DNA of 59,379 bases, filler included, from Porpidia crustulata (GCA_964255105.1; 5 parts of 5 records of this genome joined end to end with filler, not necessarily neighbours in it), one strand, 5' to 3'; counted from the whole stretch's first letter, positions 1-59,379 are shown. Notes: generated from the letters alone by a model not told the origin. Translations and numbers: made by a program.

Positions 1-791
1 GGGTTGGGGGCGGTGGATTGGTTTTTTTCTTAGGCGATGGTTTGCTTCTTGATGGAAATAGATATTGGATTTCATGGGTTTCTAATTACTGTACTCTACA
101 CGTGCGTATCTGTCACAATAGACAAGGTGGTGAGATGGCCCATGCTGCGTGTGTACGGAGTGCCGGGTAGTTCATTGCTATAAAAAGGGAAAAAGTGGGA
201 TGGATAGTATGTTCATGGCGTCTTTGCTAGTGCGATTCTCAGGGCATCGTTCACAGAGACTTTGCTTTATCCGAAGGGAAAATTGCAAAGATAAAGCCTG
301 GGGTAGATATTGTACAACCTTCTTCCATGTTCCTTAACTTTCGGGACTCAACACCATCCCTACACTCTATTGCTATGAGCATACATAATCGCCACTGTAA
401 GCAACTCCCCAAAGTACCCCGGTACCGCTATACTTACGCACCAATATCCTGCGGTGGTTTCAGTTGTCCCTATCTTATACGAATGACCTACAGTTCTACT
501 TCTTAGGCGTCGGTTGTCATCTATAAGACCATTGGAACGGGTGTCTGCGTAATGATACGTGACGAGATGGCTAAGTATGATTCTTCGCTTCTGGAGGTTT
601 GGAAGCATGGGGGTGTGAGTCCGTGGATTTGGCTTAGACGATTGTGTGTTGTGCGTTTGCCGCTGGGTCAAGTCTAGGTGTGTTGTGGTTTTCAGGATAG
701 ATGCGATACTTCGCGGCTGTGTGGATGTAGTTTTGAGCCTTAAAGCAGGGGGCACGTTGTGTTGAAGCTTCGACAACGCTTCATCCCCATA

Positions 792-2000
792 TCATGTTTT
801 CTTCTTGAGGGGCGGCATACCCAGCTGCTCCATCTTAATCCTAACCTTCTCTTCCGTCTCCTTTCTCTTTATTGCCTTTGCTTCCATCTCTTCCGAAACC
901 ACCTCCTTCCCGCTCGGCACCTCGCCTCGAAGCACCTCGCCCCAGTCCAACCACTTATCCTGCGCCTGGGCCACTACATGTTTCATCTCCTCGATGCCGA
1001 CTCCAGTCCCGCCGATCTTCTCGATCGATAGCAATTCCCAATTATACTCGTACTTCTTTTCGCCAAGTACGACGGTGACGGTTTCGTCGCACACGCTTTC
1101 CTCGAACCCATCTGGGTCTGCCAGCACAAATTTCTCACCAGTCTTAGCGTCCTCGAAGATTGCAGAGGTCGCCGCGATGGGGAGATGCCTTAGTAAAAGC
1201 GGCTTTGCCAGAGTAGCGTCGTCGTCGCATAGTACCGTATCTCTGTTGGGATCCCACCAAGCCTTGGGTAATCGCACGTCTCTCAGCGCGGCGAGCATGG
1301 CGGCCCAAGCGGCATCGAAAGGATTTCCGTCGAGGGAGATGAAGAGAATGTCGATGTAGAGAGTCCAGAAAGCCTTGACAGAGGGTTTCGTAGCTTCCTC
1401 ATCCACATCATCTTCCTCCATTTGGTCTCGAGAATCGGTTTTCGGCGGATAACACCATATCCTGAGATCATCCATATCCACTAGCCATGAAGTATGCAAC
1501 AGCATTAGTAGCCTCTGGCTTGTTGTCTGTGCCAATATTGAAGGCGGACCCCCAGGCACGTGCGCCGGCGAGCACCCAGTCGCTAGTTCCACATTCGGTA
1601 CCAGGAGGTTCAGATGAGCCATCTCCTCGATATCCCCCTTCACCTTCCTTCTCTTAGCTTGACGTACATTCTCCCCAATCCGTGGGTTTTCAGTAGATTC
1701 ATCTCGAGGCTGGTAGTCAGCGACGTTCCTTGCTAGCAGTATTTCCGTACGGACGCCACATACAACAGCTGTATCGCCGGCACGAATGACAGCACTGCCA
1801 TTGGCATGAGTGAGAGAACCTGTGTTGACTGTCAGAGAACGCGACTGTGTTTGTGAGCGGCTGGAAGGGCGAGTGGGGCCTGTGGGAGCGGTAAGGTGGG
1901 CGTGGAGGAAGACCTGCGGCGCGAGTTTGGCGAACGTGAGGGCCGGGAAGGAAATGGGTTGAGGCGTTGTAGAGGCATCCGGGGTGGGAGTGATAGCCAT
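792..2000 (-). CDS. RRP43: Exosome complex component Rrp43 (RNase PH-like)
   Basis: 402-aa intronless ORF with RNase PH-like motifs: GSLTHANGSAVIRAGDTAVVCGVR, LLVPNVEL, FWTLYIDILFISLDGNPFDAAW, VLADPDGFEE. Confidence 0.9.
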   Translation of the reverse strand: MAITPTPDASTTPQPISFPALTFAKLAPQVFLHAHLTAPTGPTRPSSRSQTQSRSLTVNTGSLTHANGSAVIRAGDTAVVCGVRTEILLARNVADYQPRDESTENPRIGENVRQAKRRKVKGDIEEMAHLNLLVPNVELATGCSPAHVPGGPPSILAQTTSQRLLMLLHTSWLVDMDDLRIWCYPPKTDSRDQMEEDDVDEEATKPSVKAFWTLYIDILFISLDGNPFDAAWAAMLAALRDVRLPKAWWDPNRDTVLCDDDATLAKPLLLRHLPIAATSAIFEDAKTGEKFVLADPDGFEESVCDETVTVVLGEKKYEYNWELLSIEKIGGTGVGIEEMKHVVAQAQDKWLDWGEVLRGEVPSGKEVVSEEMEAKAIKRKETEEKVRIKMEQLGMPPLKKKT

Positions 2001-2277
2001 AGTGGTAGAAAGAGAGGTGCTCCCTGCGACAAGACCAGTAAATGCGCGCTTGTGGATAGACGCGGATAGTTTTCAAGTGAGATTCGAAGTGAAATGGATA
2101 CTTTAGATGCGAGTAGGTTCAGCTTTGGCAAGATAACGGTGACGCAGCCGCACTGGCGAGGATGAGGAAGCTCCGTTCTCTCCTGATGTGCATCTTTTGC
2201 TGCGTACTAGATATCATGGTGCTTCCAAGGGCTATTCATAGCCTTCCCTCCGCAGCTTGCCTCGAGGATCACACTGC

Positions 2278-5200
2278 ATGGCGCTTAGACTAAGGTGTCT
2301 TTTGTCTCTTAGAAAGACAAAGCAAGACCCAATTAACCAGCATTCACCTTTGGTAAGTCGAGATTTGAGCCAGCTTCCTCGAGGCCAGCGAGTGAATTAA
2401 TTTTACATCAGGATGTCAAAAGTGGCGTGGTCGATCACATCAAGCGCAATGGTCAGCAAAAGATAACGGTCTACATCTCCTCAGTCAGCCCTCCGACGGA
2501 CTTGAGGACGCGATTCCTTTACGGTATCCGGTAGATCTCATCTTTGTACATGGGCTCAATGGCCACGTTTCACGCACATGGACACATCCAAACGGGACGT
2601 GCTGGCCTGAAGACCTACTTCCTGGAGAGCTGCCAGGTGCGCGTATTTACTCATATGGATACCCATCCAAAGTCTTCGCAAGCAAATCTGTTGCTGGCAT
2701 ACGCGATTTCACAGGGCACTTGTTGAACGATACAGAGGTTATCAATAAAGATTCACGCCCCATCATCTTCATCTGTCACAGCCTTGGCGGCATTGTGGCC
2801 AAACAAGCCATGATCATAGCTCATCACAACGATGAGCATAAAGCTGCTTGGTCTGCGACTAAAGCTATCATCTTCATGGGAACACCTCACGATGGAAGCT
2901 ACTACGCAGACTACGGCAAGGTGCTCGCTGACGTAGCCAACGTCGCGTCGCGTATATCTCTCACGCACCGCTTTACGGGTGGTGTGCGAACTCCGCTCAT
3001 AGAAAGCTTGAAGAGTCAAAGTGTAGAGTTGCGAGCAATAGCTGATGATTTTGTGGCCATAAGCCAAGGTTCTAATCTTCATGTCATCAACTTTTATGAA
3101 ACTGAAGCACAATCTTACACGAACAGGACTGTGAGCTACTACCTATTGAAGCCGGGCGCACAACTTTGTCCTCCAATGATTTCATTCTGACCATTCTCCA
3201 GATTGTAGATGCTAAGTTAGCGAAGTCGGGGGTACCTGGAGAAAGGTCTCTTCCGCTCTTTCTGAACCACCAAGAGTTCTGCCGATTCAGCGGTCCTCGT
3301 GATCCAAATTTCCACAAAGTTTTAGATCATATCAGAAGACAGATTCCTCCCGAGATTACTGAGTTGAGAACTATCAGTTCAAGTCTCAATTCGGATCATT
3401 GTAAGGAAAATACCACGCAACCTGTCCGTTCTGAGTATTTACAAGATCAGCATTTACCGAGACCGAAAAGCAATACGCATCACTGCTAAATACGCTCGAT
3501 ATCGCAGAATACGAAGCAAAGGTCGACACAAGAGTCGAGGGGACACTGGAGTGGGTCTTACGAAAACAGCAGTACACTGATTGGATATCGAGTGCGTGAA
3601 TAAGGTTGCTGTGGGTCATAGGATACGCTGGTACTGGAAAGACTGTCTTGTCATCGTTCGTCTCGCAGATCCTGCGCGGACGACAACCTAAGGCCTTGGT
3701 TTGCAGATTCTTTTGTGATGCTAAGATTGAAAGCTACCGTGATCCTTGTGCTATGCTGAGAAGTCTCATTTATCAGCTGGCCGACCAAAAGCGAAGACTT
3801 TGGAGTACGGTCAAGAGGGCATCAGATGCGGCTGGCTTCAATGTGTTTAATCAGTTTGACTCTCTTTGGAACCTCTTTGAACGACTCGCTTGTTCCGAGA
3901 CGAAGCGTATGGTGGCTATTATCATAGACTCATTCGACGAGTTCCAGCGCGAGACCCAGATTCGTATCTTTGAGCGCATTACGCGGCTCTTATCTTCAGA
4001 AGGTGGTGAGCGCGTGAAGTTCTTTATCACTTCTAGGCCGTTCGCAGAATACTCAACTCAACATCAACTCAATCCTTTACAGGTGGCTCGACTTGCCCAT
4101 TGGGAAAATCCAGAGGATACCAAGAATGATATTAGATGTCTCATCCATTACCGACTCGAGGAATTGGTCAGAAGAGGCGTCTGCACACCAGTCATACGTG
4201 ATAAGTTGGAAGAACAGCTTGTCAAGAAAGCCGACCAAACGTTCTTATGGATCAAGGTTGTGTTACCTCTACTTGAAAAGCGACGACTGTTACTACCAGA
4301 GAGCATCGATAGTATTCTGAACCTCGTTCCTGGAGAGCTTGAGTCATTTTATAGGCACCTGCTGTCGTCTATACCTGAGGATGATCAAGATACGGCAGCC
4401 GCTGTTGCGGTTGCTTGTTGTGTGTGACAGACCTCTCATGGGAGATGAGATCGGAATATTCATGACAATCAAACCCAACTATAAATCAGCCGCTTTGCTT
4501 CAAAGCGAGCTTCTGGTTGGGCATGACTCTGTACAGACTTTGCTCGGGCCATCGGTGCGAATTCATGAGCCACAGGTTGAGCTTGTCCATGGATCACTCA
4601 AGGAGTATCTAGTGTCGCTTTCGAAGACAAGTCAAGATGCATTGGCAGCAAAGTTTGCCGTCGATCCAACGCGTGACATTCGGGATATCCTTGAAAAATG
4701 CTGGATGTATCTATCTCTTGAAGAGTTCCAGATTGACGTTCATGCTTCGCTCAGGTCCGCTGACGGTAGCCAAAGCTCATGGAGAGAGGATTCACCCACG
4801 GAAGAAACAAATAGCCAGCCACCCTCGGTCTACAGCCTCAATCTTTTCAATCAGCCTATCTTCGAGGAGGGCACAATTGCTGATGAGTCTGCATGGCTTG
4901 CTGTAAGCGACAGATATCAAGCTTTCGATTTTGTAGCCTTACATTGGACATCGATGTTCAGATTATGCGAAGCTATTGCGACCGAAGAAGACATTGACAG
5001 GGCAATCTCACTATGCAAGACGGACACGCCCGTGTTCAGTAACTGGTTCCATTATTATTGGCTTAAGAAAATGCCTTTTGAAGATTTACCTGCAAGAATT
5101 GACATTCTCACAGTCACCTCTTTCTTAGGACATCGAAGAAGCCTAGAACGTTTAATTGGTAGTCCTACAAATTTTGACTCACAGACGATATCTAGCGCTC

Positions 5201-6393
5201 TTTTCTAGGCAGCACAGCAGAATCATGATGCATGCTTTGTCGCGCTTCTCAAAAGTTCGGGATGTGACCCGCAGAACTCGGGAAACGGAGACCAAATACC
5301 TCTATTGACTGCATCACGATTTGGACGTCTGGACTGCGTCAGACTTCTCCTAGAAGATGATCGCGTTGATATCAATGCTCAGGATCGCGTTGGGCGATCA
5401 GCTTTATATCTAGCTACAGCCAATAATCACCTTGAAGTGGTGAAAAGGTTGTTAGCTCATGAAGATGTAGATGTCAATCTCCCAAGCCGAGCCCTCAACA
5501 CTCCTTTGCACGTAGCCATTGGTACTGCCGCCGAACCAATACTTACAACATTCTTGGCTGACCAACGTACCGATGCTTATACACTTGACAAACGGGGACG
5601 CAGCATCCTCTCTTGGGCAGCTGAACTTGGGTACAAAGAATGCGTATCGATAATTCTGAGACTCGCGCCAACTGTAGTTGAACTAGAGGACCTTAAAGGT
5701 CGCACACCGCTCTCCTATGCTGCACAGCACGGCCACTTGCCCATCGTCCGCATGCTCATTAATAATGGCCACGCTGACCCACTAGCAAAAGATACATCCG
5801 GCCGCAACATCCATTCCTGGGCCGCATCGCAACGTAACACTGGAGTCCTACATTATCTCCTAAAGAAGTTCCCCTCAGGCGTAGACATCCCCGACAATGA
5901 TGGCTGGGCCCCTATTGCATGGACGTTCGATACCCCCGGCTACACCAAAAACTTTCACCTGCTCCTCCGCAGTGGTCACGTGAACACGAACCAAAGAGAC
6001 GGTGTCTTTGGTCGCTCACTCCTTTCTTGGATTGCCAGCTATGCCTATCTGGAGATGGCCGAGGAAATAATAGAATTTCCTGATGCCGATCTTGAGTCGA
6101 GGGATCTGAACGGTCGTACGCCGCTTTCAGATGCTGCCGCCAGTGGCAGTGCAAAGATCGTCCAAATGCTGCTTGCTACTGGGAAAGTCAATGTGAATTC
6201 CAGGGATAATCACGGGCAGACACCGCTAATGTGGGCTGCTAAAGAGGGACACGCTGATGTTGTCAAGTTGCTCCTTGCGTGTCAGGATGTGAAAACGGAC
6301 ATCCGCAGCGCTTCTGGCGAGATGGCTGTTGATATAGCGTGGAATTTGGGACATAATGAGATTATAGCTGATTTCAAGGAGAGCAGACGATGA
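2278..6393 (+). pseudogene. Fungal NLR: SesB-like alpha/beta hydrolase - NACHT - ankyrin repeats, disrupted
   Basis: VDLIFVHGLNG...FICHSLGGIV lipase-like domain (about 2525-3130), Walker A GYAGTGKT (about 3620), Walker B IIIDSFDE, and about 10 ankyrin repeats (5200-6390). Lesions: apparent frameshift near 2460, TGA at 3597-3599, frameshift near 4400, TAG at 5206-5208. The start at 2278 is inferred from a GTAAGT...CAG intron at 2353-2411. Confidence 0.85.
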
Positions 6394-7707
6394 AGAAAGT
6401 CCGGACACTTTTTTCCCGGTAAAGGAGGGCGCCTGAGGTACTATCGTAAGTTTCAGCTTACAGCTATAAGTTTGATCGGACTCTTCATCTTTCAAATCGT
6501 CACGTGGGGGACGACAGACTTGCTGCTGGTGATCTTCCATTGATCAGCCGAGGAACAAATCTCAAGATCGACTGTAAGTCTTGTGAGCTTATATATATAC
6601 AGACATTCTTCGATTTCTTCATATTTGCTTTGGTCAATCTTGTTGCCTCATAAGCTACATCTGTCGCGCCCGAGCGCTCTCCTCGACCATTTCACCCCCT
6701 TGAATCAAGTGAATCCCTTGCTGATAATCACATTGTCACAATAGACGTCTACTTATAGCAAACATGACAGCTTCAAACGGCCCTCCCGATGCGAGTGCTA
6801 CATGCAACAGAGTGTGGAAGGTCCGACTGATCTCGATCATTTCATTCCTCCCCGGTAAATGCTTCTCTCTGCACTCGTTGATGATATATTGATCCTTGAA
6901 CAGGGTCTTTCCTAGCCCATTGATTGGGTCGCGGTTGGTTTTTGGAACGCTGCCGTTCAGATTGAATTGTACCCACGTTACATACATACGATTATCTCGC
7001 TCTATGTCAAGGTGTGGCCTAAAGACCAATATACTGGCAACATATGTAAGAATACACCCTTCAGGGCTACTCAAGCGATCTACCTTAGGTGCCAAGACCC
7101 GGATTAGATCAATCGATCTAGGTGCTTCACTAGGGTAGAGCTCATTCCCTTGATTAGACAGTGAGGAGCTTCCGCTCCACCTTCCCTTCTTGTCTCTCGT
7201 CTTGTATACTACCTCGTGTTTGGACAGCTACTTATACTATCATTCTAGTCACTCCTAGCCCAGCTCTGACAAACATTCTTTCTAGACTTCTAAAGTATTG
7301 GTAGTATGAACGCTTTCATTCGATTTCCCTTTTTTCCTCTTCCCCATGAAACATATATAGACTCCTGCTGTGTAAACAAGCATGGTTTTCTGAGAACAAC
7401 TCGTGACATCCCTTGCGTATCCAATCGTTTGCTACTGCTAGGTCAGATATCTTGGCCGTACCGTAGGGATTGCAGAAACTGAGTCGTGAATGATAGACCA
7501 TCTCCATGACGCCCTTGCTCATTTTCGATGTTCTCGCCGGAAGTCTAGGGGAAGGGCGGCGAGATGCAAGCTAGCCGAATACGGCACGCCTTACCGGATC
7601 ATGTAATTCACTGCACACGTACTACGCGATATCGTAGGGCTCGACGAGAGGGTTGTACTGCGAGATGTGTTTGAACACTTAGTTGCTCAAAGACCAGGTC
7701 ATACAGC

Positions 7708-8362
7708 ATGGCTACGAACGTAGCGATCGATACTACTATGGTCAGATCCTTTCACTCCCGCTTTAGCAGAGAACTGCCTGACTGGATGCAGGGTTCCATA
7801 GTGGTCGAGCTATATAATAATCATGCACCGAAGGTATTATTCTCCTAGAAGTGCTGAGCTCTGCGATTTGTCTCATCTGTTGCGCTCTAGACCTGCAAAA
7901 ACTTTGCAGAACTCGCCCGCCGTGGATACTATAATAATGTCATATTCCATCGCATAATTCCAAACTTTATGCTCCAGACGGGCGATCCTACAGGTACCGG
8001 CCGCGGCGGGACCTCCGTCTACGGCGAGAAATTTGAGGACGAGATCGATCCCTCCCTCAAGCACACTGGCGCAGGAGTTTTGAGTATGGCGAATAGTGGA
8101 GCAAATACCAACGGGAGCCAATTCTTGTTTGTGTCACCTTCTACGTCGTTGAACAATTTCAGTAATTGAGACGAGTTTTAGTATTACGCTTGCGCCGACG
8201 CCGTGGCTGGATGGGAAACATACAATCTTTGGAAGAGTCAAAAGTGGGCTAAGAGTTGTACAGAGAATGGGTTTGGTAAAGACGGGGGCGGAGGACAGGC
8301 CGATGGATCAGGTCAAGATATTGAAGGCTGGGATTATCGAGGATGGGCAGGATCACGATTGA
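7708..8362 (+). CDS. CYP1: Peptidyl-prolyl cis-trans isomerase, PPIL1-type cyclophilin (4 exons)
   Basis: Spliced by eye: [67 protein letters not shown]...[38 protein letters not shown] introns start at 7741, about 7834 and about 8127. Confidence 0.93.
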
Positions 8363-9433
8363 ATTCAGACTTTACCAGGACGACTGATGTTCTCAGTCAA
8401 GCGTTCCGGGGGAGACGCTGACTCTGCTATGCTGTAAAAATTTCAGTTCCTGGCGAGGATTGCAACGGGAATCCAAGACAAGAGTACAGTTATTCGGCAT
8501 ACACCGGACTATTACCAGGGCATGCCAAAGTCGATGCAGCAACTTGAAAAGGGAGTCTCGCCTAAGTGTTGCAATGGCTATTGGTACAGGCTGGTGCCTA
8601 GCCTACCTTGGAGGTCTATAGCTCTTCCCTATGTTATGCCGCCTCATTGGAAAAAGGTTCTATACGCAAACAATACAATCATGGTGGTGTAGCGATGATC
8701 CGGAATATGTGAGTAGGACTCCTGACTTGGAACACTCGCATTTATCACAAAGTTGCTGAGAAGTCATGTTAGTATTCAACGAACTAAAGCTCTTTCTGTC
8801 AGAATTAGTCCACAACTCAGACAGTGCTTTGAGCCGTGTCTCTGATACAAAATCACTCAAGCATTTAAATCCATCCATTATTTGTACAGACTGAATGATG
8901 CTTGACTTATATGTCGTGGGATTCATATTCGACTTTTCTACATACATGCCCCCAGTGTGCCAGTGTATGCCTGTAAGCCATACACCTAATCATCTTCTCC
9001 AAGGCCACGCTGTGCGCTTAGCCCACGGTCAAGACCACATCAAGGTTCCGTATCAGAGCTACTACGAGCTATACAGTTTGTTCATGGAAAAGTTTACCAA
9101 ATTATTCTTGTACCATCACAAAACGAACTGCTTCATTCAGGTGAAATCCAGAGCAGTAGATACAGGATGGAATAGTCTGTTCTCACACATCCATAGTCTG
9201 AGGGCCAATGAAGGCTCAGAAAGAGTCATCGTCATAGTGATATGCATGAGATATTTTGTGGACGTGGTTGAAAAGGAAAAATATTTGGTTTAGAAATCCC
9301 TAGGGTCTTGAGCTAGGGCTTACACTAGCTATAGGGCTGAGCCAGGCTAGCTACCTTGGTGGAAGCTACTGAAATTTCGAATTTGCTTTCGATGAACAGG
9401 GATAAGGGCGTGCTCTAATTCCTGCCAAAAAAA

Positions 9434-11388
9434 ATGGAGACACTCAATCAAACCGTATGGGACGTGGTACTCGCTGGAACTGGGATATCTCAATCTCTTC
9501 TAGCACTGTAAGCTTGTCCAGCTTAGAGTTCAATGTCCATGCACTAGACATCTCTGACTGACTCAGCTTGAGGAAGCGCCCTCTCGAGGTCTGGTAAGAA
9601 AGTGCTGCATATTGACCGAAATGATTATTATGGGAGCGCAGAAGCAGCTCTCAGCTTGCAAGAGGTAGAAGCGTGGGTCGAGTCCATCACTTCTGGTAAG
9701 CTGAGAACCGGAAGCCAGTTGAAGTGTAGCTAAAGCACATTGCAGCTTCGCAACATTTGCCCTTCAAGAATGCAGTTCTCCTACGCAACCCTGAATCTGG
9801 ATCCCAACTCGGATTCTCTCGCGCGTACAGTATATCGTTATCGCCACAGCTTATTTACTCCCGCTCAAATCTGCTACCAGCCCTTATTTCCTCAAAGGTC
9901 TATCGGCAATTAGAATTTCTTGCTGTTGGCAGTTGGTGGGAGTATGAAGGGAGTGATCATGATAGTGGCTCGTACGATGGCACCGCCAATACTCTGGAGT
10001 CTGAAAACCGCTCGCCCAGGCTTCGGAAAATCCCCGGAGGTCGGGAAGATGTTTTCGGAGATACCAGCCTCGATCTCAGATCTACAAGAGCCCTGATGAA
10101 CTTCCTCAAGCTCGCTGCAGATACCGAAGCCCACCCTGCGATCTTGGCAGAATGGGGGAGGAAGCCATTCCCAGAATTTTTGACCGCCTATGTCAAAGCA
10201 CCACCAACATTGCAACCTCCATTGTTGGCCCTAACGCTATCTATGAATCTCCCTAGCCAGACCACAACAGCCTACGCTCTTCCACAAATTTATAGGCATC
10301 TTACATCGATAGGAATGTTTGGACCAGGCTTTGGCTCCCTCATACCGCGCTGGGGTGGGCTTGCAGAAGTTGCACAAGTGGCATGTCGTGCTCTTGCTGT
10401 CGGTGGAGGAGTCTATATTCTCAAGAAGGGTGTTGACAGCATTGAGATTGAAGATCCTGGCAAGCCAAATGACGAGTCAGCAAATACAAACGATCATGCT
10501 AGGCTGCTACTAGTGGGTCTTGAGGGAGGCGAGAAGGTCAAAGCCCGTTGGTTTGTAGGCAACCAGTACGACCTTCCATCGAAGCATCGGCTTGCAGCAC
10601 ACCACAAATCCATACAGATGTCCCATAGTATCAGCATTGTGTCGTCGCCGCTATCCTTCCTGTTTCCCCTTATAAGTGAAGGGTCGCCCTTACCGGCCGG
10701 CGCCTTTGTTGTTCTCCCCACTGGAACCCTCGGCGGCGAAGAGCAACCGCCGGTATATCTTATGGTCCATTCGAGTGACACAGGGGAATGCCCTGTAGGC
10801 CAGTGTAAGTCCTCAAATTTCGGCGTGCGATGCTTGCCAAAACTTTGCGTATATGATGAACCAAAAACGAATACTTATCTACATTGTCTGCAACATTATT
10901 GAAGATAACATACCTCTGACAGTCTGATTTTTACTCACTCAGATCTAATAGCTTGTTGTATTTGCGTTTATCAGCTTACAGCTAGCTAACGATGGGTACT
11001 CCATTCCCTAGGTGTCATTTACGCATCAATAGGCCATACTTCATCGTCCGAGTCTTCCGAAATACTTAATGCTGCCATTGAAAACTTTCTCCTCGCGATC
11101 CCTGAAAATCCCAAACCAAAAGTTCTCTGGAGCCTCTACTACGCCCAAGAACACGCCATCCCAGCATCTTCAGATGAAAATGAACCAGCAAATCCCGCGG
11201 CGAGTTTGGTGGAAAGCCACATCATCCAATTACCAGACATTCCACCCGGCGTGGCCTTGGAAGACGATCTACTCCGGAACGTCAGAGCAGCATGGGAGCA
11301 AATCACCGGTGGTAGAGGCGAAGGCTTCATGCAGTTTGGGGACCGTGAAGGCGTGGGTAACGAGGGCGAGGAGGAAGATGAGATGTAG
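9434..11388 (+). CDS. MRS6: Rab escort protein / Rab geranylgeranyltransferase component A (GDI/REP family), 4 exons
   Basis: METLNQTVWDVVLAGTGISQSLLAL|ALSRSGKKVLHIDRNDYYGS, PRWGGLAEVAQVACRALAVGGGVYIL. Intron 10805-11011 splices to give CPVGQCVIYASI. Acidic C-terminus with stop at 11388. Confidence 0.9.
10851..10929 (+). ncRNA. snR62: Intronic box C/D snoRNA (snR62/U34-like) with two guide elements
   Basis: C box ATGATGA 10853-10859; guide CTTATCTACATTGT 10874-10887 complementary to LSU rRNA ACAAUGUAGAUAAG; D'-like CTGC 10888-10891; C'-like TGAAGA about 10900; guide TACCTCTGACAG 10911-10922; D box CTGA 10924-10927. It lies within a 207-nt intron. rRNA target sequences are recalled, not searched. 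Confidence 0.85.
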
Positions 11389-11799
11389 CACGGGATTTAA
11401 GGAGTCGCAAAGCGTGAGTTCTGTTGGATGGGATGGTGCTGTTGGTCCCTCGTTTGTCTTTGAGCAGCTCCTTTCTCTTGTCTTGCAACATCCGGCTAGC
11501 TAGTAGGTCAACTCTATCATTTACGCAAAGAATAACAAAAGTCCGTCCGTATGCTCCCCACCCGCCTTTCTCTATTTACATCCTCTTGATCCATCCATTT
11601 CTCGCACGAAGCAAAACGAGCTAACTGTTCATCCGCGTGGATATTGAATAGTTGGGCAATGTGCAAAGACAATGATCTTGATATCTGAGATTTGATTGCT
11701 GGAAACCTGCCCACCACACTATTACCATTCACGCAATAGACCCATTGCGCAACCCCCCCAAAGCCATAACCGCATCGGTAACCCATCTGAACCATCATC

Positions 11800-11899
11800 N
11801 NNNNNNNNNNNNNNNNNNNNNNNNNNNNNNNNNNNNNNNNNNNTTAATTAATTAANNNNNNNNNNNNNNNNNNNNNNNNNNNNNNNNNNNNNNNNNNNN
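11800..11899. other. Artificial contig-joining linker
   Basis: N-run, TTAATTAATTAA (stops in all six frames), N-run; 100 nt. Confidence 0.95.
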
Positions 11900-14398
11900 G
11901 GTCGTGCGGGTGATAGGATGGGGCGCGGCATTGGGGAAAGACTTGAGGTCCGGTGGATGTCGATCTCGCCAGAGCTGACCGGTGCCGACGTGCTTACTTT
12001 TAGCAAAAATATTGACGTCGAGTGCGCTGACTTGGACGGCTATTAGATTCGGATTTATGGCATGGACGTGGAGATCGAGCATTATTTCCTGCTCTGAGGC
12101 GAGACCGTTTTGGATGTCCTTGACATGGACGTCGATCAATGGTTGCGAGCACATGATCAGGACGATCACAATGGCAGCGACGAGTAATGCCACCAGACTT
12201 CCTAGTGATACCCAACAAGTGACACGTCGGCAGAAGCGATGCTCTTTCTCTATGGCATAGCCATGTCTTGAAGTTCCGGACAGTGGACGCCGAATGCGTG
12301 TCCGTCCGGACCGTATTGATCCAATGAGAGGAGTACGCTCATCATCAGCCCCTTCACCTTCCAGATCATAGATCATGGGCTCCTTGGATCTCTTGCCATT
12401 ACCAGGTAAACGGAGAATATGGGGACTCCGGGGACTAGATGGCCGAGAGCTTTGCGACACAAGATTGCTCGCGGCAGAGCGCAACGGCTTGGCAGCTCCC
12501 GGGAAAGGAGACTCTTGATCGAAAAGCGAGGTGTGACCACCTCGTCCATGCCGTCCAATATGGTGATGCGTTGGATTGCCGCCCGTCTCCCGCCGAATGT
12601 GATTGGGTCCACGAACTGTTCCTTCTTCGCTGGGATCAATCGTATTGTACGGATTGTTGGTGAATTTCATGCTTTTCTTGCTGGCTACGCTATGGTGGCC
12701 TTCTTGTCTAGTCCTACCACCATAAGGATCTATCTGACTTGCCATTGAGGTCGCACTCGGGGTTCGGGAATGAAAGCGATGAGGCCGGGCTGAAAGTGGC
12801 TCGGGGGGGTTTGACTCATAAACAAAGGTCTCGTCCGAGTCTGAAGAGTTGGTCTGATCCACGGCGCTGGCCACTTTGGCCTCAAAAATATCTGCTTTGG
12901 AAGAAGCTGTACGCACCCGGAACATTGTCAGTGTTGAATTCGATGGACTGCTTGGGGTAGGAGGATTGTAGCCCAGGTTATCTTGCACAAACTTTTCGGG
13001 GAGGTTGCGTGCCTGCAGACTGAATTCAATCTGGCTGTGGCTTAAAGTCCAGCCACTCGTGAAATCAGGGGAATTGATACATAGTGAGATAGTAGGAGAT
13101 AGAGCTCGAGCGGGTACATGATGATGATGGAAACGTTTAAATTTGAACCCACCAGTGCCAGAATTGATAGAGGTGGCTTTCCGTACCACCCTCTTCTTCT
13201 CCTTCTTTGGCCGGATTGTCTCGGTGCTTGGCTTCAGACGTAAACTACCTCCCGTGTCCGTCCTACCAGGCATGCTGCGTTCGCCAGCTCCGCCACCTAG
13301 GGCAACTTGCGGTATCGAGCTCACGGTTTCAGTTTCGACAGTCATACCCTTCACGACACTTTCGCTTCCCGTCTTACCTTTGCCGGGTAGAAGTTGTGTC
13401 GATGATTTCTTGGGGTGCATAATTTGGGGCTTTGCAGAATTGCTGGCGTTCGCTGCTTTTTTCGGACCCTTGGTTTCGCTTTGAGCTCCCGCGCTTTTGT
13501 TACCACCACTCTCACTACCACTGTCAAGTTTGGAGTTCGGCTCTTTCCCCAAAACATCTTCCATTGGGCTTTCGTCAATGCGCCCGGGCCTATCATCCTG
13601 TCCACCTTTGGCTCCGGACTGTACCCATCCTGGACCGATCGCAGGCGTTACGGGAAGGCTACTCTCCTGGACAGTCTCCAGTGTAGACCCGCTTGCACTG
13701 ATTCCCCTGTTCGGTGTTCGCATGCCGGGACGGGCTATAATGTCTTCTTCATCACCGTCTGTTTGTGTACCTGAGGTGGCTGTTGGCGTGGGTCTTTCTA
13801 ATACTATGCTTGGGGTTGAAGAAGCTTGTTCCGGCTTTCGGAGCGGGGGAAACGATGGCTTGTTGGATACCGCTGAAGGTGGAGGCGACTTCACCCGTGA
13901 CACATTCGATCCCGGGTGAAGGTTGCCTCCCCCTGCTGCCTTGCTGGGTCTTTGAGTTTTCAGTGCATCGACAGCTGTTTCTAAAGTCGTAGAAGGTTGC
14001 AACTGTGGGGTGCCTGCTACCGAAAGCGCCCTCTGGATCGCCGCTGCGGAGGGGACAGTGGGGATGTACGACGTGCCTGCACCGGGAGGCCGTGTAGGGC
14101 TTAAATCTATGCTATTCTTTCGCGACCTCAGTCCCTTGAAACCTTCTGAGATGCCCGGTATCAGCGGAGGCCGCGTGGGTGAAGCTTCGCGAGACGGTCT
14201 GGGAGAATTGGCGGTGGACGGGGGATTTGACAAGCGGGGAGTGGTCGATGCTCGTAACAGTGGCGGCGGAGAGGCAGATAATGGTTGGGTATCATTTTTA
14301 CTGGCTACTCCACCAACGCCTCTATCCGTTTTGACCGGCTCTGGCGGTGTTAGCTCGTCCTCATTGGAAGTGGCTGACTTGTCCGCAGGTAATGCCAT
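11900..14398 (-). CDS. VAC7: Vacuolar segregation protein Vac7, 3' end lost in the gap
   Basis: MTVETETVSSIPQ, ASSKADIFEAKVASAVD, SDSDETFVYESNP, one TM helix, then QNGLASEQEIMLDLHVHAINPNL. Confidence 0.88.
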
Positions 14399-16549
14399 GG
14401 TTCAAGGCTGAACATTTGTTATGGAACCACGTCAGTATAGGCAACACTCAAGTAAGTTGGTACCTGACGTAGGAGGTGGGAAGATGTGTGGTCCGGGTGC
14501 CTGGCTGAGCTAAGATGGATGACTGCAGTTTTTTGGATGGAGTAGTAATCACTCTCGTCAGGTCATCGATGATCCACGTATCCAAGTTAGAATTTTGCCA
14601 AGCTTTCGTGTTCTGCTATAAGTGGAACGTAAGAATTACATATTATTTGCAGACAATGAGAGATGTATAATGACTGGCTGGCTGGTTGGTAATTTAGATG
14701 GCTGCAGTACAGTCAGGTACGTACCTACTCAAGCACTCAAGGTAACCAAGAACAGGGATTAGAAAAGGACCGGCAGAATTGTCACGTGCCGACCGTTGTT
14801 AGCCTAAGGTGGAGTCTAAGTACGTAGTACCTTAAGATACCTCACCTTAACCAAGTCCGCCTCCGTTTGTCATACGCAGCACAGTGACAAGATGGAATAC
14901 CATAATATCACGATCTCGGACTCATGTATTTTGCATCAACATAAGAAGACCACCCATTCTACCTATTTTCTCCTACCGTAGATGTCAGCATGCTATTCGT
15001 AGCTTTGCTTGCAAAGGTTCAACTGGTTTGAAATAGACCGAGGTACTTGGTGGGACAACTTGGCTTCGTGCGTATATTAATTGCCACATTATTATATTGA
15101 TGCTCACTCCTTTCTAACCCAATAAGATGTTCTGATCCACTCTTGGTAGAAGCACCAATAATCGGGCCTTCACTGGCAAGAGCGTCGAAGTCAGATGGAT
15201 CGTCGATGAGATTTCCTAAGGACCAAAGCCAGGGCTTGCAATGATAGGGCAGATTTTCTTATGGTGATTGTAGCAACATGTGACAACACACATTGCTTTT
15301 CATTCACGAATCTTCTGCTTCGGTTGTGGTCGCAGTACTATCATTTGACTCCATACATCGGCTTCATCGAACCGCCAAGTCGTTGAATTTTGATAAATAC
15401 GGCTTCGATGGCTGCTATCGTACTATTAGACCGATAGAGCGGCCTTTGGCAGTGGTGCACCATGCTTTGATGGAGCCAGCGTTGCTCGATGAGCCAAGGT
15501 AGTAAGATCCGAATAGAATCACAAGGTCAAGCAAGATAAGGCAGCCAAGGGCTTGCGAGGTGGACTACCAAACCACATGGCACCGAGGTAGTCTTGAAGA
15601 GCCTCTTCACCTCAACGCGAGCGGAATCAATGAAGGTTATCTACCAGAATAGGCATTAGGCCGAGATGCCTCACATTCTTGTGATCATTGGGCCAACGCA
15701 ATCATCAGAATGTTCATAATGCATCAACGATCTATATCTCAACATCAACCGATTGATAAAGACAACAATCATGCTGAGAGCACGGTTCTGAAACGAATCG
15801 TATGCCATGCCAAAAGTGCCCAAGGTACCAGCCACGATTTCGCTCCTGTGCTCGATCATGCAGCGAGGGTGCGTGGAGTGCAAGGGTTACTTTGAGCGTT
15901 GATGATACTCCACCCGACGCTAAGATATGGCATTAATTCACGGAAAGACCCTGGAGCGGAACAACATACCACTAGCGCCCGTGCTTGTTTACTTCGCGTG
16001 ATCCAAGTCACGACCTCCTCGCCGCTCACTACTACTTCAATCTTCATCGTCGACACAATTCTATCAACTTTTCGCCAGCTCAAATATTGACCTACTCGCG
16101 AACATAGTTGGACCTGCTTTCGCACCCACTCACCAGTCCTTATCAGCTTGAATCGCAAAGACATTTCGCAACTTGCAAACACTACCGCTGTTATACTTCA
16201 TCATCATCTCACCATAACAATAGCAGTCTGGGAGAACTTCACATTGCGCCCTGGTGCCGACAAGCCGTTACATTAGGCGTGGATAGATGGGGTAGCGAAT
16301 CGTAGTGAAGCTGTGACGGGGACGCTTGAGACAAAGATCCATTCCATCGGCAACATTCCTCTTGTGTTTGTATACACGCTAAAGGAGTTCCAATCGCTGA
16401 CGACATCGCATCTAATGCGATAGCGAGATTTTTATAAACAAACAAAGTTTCCCCGGAGTAAGAAAGAAGCTCCTATCGCAGTCCGCAACCTATCATACCA
16501 TATCGACAAAGCTTTCCAGACGAAGCCCGGTCCTAAATCAACCGCCCTC

Positions 16550-19500
16550 ATGGTTGCGACATATTCTCCGCGCGGCGATGCAGGCGGGACTTTGCATTTT
16601 CCTTCGCCGTCCCACATCCATCATGTCGATCCTGCTTCAGCTTTTAGGCAATTACGGCGCTCGCTCTCCCGGTCCCCATCGAAAGGTCCAACATTCCGTC
16701 TAATAACTTCCAAGTCAACGTCGCCATCCCCAAGCTCTCCTCTTTCCCCTCCGCGCACATCGCCACCAAACAGGTCTGTGTCGGAGACTCTTTTGTCGAA
16801 TTCTCCTGTTATGCCGCCGAGTCCCTTGGCGATTCCATATCCCCCGAGCGCGAAGCAAACCCGATCAAGCGCACGGAAATTGAGCCCAATGCGCCTGGGA
16901 TCCCGGTCAAGAAGTTCCCAGCGGCAGCGCAGCCCGAGCAAGAGAACCCTCAGCGACTCTAGTGATCAAGGAAACGCGACGCCTCGATCATCTGGGACAT
17001 CCAGCGATGATGCAGAGAATAGGATTGAGGGGAGTGTCAGCCCATTTGGGGAGAATCCTTCCGAGAGCAGTCTCAAACCCGACGGGAAACAAGCGCTGGA
17101 GGTGCCCTTTGCGCCGCAGCGCTCGCTCGCAAGGTTCGAGAGAGGGAATGGGGGTTTCGGCGTTGTTACGGCAAAATCGAGCCCTCTCAAGCGAAGTGAT
17201 GGGATTATGAATCTAGACCAGGCTAGCCTTGGAAGCCCGTCGGCCAAACGACGGAGTTTGCACGGCGGTGTATTCAGCGCCGACTTCAATATCTTTGATC
17301 ACGAAGCGGAGTCCGAAGGCGGTTATGATGGGTCACGCATGGATGTCACATTTCCAGAGTACCACGGCGTGCAATCTCCATTACCGCGGCGGACCTCTTC
17401 TCTGCGGAAGACGACCATACAGCAACGGCATGAAAAACCAAGTTTTGCACGCTTTAAGCCAAATGCAGATGTCGCGGCTGACTTTGCGACCCCCGGAGCC
17501 GCTGGACCCAAAAACCGCTTCCGGATGTCTCTCGATAACTTTTTACCATCTATGCCAAGGGACAGTCCTTTCTCCTCGCAAGGCAGCCTTCCAAACGCTT
17601 CTGTACATCCGATACCGCAGCATAGCGTTAAGCTTCAGCCGCTTGGGAATTCATCTCAGCCTGCCCGACATCCTCTGTCCCGGACTCTCACCCAATCCTC
17701 GTCTAATTCGAGTATGGCAGAAGACTCACCAACGCATATTCCCATCCGTCAACCAGAACATCGAAGGACAATCGTTGACTTCTCGAAGTCCGTCCCGCTA
17801 GGCAGCGTAAGGCCCACATCCCGCGAGGCCGTCTCGAGCAATGCACCTAGTCAAAATTCCACAGAGATATCTTATGCAACGCCGGAGAATTACAAGCTAG
17901 CAAAACCTCTACCTGCGGCTTTCATGTCGACAGGACTGATATCTAAACGCAACAGACACATGGATGAGGCGCAGTCTGAGTTCCGGAATAGTACAGACCA
18001 AATGCCGGATACGCCTTGCAAACGACATAGTACGATTGGATTTGCAACTCCCGCAGCAGTACCTGAGAATGCGATCAGCAAAGTGCGCCACGTCAGACAT
18101 TCATTCGGGACACCCTCGACTCCCTTCGGCGCACATGTCAATCGTCCTGCACCAGGAAGTTTTGGCAAGGGCGTGAGTGTTTTCGGTAGTGGTTTTGCTC
18201 ATGGTAGCACCAATCGGCGCGGGAGCTTCTTGGGTGTCGACACCGAGGATCAAAAGCACTCTCTTCACGGGAAGCGAGATAGTCAGTCAAGTGTTGACTT
18301 CGAGCTGCCTCCTACCCCAACCAAGCAAGCCCTTGTAACAGGTTCCACGCAGTCGATATACGTCGACAATCTCGCTTGCAGCACCTCGCCGAGGGATAGA
18401 TCCAATTCACGTCAGCAAATTCAGAACTGTAAGTTGATTCCTTTTGGGACGCCGTCAGGAAGTGCGGATGAAGATAGTGACAGTTTGATGGATGACTCTC
18501 CATCAGCTGCACTTCGAATCAGGAGCTTTTCTTCGGCGTCTCGTTCTTTGACCCACTCTCGTTTGCTCCGAAACTTCACGTCTCCCACACCATTGAAACC
18601 TTTTCATACTGTCCCCTCTGTGCACATAGGAAGGTCGAAAACTAAACGAAGTCCTCTTTTACCAGCAAGCCCTATCAGCGAACTCTTTGAGCGCATGTCA
18701 CCACATACTCCACGGGAGCTCGTCAGTCCTCCCGACCCTAGCAATCTGTCGATCTCGGGACCCAGGGATCCACACACGGTTCGGGGAGCTATAGAGGATG
18801 TGACGAGTAGCCCTACCCCTTCGTTACATGTGCCTGCAACACCCACTGCTTCCAGAGAATCTTTTGCGCCATTCGGCAAAAGCAGGTCAAGTATTCATTC
18901 ATCAATTCTTGTTCATGCGGCCGACATCGATCCGAGCCTAACGTCCAGATTTGACAAGGTCGATTTGATCGGCAGCGGGGAATTCTCCAGCGTCTACCGT
19001 GTGGCAAAAGCTCAAGAAGACAAGAATGCCAGTAATTACTTTGCGCTGCCAACAAAACGCACGGCGCCAATAACCCCATTACCAGATCGAGTGTGGGCCG
19101 TCAAGAAGAGCCGTCAACCGTACATAGGGCCGAAAGACCGACAGCACAAGCTCCAGGAAGTTGCTGTATTGCGAGCGCTGGGTCAGGCCGACCACACCGT
19201 CAATTTCTTTGATAATTGGGAGGATGGCAATCACCTTTATATCCAGACCGAGTTCTGTGAGGAAGGTAGTCTGAAAGCGTTTCTTGATGAAGTTGGACAC
19301 ACGGCACGGCTTGATGATTTTAGGATCTGGAAGATAATGCTGGAGCTTTGTTTGGTAAGTCTTCATGGGCTTCGTCACCACCGGAGGCACTTTGCTAAGT
19401 AACTTATACAGGGGCTCAAGCATATCCATGATTCGGGCTTTATTCACCTAGACCTAAAACCAGCCAATATTTTGATTACGTTTGAAGGTGTGTTAAAAAT

Positions 19501-20152
19501 AGGAGACTTTGGCATGGCAGCCAAATGGCCTGCACAGCCCGGCATAGAAGGAGAGGGCGACCGCGAATATATTGGGCCAGAAATTCTCGAGGGTCAATAC
19601 GATAAGCCCGCTGACATTTTCGCCCTTGGCTTGATTATGCTCGAGATTGGTGGCAACGTTATGCTTCCAGACAACGGAGCCTCTTGGCAGCGATTGAGGA
19701 ACGGTGACATGAGCGACGTTCCTAGTTTGACCTGGAGCTCAGAAGACAGCAAGGTCTTCCGAGATTCGTCCGGAAAGCCATTAATGAATAAGGAATCGCT
19801 CGAAGAGTTCTACGGCTCTGATTCTGGTAGTGAAGACTTTGGTTCACCAAATTTCATTCGTCGCCGACATGAGGAACAAAAGAAAGGCCCGTTCCAGTGT
19901 AGGCGCAGCGGCGAACTCGCGGAGCCGCCAGCATTTTTAACGGATACAAACAATCAACAGGCTCTTGACGGTGTAGTGCGCTGGATGATCACTCCTCAGG
20001 CATCAAATCGTCCGATTGCGGAGCAAATCCTACAAACAGCAGGTGTACAGTGGGCGGAGGTAAGGCGGCGAGCAGGTGCTACCATCTACGAAGGGAACTG
20101 GGGACCAGCGGACGAAGTTCTAGCGGACGATGCAGAGATGATCGATGTCTAG
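16550..20152 (+). CDS. WEE1: Wee1/Swe1-family Cdk inhibitory kinase
   Basis: Long S/P-rich N-terminus with PLPAAFMSTGLISK and MPDTPCK; kinase motifs IGSGEFSSVY, AVKK, YIQTEFCEEGSL; intron about 19355-19410; then HLDLKPANI, KIGDFGMA, EGDREYIGPE. Confidence 0.93.
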
Positions 20153-21139
20153 GTCGCTCCGGCTCAAGAGCCTGACTAGATGATACACTCGAGATTTCTT
20201 TTTGGCCATTGTGGTTTATTGCGGGCGCGGCAGATTGGCGTTTTATGGATAAAGGGGCTTCAATCCCTTGGCTAAGAGGTGTGCAGGCCTGGATGAAGGG
20301 AAACCCGAAAGAAGCTGGAATAGTGTTCGCATTTGCACGGTGTCTGGGCTATCCGAATTACGATCTTACGACTTACAGTATTTCTACTTCAGCTTTCAGC
20401 TTCTGCATCGGCATTGGCGGCGTATAATCTTGCTCTTTCTCTTCGAGGATATCCTCCTGGTGCAATATCAACGGTTTCGGCCGTCCAGTCTCACGCATGT
20501 CTAATGGATTACAAGTATCGCCTTTCACTAAGTATTAATTCGCGACAAGGTGCCAAGAAGATCCAGATACTCGGAGATAATGCAACAGCACCACCACATT
20601 CCAAAAGCTCGTCCCACTCTGGCCGCATCTACACAAGCATAAGTGACGAGGTTGTCACTTCTATTCATGAGGATGTCACAGCAGCATTGGCAGGATAGCT
20701 TTCTCGCTCTATAAGCTTTGCGAAGACAATGGCCTCGATGCCTATAATTGAGCAAATTTGCATTTAGATAGCTCCACAGCCATAGAGAAGTCTATACGAC
20801 GCATTTAGAATCCAACAAGCAGTATTAAAAGCAATCTGATCGCTTTTCACAATCATAAATGAAGTAGTATCAAAGACAATTCGAATGTCTAGGTTTGCGT
20901 CTTGAAATCTAGTATCTAGATAAATCGCGCTTGTCCCGGCCCGATGCAGTGTCGTCCTGAGTCCCTACATAACTCTATTGAGATCTATGTATAATATGTT
21001 GAGCCTGCCCGCAATGTAATATAGAAGCTTTGATATAATGTTCTTCGTCCAGAGTAAGCTGCTTCAACTTCCCGAGGTACTTCGCAATCCTAACACCTTG
21101 ATTCAGATAAATTCGTCTAGATACCCCATGTTCCCCGTC

Positions 21140-23576
21140 ATGACGACTCAGCTAACCCGCCATGTCTTCCGACGGATACTATACAACGAACTCTTCTCAG
21201 AGACACGATGCTGGTTTCATTCGCCGATGCGGCAATGTCTGCGCGCTCACAAGATTGCAAAGTTGCCCGTTGTGGCCAGGAGGAGCCTCTGGGGGTTTTC
21301 GCGCAAGTCTCCACGAGAGCAAAAACCTGTTGATATGGATCCTGGGCTGGGATTGATGCTAGAGCTCAATCAAACGCTCAGGATGAGAACTAGGCCGCCG
21401 TCACCTGCGGACCTGGCGCGGGCGTTCATCGACTTCTTTCGGCACAGGCAAAACTATCCAACCCCGCTGGAGGAGCTACAGGCAGAGCACGCTTTCAACA
21501 CCTTTCTACATTTACAAAGGACCTACACCGAAGTCGGAGATTTTGGTCTTTCGAGCGAGGATCTGAGGATCGCTTTAAACGCGTTGAAGAACATACCCAA
21601 GAACGGGCACTATAAAATATACAACCTCTTGTCGATGGCCTTGTTTGAAGAGATTAAAGAGAGAAGAGACATCTCTCCGGATGTGGAAGATTCTAAAGTG
21701 CCGTGGAGCAAACACCTTACATCGTTCATACAGGCTTCTTCGCAGTATGGAGACCCCTTCTACGCTCGGAAGCTTGTTGAACAGTACTGGGACAGCGATC
21801 TAAAAGAATCGAATCGCCTGGCATGGACACAGGTGCTTAAAGGATATGCTAGGGGAGGGAATACCGAGGGTTTTATCGAAACAATTGAGATTATGCAAAA
21901 ACACAACGTGGGATTCAATTCCAAGGATCATCAGGCTATTGTGGTTTACTTTGCCAAGAAAGGTGACTTGGAGAATACCAAGAAGTGGTACATGTATCCA
22001 ATTGTGAACAATGGGGTGCCTACGTCCCATACCGATAGATTTGTTTTGAAATTGTGCATCCGCCACAGCGAATTCGAGTGGGGCGAACCTATCTTCAAGT
22101 CAATGCTAGCCAAAAATCCCGACAGAAGAGCGTGGAATGTGACTTTTCAGTGGGCAGCTGCGAGGGGTAAAGGTGTCGATGAAATTGAACGAATGATGAA
22201 GGTTATGGTTCGGCGTAATGAAGAAAACGAAATTTATGTGCAACCAGACATAGAGTCTATCAATTCGCTGGTAGAACTTGCAAACTCAGCAAACGATCCC
22301 TACACAGCGGAAAGATATGTGGCCTTGGGTGAAAGATGGGGGTTTCAACCAAACGCACGAACCTACCTACTACAATTCGAGTACCGTATGAAGGTCGGTG
22401 ATCTAGATGGAGCGAGAGTAGCTTACGGTCGATTGCGCGCAGAAGAAGTACCCGAGGATGCAGATATACCACTTATTAATAATCTTATAGTGGCAATGTG
22501 TAATGACAAGAACCTCAATTACGATGCGATAATGGGCCTTGTTGAAGACTTGAATGAGCGAAAAGCACGGTTCGAGCCAGAGACTACGGCCGCTCTTTCG
22601 CGACTCCATCTCCAGCGCGAAGAAATGCACGACCTTATTGATCTCCTCAATACCCACACTTTCCATTATGGCATGGACCAACGAACTCTAGTTCTCAGCG
22701 CCTTCCTCGACTTCATCTTTGCCCGCTCTAACAGCACCTCCCGAGCCTGGGACGCTTACTCCATCCTCCGGCAAATATTCTCCGAAACTGACATTGACGT
22801 TCGCACTTTGCTCATGAAGGAATTTTTTGACCGGAAACGCAGCGATATGGCCTGCCACGTCTTCGGTCACATGCGCCAGCAACAGACCAAAGAAGAAAGG
22901 CCCAATGTCAATACTTATGTTAGCTGCCTCCAAGGCATTGCCACCGCAAAGGATGGAGAATCTTTAGAAATGGTCCACAACATGCTGAAACTAGATTCTC
23001 AAATCGACCCCAATACAAGACTCTACAACGCTCTGATGTTGGCTCACACAGCATGCGGAATGCCGCGCCGCAGTCTCGATTTCTGGGAAGACATTATCCA
23101 CTCCAGAGAGGGTCCGACGTACAGCAGCATCCAAATTGCCTTTCAAGCGTGCGAGGCCGCTCCATTTGGAGACCAACCAGCTCGAGACATCTGGGCAAGA
23201 ATGAAGCGTTTCGACCTCGAAATTACGCGGGAAATATACGCCGCGTACATCGGCGCACTGGCCGGCAACGGCTTGTTGATGGAGGCAATGGGTTTGGTCG
23301 AGAACGCTCAGGTCGAGGTCGGGTGCCGAGTCGATGTTCTCATGTGAGTTATCTATCTCGAGTTGAGAATCCGTGACAAAAAACCCCGCTCATATGACCA
23401 ACCATAGGCTCGGCACCCTCTTCAACGCCATCCCAGGCGAAGTCAAGAAGCAGAAGGTCGAGGAGTGGGCTGCGGCTCATTACGCAGACGCGTGGAGCGA
23501 ACTGAATAAGCTTGGCCGAAGGAAAGATCGCTACGGAGACGAGCAGTTCAATCTCGACAGGGAGGTTCAAGCTTGA
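21140..23576 (+). CDS. CIA84: Mitochondrial pentatricopeptide-repeat protein, complex I intermediate-associated protein 84-like
   Basis: Arg-rich presequence MTTQLTRHVFRRIL (upstream ATGs at 21038 and 21128 are alternatives); PPR-like helices; SDMACHVFGHMRQ, VHNMLKLD, SREGPTYSSI; intron 23344-23407. Confidence 0.82.
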
Positions 23577-23698
23577 GCAAAGGTCACGGTTCCGTCGTTC
23601 CCCAACGTCACAACCAGTGTTATTCGAAGCGCCCAGCGCCAAGATTCCCATTCTGTCCTCCCCGCATCCTCGGAAATTTGACAAAGATCACGAAGAGT

Positions 23699-23798
23699 NN
23701 NNNNNNNNNNNNNNNNNNNNNNNNNNNNNNNNNNNNNNNNNNTTAATTAATTAANNNNNNNNNNNNNNNNNNNNNNNNNNNNNNNNNNNNNNNNNNNN
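23699..23798. other. Artificial contig-joining linker
   Basis: N-run, TTAATTAATTAA, N-run. Confidence 0.95.
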
Positions 23799-26182
23799 GG
23801 ATAAGATTTACCTTGACCGCGGGGTTCATCTTCCATTTTTCCTGAAGAGCTGTATGTCTGTGGAAAAGGGATGATATGGTAGATGCAGGATGGAAAATGA
23901 TGGTGGTTGGTTGGGAGCGGATGGTCGCGGGTAGGGGATCGGCTTTTATAACATAGATATCCGGCTTTGAATGGTTATTTTTGGGGGGCTTGGGGTTTTT
24001 GCAAATGGTCGCTGAGAAGGTGATTATATGTGCATGGGATAGATGCATCAGGGGGTACCGCGCTTTTTTCATCCAAGTGGCTCAATTATGGAGTGAGCGG
24101 ATGGTTAAATCTAGTTTTCTTACAAGGCACTGTTTATTTATTTACAGGGATTATAGAGCAAGAGAATTAAGAGGAAGAAACATGCTCTTTGTTTTCATTT
24201 ACAGTTGAAATCATCTCGGGATTAAATGATTTGTAGACTATATATCGTTCTTGATAATTTGATAATTTGATATTTTGATATTAGACCATCAAAGCGAGGG
24301 TCTTCAATACAAGGGTTTGAGAAACAGTGCATACACGTTGTCTGTCAATAGATATAGACCCTATCTAAGAGAAGTATAGTCAACTTCGTTCCATAAGACG
24401 AGGAGCACCGAGGACCATTTCAGATACTCTATGTAAGATATATTTAAGTAGATCAACGTATAGAACCTTGAAAGTATCTTCGGAATGTAGGACTTGATTT
24501 TCTAATGAACTTGCTCTCATCTCGTGATAAAAATAAGTTGGTAAGCCCAAGCTGCTTGCGGTTCATACGTTCGACCCCTAACTTATGAGTTGTCTTTGTA
24601 GAGATATACTCCGTTGTCTCATCGATCTAATTCATTCAATCCTCCACTGCAACATACGCATCATCCTCATGGACATCTACCCCATGAAACCCTACCGAAA
24701 AAAAGTTACATCCCCAGTCCACACGTTGGAATCATCATTACTAGAATCCTGTCCATGACGTTAAATCCAAGTCATCGTCTCCCCCCGACATAGCGGAAGA
24801 TTAGAATCGAACGGAAGATAAACGTTTGCGAAAGAAGACCCGCAAGGCGTGAATACGACACTGGTAGAGTGAATGAAATGTTGGCATACCAGCACCCCAT
24901 GGTGCTGATTTCCTTGGGTTGGTAATTTCCGGCCCTACCAGGCTAGCCTTACCCAGCTAGCCCTATCACATTCGCTTATTTAGCGCTAGTGGGACTGCAG
25001 AGTTTTACCTCTCCAGACCCCCTTTCGTACATACCATCTGCATCAATATAAACCACATGTATGATCACCATAATAAATGCTTCATGTTGACCAATTGCCT
25101 AATTGCTGCCACCTGATTCGCCAACATGAAATGTAGGGCACGTAAAGATATTGACGGCGCGAGATGGTTGCTTTTTTGCGCTCCAGGCAGATACGAGGTT
25201 CTAGAATCTTGTAGTACTGAGGTATCGAGTTTGAACGCACGCTTTAAAGTTTAAGATAACATCTACCAAATCATACCTTGGATCTTACCGCTGCGCTGAA
25301 ATGCCGATCGACAGCTGGTTTCGCCTTGTGATCACCTACTGACTACCCAGAGTAGTAGACATATTACATACAAGGTATACCTACTCGCTGGTCTGAAGAG
25401 CAAAGCACGGGGTCTCAGCCGGGGGAGCAGGAAGGGGATTTCGCGTTGCGAGGAACCCTGCCGTGGAACATTTTCTTCCGCAATCCTTGGCGTTTATGTG
25501 TCGATAGCGCGCTTGGGATTTGATAAGTCTATTCAACGTTTAAACAGTATTTTCTATGAGCGATTCAACGTTGCTCGAGATGATTCTCGTATTGTAGGAC
25601 CGTAAAGTACTCCATCAAAGTAAACGATGTATGCTTGATAAAGGAGGATTTTCATCTTTCAATGTGCAATTTTAGTACTTCGCTGACATTGAATCGGTCG
25701 TAGTGTATATCTCAAGTGGCTTTCTGAAGATGACCGTAACTAGATGCCGCAGATGACGTTGGCGTTGTAAACTTTATGGCAGAGATTCTTTTGGGTTTAA
25801 AGGAATCAGATAGACGATGCCCGGGAGTCCTCTTTGATGATCGTGTACTACTGAAGCTGAATAAATCGGGCAAAGATTTATTGGAAACAGCTTAGACGCT
25901 TTGGGAAGAAAGCATTAAAAGCAGCGGCAACGATCAAAGTCCTTGCGGTGTACTGAACGATGGATATGGGCTCTGACGGAAAAGCTCATGGAAGTATCGC
26001 GACTCGGAAGGTAGTTAATTATAAACACTGGAGACAAATTACTTCGAAGCGCGAGTCTTACCTTCACTAGAGACTTAGAATGTAAACTGCAGTACAAGAG
26101 CAGATTAGAGCACGTAGCTGTATAAGATATCGATAAACTCGACGAAGGAAGTCACAATACATTCAGATCGTAGTATTCAAGC

Positions 26183-27195
26183 TTATAGAGTATTATCCAC
26201 ACCCCCCGTCACATTCGTCAATCCCCCCGGCACCGACAGCGTCGGCACCCACGTCTGGTTTACCACAGGCGTAGCAGTCTGATTTGCTGCCATCATGGCC
26301 CCCGCCGCCAACTTGGGGTCAACACCATTCACGGTCCCGTTGGCAGCCAACTCGGCAACCATGGCATCAATCTGCGCCTGCGTTGGCCCCGTATGCGTGA
26401 CCCCGATTAGGTCCAGCAGTTCTTGCAACGCAACAGATCGCGCTACGGGATCAGCGGAATACCGGATGATGCGCTGCAGTGCGTAGAGCGATCTATCAGC
26501 GTACATGAGGATTTCGAGTTTCTGCGCATGGCCTGTGGTAGTTTGGTTAGCGTGGTGTTTTGGGTTTGTTTGCGGTGGCTTTAGAGAAAGGTATACCATT
26601 CTTCAGAACAATCCCACCATAGCCCATTGGACGGATGCATTTCGGGATTATATTTCGAGCTGGCCCCCAGATCTGACTCCAATAGGCGGTATCATGGGGA
26701 ATTTCCGCAAATTCGGCGGCTAGGATGACTTGGACATTGCAATTCCCTGGGTATGCAACATGCCTTAGTGTTCATCCCGGGATGTTTGGACTTTCTAATC
26801 AGATTGTAAAGAGGAAACAAACCGTAATGATAGTCTAGAGGTAGTCTAACATTATCCATCGATGGGTCGATATCGCTCTCGAGCAAGTAAAAGTTTCGCA
26901 GTACTGGCTGATCGCGAGGATCTCGAGGAATCATGTCAAGTGCACGGCGGCAGTTCTCCCGATCGGGCATGCCAAGAGCGGAGTTGCATATTGGTTCTTC
27001 CGGGCGTGGTATCGGGGGCGCTGGATTTGGAACTGGATTTGGATTTGCAACCGGAGAGATGGGTTTCGGAGGACCAAGTAGGGAAGATGGGATCGGGGTG
27101 GGAAGTGGTTGACTTTTATTGATGGGAGTTGCCGGCTGTAAAGGGGACGCGAAGATCGTAGTGGAGAGCGAGAAAATTAGCGATGACCTTAGCAT
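26183..27195 (-). CDS. Secreted protein of unknown function (3 exons)
   Basis: Signal-like MLRSSLIFSLSTTIFASP, Pro-rich linker, CNSALGMPDRENCRRAL; exon 2 NCNVQVIL...WSQIWGPARNIIRKCIRPMGYGG; exon 3 LEILMYADRS. GT-AG introns about 26749-26821 and 26532-26596. Confidence 0.7.
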
Positions 27196-28073
27196 ACCGG
27201 TCATCCTGGTACCAGATTGACAATGCATCTTCGTCATTGTATTCAGGCAGAAGTGGGGGAAACGATGGCAGGATGTGTCCACAGGTCAATATGTCGTGCT
27301 ATGAATATTGACTTCCGACGGCTGTAAGCCTTGAGACATACAACTCCGCAATCGACAGGCGTTTCCCACGTAATACCGAATTAGTCCATGGACGTTTAGA
27401 TACATAGGTGTCATCTAGTCGGAGAGTTAGAAAGCGCTGTACGCGCATTTCTAGGCGCATAAGCGACTAGCTGGCCTCGGATTATCCAACGTTTGAACCA
27501 CCACATCCAGTGTTTTGCCGACAGTAGCGGCTCGGAGTCTGTAGCTCATTGCTTTCAGGATTTCCGATTAAGGATGGATAGTAATGGTGCCCTGCGTAAA
27601 GAGACGAAGAAGTCTCGGATCCGCAATTCCCAGCATACGCTCAAGTAGAACTGATTGTATTGCCAAAGTCAACGCCCAAAGAAGGTATTGATTTATACAA
27701 AAAGACGTCGGACTCTGTACATCATTAGTGCATATGTAACACGAAGTAATCGGAAGCTTGCAAGTATGAGAAAACATTGAATCATAGATCCTACCGCGAT
27801 CTCGAAGAGAAGTTTCAAAGACGACTCCGAAGCATTTGGTAAGAAAGCATGTTGCTGAGTAGCTTATATCGATGGATTCGGAATCTCTAGGTACGTCTTT
27901 ATAGTGTTATACCTCGGGTTTATTGCTTTGCACACAAAAGTATGATGTTTAAGTGACGACTTTGTTGATACACGTTACTTGTGATATAAAATGGTGGGGT
28001 TCCCCTAATAGGCTAATGTTTAGGTAACGCGGATTAGTGCTAGAAAGCCGTTTGTGATTGTGTTTATTGCAGA

Positions 28074-28420
28074 TCATTGATTTATTGCGACAGTGGAAGA
28101 CTGGAAGTACGTTTCAGGCTCTCTTCCTAAAGTCTCCTGGGGGGCGCTAGATGTCTCTAAGTACATAGGACGAAAACCCATATCTCCACACGCTTGACGT
28201 GGATCTCCAGGACAAGGGCAGTCGCAATTTGTTTCTTTACCCGGGACGATTGATGTGGACAAGGTTGGTCCGGAACCACGACTAAGTGGGATGAAGTCCA
28301 GAATCGGGTAATTTGGCATGAAGCCTGGTCCAACATCAAAGTACTGGCTTGGCAGCGGCTACCGTAATCTTGCATCGTCATCTAAGGTGCTGTGTAATCG
28401 GAATTCATCTTTGTCACCAT
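28074..28420 (-). pseudogene. Possible degenerate WSC-like Cys-rich domain fragment
   Basis: MTMQDYGSRC and NCDCPCPGDPRQACG occur in different frames and resemble WSC motifs (MT..C...C and C..PC.GD..Q.CG). No intact ORF. Confidence 0.35.
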
Positions 28421-29632
28421 GTCTGTAGCAGATATGCTCTCGGAAGTAGCCTCTAACCAGGTTGGGGATTGCATAGTCTCTGATACAAGTCGAGTATTCT
28501 GGGATGATAGAGGTTTGCCCACAGCCATCTTTGCTAGGAGTCCATTAACGTAGGCTGTAGGGTTTGCGGTTGAAGTTGTTTAGCTAATAGACCAAAGATA
28601 GATCATTCATACGGGGAGCTTGCGTAGGAATCTGGAAACAGAATCAGGTGGCTGGCTTCAAGTTTCGGCATTTTTGAGGTGCTTCAACTTGCTTTGAGAG
28701 TTTGCAACAGCCATCAAAGCCTAAAAAGCTCCTATGTTCCAGGTACTCATGGTAAGGTTGCGGTTGAAGAATGTAAACTGTGCCATTTGTTTCCTTATTA
28801 GACATAACCCTCGTTATCGTCGCGCGAGGTAGCATCGCGGCGTGTGGGAGATCATGCTCTTTAACTTGAAGTATTGCATCCAAGCCGTATAGATATGAAC
28901 GCAGCCTCCTGATTTCGGATATTTGTCACGACCCTCGAGCTGTGCGCGGGCTGGCTGATTGAGTTGATCTGACGTATAGAAAGTAAATAGATTGTGACTT
29001 AAATGCTTGTCGGGAGATTCTTCGCTAGTATTTAAACTCATCTAAAATCACAAGTTCTCTTTCTGAATGGTTAGAGTGACGTCGAGACTTATAAAACGTT
29101 CTCCGGCAATTCGTCAATGTTCCAAAGATCGACCAAGCATGATTTCAAGGATAGTCTGACGGAAGCGCTTCAAACCATCGGGTAACATGAGGCATCGTGT
29201 AGCAAGTAACAGACACTCGACCGAAGGCTAATATCCGCGCCAATGATTTGCAGCATGAGGACGGATTCTAGTGAGGCAGTGATAATGGCAGGACGTTGAG
29301 AAACTACTTCTCATACGGTATTTGGGTTCAGTGGAGACACTTCGATGATCGAAATCTTCAGTCCCTAATTGAATAATTTAGCTATTTTCATGTCATTACA
29401 TATATAATCCGGATCCTATAGCTGCAGGTCAAATCTGTCATCTGAATGGTATCGAGTCGCAGACTCAAGGCAAGCTCGCATAAGTAGGCTTTGTATATGT
29501 GGAAGGGCTATAATATCAGATTTGAGGCTATAGTACGAGGTATAAGACTTATGACCACAAAAATAATCAAATGCGCTTACTTACTGTAGCGTTTGGTCTG
29601 CGCAGTTATTGCAACAGATCAGAATCTCGAAA

Positions 29633-30373
29633 ATGAAAACAGCCATTCTCGGCCTAGCAGCCATTTACTTCTCGATTCCTTGCATCGTTGCCCAGAGCAA
29701 TAATCTGAATTCAACTGCAAATGATGTCGTCTGGTGCGGATCATGGGCTGGTACTCCTGATCCATCAGCCAAGCCTACACCGCCCTACCAAATACCTCAC
29801 CCAGATGCCACTGTACGGCTGTTTGCGGAGCCGCAACTCCAATCTCCAAAATTTGGGACCTTGCCAACCCAAATGTCAATTGTGCAGATACCAAAGTTGT
29901 TTGGTAGAGGTATGGCGAATTACTCTCGAAGCCAGGGGCACATGGTCATACTGACACACAGTCAGGTCAATTTAGGCTTGCCCTCATGAGCTATAGTCGC
30001 GGCTCAGGACCAATGGCCACTACCCACGCTCTCGGCTTATCAAGGTGGCTCGATGTCAGCGTAGCGCTCAAAGTTCTAATGGAATCATGTGTAGTGCGAG
30101 GTTATGGAGGATCAGCTTTAGTGCTACGTAAGTAGATCAAATGTCTTGCACTACCTTTTATTGAAGTTATTGCTGTGGGCAGAAGTTGACACATTTACAG
30201 CAGCTCCAGGTTCACCTCAACAAAGTCTCGTTCTTTATGCTTATACCCCCGGGAGTATCTTTGATATTGTCCTCATTGAATACATGATTCAACCTTTTGG
30301 TATTGATCCGTCTTCATTCAATCATGGGGCATTGGAGCTCAACAAAGTTAACACTACAGCAAATGTACAGTAG
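29633..30373 (+). CDS. Secreted protein of unknown function, related to 26183-27195 (3 exons)
   Basis: Signal MKTAILGLAAIYFSIPCIVA; introns 29910-29965 and about 30128-30200; spliced ...WLDVSVALKVLMESCVVRGYGG...LVLYAYTPGS. Confidence 0.7.
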
Positions 30374-31095
30374 TCTTTTCGATGTTTTGTTCATAGATAT
30401 GGTAGAGTCAATGCAAATATACTACAAGCACGAGACATGCGGCGGAGAGCTCATGGTACTGTACTAACCAGATGCAAAACTAGCATCAGCGTGAAAGCCG
30501 TTAAAGGAGGGCAAGAAAGCTCTCGGGATTTCCAGTCGCTTCGCTCAATTTTGGTCTCTTTTTATTGCCGTACAATGCTCTCATTTCTATTGTCGATGAA
30601 AATCCATCTCTTTTCATCCTAAATGTGTGGTGGGTATGGGGCCGTTAATGCCCGACATCATGGATTGTTGCAGTGGCTGAGTGTGCTGTCAGGTTTCTAG
30701 TGCCCAGAAATTTCGTTCTTCGTGGTAGGCTCATAGTAGTTATTTTGGGAATAATCGGGTGCTTTGCGCTGCTTGCCTCGCTAGTCGTTCTGAACAGTTG
30801 TTCTCGGGAGATTCGTCAGAAAGAAAGCATTTTAAGACAAGTCATGAGGAGTACACTCGTACAGGGCGGTAATTTAGCTAAGATGATGTCGACGCTGAAG
30901 TGTGTCGTGCGTGTCGTTGGTGCGTGGGTGTCTAACTGAGTAGGACTATTCTATCTCGGAACTGAATCCGCTCTTTGTGCAAAACATTATGCCACCTTAC
31001 CAAGACCTATATTGTTTGAGCAGGTTTTGAGAGCCTCTCTCTTGAAATATTTCGGTGAACAGTAATAATCAGTTGAATCAGTAAGCTTTTCTTGT

Positions 31096-31977
31096 ATGAT
31101 GTTTGATGGATTTGAGCCCTTTGATGCCAAGCTGCAATCGAACATAACGATCCACGGGATCCAAGCTGGTTCTGGGCCACCACTGCTTCTTCTCCATGGG
31201 TTCCCCCAGAGTCACCATATATGGCATCTGATCGTGCCAAAGCTCATCAGCAAGTTCACCCTTGTAGCTATTGATCTACGAGGCTACGGAGCGTCCTCTA
31301 AGCCAAGTGGCAATGAACACCACAAGCTCTATGCAAAGAGTTCTATGGCCAAAGATTGCATGGACGTCATGACCAAACTTGGATACTCCGAATTTTACGT
31401 TTGTGCGCACGATCGTGGGGCTCGAGTCGCGCATAAGCTGTGCGTTGAATACCCCCACGCCGTTCAAAAAGCCATTCTTCTTGACATTTGCCCCACATTG
31501 GCTATGTACAACAAGACTGATCAAAATTTTGCTACCACTTATTTCCACTGGTTCCTCTTGATTCAAGCCTCTCCCTTCCCGGAAATCCTTATTACCCACA
31601 GTCCAATGGCTTTTGCGGAACAATTCTTTGGTAGGGTGGGGATGGATGTTTTTGACCATGAATGCTTAGCCTACTATACCTCAATGCTTGCAAATTCAGA
31701 GGCCGTACATAGCATGTGTGAAGATTACAGAGCCAGTGCTAGCGTCGATATGGCTGAGGCGACAAACGATATCGAGGCTGGCAAGCACATCAAGTGTCCG
31801 ATTAGGGTGTTGTGGGGCGCGAAGGGACTGATAGAGAAGGCCTATGATGCCATCGACGAGTGGAAGAAAGTACATGCGACAGGTGATGTTGATGGGGAAA
31901 GCGTGGACTGTGGACATTATATTCCAGAGGAAGCACCTGACGTCGTTGTGAAGCACATCCTCGAGTTCTTCATATAG
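31096..31977 (+). CDS. Haloacetate/fluoroacetate dehalogenase-like alpha/beta hydrolase
   Basis: Intronless 293 aa with LLHGFPQ, AHDRGARV, LLDICPT, YFHWF, CEDYRA and CGHYIPEEAP. Confidence 0.88.
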   Translation: MMFDGFEPFDAKLQSNITIHGIQAGSGPPLLLLHGFPQSHHIWHLIVPKLISKFTLVAIDLRGYGASSKPSGNEHHKLYAKSSMAKDCMDVMTKLGYSEFYVCAHDRGARVAHKLCVEYPHAVQKAILLDICPTLAMYNKTDQNFATTYFHWFLLIQASPFPEILITHSPMAFAEQFFGRVGMDVFDHECLAYYTSMLANSEAVHSMCEDYRASASVDMAEATNDIEAGKHIKCPIRVLWGAKGLIEKAYDAIDEWKKVHATGDVDGESVDCGHYIPEEAPDVVVKHILEFFI

Positions 31978-32295
31978 AGAAGCAAGAATTTGCTCCATCA
32001 ACTATAAGAGTGAGTTGCAAGATGGAATACTACTTGAATATAACTGATCTCAAACGATAGATAAAATGGTTGTGTTAGAAGCGACGACAGACTTCGAACA
32101 ATAAGACGTACATGTTTCTGACAACGGAAATTGAGAAAGGTACGGTTTTTGACGTTTCAGAGAATTTTGATATTTTTAATGTGCTCAGGACATTCAATAT
32201 ATGTATCTGATGCTCAATCTATGTTCACTACTTACAGCAAAGATTTCAACCAAAGTCTTCTGATAAGACAACCACAACAAAGAATCCTATCAGTC

Positions 32296-32490
32296 TCAGA
32301 GATTCGAGTAGTACGATGTTCCTTCTTCTTCTTGCTCGTTGTCTTCCGGACATCTGTTGCAATTCTCTAGCAATGAGGCACTCCATCCCTCGGTCTCCAA
32401 GCAATCTTCCCCCTCGTATTCTTCGCAGCGTTCATAGTAGCGCGAAGCGTGGCAGCCGCACTTGTAGAACTGATCGTAGTAGAGACACAT
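32296..32490 (-). CDS. Small Cys-rich acidic protein (64 aa)
   Basis: MCLYYDQFYKCGCH...C...C...CNRC; ACCATG start context, pyrimidine-rich leader, ATAAATAG about 110 nt upstream. Confidence 0.6.
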   Translation of the reverse strand: MCLYYDQFYKCGCHASRYYERCEEYEGEDCLETEGWSASLLENCNRCPEDNEQEEEGTSYYSNL

Positions 32491-33118
32491 GGTCGTTCGA
32501 GATTTGTTTTTCTCTGAGTGATGAGTCTTAGGGAGATTTGGACGTTGTTGAAGTTGATGAGTATAAGTAGAAGGAGAAGACGTGTGAGAGTTGGGCTATT
32601 TATCATGATGAGTAGGTTCCCTTGATCATAGAGGAGAAGAACTGGATTGACGTGATACTATGTCCGACAAGAAGCTTGTCTTGTTCTTGGCGAGGAAACA
32701 AACGCAAGAGCGTCTTTGTTCAGTTCCACTAAGCATGACAACGGTCGTGTGATGTACATGCCTGGCAGAGCAAATGTGAAAGAAATTCTGGCAGACAACG
32801 TAAGGCATATGCGAGGAAAGATGTTGGTTACCGGTACGCCTTTAAATCAGCTTATGAGACTCCAAAATAACGTCGTAATTTAGTCTCTGCGAGATCGTCC
32901 GTCCGGGATGATGCCCGGAAATTGATACAGGACCAGGTTCATAAGGATGTTAGCTTGTTGGAACTCGAATTTCAGCCACGAGAAGAAAAGCAATCTCTGT
33001 TCTCAGGGCATCATAAAGAGAGCGGAATGTAGCTTTAGGTAGATACTATCTGTACATCAAATTCAAGTCATATCCCAAGAAGTTCAGCGGCGGCCACGAA
33101 ATGTCAGTAAAGTGCACA

Positions 33119-34189
33119 TTAATCAAAAATCTCCCATTCCCTTCTGGCAGAGGGCTCAGTCATACAGACACGAGGAATTAGACATCGAGAGGTAGGCTCT
33201 CCCGGAAGAAAGTCGGCTTGCTAGTTGAGAGTTAGTCGGGCGACTCTTGGAAGGGGATTCGTACCTTTTTAAGCTCGTCCAGGGTCGAGGACTGGGTCGC
33301 TTCCAGAAATTTCCGGATTCCCCAACCATCCGGCCAATTCTCCGGGTATTTCAAGACGATTGAATCAGGATCTTGTAGGCTAGTCTCCGGTTCCATTAAT
33401 TCCTTCATTAAAAACCCCACGGTACACACATCCTTGCGTTCAGTGTCTTCGCTGATCATTACGTTATTCAACATGGAGTCACCAGCGTTAGCCAGCTTAA
33501 CGGCGCCATCTCGTTTCAACCAAACGTTGCCACAATTCAGTTCGCCATAATGAAGCTGGAGTTCTGTGCGTATGTAGGAAAGTCCATCAAGAATCTGGTG
33601 GAAGTAAGCCACCTGTAGATGATGTACGAGGACAATGCCATACCTCTTTACACACCGCTGCGATCTCAAAATGCTTCAATTTCCCCTTCGATGTAGATGA
33701 AAGACTTCTAAGCGATACTTCCATGCATTCATAGGCCATATAAATGGTTTCCCCGTCATGGAAAATTTCCAGAAGATCGACGACGTTGAGATCCGAGGTT
33801 AATCTGAGCCTATCAAGTGTGCCTTCACCGTTGTACTTCTTCTCCTTGATCGCAACGAGGAAATGCTCCCGATCGTGAGACATTTTTGAAGGCCCAGCCT
33901 GCTCCAACTCCATGAACTGGTGGTACGACTCCCAAGGACTGCATTTCTGGACCGAGTCCCCTTTCACTTTGATCTATTTCTTGACTGGAGGTGCCGAGAA
34001 CGAGAGTCTATCAACTTTAACGGGCAACTGAGGACCAAGGCGCTGTCTCTCATAAGGGCGTTTGAGCGTCCGTAGTGACGGGTTGGGCGTATCTTGCAGT
34101 GACCGAATCTTTGATTTGTCCGCGTTCACTCCGGTGCCAGGAATTGCAGTCGTTGCGAGTCGTGTTGCCTGTCGATGTATCTCAGTCAT
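33119..34189 (-). pseudogene. Protein-kinase-fold pseudokinase with a premature stop
   Basis: VAIKE, NVVDLLEIF...YECMEVSL, IAAVCKE|ILDGLSYI; catalytic loop HYGELNCGN; ANAG in place of DFG. In-frame TAG at 33974-33976; two GT-AG introns. Confidence 0.72.
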
Positions 34190-34545
34190 TTTCAGTGCAA
34201 TGGAAAGTTAATGGTGTCTAGCCCTCCGCACAGTGTGAATTTGTTATGGAGCTCCGCATCACACGACCCCAGGCGCCCCTCATCCGTTCGCGACCCCTAG
34301 CCCCCCTAAACGCCCATCCCTGCAGAGGTTGATTGCAGTTCAGGCCGCCCATAACTCCTATATAGTGAGCGTTCCCTCGGATTCCATGGGTAAACAATTT
34401 CGCTTGGCGCGGGGACAGCGATTTTTTTCACCTCTACCTACCAGACCAAATATTGAATTCTTTCAAAGTCAAACCACAGCAGACGCAGATCAGGATTTGC
34501 AACCATTGTCACACTGCTGTCTGACCACAGGGTGCAGCTTCCATC

Positions 34546-34860
34546 ATGTGCTACATTGTGCTTATCAGGATTAGGCACGACCGCCTTACAGCAACGACAT
34601 ACCCAACAAGTTGGCGGGAACGATTGCGCCAACGCTTCATGTACAAAACCATGACTTTCTACCATACTCCAGAGGAAGTCAACAACCTTTACAGCGACAA
34701 CCCGTTCGCTGGTCCTCCACCATACTCTGGACCTGCGCAAGGACAAGGAGAGGTAGTGGAGATGGGAGATCAAGCTCACAGCCAATCTTTAGATCGAGAA
34801 ACTCAAGAGCGTGGGTATACGATGGAATTTGCTGAAAGGAATGAAAAGACCATGCACTGA
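34546..34860 (+). CDS. Hypothetical small protein with a PPPY motif
   Basis: 104-aa ORF with ATCATG start context; TATATA at about 34358; no recognisable domain. Confidence 0.35.
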   Translation: MCYIVLIRIRHDRLTATTYPTSWRERLRQRFMYKTMTFYHTPEEVNNLYSDNPFAGPPPYSGPAQGQGEVVEMGDQAHSQSLDRETQERGYTMEFAERNEKTMH

Positions 34861-35541
34861 CCAGTATAGTAGGCAATTTTGTAGTAGATCCTCGTCCTGG
34901 AGATGGTCAGTAGCGTTGAAGCAAAGGTGTGATACCCAAAACCTCCCGCGAGGGTAATACACCATCTTAGCTAATATTGATATTCAGAGGCAGTTGATTT
35001 TCATGTTTGCTGTTAAATACAGATGCTATCGGGCGCATGGTACGATGGTGGGACGTGCTTTAGCCATTTAAGGGGTCGCCAATTTCTGAGCGCTTTCATA
35101 GATACTTGTCATGTGTGATAGGGCAATTTTTGTGACCACGAGCTGCAAGTTAAGACGTTCAGTGTGGTGCTGAAGCCCGCAAGCTTAGCTGGCAGAGAAC
35201 AAGGGCGGGCACCCGCCTCGCCGATAAACCTTGCTCGGTTGGGGCCCATGCAATATCATAGATCCGGTCTAGGTCAGATGGAAGAGATGCTATCTGCTTC
35301 TACCGAGGATGGCTGAGGCAGCTTCGCAGAGTTACATTGAAGGATCTGGTTTCCCTTCTCCGCTGCCTAAGGAGATCTCTCGTTGAAAACATTTTGGACT
35401 ACGTATCTAAACATCGAGTTTTACATTACAGGTTTCGTCCCATCAACTCTATGCGGCTTGCTAATCGTTTCCTCCCTATCCACGGTGTGATCATTGAGTG
35501 TACCTCTGAAAGTTTCGGACACACCTTGGCTGTATCCGATA

Positions 35542-35593
35542 ACGTAGTCTACCCTCAAACGAGACACACCCTCAAACGAGACAGCGCCCACCC
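35542..35593 (+). mobile_element. Terminal inverted repeat of a Fot1/pogo-family DNA transposon, truncated by the contig end
   Basis: TA followed by ACGTAGTCTA and two tandem copies of CCCTCAAACGAGACA(CA). This is the ACGT-start, about 44-bp, 17-bp sub-repeat layout of Fot1/Tan1/Vader TIRs. Confidence 0.75.
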
Positions 35594-35693
35594 NNNNNNN
35601 NNNNNNNNNNNNNNNNNNNNNNNNNNNNNNNNNNNNNTTAATTAATTAANNNNNNNNNNNNNNNNNNNNNNNNNNNNNNNNNNNNNNNNNNNN
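35594..35693. other. Artificial contig-joining linker
   Basis: N-run, TTAATTAATTAA, N-run. Confidence 0.95.
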
Positions 35694-36112
35694 TAATAAG
35701 TGATGAGTGATTTATTCTAAAAAATTGAAAATCAAACTCGATTAAACGTTATAATTCGAATGTTATAATCTGACTCCTTTAGGAAAATGCTAGACAACCA
35801 GATGACCGCTTGTACACAGTACGCCCTGCTTGGTCAGATTGTCCAATGGGGTGCCCGGTTTGACGAAGAGTCATCGACGACTGGGCAAATACTGTACCTG
35901 CTGCCTCCTTTTTAGTACCTCATGCATAAGCTCTACCGGGGGGGCTTATCTCGCCTCGTTCCCCGAAACGGCCCCCACACCTCCCACCATCATGGAGGGG
36001 CTGTGTCCAAGGTTGCCTACCTTCAGTTCAAAGGTAGCACTGCCAGGCAAACTTCAGCTAGGACCTTGACAGTGTAATTGATGATGTCTCTCTCCTTCGC
36101 AGTCTGAACAAT

Positions 36113-38809
36113 TTGACCTGGCCGGACCTAGGCATTCAATACAGGCATCATGTCCCCAAAGTCTCCTGCACAGTTGGCCAAGTCAAACGAGAGCAACGAC
36201 CAGACAAGCGCTCTGGACAGATATGGCATCACAGGGTCGAAAGCTACGGCAGGTGTCCGAAGACTTGCCCTCCGGCAATGAAATTAGTATTCGACTTGGT
36301 ATACAAAAGTCAATTCATGCAAATTTCACGATTCGCGGCGCCTCTAAACGAAGATGGTAGCAATAGTCCTTATGACACCAGATCGGGACAAGACTACGAC
36401 ATGTTACTCAAGAAGCGAGCGGAGGACATATCGTCGATATGCAACGATCCTGATTTGGTGGAGGCCCCGGAAGCGACTTGGGTGAGGATTATGTTACCGA
36501 GAGTCTTCTTGCTGTTCGATCGTAAGGCAGAAGAAAGACTGGACAGGGACCGTCCGTTTCATCACTGGTATGCCGCCACGATGTCGTTGAGATATATGCT
36601 TATGGCGAAGAAGTCTTGCTTGTCGGCGTCACTTTCGACCTGGAAGACGACCAATAATCAATTATGATCAAACTGCAAGGACTCGAACAGAGGCTCTTGC
36701 CACACGACCCGAGTTCGAGTTATGGTGAATCATTGTATTCATGCTTGGTCCCATGGATCTAATGGTCGAGCTTCCACAGTGAAACTAACGACCATTTTAA
36801 TCTTCCCAACTTCGCTCTAAGCGAACAGCTAAAATTTCACAAACAAGGTGTTCCTGACATTACGGTCGGTCTTGGCACGTACAATCTTGAACGCGAGCCA
36901 TGGTGCAGTCCGGAAAGGGAAGATGTTGTTCAAAACGACAGAGTCAGACTGTTTGACAAGGACGCACTAGTCCAGAATCTGGCTCCTTTAGGGCTTACAG
37001 GACCGAACACGAAGAATAAGACTCACTTTGTTTCCACCGCTTATCCATCGTTCAGCTTTGGCTTATAGGAAGCGAAGAAAGCTACAGGTGACACCCATGA
37101 CAAGGCTTTCCTACAAACCGCTGCCAAGGTACAGACACTACTTCAGTGGCAGCGTCGTGCGTTCCATGAAGTAAGGTTGTTTAAAGAATCACAATGCAAA
37201 GACGTCTGCCCTTTAGTCTGGTTTTTTTCCAGCGTTGGATCAGACTGGCAGCTGTGGGGCTGTTTCGAAGAAACACCTCCAGGTTGTAAAAACAATCAAT
37301 ACGTATGTCTCGTGGGTTCTCTCGCACGCAATGCTGACCATCTCACAGCCTATGGTATTGTTGTGGACTGGTAAAATCACAGACAAGCACAGGGCATTCC
37401 AACTCCTTTATATCATCGATATCATTCGCTTTTGGGCGGAGTGTACTTATAAACCTATCATCTGCACATGTCTACGCCGACTAGAAGAGCTCAGACTACG
37501 GACAGATCCAGCGCCTCTGGTTGATACCATTTGGGATTCTCAAATAACAATGAATGAAGTCAATACACCGTGGCTCTTTTACCGACGTAACGCAGATGAA
37601 GCGGCCTTCAACGATGCAGGGACTGCGAGCACGGGGACCACTTTGGATGGGCATTTATCACCCCCATCCTCAAAGACTCAACGCCCCTCTATTCGTCAGA
37701 GTAGAAGTCCATCACGGAAACCTCCCAATACGAAAAGCTCGAATGGCCAAGCAACAAAGAACTCCGTCACTGTTATTGCTGCAAGCGAGGAATATAACTG
37801 GCTACTTGATCGAACTATTTGCGCAAATGACCACGTGATGATCCGAATCGATAGGCAAGGTCGCATGTTACGACCTTTCATTCTCTTCGATGACACGAAG
37901 TGGCAAATTGAAAACACACAAGATTCAAAGTGTAAGATGATTCTCGAACAAGAGAGGCTCAGATATCAACCGAATGTTCGAACCGGGTTCATATGCGACA
38001 CGCAGTCGCGCAAGTATCTCTGGTCCTGCGCCCGCAGCACTCTCAATTACACATACGAAGGTACCCAATTCTGTGCCATAGCTCCCTTGAACAAGATGGC
38101 GTACGGCAAGCAGCCAGTCAAGAATGTAGAAGAACAGCTGTTCGAGCCAATCGAGGCATTACTTCATGTCGGAATACTCCTTGCAAGTTTTGAGGAGGTG
38201 ACCAAACAATGGTGTAAATGTCAACGGCTTGTGAATGGATATGAGGCAGGAATGATTCACTGCGGGAACACTCGATGCCATCTTCAATGGTATCATAAGG
38301 AATGCGTCGATCTTGACGAGGATGACGAACCGAAACCATGGATATGTCCAGATTGTCGCAAGATGACTTGGAACGAGCGAAGAGAGGTGAAACAACTGAA
38401 GTTATCCGAATGGTATGCGGAAGATATCGAAGCGAGCGACCAACGTGTACAGAGTACTAGAGCCCTTCGTCGTGTCTGGGATACGCATACTTGGCCGAGT
38501 AGGAAGGCAGTCCTTGAAACGTTCGAAAGAGTCCTTTACAATCTTGATATCATCGAGAGCTCCAGGTATACAATACGTTCGCAAGGGATCGTATCGTCGC
38601 TGAGCGCACCACGATACTGGGTGCTGAAAAAAGACGACCCGAAAGTGGTGATCAGGGCTGGGCCACGTGAGCGTCAGATTGTCGAACACGAGCAGATCGA
38701 TTCCAGTGACGACGAAGATAGCTCCGAAGGTCTCGATAATCACACGCCAGATTCTACGAATGACGGCATCGATGATATCGATGACGAGTTCCAAAATCTT
38801 CACGTATGA
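36113..38809 (+). pseudogene. PD-(D/E)XK-like nuclease domain plus ING-type PHD finger protein, with premature stops
   Basis: Frame 1 reads GVPDITVGL...YPSFSFGL*EAKK...LVWFFSSVGSDWQLWGC; intron about 37302-37348; then LLWTGKIT...QLLYIIDIIRFWA. PHD WCKC...MIHCGNTRCHLQWYHKECV...WICPDC at 38210-38357. Stops TAA 36760 and TAG 37066. The 5' exon structure is uncertain. Confidence 0.7.
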
Positions 38810-39124
38810 GAGACTTTGCCGCCTTCGTGGCCATGACAGTCGGGCTGTGACTGAACCGAATCGAATTCAGCACGATATATTTTGGAAGGTGCCCATCGCC
38901 GTATACTAGAAGCGGACCTTCGAATTCTGCCGTTCCATTGTCCATGCATTAGCTAGATCACGGAGAAACGAACAAGATCATAACAGCGTCCACACTTTCC
39001 GGTTGAAACGATTTATGATAGCGGCTTCCCCTTCCCTCTCAACAGCAACACCACAGAATCACTCTTCAGATGATCCTCCTCTTCTGCTTTGCAAGCCTCC
39101 GGCACGATCACTAACCTATTCCCT

Positions 39125-39733
39125 ACCGTGGTCGAAATACTAGGCTACTCCTCCATGTTCTTCCTCCTCTCGACAGTCTCATTTTACGTTCTCGTTGTCT
39201 GACATCATTCCTAAACTCCTGGCGCGCGGACCGCATCAGCCAGCGCTACTTACACATCACGATTCCTTTGTACTACTCCGTGATCGCGTATATCATCGCC
39301 ACTACCACGACGGCTGTTGGGCCTAGGTATTTTGCTATGAGACTTATGCCCGTGGGAGTGTGTACGGGGTATGTGAATGCTTTGATGTGGATTAGTACTA
39401 CGCTGTCAAGGCCGCCGGCGAAGGTAAGGTCTCCTCTCTTTCCCGTCCTTTCCTTCCTCCTGTGTCATTCTCTCCCTTTTTCCCTTCGATTTCCCCTTTC
39501 CCTTTTCTTCCCCAAGCAATGTTCACCTAAGCTAACATCCTTCAGCGCGCCGCAGTTCTCACTCTCATAAACGCCGTCTTCAACAGTAGCTCAATCTACG
39601 CATCCTACACGTACCTCGAATCAGTACAACTGCGCTTCATTGTCGTCATGAGCGTGAGTTGCGCCACTCCCTTCATCGACATACTGTCTGCTACGATATT
39701 GAAGTTTGTGCTGAGAAGAATGAATGAGAATTG
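39125..39733 (+). pseudogene. MFS transporter (allantoate/Dal5-like) C-terminal fragment
   Basis: IAYIIATTTTAVGPRYFAM...WISTTLSRPPAK|RAAVLTLINAVFNSSSIYASY; intron about 39424-39545; stops upstream and no N-terminal half. Confidence 0.7.
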
Positions 39734-41453
39734 AAGAGATATGTATCATTTACGGCTCTCAGTCTGCCTTTCGGCTTTTGTACAGATGAGACGCTTCTTG
39801 GAGCAGGAAAGTCTGATTTGAAACTGTTGCTTTGTACGAAACGTAACATATGCTTCGACAGAATTGAGGATGACAGTCTGATCTTCTGTATCTAGAAACG
39901 AGCCAGTCAAGAAAGCTGTGATGCTCGAAGCGAAAGAGACGATTCTAGAAAAGGCGGCGAAGAGGAAGTTTAGATTTGTGTTGTAAGCGTCGTCGACGAG
40001 AATACAAAATAAGATGAGATTGAACAATACGTTCTGATATAGTGCTTGAAAGAGCTGAAATCGAGAATGAAGTTTGAGATTGTCTCTGTGGAAGAGACTA
40101 GAACAAGCGTTCTGAATGCGCGAATATGATACACCTACGTTGTTGATCTCTGTCATATCCCACTGGACGATCTACATCCCCACGAGTGATCACTCTTGTC
40201 TCATCTTCGAGCCATTTGATAACAGGATAGATATTAGAAGAAAGACAGAACACCAAAGGCGCAGCGATCCCATCTCCGTCAAGCCACGCCGAAGCCTGAA
40301 TCGAGTGTGTAAACACCGACAAGCGATTGAACTAAAGAATCTATTCACCGATGTCCCAGGACTCAAAGTTCTGCTGCGACTGCTTCAAGTTGCTTTGACT
40401 ATGCCATTCATTCTTGACGACTCCGGCTGCTGCCTGCACGGTTTTGATGAGATTGGGCGCATAGACACACACAAATGCCGAAAAGCGATGTGTCCGATCA
40501 TTTTGCTTCAAGGCTCTTCTATAATGTGCAGTCAAAGATGATCCAGACTTAAAATTGATGCACCCAGTGTGGAAACAATAAGTGCGTTCAAAGCATCATC
40601 AGCAACTTGACCACCACTTAGGCAAAGAGTCCTTTGCCCGGCAGAGCCACAGTATTTCTTCGTGAGCGAATTAAATTAATGCTGCTTTCTCTGTCTTGAC
40701 GAGTAGAAAGTCCGATCAGTACGCTGTTTTAAGTTTCTTGTGGCGATGAAGTTAATTACGACGAATGATAAAACGTCGTTTGTTGTACGGATTAATCATC
40801 AGCGAAAGCACAGTCTTTGAAGAGAATTTCAACGAAAAGATTTACGAAGCATTCCTCGACGTTTGGAAAACCCAGACCTACCGTCTAAGGGCCGGTCTAC
40901 ACGCCGGGCTAGCCCTAAGAATATAGACTTGCTATTCGTGTCGACAGGTAATTTTGACCCCACCGAGCCTGATCGGGCCCCGTCTTATATCTCCGTTTAC
41001 TTGGAAATTTCTATGCGACGCGTTAGAGATGGAAGGCTCCAAAGCCAGTTTTTTACCTATACAAACAATCTCCTCAGCAATCTTCTCACCACTCCACTTA
41101 CTCACCAACATACTCAGCACCCTACCTGCTCGCTACCCTACTCAGCACCCTACATGCCCAATACCGGGTGACCTCCTAGGGCATGGACCCTGTATGCTTC
41201 AGACCAAACTTGTGCCAGTGTTCTCGTGTAACGTAGGCTGGCAGATAATTAGGATCGGATTTAAATTGCACACAGAATATTAAACGCTCAGTTACTCCTT
41301 GATGACACATTTGCCTTACACAGCCCCTTTTATCCAAGCAATGAGCCATTGTTCTCTCCGCACCTTTCCCAATAAATCTACCTTCAGACGATATTCATCA
41401 TCTCATCTGCATCCAACATCTCAACTAGAAAGCCATCAGACCTATACCCGACC

Positions 41454-42618
41454 ATGACCACTCCATTGATCTCGTCATCCCAGCCGCCGCCTCAAAAGCC
41501 CGTGCCCATAGACGTCATTGCTGACGGTCTCACACAGAATTCCACCGCCAGAGTCCAGCAAGGCCTCGATCTCTTCGCCAACAGCCGCAGAGGACTCGAT
41601 CCCTTTGCACTGGACCGAGTGCTCTCCTTGGCAGTCAAACGTGCGAAGCCTGATATCGTGCGCTACTTGCTCGATACGACAGATGTGAAGGTGGAGAGTT
41701 TGCCTGCGGCGAGAATACGTTCGGCGATGGACATGGCAGGTGAAGAGGGTGTGGGGAGGGTGATGGAGGTTTTGGAGATCTTGGTGGAGAAAGGGTGGGA
41801 TGTTGATGGTAGGGGGCAGGGTGGGTGAGTTTTTGTCTTGTTTCATTTTATCACTCATTATTAGGACTATTGCGAGGGATTTTTTGCGAGTAATTTTACC
41901 ACTCTGTGCATTTAATCTACCCGTGCATGATTCTTCGGGAAAAATTAAAAGAGGGGCTACTAATCTAGTTCTGCATTTTTTTTTCATAGTTCTGATAACC
42001 TGCCTCTTGTTTACTATATCTACGGGTCTAAGGAATTACTCCGCTGGTGTCTCGATCATGGCGCCCGCATCGACTATGCGGATACTGACCCCCCCAATGT
42101 TCCTCCATTGCTGGAGTATGTTGGGAAAGGAGGAACCGTCAGCACTTTGAAGTTACTCCTAGAAGCCGGCGCAAAGCCAGGACGGCGAACACTGCATCGT
42201 GCCGTTGAAGGTGCATCATCTGGCGAGTTCGAGCGGATGGAGATGGTTCGGTTCCTGGTTGAGGGGATCGGTTGTGATGTGAATGGCATGGATATGCCAG
42301 CGGACAAAAGGTACCCTGCTCATTACGGAACGCCACTCAATTACGCAGCGCATACCGGCAGAGCAGTGGAGGCTGCGAAGTACTTACTTGAGGTTAGTCT
42401 TGCTCTACGATCTCGATGGTTTTGAACCCCTAAGAAGGAATGGGTGGATCTGGGCAATTTTCTGTGACTGACTTTGACGGTGCTTTTAGAAGGGTGCGGA
42501 TCCGGAGATCAAGGACTGTTGGGGCTTTGATGCCTTTAACTATGCGAGATCGGGGGGTGAGAGTGTATTGGAGGTGCTTACGCGGTGGAAGGAGCGGAGG
42601 GAGAAGGTAGAAGCGTAA
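41454..42618 (+). CDS. Small ankyrin-repeat protein (3 exons)
   Basis: ILVEKGWDVDG; WCLDHGA; LLLEAGA; GIGCDVNGMD...HYGTPLNYAA...YLLE|KGADPEIKDCWG. GT-AG introns about 41825-41989 and 42393-42489. Confidence 0.75.
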
Positions 42619-42777
42619 GGGGAGGAAGCATTGTCGCAAGCCACATTTCTGGCAGATTTCTCTCACCGTCTAAATCACGCGCTTGACAAGTATTTCCGAA
42701 CTCATTGAAAGACGAGATATTAGGTTGTTAAGTTGAATTCGTAGGTGTGTTACTGGATATATCGAAGGTTTGATCGT

Positions 42778-42951
42778 GATGTGGTGGATGGAGTATTGAA
42801 TGAAGAACTGGGGGGAGTAGTGGATGGAGTAGTAGATGGAGCACTAGATGGAGCACTGGATGAAGCATTCGGCGAAGCACTAGGTGAAGCACTGAAAGCA
42901 TGAAGCACTAAACGAAGCATTGAACGAAGGACTAAATGAAGCATTAAATGA
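42778..42951. repeat. Degenerate 12-bp minisatellite, about 14 copies
   Basis: Units such as GGAGTAGTAGAT, GGAGCACTAGAT, GAAGCACTAGGT, GAAGCATTAAAT. Confidence 0.7.
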
Positions 42952-43042
42952 GTCATCAAATAACAGCGCCGTCCAACCCTCTCTCTTCCTTTAAACAATG
43001 TCTCTTTCTTACAGCAACCAAGGTTGCGTGCACTAATTCGCC

Positions 43043-44522
43043 ATGGATCCTACAGACGACGCTCATATTAATGACCTGCTGGCTCGCCGTACTGTCCAAG
43101 ACTACGGAACATTCAGGTACGTGCTAACTCACCATCGACAGTTACAGTGGATCACGCCAACGTCTTTCTATCAAAAAGCATCGTCAAAGTTCCAGGCTTG
43201 TCGAGCCCGTCAGAATCACAACGAGTTGCGGTTCTCGCCAGATTAGAGTATGAGTTCAGAGATCCTCCCAGATTGCCTAAGAGTCAAGCTAATGCGGCGA
43301 TTACTTTCGCACTGGAAAGACAAGAGCAGAGCACACCTCCTCTGGATGTTGATGCCCTTCAGTCGAAGCTGTTGTCGGTACCCATACTCCATGTACTCCT
43401 TCGTTCCGCTAACATAACATAACATAGAAGTCTATCTAGGCAATCTCCCGCTCTGACACCACCTCCTGATGACGAGGCAGAGAAAGAGGGGTCTCGCTTG
43501 CTAGAAAGCCAGGCTCGCAAGGATCTGGAAGATGAAGGCTGTTCTCCTTGCAAGACCTCTCCGAAAATTGTCAGAAATCGCTCCCCGGAACAATAGATGG
43601 CGTCCTCTGCGCTCAGCTATCGGACTGGAAAAGATTTCGTAAACTCTAAGGAAAAAATCGACTACACTATCTACAGCACAAATCTCTCAGTGACTTTGAA
43701 GATATGATCCGTGAACGCCGACGAAGACCTAACTTGGAAGGGGACGTGAATTTACAGTCTGAATCATCAAAACAGAGTCGGTTGGAAAATTGGATTGAGT
43801 TTCAAGACTATCATCTTCAGCGTCATGAGACACTTGAGAAGAAACTCGATGATCTGAGAATAACGTCGATCGAGACTTCGAACAAACTCAAAAACGCAAA
43901 CGCCGCAGACTTTGAACGTGCAGCACTAGATGCAAGAATCTGCGAGGAAAAACCAAAGTCTGCCGAACAGCGACTGAAACAGCACGAGATCCTGCTGCGG
44001 TGGATTGAGTAGGAACGTATAGTAATGAGTGTTGAGTACGCGACATCTGCCGAAGAATGTCACGACAACTAGGACGACGCAACTAAAGCCGTTCGAGGGG
44101 TCTTTGCTTCTAATCGTCGAAAGAGACAATCGAAAGCTCCCTCGGTTCTCAGCACAGCTGGGTCAAGAATCTCAAAGCCCGAGTCCCGGAAAAGAAATGT
44201 ACAGCGCCAGAAGCTCAAGGTACAAGAAGCTGATCCTGTCATCGTGGACTTGGGCGTCCCAAAAAGTAGCATTTCACGGATACCGGACGGCGGATTAAAC
44301 AAGACTCCTCGTACGTCTCAAGAAGAGACTTCTCCACTCACAAAGGGTTTCCAAGACAAAGAATCCGCTATTGCCAAAGTAAGATCATCGTCAACGACCC
44401 CACTTCATGAGACTGAGCAATAACGATCTTCAGACAGAGCACGACTCAAGTATCAACAGGGTCAGCAAAGGCCACAGTCTGCGCCTTTGATTGTCAAGAC
44501 ACTTAGTGGAAGGGAGTCATGA
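43043..44522 (+). pseudogene. Degenerate hypothetical fungal gene with a coiled-coil region
   Basis: Fragments QLSDWKRFR, IRERRRR..LEGDV.L, SRLENWIEFQDYHL and LLRWIE, followed by a basic low-complexity tail, broken by many stops and frameshifts. Confidence 0.55.
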
Positions 44523-45444
44523 AGACCGGAGAGGATGATTTCAGATAGGTAGCTAGAAAGTCCTAGCGAATAGAAGTGTCACTCCTGATTGATCACACAC
44601 TGATGTATCTTATCACCCTATTTCCTCACTGAACAATGACCTTGGTTACTGCTGTGACAAGAAAAGTCGGCAAAACAAACCAATCTAAAGGATTTTAGAA
44701 TCCATAGAAATCTAGAAATGTGTCCCGATTCTCCAGTATAGATTTAGTAGAAAATTCCCCGATGTGCACCCATCAGCACTACTTCAACACAACTCTTCAA
44801 GCCCAGTCGACAGCTGATAATTAAAAGTCAACATCTCAAAGACGTTTATCTTGTTGTGATTTCTCTACGATGTCCTTCAAATACAAATGCATGAATGTAA
44901 ATACATCGGCAGATCAAAGGCACTTGACTACATCCACCACAGCGATGTAATCTTGAGGCTCTTTTCGATCGTGGAGGACAAGATGCTTATAGGCTTTTTT
45001 TAAGGAAGCGGATTTGTTCGAAGATGGAGTCCGACAGTTGAAGACGAGCGGCAGGGAGCAAATTCTGAAGTAGGTGATTGCTAAAGGGGGTGACGGTTGG
45101 CCTCATTTCAGCTTTGGAAGGTTGGAAAGGAAGCTTACAAGGTCTGCAGAGTAATAAATACTCACAGATTGGGGATGTAGAGAATAAGAGGATTAAAATG
45201 AAGATGTTGTCGAGTATTAAAGCTCTGTCGCATAACGTTGGACGAACACTACTCGTATTAACCCCTCAACAGGACAGCTAGGGACAAACTAGTGGAATTA
45301 ACCCTAACCCTACGCGACTGTCCTTTTGGGGGGTATGTCCTTTTGAGGGGTCAACACGGGCATTGGACGACATGCTCTGAATTCCACTTTCGAGATCATG
45401 TGGCATTGAACCAAGGAAACTGTCATCTCTACTTAGGCAAAGCT

Positions 45445-46222
45445 ATGGGTGTACCGTCCATCACGCGGCGCAAGCACGTTCGTCTGGTACAATCCATCTC
45501 ACCTCCAGGATTTACGGATGCTGACCTTTTTTCAGGTACCTGGGGAGGCCGAAGAGCCAACTTCCACCATCGTCTTAACCTCCCAGAACTCCCATTATGT
45601 TGATGTACGCGTCTACAAAGATCTGTACCAGAGTGAAGTCGACGAAAATCACGAGCGCAATTCTATAAGCACACTCGAATGGGCATTCGCTGGTACATCT
45701 AGTACAACCGTGAGTGCGAACGAACCTGGAGAAGCTAAACCTCTGCACTCGGTCTGGGAACATTGGATTGACTCGAAAAGCGACGATCCACGTCCTGATG
45801 AAGGCGACATGTGGCCACAAGATAATGGCGACGTGCTAGAGCGTGGAACCCAGATTCACCCTGTGACAGGGCTTCAAACAGGATATGAAGAGCTGTGGGG
45901 TGACATGGAGGTAGAAAAGGTCGGCGAAGACAAAGAACGTGTTAGCATAGTTCTGAAATTTGACGAAGTTGATGGCAACCTGAGTAGAGGGATGATTGTA
46001 AGGGTAGGCCGTTGGTGCCAAGGGATAATAAAGTCTGATGGATTATTGGCTATAGAGAGATGGCATTGGATCGATGAAGTGAATAAATGGGAAAGAGTTG
46101 TGAATATTGGTGATGGCAATCTACCATGCGCAGCTACCTTTGAGACCCGCTTGACTAAGGGAAAGAGCACCGTTGCATCTCATGGCCAAGAGTGGAAAGT
46201 TGTGGAGACTTTCACGTGGTAA
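45445..46222 (+). CDS. HRI1: Protein HRI1
   Basis: MGVPSITRRKHVRL|VPGEAEEPTSTIVLTS...YVDVRV...LEWAFAG...WEHWIDS...DEGDM...YEELW...VRVGRWCQGI; intron 45487-45536. Confidence 0.88.
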
Positions 46223-46391
46223 AATCACAGGTTTCAATGTGAAGCAAGGGATTCAGTACACGAAAATTACATTCCGTTTGTATTTTGTCATTGAAATAAG
46301 TTTTGTTGCGTTCTCTTCATGTCACATCAACTCTTTTGTCTTGTGGACAATCATCTGAACCGTATTCCTCTCGTGATCCAAGATTTTCACC

Positions 46392-47488
46392 ATGCCGGGT
46401 CTTCCAAACCACAGTCACAAGCCACCAAGCTTCGCCCACGACCATCGTGAGTCGAGTGTCACGAGAACGCTCCCACCAGCAAAAGCCGCATCTACAAACG
46501 CGATGGCAAACAAGATCAAGTACCTCCCTCCTCAGATGGATACTCTTGCAAGCTCGACGACAGAAGCTTCCCGCCAACGTCCATTCCGGTTGTTGATAAA
46601 CGATGCAGGCGTACTCGCCAGCAACCTACGCTATCTCCCATGGATTGTCCTCCCGTTCAGAACATCGGAAAAGAGCAGCGAATTGTACCCAAGTCCGTCG
46701 AATGCGACAGATCTTGCACTTCAGGGCTGGCTCGCTGTGCTGGAGGTTACCTTTCTGGCTGCCGCTGTTCCAGTTGTGCTCCTCCTACCAGGCATTTTAT
46801 CGGCCATCATGGCCATAGTCTGCTGCGGCATCATCTACATCCTTTCCTGGCCGATGCAAGGACCAAGGATCGCGTATTCCATGATGGACGATATCACAAT
46901 TCATTCAGCGAATCAAAACCGGAACGAACGCTGGCTTTTTGTAAATGGCGTCGCCACTGGGTATGATATTGCCAAGCTTTCAATGTGAAAGAGGTTTCTG
47001 ACCATGACAGCCATGCGGGACTCCAAAAGAACATCGACCGTCTCTCCAAGACATTCGGACGTGCCGTCATTGGCGTACACAACAACAGGTATTGACCTTT
47101 TCTGAAAGCCCTCAGCACATACTAATTCCCTCTGCAGCTACGGCCTCGTCGCCGACCTAATCGAATGCCTCATCCAACGCTGCTTCTCCTACCGCACAAG
47201 AGATGTCCGCGTCACCTGCGACCACGTCAAAGCCTGCCTCCTCGACCCCACCATCATCAAAGTCGTCCTCATCGGCCACTCCCAAGGCGGCATCATCATC
47301 TCCCTCGCCCTCGACGAGCTCCTCGCCGAAATCCCCCGCCCCGCTCTGTCCAAACTCGAAATCTACACCTTCGGCTCCGCCGCCTCCCACTTCTCCAATC
47401 CCATCCTCGCCCTGAAGTCCCCGGCCCGCTGCATCGCGCACATCGAACACTACGCCAACGAATACGACATGATCGCCCAATGGGGCGT
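46392..47488 (+). CDS. Conserved fungal membrane-anchored alpha/beta hydrolase-like protein, truncated at the gap
   Basis: Two TM segments, ERWLFVNGVATG|...GVHNN|YGLVADLIECLIQR, KVVLIGHSQGGII (GxSxG), LEIYTFGSAASHFSNP, HIEHYANEYD. Confidence 0.8.
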
Positions 47489-47588
47489 NNNNNNNNNNNN
47501 NNNNNNNNNNNNNNNNNNNNNNNNNNNNNNNNTTAATTAATTAANNNNNNNNNNNNNNNNNNNNNNNNNNNNNNNNNNNNNNNNNNNN
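47489..47588. other. Artificial contig-joining linker
   Basis: N-run, TTAATTAATTAA, N-run. Confidence 0.95.
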
Positions 47589-48255
47589 TGGAGAGGGGAG
47601 TGGTGATGGAGGATGTTCAAGTTTGATTTTTAGTTGCGGTATTGTGAGTGAGTGGGAGGGTATGGGCTTGTGATGGTTAGATGAGGAGATGGGTTTTGTA
47701 CATGGCTGTTGGGGTTTCTATGGGGAAAAGAATTCCAATCGTGGAGTTGTAGATAGACAGAGTTGTAGAGGAAAGTTCAACTCCGGACTTTGACTTCTAG
47801 AACCAGATCCATTCACTCAAGCAAAACTCACAACTTACAACTCTCGCTTTCAACAGCAAATCAAGAACATCGCCCAAATCAGAGTGAACCACCAACCAAC
47901 CAACCATCCACCAATGGGGGGGTAAAGGCTTGGGAATTTCATCAGTTAGAGAAGTCGGAAGCAAGATAATTCAGAACGTTGGCGAGAGGGATTTGATATA
48001 GCGAAGTGGTGGTTGGATGAGTCGCTGGAAATATATATATGTGTGTTACATACACCCCGAACTTAGGATTGAGGAAGAACCGCTTTCGGTTCGAGAAAGG
48101 GGAGCAAGGCCGCTTTAGAGGGAGCACCGAGGGAGCAAGGGGAGGCAGTGAGGGAGCAGATGGACAAAATGGGTCTTCGCGGGGGAGCAAAGCGGCGGCN
48201 NNNNNNNNNACTCAAGTCAGCGATGGGTCACGTGTTGATCTAAGATTGGTAATCT

Positions 48256-48286
<31 letters not shown>
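48256..48286. repeat. (TA)n microsatellite
   Basis: Run of about 11 perfect TA units, followed by TGTATATA. Confidence 0.85.
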
Positions 48287-48360
48287 TGGATACATTAAAG
48301 TTTTGGGTTGGGTGGATACGGAGATTTTGGGAAGAAACGACGACGGGGACATCTATTAAC

Positions 48361-51326
48361 TCAAGGACACAGAGTTTGAACGGAGCCGTGGTAAGCTTGA
48401 AGTGCGGCGGCCTCCGCTTTCGAGTCACTTCCACATGGCCCTGGTAGTGGTCGGCTTGGACAGGTTCCGATCCAATTACCATTGTTTGCCTTTATCTCGT
48501 CTCTGAATTCACACGCACCGTACCAACAATTGGGAGCGGCGGTGAAACAAATGGGCCAACATTGGAACTCGATGACTTTTGAGTGTGCGGGATTGCAAAT
48601 TTGGGCTTGCACGCAGTTGTATCTCGTTGGACAGTCGTGAGACCTTATCGTATTAGGTATGGGGTTGCAGGCTTTCCCCTGAATACTCTGGACGCAGGTA
48701 CCCCCATCGTGCAATGCGCGGCTGTTGGATACGGGGAGCGTGTTGTACGATCCACCGGTTTGGACGACGCCTGGCATGCCATGCTTAATGTCGGGATTCT
48801 GGTGCGGTTGGGGTGGACCAATCGTATCCATATCAGGACCATATCTAGCATAGCCAGTTGAGCCTTCCACGCACTTTGAGGGATCTGACCATATTGCCTC
48901 GGGGGCATATCGCCAGAGGAGATTATAATTATTAAAAGTCTTTTTCGTGTAAAAAATCCTGCAGGCGGCAGCCTCATAGATGAATTGTAAGGGTATGGAA
49001 TTTTGATCTTTCCGGGTTTGATCTCGGAGATTGAAGCCCGCATACTTGACCAACACCTCATGACTTCGGGTCGGCAATAAGCCCACAGTAGTCAAATTGA
49101 CGACCTTGGTCAGGGCAAAATTTTGATCCAGCTCGCCCGCCCCGTAAGATCTTGCACCACGAGTAGCGCCAGGAGTCTGCACGGGACCGTAGCTCAATCT
49201 AGCACCAACAACTACGGTTTTGACATGCGCTTGGTGATGCATCAATTCCAGGAAGATTCCGCATGCCGAAGAACAAAGACCATCGCTAAGCTGTAGAAGT
49301 TAGCGTCAGATAGCAAAGACGTACTGCTTGCTTCATACTATTATTATATCCTTCGCTGCAAATGGTGGTGCGGCATTTGATGGTGGGCTCTGGAGATCGT
49401 TGGATGTGGTCGACTGCGCTGTTGACGACGCCAATGACTCTATATCGAAGATATAACTGGACAAGTCATAGCGTTGCTGAAAAACGAGAGGTCAGTATAT
49501 TTCAGACATGTCAACAGTCCGAAATACATACGTCGGTAATATATTGGTGCCCATTGTACTCATGAGGGCCGTAGAATTCCTGCCATGGTAAAGTTTCGGC
49601 TCGTTGCATTGTTCAGGCGATCCGAAGCAAGCCACTCCGAGTTCGAAAGAAGGTAATACAATTCATCGTTGGTGGGCACGGTGTCCCAATAAATCGTGAT
49701 AGAATTGCCTAAAGTGTCAGCAGTCGAATGAGCCCGTAACCGGCTTGTGGCCCACGGCTCGTCCAATGGAAATAAATGTAGCAGTAGTCCGCTACAGGGT
49801 CACAAAACTCGAGATATCCACACCTGTCTGAAAGTATCAATTGTCAGAAGAGGATTGCCACCGTCATTCTGCTGTACATCAATGACAATCTTCTTGAGAT
49901 TGGCAGATCGACTAGATTCTATAAAACATTTGACCGTTTGCGAGAAGGTGTTCGAGGCCCCACCATATTCATTGAAACTGGGTATACCGAGCACTGCAAT
50001 TTCTGCATCTTTGAGAAAATACCCACTGATGAAGCCACCACCATTGATGGCTAGTTCAGGCTGGGCGATATCAGCTGTGGGATAAGCATCGGCTGACCAT
50101 CGAGTACCCATAGGAAGGCCGCTACAAATACTTGCGGTTGTAGGCCGCCTGGTTGTAGTAGTGCCGGGTAAGCTAGGAGCGGTATTCCTCTTATGACCTA
50201 TATTACGGGGATAGTTGAATTGGTAAGACACTGGAGTTCGTCCCAAATCAAAGAAGTTGTAGAGGTCGCCACCAGTGGCGAGTGGCCCAGTATCATCAGG
50301 GCTGTTGTAGTACGCCATCCACTTGTCGGTGATTCGAACGTTATTCTCAAGTGTGAACGTAATACTCTCTCCGGGGTAAAATGTTGCAAGCCCCCTAAAG
50401 TAGTTAAACCGCCCCTGGATTCCCAGCGCCTCGCTGCTCATCGACGAATCACAATCCGTGAGGCTCAAGACCACCAAAGGCGTTGATAGCCGCGAATTAC
50501 GAGAGAAAAGTGATGGCGTTTTGATCGTTGATCTTGCTGATGGGCGAGGCAGTCGCAAAGTCAGCCTTTAAATGTTTTGTTCTTTGATTAGCTCGGTGAA
50601 AGAGAAGTAGTTGGATTTTGGATTGCTTGTCAGGTAGACTTTGGGAAGCTGGATGCCATCATCCGAGACAGAAATGATTCTTTAAGGGCTTTAGAACGAG
50701 AAGGCTGCAAGGATGCCAGCACTCAATCGCATGTGATCGTCATGCGTCGAGTACATTGTTTTCTGCAGCATAGCTTCAAAGGCATACTGGTTCTGAAAGA
50801 CTCCGCGGTCGATATCTTGTTGGATTTGTTGAAGGCTTTCCATCAGATCGAATGATGACTGCTGATGACTACTGGGCGGATTCTTGAGATATGCAAGTAT
50901 GCTCTGAAATTGCATGTTTTCGTTGTAGTACTGTAAGAAGCGTATAGCAACAGCAGAATTGAACGGCACGCTTGTCAAGCAGTCATAAGCTTGCTTTGCA
51001 GGAAACTCGCTACGATCTGATGTCTACTTAGAAAGCTTGACTGTACATCGAGTAGCAAACCCACTATTTTTGTTATGCCCGTCGATGATATCGCTACACA
51101 TTGTGACCTCAGGCCAGTGAGCACTTTCTATGCCGGTTGATATGAGAGTTTCCGTTTGCGTGGGCGCAGCAATGAACGCGTTAATAATTAGAGATTCAAT
51201 ACCCATCGCTGAGCTAGCACTGGAAGTTGCCGGGAGCGATCCAGTATTACCTGATACAGCATCAGGCGACGGCGCTGCGATGGACTCAATTGCAAGAAGC
51301 AGCATGCCAGCAAGGAGGCGACCCAT
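48361..51326 (-). pseudogene. Secreted S41-family (CPAF-like) peptidase, disrupted
   Basis: Signal peptide; CLTSVPFN...QFQSILAYLKNPP; AVLGIPSF; IVIDVQQNDGG; LSDGLCSSAC; KTVVVG; PLQFIYEAAACRIFYT. Stops near 50690-50570 and frameshifts near 50520 and 49585. Confidence 0.8.
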
Positions 51327-52313
51327 TTCCAAGCAAGTTCAGTATGACACTTGTTGTGATTCAAGTTGGGCCATTCAATTCGGTATAACATGGCAGATCT
51401 CCTGTCAAATCGCTTAGCGGTGGTGCAACTGCCTTTGTGCCTTTATAGATCTCGACAAGGTCGACGCGGCTGAGATGGTGCCTGCATGTATTTACTTGAG
51501 CATGACAATGTTCAACATTTTGCCAGCAGCCTCCGTGCCTCCTTATCCTCATCACAAAACCCTGTCCATGTTTGCCTTGCCCTATTTCAGCTAGGGAAGG
51601 CCAACATGCACATGCAGTCCTTGAGTCAAAGCCGTAAGCATTTTGACTTGTCGAGTTGTAGAGTGACTTGCAGTGGCAGCTTCATATTCTGTTCGTCGAT
51701 CGATGATACGGTGCTCCCACAACAACAATAATGAGGTAACAAGGGTGCTAATCCGTACTTCTGAAGTTCTGAGAAGCCAACTGTGGACGATGGACCTGAA
51801 TAGACGGAGGACGGGAGACCTGGAAACTGTACCAAAGCGGTTAGAACGTGCCGGAGACTTTTCTACCTACCTACCTAATACGCGGGAGGCAGAAAAATCC
51901 ATATTGTTAATCTCGGTTCTCATTAACAATATCAGTAGCATACATTATCTGAACGCTACAAAGTTAATTGATAATGAACGAAATGAACGAAATTGATCGA
52001 CACACTGTCAAATTACGTCGAATCATCTGTGATCGAAAAACTTTCTTGAAATACTCATCAAATCTGATAGATTTTGATGAAGATCGAATTGTGCGATATA
52101 GGATTTTCTGCTTTCCGCGTGCCTACTACGTAGTAGGTAGAGGTCAGTACTATCAGATTAAGTCGAAAGTACACTTAGTCTGAGACCAGTCCTACCAATC
52201 AAATGTGCTTAACTTAGAGACTTCACCCTGCCATCCTGCTTTATCCCCGGATGTCATGGAATTACCGGATGTGGCACGGGATGCAGGTTAGCAATTCGGG
52301 ATGGCAGCTCCCC

Positions 52314-52540
52314 GAGCACTTGCTTAATATATCATGCAAAACATATCATGTCCATTTATCATGTCATGCTTGCTCTCATGCTCCGTTGACGACAGCGAGG
52401 TACGATGACAGCGAGGTACGATGACAGCGAGGTACGACGACAGTGAGGGGACGGAGCATGAAAGCGAACATGGTATGCGAGATAAGCATGGTGTATTAAA
52501 TTAGTGGTGGCGCTTTGCATGGTATATGAACCAAGTGCTC
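52314..52540. mobile_element. Mutator-like MITE (227 bp) with a 9-bp TSD
   Basis: 27-bp TIRs GAGCACTTGCTTAATATATCATGCAAA and TTTGCATGGTATATGAACCAAGTGCTC (3 mismatches); identical flanking CAGCTCCCC at 52305-52313 and 52541-52549. Confidence 0.88.
52391..52448 (+). repeat. 16-bp tandem repeat inside the MITE
   Basis: GACAGCGAGGTACGAT twice, GACAGCGAGGTACGAC, then partial GACAGTGAGG. Confidence 0.9.
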
Positions 52541-52941
52541 CAGCTCCCCGACGAAGCCGACGGTTGTGCTAGTAGAGTACATTGGGGCAACCAATAATCG
52601 AGGTGGGCCTCGCAGGGATGCGAATCCTACATGATTTTTGCCTCGTCATAAGTCTTGCTCAGCCCACCACTACATAGTATGTGCGAATCGTTTCTCTACT
52701 TCTGAGCGCCGAGGCGTCTGCCGAATAATCCCTCTCAACGGATGTTCCAGCCTCAGATGAAAGAACAAGGGAGCAGACGGCGACGGTCTTGTCCATACTC
52801 AAGCATGCGCTCTCTGTGACTGCCAGGCCTAGGTTGAGCCTGTCAACTGCCTTCACTGTATACCATTCCGATTTCTGAGATACGATCAATTCAATCCTGT
52901 TCACCACTTTGTGAGCTCCTTGAACGCTGTTTCATTCGAAA

Positions 52942-55900
52942 ATGGAACACTATTACCAAGACTACACGGTGGGCTGGATCTGTGCACTAGAGGTGGAATA
53001 CTTGGCCGCCTTGGAGATGCTGGATGAAGAGCACGACGGACTTACAACCAAGTTTCCCAACGACGGTAACGCTTACACACTTGGCCGTATCAGTAATCAT
53101 AATATTGTTGTTGTGTGTCTGCCTAAGGGGCAATATGGGCTCGTCCCGGTAGCGACAGCAGCAGCCAACATGTTGAATACCTTTGAGGCGATTCGTATAG
53201 GACCTATGGTTGGTACCGGGGGTGGGGCACCAAGTGCTGCGCATGATATAAGATTGGGGGACGTTATTGTCGGAACGCCTGCGGGTCGACTGGGTGGTGT
53301 TGTCCAATATCACCGTGGCAAAATGATCCAGGACCAGGAATTCATCCCTACAGGACATTTGAATGCGCCTCCTACTATGCTTCTGACGTCGGTGACGAGG
53401 CTCAGTGCGCAACATACAAGAAAAGGAAATCGAATTGCAGAGATTGTTTCCAGTATGATTGAGAGTAACGAGAAGTTGAGAAAAACATATGAGCGCCCGC
53501 AAGGAGATCGATTGTACGAGGAATCGTACATTCACTCAGGGGACCAACCTTGCACGACAAGCTGCAGTCAATCCGAACCGCCTCTTATGCAACGAAGCAT
53601 TCGCGATTTAGACGGGGACGAATCAGTTATTCACTTTGGAACCATTGCATCAGCCGACACACTGATGAAGAATGCAAGATTTCGGAATAAGCTAGCTGCA
53701 GAGTATGGCGTCTTATGTTTCGAGACGGAGGCTGCGGGACTAATGAATGATTTCCCCTGCCTCGTCATACGAGGAATTTGCAACTACTCTGACACGCATA
53801 AGAACGACGTGTGGCAAGGCTATGGAGCAGCGGCAGCTGCTGCTTATGCAAAACAACTGTTACAGAGCATACCCGCCAATGATCTACAGGCAGCTCGCAG
53901 GGCAAAAGATGAGATGAAAAGTACGGGTAGGTTTGCCAACGATTTTCCTGCCTACGACAGACACCAGCCCGAACATCGGCTAGCAAAGACTATTGTCTTT
54001 CGAGGTGCAGATACCCCATTTGCAGAAGTGATCTGACACCGAAATCCCCACATAGTTAAAGAAACCCTAGAACTAGCGCTTGTGAACCATAGTCGAATCG
54101 AATATATTTCTCAGATCTTTCAAGAGGAAAACGAAAAGAATATTGGACAATCGCTCTCGCCCCTGGAGCGTTGATCACGACAAAGCTTGGTATTACAATA
54201 ATTTTTCCCGACCAAGCAGCCGCTACTTGAATCCGATGAGTTCAAATATTGGTCAAGAGGCGAGCCTTGGCAGCTACGATTATATGGATCTGCGGGAGTA
54301 GGCAAGGTAGTAAGAGTTTATTCTTGAAATGTGCTGTTTAACACACATCAGGCTGTGGCTAATACTTTTAGCAGACTGTATTATCCGCTGTCGTGGTTGA
54401 CCATTTGCGGCACTCGTTCAACGGTCAGTATTAAATCCCAGCTTACCTGTTTCCACAAGACTCGCGACATTCCACTGCGGATACTCTTACACCACGAAAT
54501 CCAGCTGGCAGCCTATTGAAGCCGCTCATTCAAAAAAACGCAACCGACATCATGTCCGAGAACATCAGATGGATATACGAAGCGAAAGAGAAAGGGGAGG
54601 AACCTGACGTGGGTCTCTTGTGTAACATTTTGAAACCAGAAACAACCAGCTTCAAGAGAGTTTATCTTATAAATAGATGGGCTGGATGAGTATCCACAAG
54701 ATTTGCAAGCTTGGCTAGTCCCTGATCTCATGAGTTTTAATGCCAAGAGCTTGAGTATCATGGCTTTCTCAAGGGAATATGAAGTTGACCGAGTTATGGA
54801 TATTCGGTGTGATATCTGTAAAATTCGAAATTGAAACGTATACTTCCGGTGTAAGGTTTGCGAAGATTTCGAAAATTGTCGTAGTTGCGCGGAACAAGGA
54901 AAGCGTTGCGAGAAGGTCTATGAACTTCGACAGCCTAGCAAGACCTATTACAGGGTTGAGATATCAGAGGAAGATATTGAACAGTACATTAGACAAGAGC
55001 TTCGAGAAAAATCGGAGCATAGCAAAGCCCTGCACTTAGATACGCGCATATATTCGGAATCTCCTGATTCGTCAACGTTTAGCCAGATGATCCGGAAGAA
55101 TCCTAAGCTTGTGGATCGCATTCCCACTGTCATTGCTAATAAAACCCATGGTAATGTCAGATTCGCAAAGGATTACATGCAATCGCTCAAGTTAGTGGAT
55201 AATGAATACGCAATAGGGGAGGCACTGGAAAACCTACCAGATAAACTATATGATCATTACATGCTCGAGCTAGAACGACTCAAAACAAAGAGAACTAGAA
55301 GACACGGCTATGTTGGCGTCAAGATTCTATCTCTCGTGGCTCTTGCAAACCGTCAGCTTCGCTTCGCAGAACTGCAACACGCTTTAGTCATGATTCGTGA
55401 ACCAGAATGTACCAAGTTCCATGACCTCATAGTAACTAGCAGAAGAGATGTACTAGCCGAGACACATCAACTCCTTACCGTTGACACCGATGCAATTGCG
55501 GGTTTGGATTTCTCTGACCCGGTCTTCCGGATGTGTTTCTAAGACTACCAGGATACATATCCAGAAGAGGTGGTGATGCAAGCCCAATTCGCGCAAGCAT
55601 GCTTGACGTATCTGAGCTTTCATCCCCTGTCGCAACCTTGTGAAACACTCCAGAGCTTTGCCGAGAGGCAGAATGAACACGCATTCGTTGCATATGCGTC
55701 GCAATGTTGGGGTGACCATGTCCGCCAAGTTTCCAATCCTGGTATTGACACGATGGCCTTATACTTCCTCCGAAATCCTAACAATGTTGCAGCATGTGCT
55801 CAGGCCGCTTGGCTGACCAGTACACCAGGCAATATCGATTGTTCTGATCATCGGAGCGCGAGTGCTCTACAATTACCCGCTTGGTTCAATATATCTTCTA

Positions 55901-57567
55901 TCATCCCGAGGGTCTACGATGAAATTTTGGGCGCCGACACTCGTGAGCTAATACACCAAAAAACGCCATTGATGTTTGCTTGCAAAAGAGGCCATATGGA
56001 TGCTGTGCGTCAACTGCTCAACATTGGCGCATCACCAAACGCATCTAGTTCCCAAGGAACGACTCCAATGTTCGAAGCTGTTGCAGGCAATCATGTAGAG
56101 GTTGTGGGAATTCTTTTGAACGAGGCCAAGCTTCAGATCAACGCTACAAATCCGAAAAAATTGGCCGCACCGCTCTGATGATCGCCGTTAGGCTGGGCAA
56201 GCTTGATATCACTCGAAAGTTGCTAAGCGTTACAGGTATCGATGTCAATAAACAAGATATTGATGGGCATGCAGCACTATCCATTGCCGCGGCCAACGGT
56301 TACGACGAGATTGTCCAGACTCTACTAGAGAAGGAGGGCATAAAAGTCAACCTTACCACCCATGTTGCTCGTTATTCTGCGTTGGCATTCGCAGCTCTGA
56401 ACATCACAAATGACAGTTCAACGATTCGATCTCTGCTCGCCCACGGTGCGGATCCCAATATCCGAGATAACAACCGTGGTGGTACCGCTATCTCCAATGC
56501 TATCAAGAGTGGGTTTACCTCGGCAGTCGAGGCACTGTTAGAACACGATATCGAACTACAAGCTGTAGACAATGATGGACAAGGTCTACTTCATTATGCG
56601 AGTGCGGTAGGAAATGCCCGTCTCATACATGTCTTGAACGGATTAGGCCTACCGCTCAATTGTAAAGACAAAACTGGCTCCACACCGTTGCACGAAGCAA
56701 GTCGGCACGGCAAGATCGAAGCTGCTAAGGCTTTACTTGAATTAGGGGCATAATGTTATCTCAAAGATAGTAGAAGATGTCTAGCGATGAACATTGCTTG
56801 GCAGTATGGGGAGGTGGAGATTATGAACCTACTAGCGTTTGAAATCCTCAATGAGCAAAGGCAGACCAATATGATCAAAACTAGCGAGGAGCGACCGATC
56901 TGGGCCCTTAAAAAAGCTGGGAAGTGGTCTTCGATCAAGGACGCGATAGCAGTGGGTAAGACTGATCTTGCGCAAAGAGAATTGAGGACGGACATGAACG
57001 CGTTGCACTTCGCGGCGCTTCTCGAGTCTGCCGAGACTTTGAACTCCCTCCTCCAAAACGGAACCATATCACCCAACGACACTGATCAGCTTCAACGCAC
57101 TCCACTACACCTGGCAGCCATCAAGGGCAACGTTGATGTCACTAAGATGCTTTTAAAGCAAGTTGATGTTGACTCTAATCGCATGGGGGGACACCCCTTT
57201 GTCACTTGCTTTATCTTTCAAGCGTTACCAAGTGGCCGTTCTCCTGATAGAATCGCACGCGAACATGAATCTGTCGAATGTGGACCAAAATCTCCAAGAC
57301 TTGTTCTTCATGGCGGCCAAGCTTGGTAAAGCCGCTACAGTACGAGCCCTAATCGACAGAGGAGCAGATGTATTGGGCCGAAATGAATATGGAGAGATGG
57401 TATACGATATTGCGAAGACGAGGAATGATCACGAGACGATACAGGTTCTACAGGCTTCCTATGTGTTCTTACGTGACGCGAGCTATAGAGGTAAAGGAAC
57501 AAAACGCCGGCGTGATGGCAGCGTCAGCGATGTCCCACCGACGCTCCGCAGGCACACGGAGGACTAA
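52942..57567 (+). pseudogene. Fungal NLR: PNP_UDP nucleoside phosphorylase - NACHT (with ZZ-like insert) - ankyrin repeats, disrupted
   Basis: YTVGWICAL, DIRLGDVIVG, CFETEAAGL, IRGICNYSDTHKN; Walker A LYGSAGVGK|T about 54280-54306; Walker B IDGLDE about 54673; ankyrin repeats 55950-57450. Stops at 54832, 55540 and 56751; frameshifts near 54670, 56170 and 57180. Confidence 0.88.
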
Positions 57568-58988
57568 AGACGAGTCTCAAGGACAATAGCATTACATTGT
57601 GGCAGCTGCCAGTTAGGATCTTGCTGGTATACCGTCATGGAATTTCCACCTCTATGATTCCTTTAAACAGGATCCGGATTATCAGGCTCAGGATATTCGC
57701 TCGAAACTCTGTTGGTCCCGCGATGCATTACCATTTTTATTCACAGCACCCTCCACCGTAAGCCATATGTACGTCCTACTACTGGTGGAGACCCAGCGAA
57801 ACTCCTAACAGCATTGAAAGTTTCATGGTTCAACTAACCCGAAACGTAGCATTGCGCTACCGATGATGCGCATCTATAACGAGTTTTCATCCCATACTAC
57901 GCGCTCCCAGTTCAACGGAAGTCTTATCTTCTGACTGGGTGACTTATTCGCCAAAGGTTTCTCGAAGATGGATACAAGACAGTCACGGTCCATTGTATGA
58001 TTATTCAGGTTTCCAAATTCAAATCCTACACGTTTTATTAAACCATAGTTGCATCCGTTCATCGTATGAGGAATGTATGGTCATTTATCGAGAGGAAGTT
58101 TAGCCCATGGGTAAATTGCACACCCATTGCTTGGTCTCTTCTAAAAAAAAACGGGGAATATATATTCAACAGGACTTCTGGCGGTAAGCTCTTATTTCAT
58201 CTTCCCATCGCACAGCATCTATAGATATATCTAGAAGTAGGCAATCGTGCTCGATTGATGTCTCGCACAAAGCATTTTAGAACGTGTTGGAATGGTTTGA
58301 TGAGTGGATTCTTTGGTTGCGATGTGTGCGCTGTATCGCGAGATTAGGTTGTTGGAAGTTGATATAAAGGAAGTTAGCAGAGTGGGAAGTGAGTTCGCAT
58401 TTTGCTCCAAGAGTTCTTGAGCCCGATTTTGCACGCCGTCAAGCAACTCACTCCAGTCGGATGAATCGCTATCTTACAACAGAGCCCCGGAAAATTATTC
58501 CTGGAAACGGTGGTAGAAGTTGAAGGTTGAAATCCATTAGGTAGAGAGCTACATCACATACCCACTCTGGGTATTAATAGAGAGTGTTGAAAGATAATAT
58601 ATACAGTGGATGCAAAGTGCGTTCGCATTCTGCTCCATCATAGGTGCATAGGGTTTTGGATAATCTTGTCACAATACAAACCTTCTCGACTGAGATATTG
58701 TGTCTCTCATGTACACTCTGTGTTTGCCTCACTGACGTATTGGTGTTTGAATGCTGATTGTTTTTTGGTGTTTCGTTGAACATAAAAGGCACGTGCTACG
58801 GCCGCGTAAAGTTGCCCAATAGCATTCAATCACCGCTCTACAGCTTCACAGCCCTGTTTATTTGAACGACTGAGCTTTGACATTGACACAAACACAGGAA
58901 GAGTCTGCCATGTCTTCATAAGCAAAGCCTCTCACAGAACATATTCTCCATACTACACCCTCAAACTCACAACCATCAAGACCCAAAC

Positions 58989-59379
58989 ATGGATCAAGCC
59001 GCCCAAGGCGCCTCAGCATTATCCTCCGGCGATTTCCCTTCAGCAGTCTCTCACTACTCCAACGCAATCTCCTCCAACACCCAAGCTGTAGACTACTACA
59101 TCAAGCGATCCACCGCCTACACCCGCATATCACCCCCCGACCACAGCTCCGCCCTCCACGACGCCGAAATAGCAGTGAACCTCGCGTCCAAGCGCGGCAA
59201 GCGGGAACTCATCGCGCAAGCGCAGCTCCGGAGGGCGGTTGCGCTGTACGGCTTGGAGCGATGGGCGGACTCGAGGGCGTGCTTCGGTTGGGTGAAGAAG
59301 TTCGATGAGAAGGAGAAGAGTTTGGAGATTTGGGGGATTAAGGTGAAGGGGAAATTGAAGGGGTTGGAGTATGGGGATG
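58989..59379 (+). CDS. SGT1: SGT1 co-chaperone, N-terminal TPR region (runs off the window)
   Basis: MDQAAQGASALSSGDFPSAVSHYSNAISSNTQAVDYYIKRSTAYTR...ALHDAEIAVNLASKRGKRELIAQAQLRRAVALYGLERWADS...LEIW. Confidence 0.82.
   Translation, partial: MDQAAQGASALSSGDFPSAVSHYSNAISSNTQAVDYYIKRSTAYTRISPPDHSSALHDAEIAVNLASKRGKRELIAQAQLRRAVALYGLERWADSRACFGWVKKFDEKEKSLEIWGIKVKGKLKGLEYGD

Follow-up and report, generated by a model that had tools for sequence, protein, structure and literature searches.

A broken copy of a conserved and apparently undescribed ascomycete gene family in Porpidia crustulata, with a predicted PD-(D/E)XK-type domain and an ING-type PHD finger in one chain

The window analysed here, 59,379 nucleotides of Porpidia crustulata DNA (GCA_964255105.1), consists of five separate contigs of a fragmented 22.9-Mb assembly, joined by 100-base N-TTAATTAATTAA-N linkers at 11800-11899, 23699-23798, 35594-35693 and 47489-47588. 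The contigs are unrelated, and gene order across the linkers therefore means nothing. The gene of interest lies on an 11,795-base contig (window 35694-47488) that ends approximately 460 bases upstream of it. Comparison with homologues revealed a four-exon gene on the plus strand at approximately 36151-38809, with an exon-intron map derived from tblastn with the relatives P0157, P0030, P0032 and P0004; all features below are on the same strand. On other contigs, positions 2396-6393 and 52924-57329 hold what we take to be NLR-like genes, with translation judged by eye and presumably with a hydrolase-like or PNP-like N-terminus, a NACHT-like P-loop and ankyrin repeats.

Exon 1 (36151-36567), whose start codon we place by inference at 36151, aligns to all four relatives and encodes the N-terminal helical region of a nuclease-like domain, including a C.D...E..W helix (E at 36470), a motif kept in all seven homologue sequences that cover the region. 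Intron 1 (36568-36613; 46 nt, GTATGC...AAG, phase 2) separates it from exon 2 (36614-36724), which is 62% identical to P0157 over 24 residues. The H.CxxC of the exon 2 motif H.CxxC...C is also found in P0157, P0030 and P0032, and the motif is likely to be part of a predicted zinc-binding insert that is completed by a His from exon 3. Intron 2 (36725-36779) has 55 nt and the form GTGAAT...CTAAT...CAG. P0157 runs across the position of intron 1, and a metagenome locus (L005) has both introns, the donor of intron 2 included, at the same codon and phase as the Porpidia gene. Exon 3 (36780-37302) carries the catalytic motifs and matches a Xylographa protein at E 4e-30; the motifs that had been quoted from sequence alone were found where they had been read, with PDITVGL at 36853, a TAG at 37066-37068 directly before EAKK (37069) and LVWFF at 37213. 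The ExK residues occupy 37069-37077, and the Q that follows is at 37114.

Intron 3 (37303-37348) is a 46-nt GT-AG intron, GTATGT...CTGAC...CAG, with CTGAC as branch site, and the unspliced homologues P0158-P0161, P0017 and P0031 diverge at the Y-V junction that marks it. Its removal joins exon 3 in frame to the open frame 37349-38809, which bears out the splicing of the nuclease-like exon to the PHD finger and acidic tail that the earlier note had proposed. Two other parts of that reading had to be revised: the start lies approximately 690 bases further upstream, with two extra introns (those at 36568-36613 and 36725-36779), and just one of the several in-frame stops remains after splicing.

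The first part of exon 4 (37349-37590) encodes the last strand and the C-terminal helices of the nuclease-like domain (LW.G, QLL..ID.I..W...YKP), and aligns to the end of PF20516 (P0157 residues 292-379, E 0.0075) and to the PDDEXK_12 copies of the same genome. It is followed by a variable, Ser/Pro/Arg-rich linker (37591-37774), in which 5-12 of approximately 55 residues are identical to distant homologues, compared with 40-46 of 80 in the preceding helices. The remainder consists of an unclassified middle domain in two parts, the N-terminal at 37775-38209 (WLLDR, QFCAI.PL and LFEP.E motifs, kept in the family) and the C-terminal at 38357-38670 (R.QR.RAL..VW..H.WP and RYWVL motifs), with an ING-type Cys4-His-Cys3 PHD finger inserted between them (38210-38356). 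An acidic tail and the stop codon complete the gene (38671-38809), with D or E at 16 of the last 41 residues. Since exon 4 encodes the PHD finger as well as the last strand and helices of the nuclease-like domain, finger and domain cannot belong to separate genes. The inventory of a nuclease-like domain and a PHD finger was thus confirmed, and the approximately 250 conserved residues around the finger had been overlooked.

Judged by its sequence, the window copy is dead, with two lesions in a gene that is otherwise barely decayed. The first lesion is the premature TAG at 37066-37068, which takes the place of a Trp that is invariant in the 13 homologue sequences; full-length relatives without the stop are found in Xylographa soralifera and Clohesyomyces aquaticus. 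The earlier note was right in calling the copy inactivated on account of this TAG, but missed the second lesion, a frameshift within 36231-36262. There, 53 bases separate L..(Y/L)GI (36213) from CP..LF.L (36266), two conserved motifs that stand in different frames here, whereas in five homologues the spacing is 16-20 whole codons, and no intron candidate was found within the interval.

Several other explanations of the damage were considered. The TAG at 37066 was rejected as a splice acceptor: none of the four GT sites 39-126 bases upstream has a branch site or is strong, and every choice among them would delete the conserved strand before ExK. A TAA at 36760, a candidate second lesion, was rejected because it falls inside intron 2. 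RIP is not supported as the cause of decay, with TpA/ApT at 0.63 in the gene and 0.67 in the contig, (CpA+TpG)/(ApC+GpT) at 1.14 and 1.18, respectively, and symmetric differences to the relatives in run X2 (A>G 79, T>C 65, G>A 69, C>T 62). A contig of run X1 matches 35734-39400 without any difference, the stop at 37066 included, but because X1 may be the source data this identity is not an independent check against assembly error; relatives in runs X2 and X3 also have sequence across the stop. The same run yielded two short contigs at window 37511-37839 (depth 2, approximately 85% identity) from a related organism or allele. The window copy retains 46 of 47 strongly conserved exon 4 columns and its closest relative in the last exon is 79% identical; therefore, the loss of the gene looks recent. 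As this copy is a pseudogene, interest in it rests on the family.

We regard the locus as a disabled member of a conserved ascomycete gene family that has apparently not been described. A search with the last exon among 1.84 billion representatives gave 224 matches at E <= 0.001, of which 67 reach 1e-10 and 33 reach 1e-30, the weaker matches being ordinary ING-like fingers. Together with the match of exon 3 to Xylographa, the 33 strongest speak against a chance reading of the sequence. Further word-indexed protein searches were insensitive, with 1, 2 and 7 matches. Full-length members come from X. soralifera (P0157, 841 aa), X. carneopallida (P0155), C. aquaticus (P0030, 741 aa) and Bacidia gigantensis (P0032, KAG8527384.1, 844 aa), and a C-terminal piece from Puttea exsequens, so that the named hosts cover two fungal classes, Lecanoromycetes and Dothideomycetes. 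Few named fungal proteomes were among the 30 clusters looked up. In metagenome contigs, one of 268 stretches was confirmed and was too short for context; in viral contigs, none of 70 pattern matches was confirmed.

Both domains do occur on one chain, as the earlier note had supposed: the catalytic WEAK motif and the PHD finger stand together in five (P0017, P0030, P0031, P0155 and P0157) of the 86 family sequences, and in P0017 and P0031 one unspliced frame runs across intron 3 and contains both domains. Sufficiently long chains that start in the nuclease helices have the finger in 17 of 20 cases, a count that includes the window's own exon and in which P0011 and P0155 are one gene. The PHD-less relatives P0032, P0051 and P0057 retain both flanks of the middle domain, and therefore the finger is an insert; the existence of such members also means that it is not essential to the family. 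An N-terminal SAP domain (E 5.8e-6) in P0032 is the sole other fusion partner seen, and this DNA-binding domain also points to nuclear DNA. With its degenerate PHD finger and its SAP domain, P0032 presents a swap of chromatin- or DNA-binding modules while the nuclease-like and middle domains stay the same. In P0027, an unrelated N-terminus precedes the middle domain and PHD finger, and P0006 lacks one zinc ligand.

A helix Glu, a PD, an ExK and a following Gln are the four residues typical of the PD-(D/E)XK superfamily. In this family, they stand in that order and are conserved wherever they are covered, in 7/7, 12/12, 13/13 and 12/12 homologue sequences, respectively, some of these rows being pieces of one gene; the conservation that the earlier note's reading of PD and ExK called for is present. 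The N-terminal domain very probably has a restriction-endonuclease-type fold. By ESM Atlas features, residues 60-380 of P0030 score 0.95 to a PDDEXK_12 cluster (198/256 shared), the ten best family matches all agree, and by Atlas structure the TM is 0.57-0.67 to DUF7924, PDDEXK_12 and unnamed ascomycete clusters, from a model whose overall confidence is low (mean pLDDT 0.44); the two Atlas searches count as one source. Trimmed hhalign comparisons with the genome's own DUF7924 and PDDEXK_12 profiles scored 28.8 and 28.2, versus maxima of 19.1 and 17.2 in 30 column shuffles for each profile, and the addition of two bridging paralogues raised this to 39.6 (probability 76%). Untrimmed comparisons were weaker, at E 0.077 and 0.0057.

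Other searches gave less. A single family HMM scored 8 DUF7924 and 3 PDDEXK_12 paralogues no better than reversed controls (best E 0.42 versus 0.53), and no solved nuclease was matched by sequence up to E 10. The 27-bit Pfam cut-offs were not reached, the best scores being 16.4 bits for PF20516, PDDEXK_12 (P0157, E 0.0075), and 14.1 bits for PF25545, DUF7924 (P0158, E 0.037), and the locus was absent from the 4 PDDEXK_12 and 22 DUF7924 matches of the genome searches. The fold that the earlier note had read into the motifs is favoured by the Atlas and by profile comparison. The domain would work like PDDEXK_12 and DUF7924, with which it shares the order of E-helix, (P/V)D, ExK, Q, two strands and a long helix ending in W...Y.P, but by Pfam cut-off it is a member of neither, and the present family adds the Cys/His insert, the linker, the unclassified domain and the PHD finger. 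The same sub-threshold scores and negative HMM test, together with the unrelated N-terminus of P0027, could be taken to mean that the domain is not a nuclease fold at all, or that two adjacent genes have been mis-annotated as one. We find this hardly credible, given the unspliced single frames of P0017 and P0031, the exon shared by the last helices of the domain and the finger, and the Atlas neighbours and above-shuffle profile scores.

Besides the 22 DUF7924 and 4 PDDEXK_12 matches, the genome has two nearer paralogues of the nuclease-like domain, L002 (G000:C2083) and L003 (G000:C368). They have the form PD.L.G ... EAK ... QT.FPI, fall below every Pfam cut-off and gave no PHD match; next to PDDEXK_12 and DUF7924 they make up another fungal subfamily, the third, for which there is apparently no Pfam model.

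The middle domain had no match in Pfam, PDB sequences, PADLOC, PHROGs, NCBIfam or the Atlas, a blank that shows neither novelty nor absence. PADLOC and NCBIfam gave 0 matches for 8 proteins, PHROGs gave nothing under E 0.18, and the Atlas gave no feature match and a best TM of 0.30. The domain may be a new fold.

All eight Cys4-His-Cys3 zinc ligands are present in the PHD finger of the window copy, and among the family fingers the sixth Cys is kept in 46/49 and the last W-C-C in 48/49. The window copy scores 19.3 with Pfam PHD, below the 24-bit cut-off (E 0.0011). When the family profile was compared with solved structures, the first 20 places all went to ING1-5, Yng1, Yng2, Png2 and Pho23 fingers (best E 1.8e-12, to ING1), and the ING-type assignment made at first reading stands. 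The accessible text on ING3 describes H3K4me3 binding via Tyr-8, Ser-15, Met-19 and Trp-31, and an Arg2 pocket of Asp-23 and Trp-47 (PMC5000080). The corresponding cage positions of the window copy are W (38210), M (38252) and W (38288). Across the family, an aromatic residue occupies the Tyr-8 place in 46 of 49 fingers, Met is present in 42 and both are present in 39, in fingers that were found by a pattern of which the Trp-31 place is part, so that its conservation is not independently counted. Because the cage residues are conserved, the finger is a predicted methyl-H3K4 reader.

The family fingers resemble ING fingers (ING1-5, Yng1, Yng2, Pho23, Png2) in the Cys4-His-Cys3 spacing, in CDN..C...W.H, in the aromatic/Met/Trp cage and in the last Trp. 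They differ in having Trp rather than Tyr at the first cage position (43/49), a first loop that is longer and in many cases has an additional aromatic residue (28/49), and a variable Asp-23, the Arg2-binding residue, which is kept in 28/49 and is Gly in the window copy (38264) and its clade. Moreover, they come without the ING coiled coil, a Pfam domain that had no match in any full-length member. Ser or Thr is found at or beside the Ser-15 place in 32/49. In a quick tree, for which 43 of 86 family and 60 of 73 other sequences passed the pattern, the family fingers cluster apart from the 60 other ING-like fingers with a weak support of 63, and the family label needs 2 changes versus 33 in shuffles; such clustering fits a single capture of the finger but does not show one. 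In the histone H3 gene of this genome, codon 9 is followed by an intron.

The nuclease might be active with the finger as a regulatory or accessory module that does not decide the cutting site, serving instead as an allosteric switch, as a sensor of self and non-self, or as a binder of unmodified H3 or of a non-histone partner. We consider this unlikely. It would suit a finger that is inserted within another domain and lost in 3 of 20 chains, whose Asp-23 equivalent varies and whose Met is replaced by Trp in 4 of 49, as it would the lack of a PHD match in L002 and L003; however, sequences that are 30-45% identical still keep the cage residues, and the finger persists in 17 of the 20 chains.

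The surroundings of the gene have been searched for signs of mobility. On the 11.8-kb contig we found neither terminal repeats nor other mobile-element hallmarks, a Starship captain included, and nothing that ties the gene to a Starship or another mobile element. In the assembly, the PHD-bearing type occurs once and the DNA upstream of it is likewise unique; on the contig it is accompanied by an ankyrin gene, a decayed frame, HRI1 and a lipase-like gene. The decayed frame (42970-44500) is broken by several stops and is probably a second decayed gene; a degenerate 12-base tandem repeat of approximately 14 units lies at 42781-42953. DUF3435, the Starship captain family, has 14 matches in the genome, on 6 other contigs, and several of the DUF7924, PDDEXK_12 and DUF3435 matches contain stops. 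The main texts of two Starship papers mention neither a PHD finger nor a nuclease. A transposase-like or cargo gene of a mobile element, with the PHD finger picking insertion or cutting sites, is a very improbable reading. The captain matches elsewhere, the nearby contig end, past which a larger element could extend, and the second decayed frame would agree with it, as would the transposon links described for CR-type REase domains in the part of the source available (PMC5289972); a single copy with unique upstream DNA, three spliceosomal introns, no terminal repeats and such neighbours does not.

No description of the fusion was found in our literature search, in line with the earlier note, which did not recognise it as characterised; the 2016 survey of eukaryotic REase effectors (Zhang et al.), whose supplements could list it, was outside that search, and PF20516 returned no papers. 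A further fungal likeness, compared by description, is to the Spok proteins of Podospora. In the available portions of two papers, these are single-chain proteins whose killing depends on a predicted PD-(D/E)XK domain, with a cysteine cluster and a second domain after it, and they show that in a fungus the part of a protein that kills and damages DNA can be a PD-(D/E)XK domain (PMC6660238, PMC9972908). The same portions give Spok a kinase-like resistance domain and name no PHD finger, and the C-terminal half of our family had no kinase match in Pfam, PDB sequences or the Atlas. CR-REase domains, of the Crinkler/RHS type, are likewise described, in the accessible part of the source, as eukaryotic REase-superfamily domains with variable partners that are proposed to act on DNA in conflicts (PMC5289972); in contrast to these, no CRN header, NTPase or kinase domain was detected in the family.

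We suggest, tentatively and at somewhat less than even confidence, that the intact product is an H3K4me-tethered endonuclease belonging to a fast-evolving pool of accessory genes. The protein would dock on H3K4-methylated nucleosomes via its own ING-type PHD finger, and the predicted metal-dependent PD-(D/E)XK domain would then nick or cut DNA near active genes; more weakly, we infer that the middle domain would restrain or position the nuclease. Membership of a conflict-type gene pool, as a Spok-like toxin or a genome-policing factor, is again a weaker suggestion, made because fast divergence, module loss and pseudogenisation suit such a gene. The family is single copy here, diverges rapidly, has lost the finger in 3 of 20 chains and shares this genome with a large number of related nuclease-like genes. 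A more specific version, in which intact members are single-chain H3K4me3-guided endonucleases that break active-promoter DNA as a killer or drive element, with a self-protective middle domain, seems to us possible but doubtful.

The gene could also encode a domesticated chromatin protein, neither toxic nor selfish, whose nuclease-like domain serves repair, recombination or silencing by binding or processing RNA, or DNA that is branched or damaged. A single copy per genome here, conserved intron positions and retention across two fungal classes would be expected of such a gene, and PHD-guided cleavage does have host functions in RAG2 and Spp1/Spo11, according to the part of the source available (PMC3674044). 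However, the gene is dispensable in this strain, with its two lesions, it diverges fast, relatives show losses, as in the zinc ligand missing from P0006, and few named fungal proteomes appear among the clusters. We therefore think domestication quite unlikely, and return to the H3K4me-tethered endonuclease.

If that reading is correct, its functional parallels include RAG2 and Spp1, in each of which, as the accessible text has it, a PHD finger reading H3K4me3 ties a DNA-cutting enzyme to active chromatin (PMC3674044). The family resembles RAG1/RAG2 and Spp1-Mer2-Spo11 in that its PHD finger is predicted to link a nuclease to H3K4me chromatin, and differs from them in that reader and nuclease are separate proteins there, whereas here they are conserved on one chain with a restriction-endonuclease-type domain. 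The nucleases of RAG1 and Spo11 are of other folds, the DDE and the topoisomerase VI type, respectively. In the more specific version, as a killer or drive element, a nuclease of the restriction-enzyme type would have captured an ING reader, and the family would provide a natural example of a nuclease programmed by a histone mark, comparable with RAG1/RAG2 targeting but in a single protein and on another fold. A conserved one-chain arrangement would also offer a direct way into the fungal PD-(D/E)XK-like genes, many of them uncharacterised, of which this genome alone has more than 25 matches, by suggesting a substrate, chromatin DNA, and a rule for targeting, and it may provide a compact tool for mark-directed chromatin cleavage.
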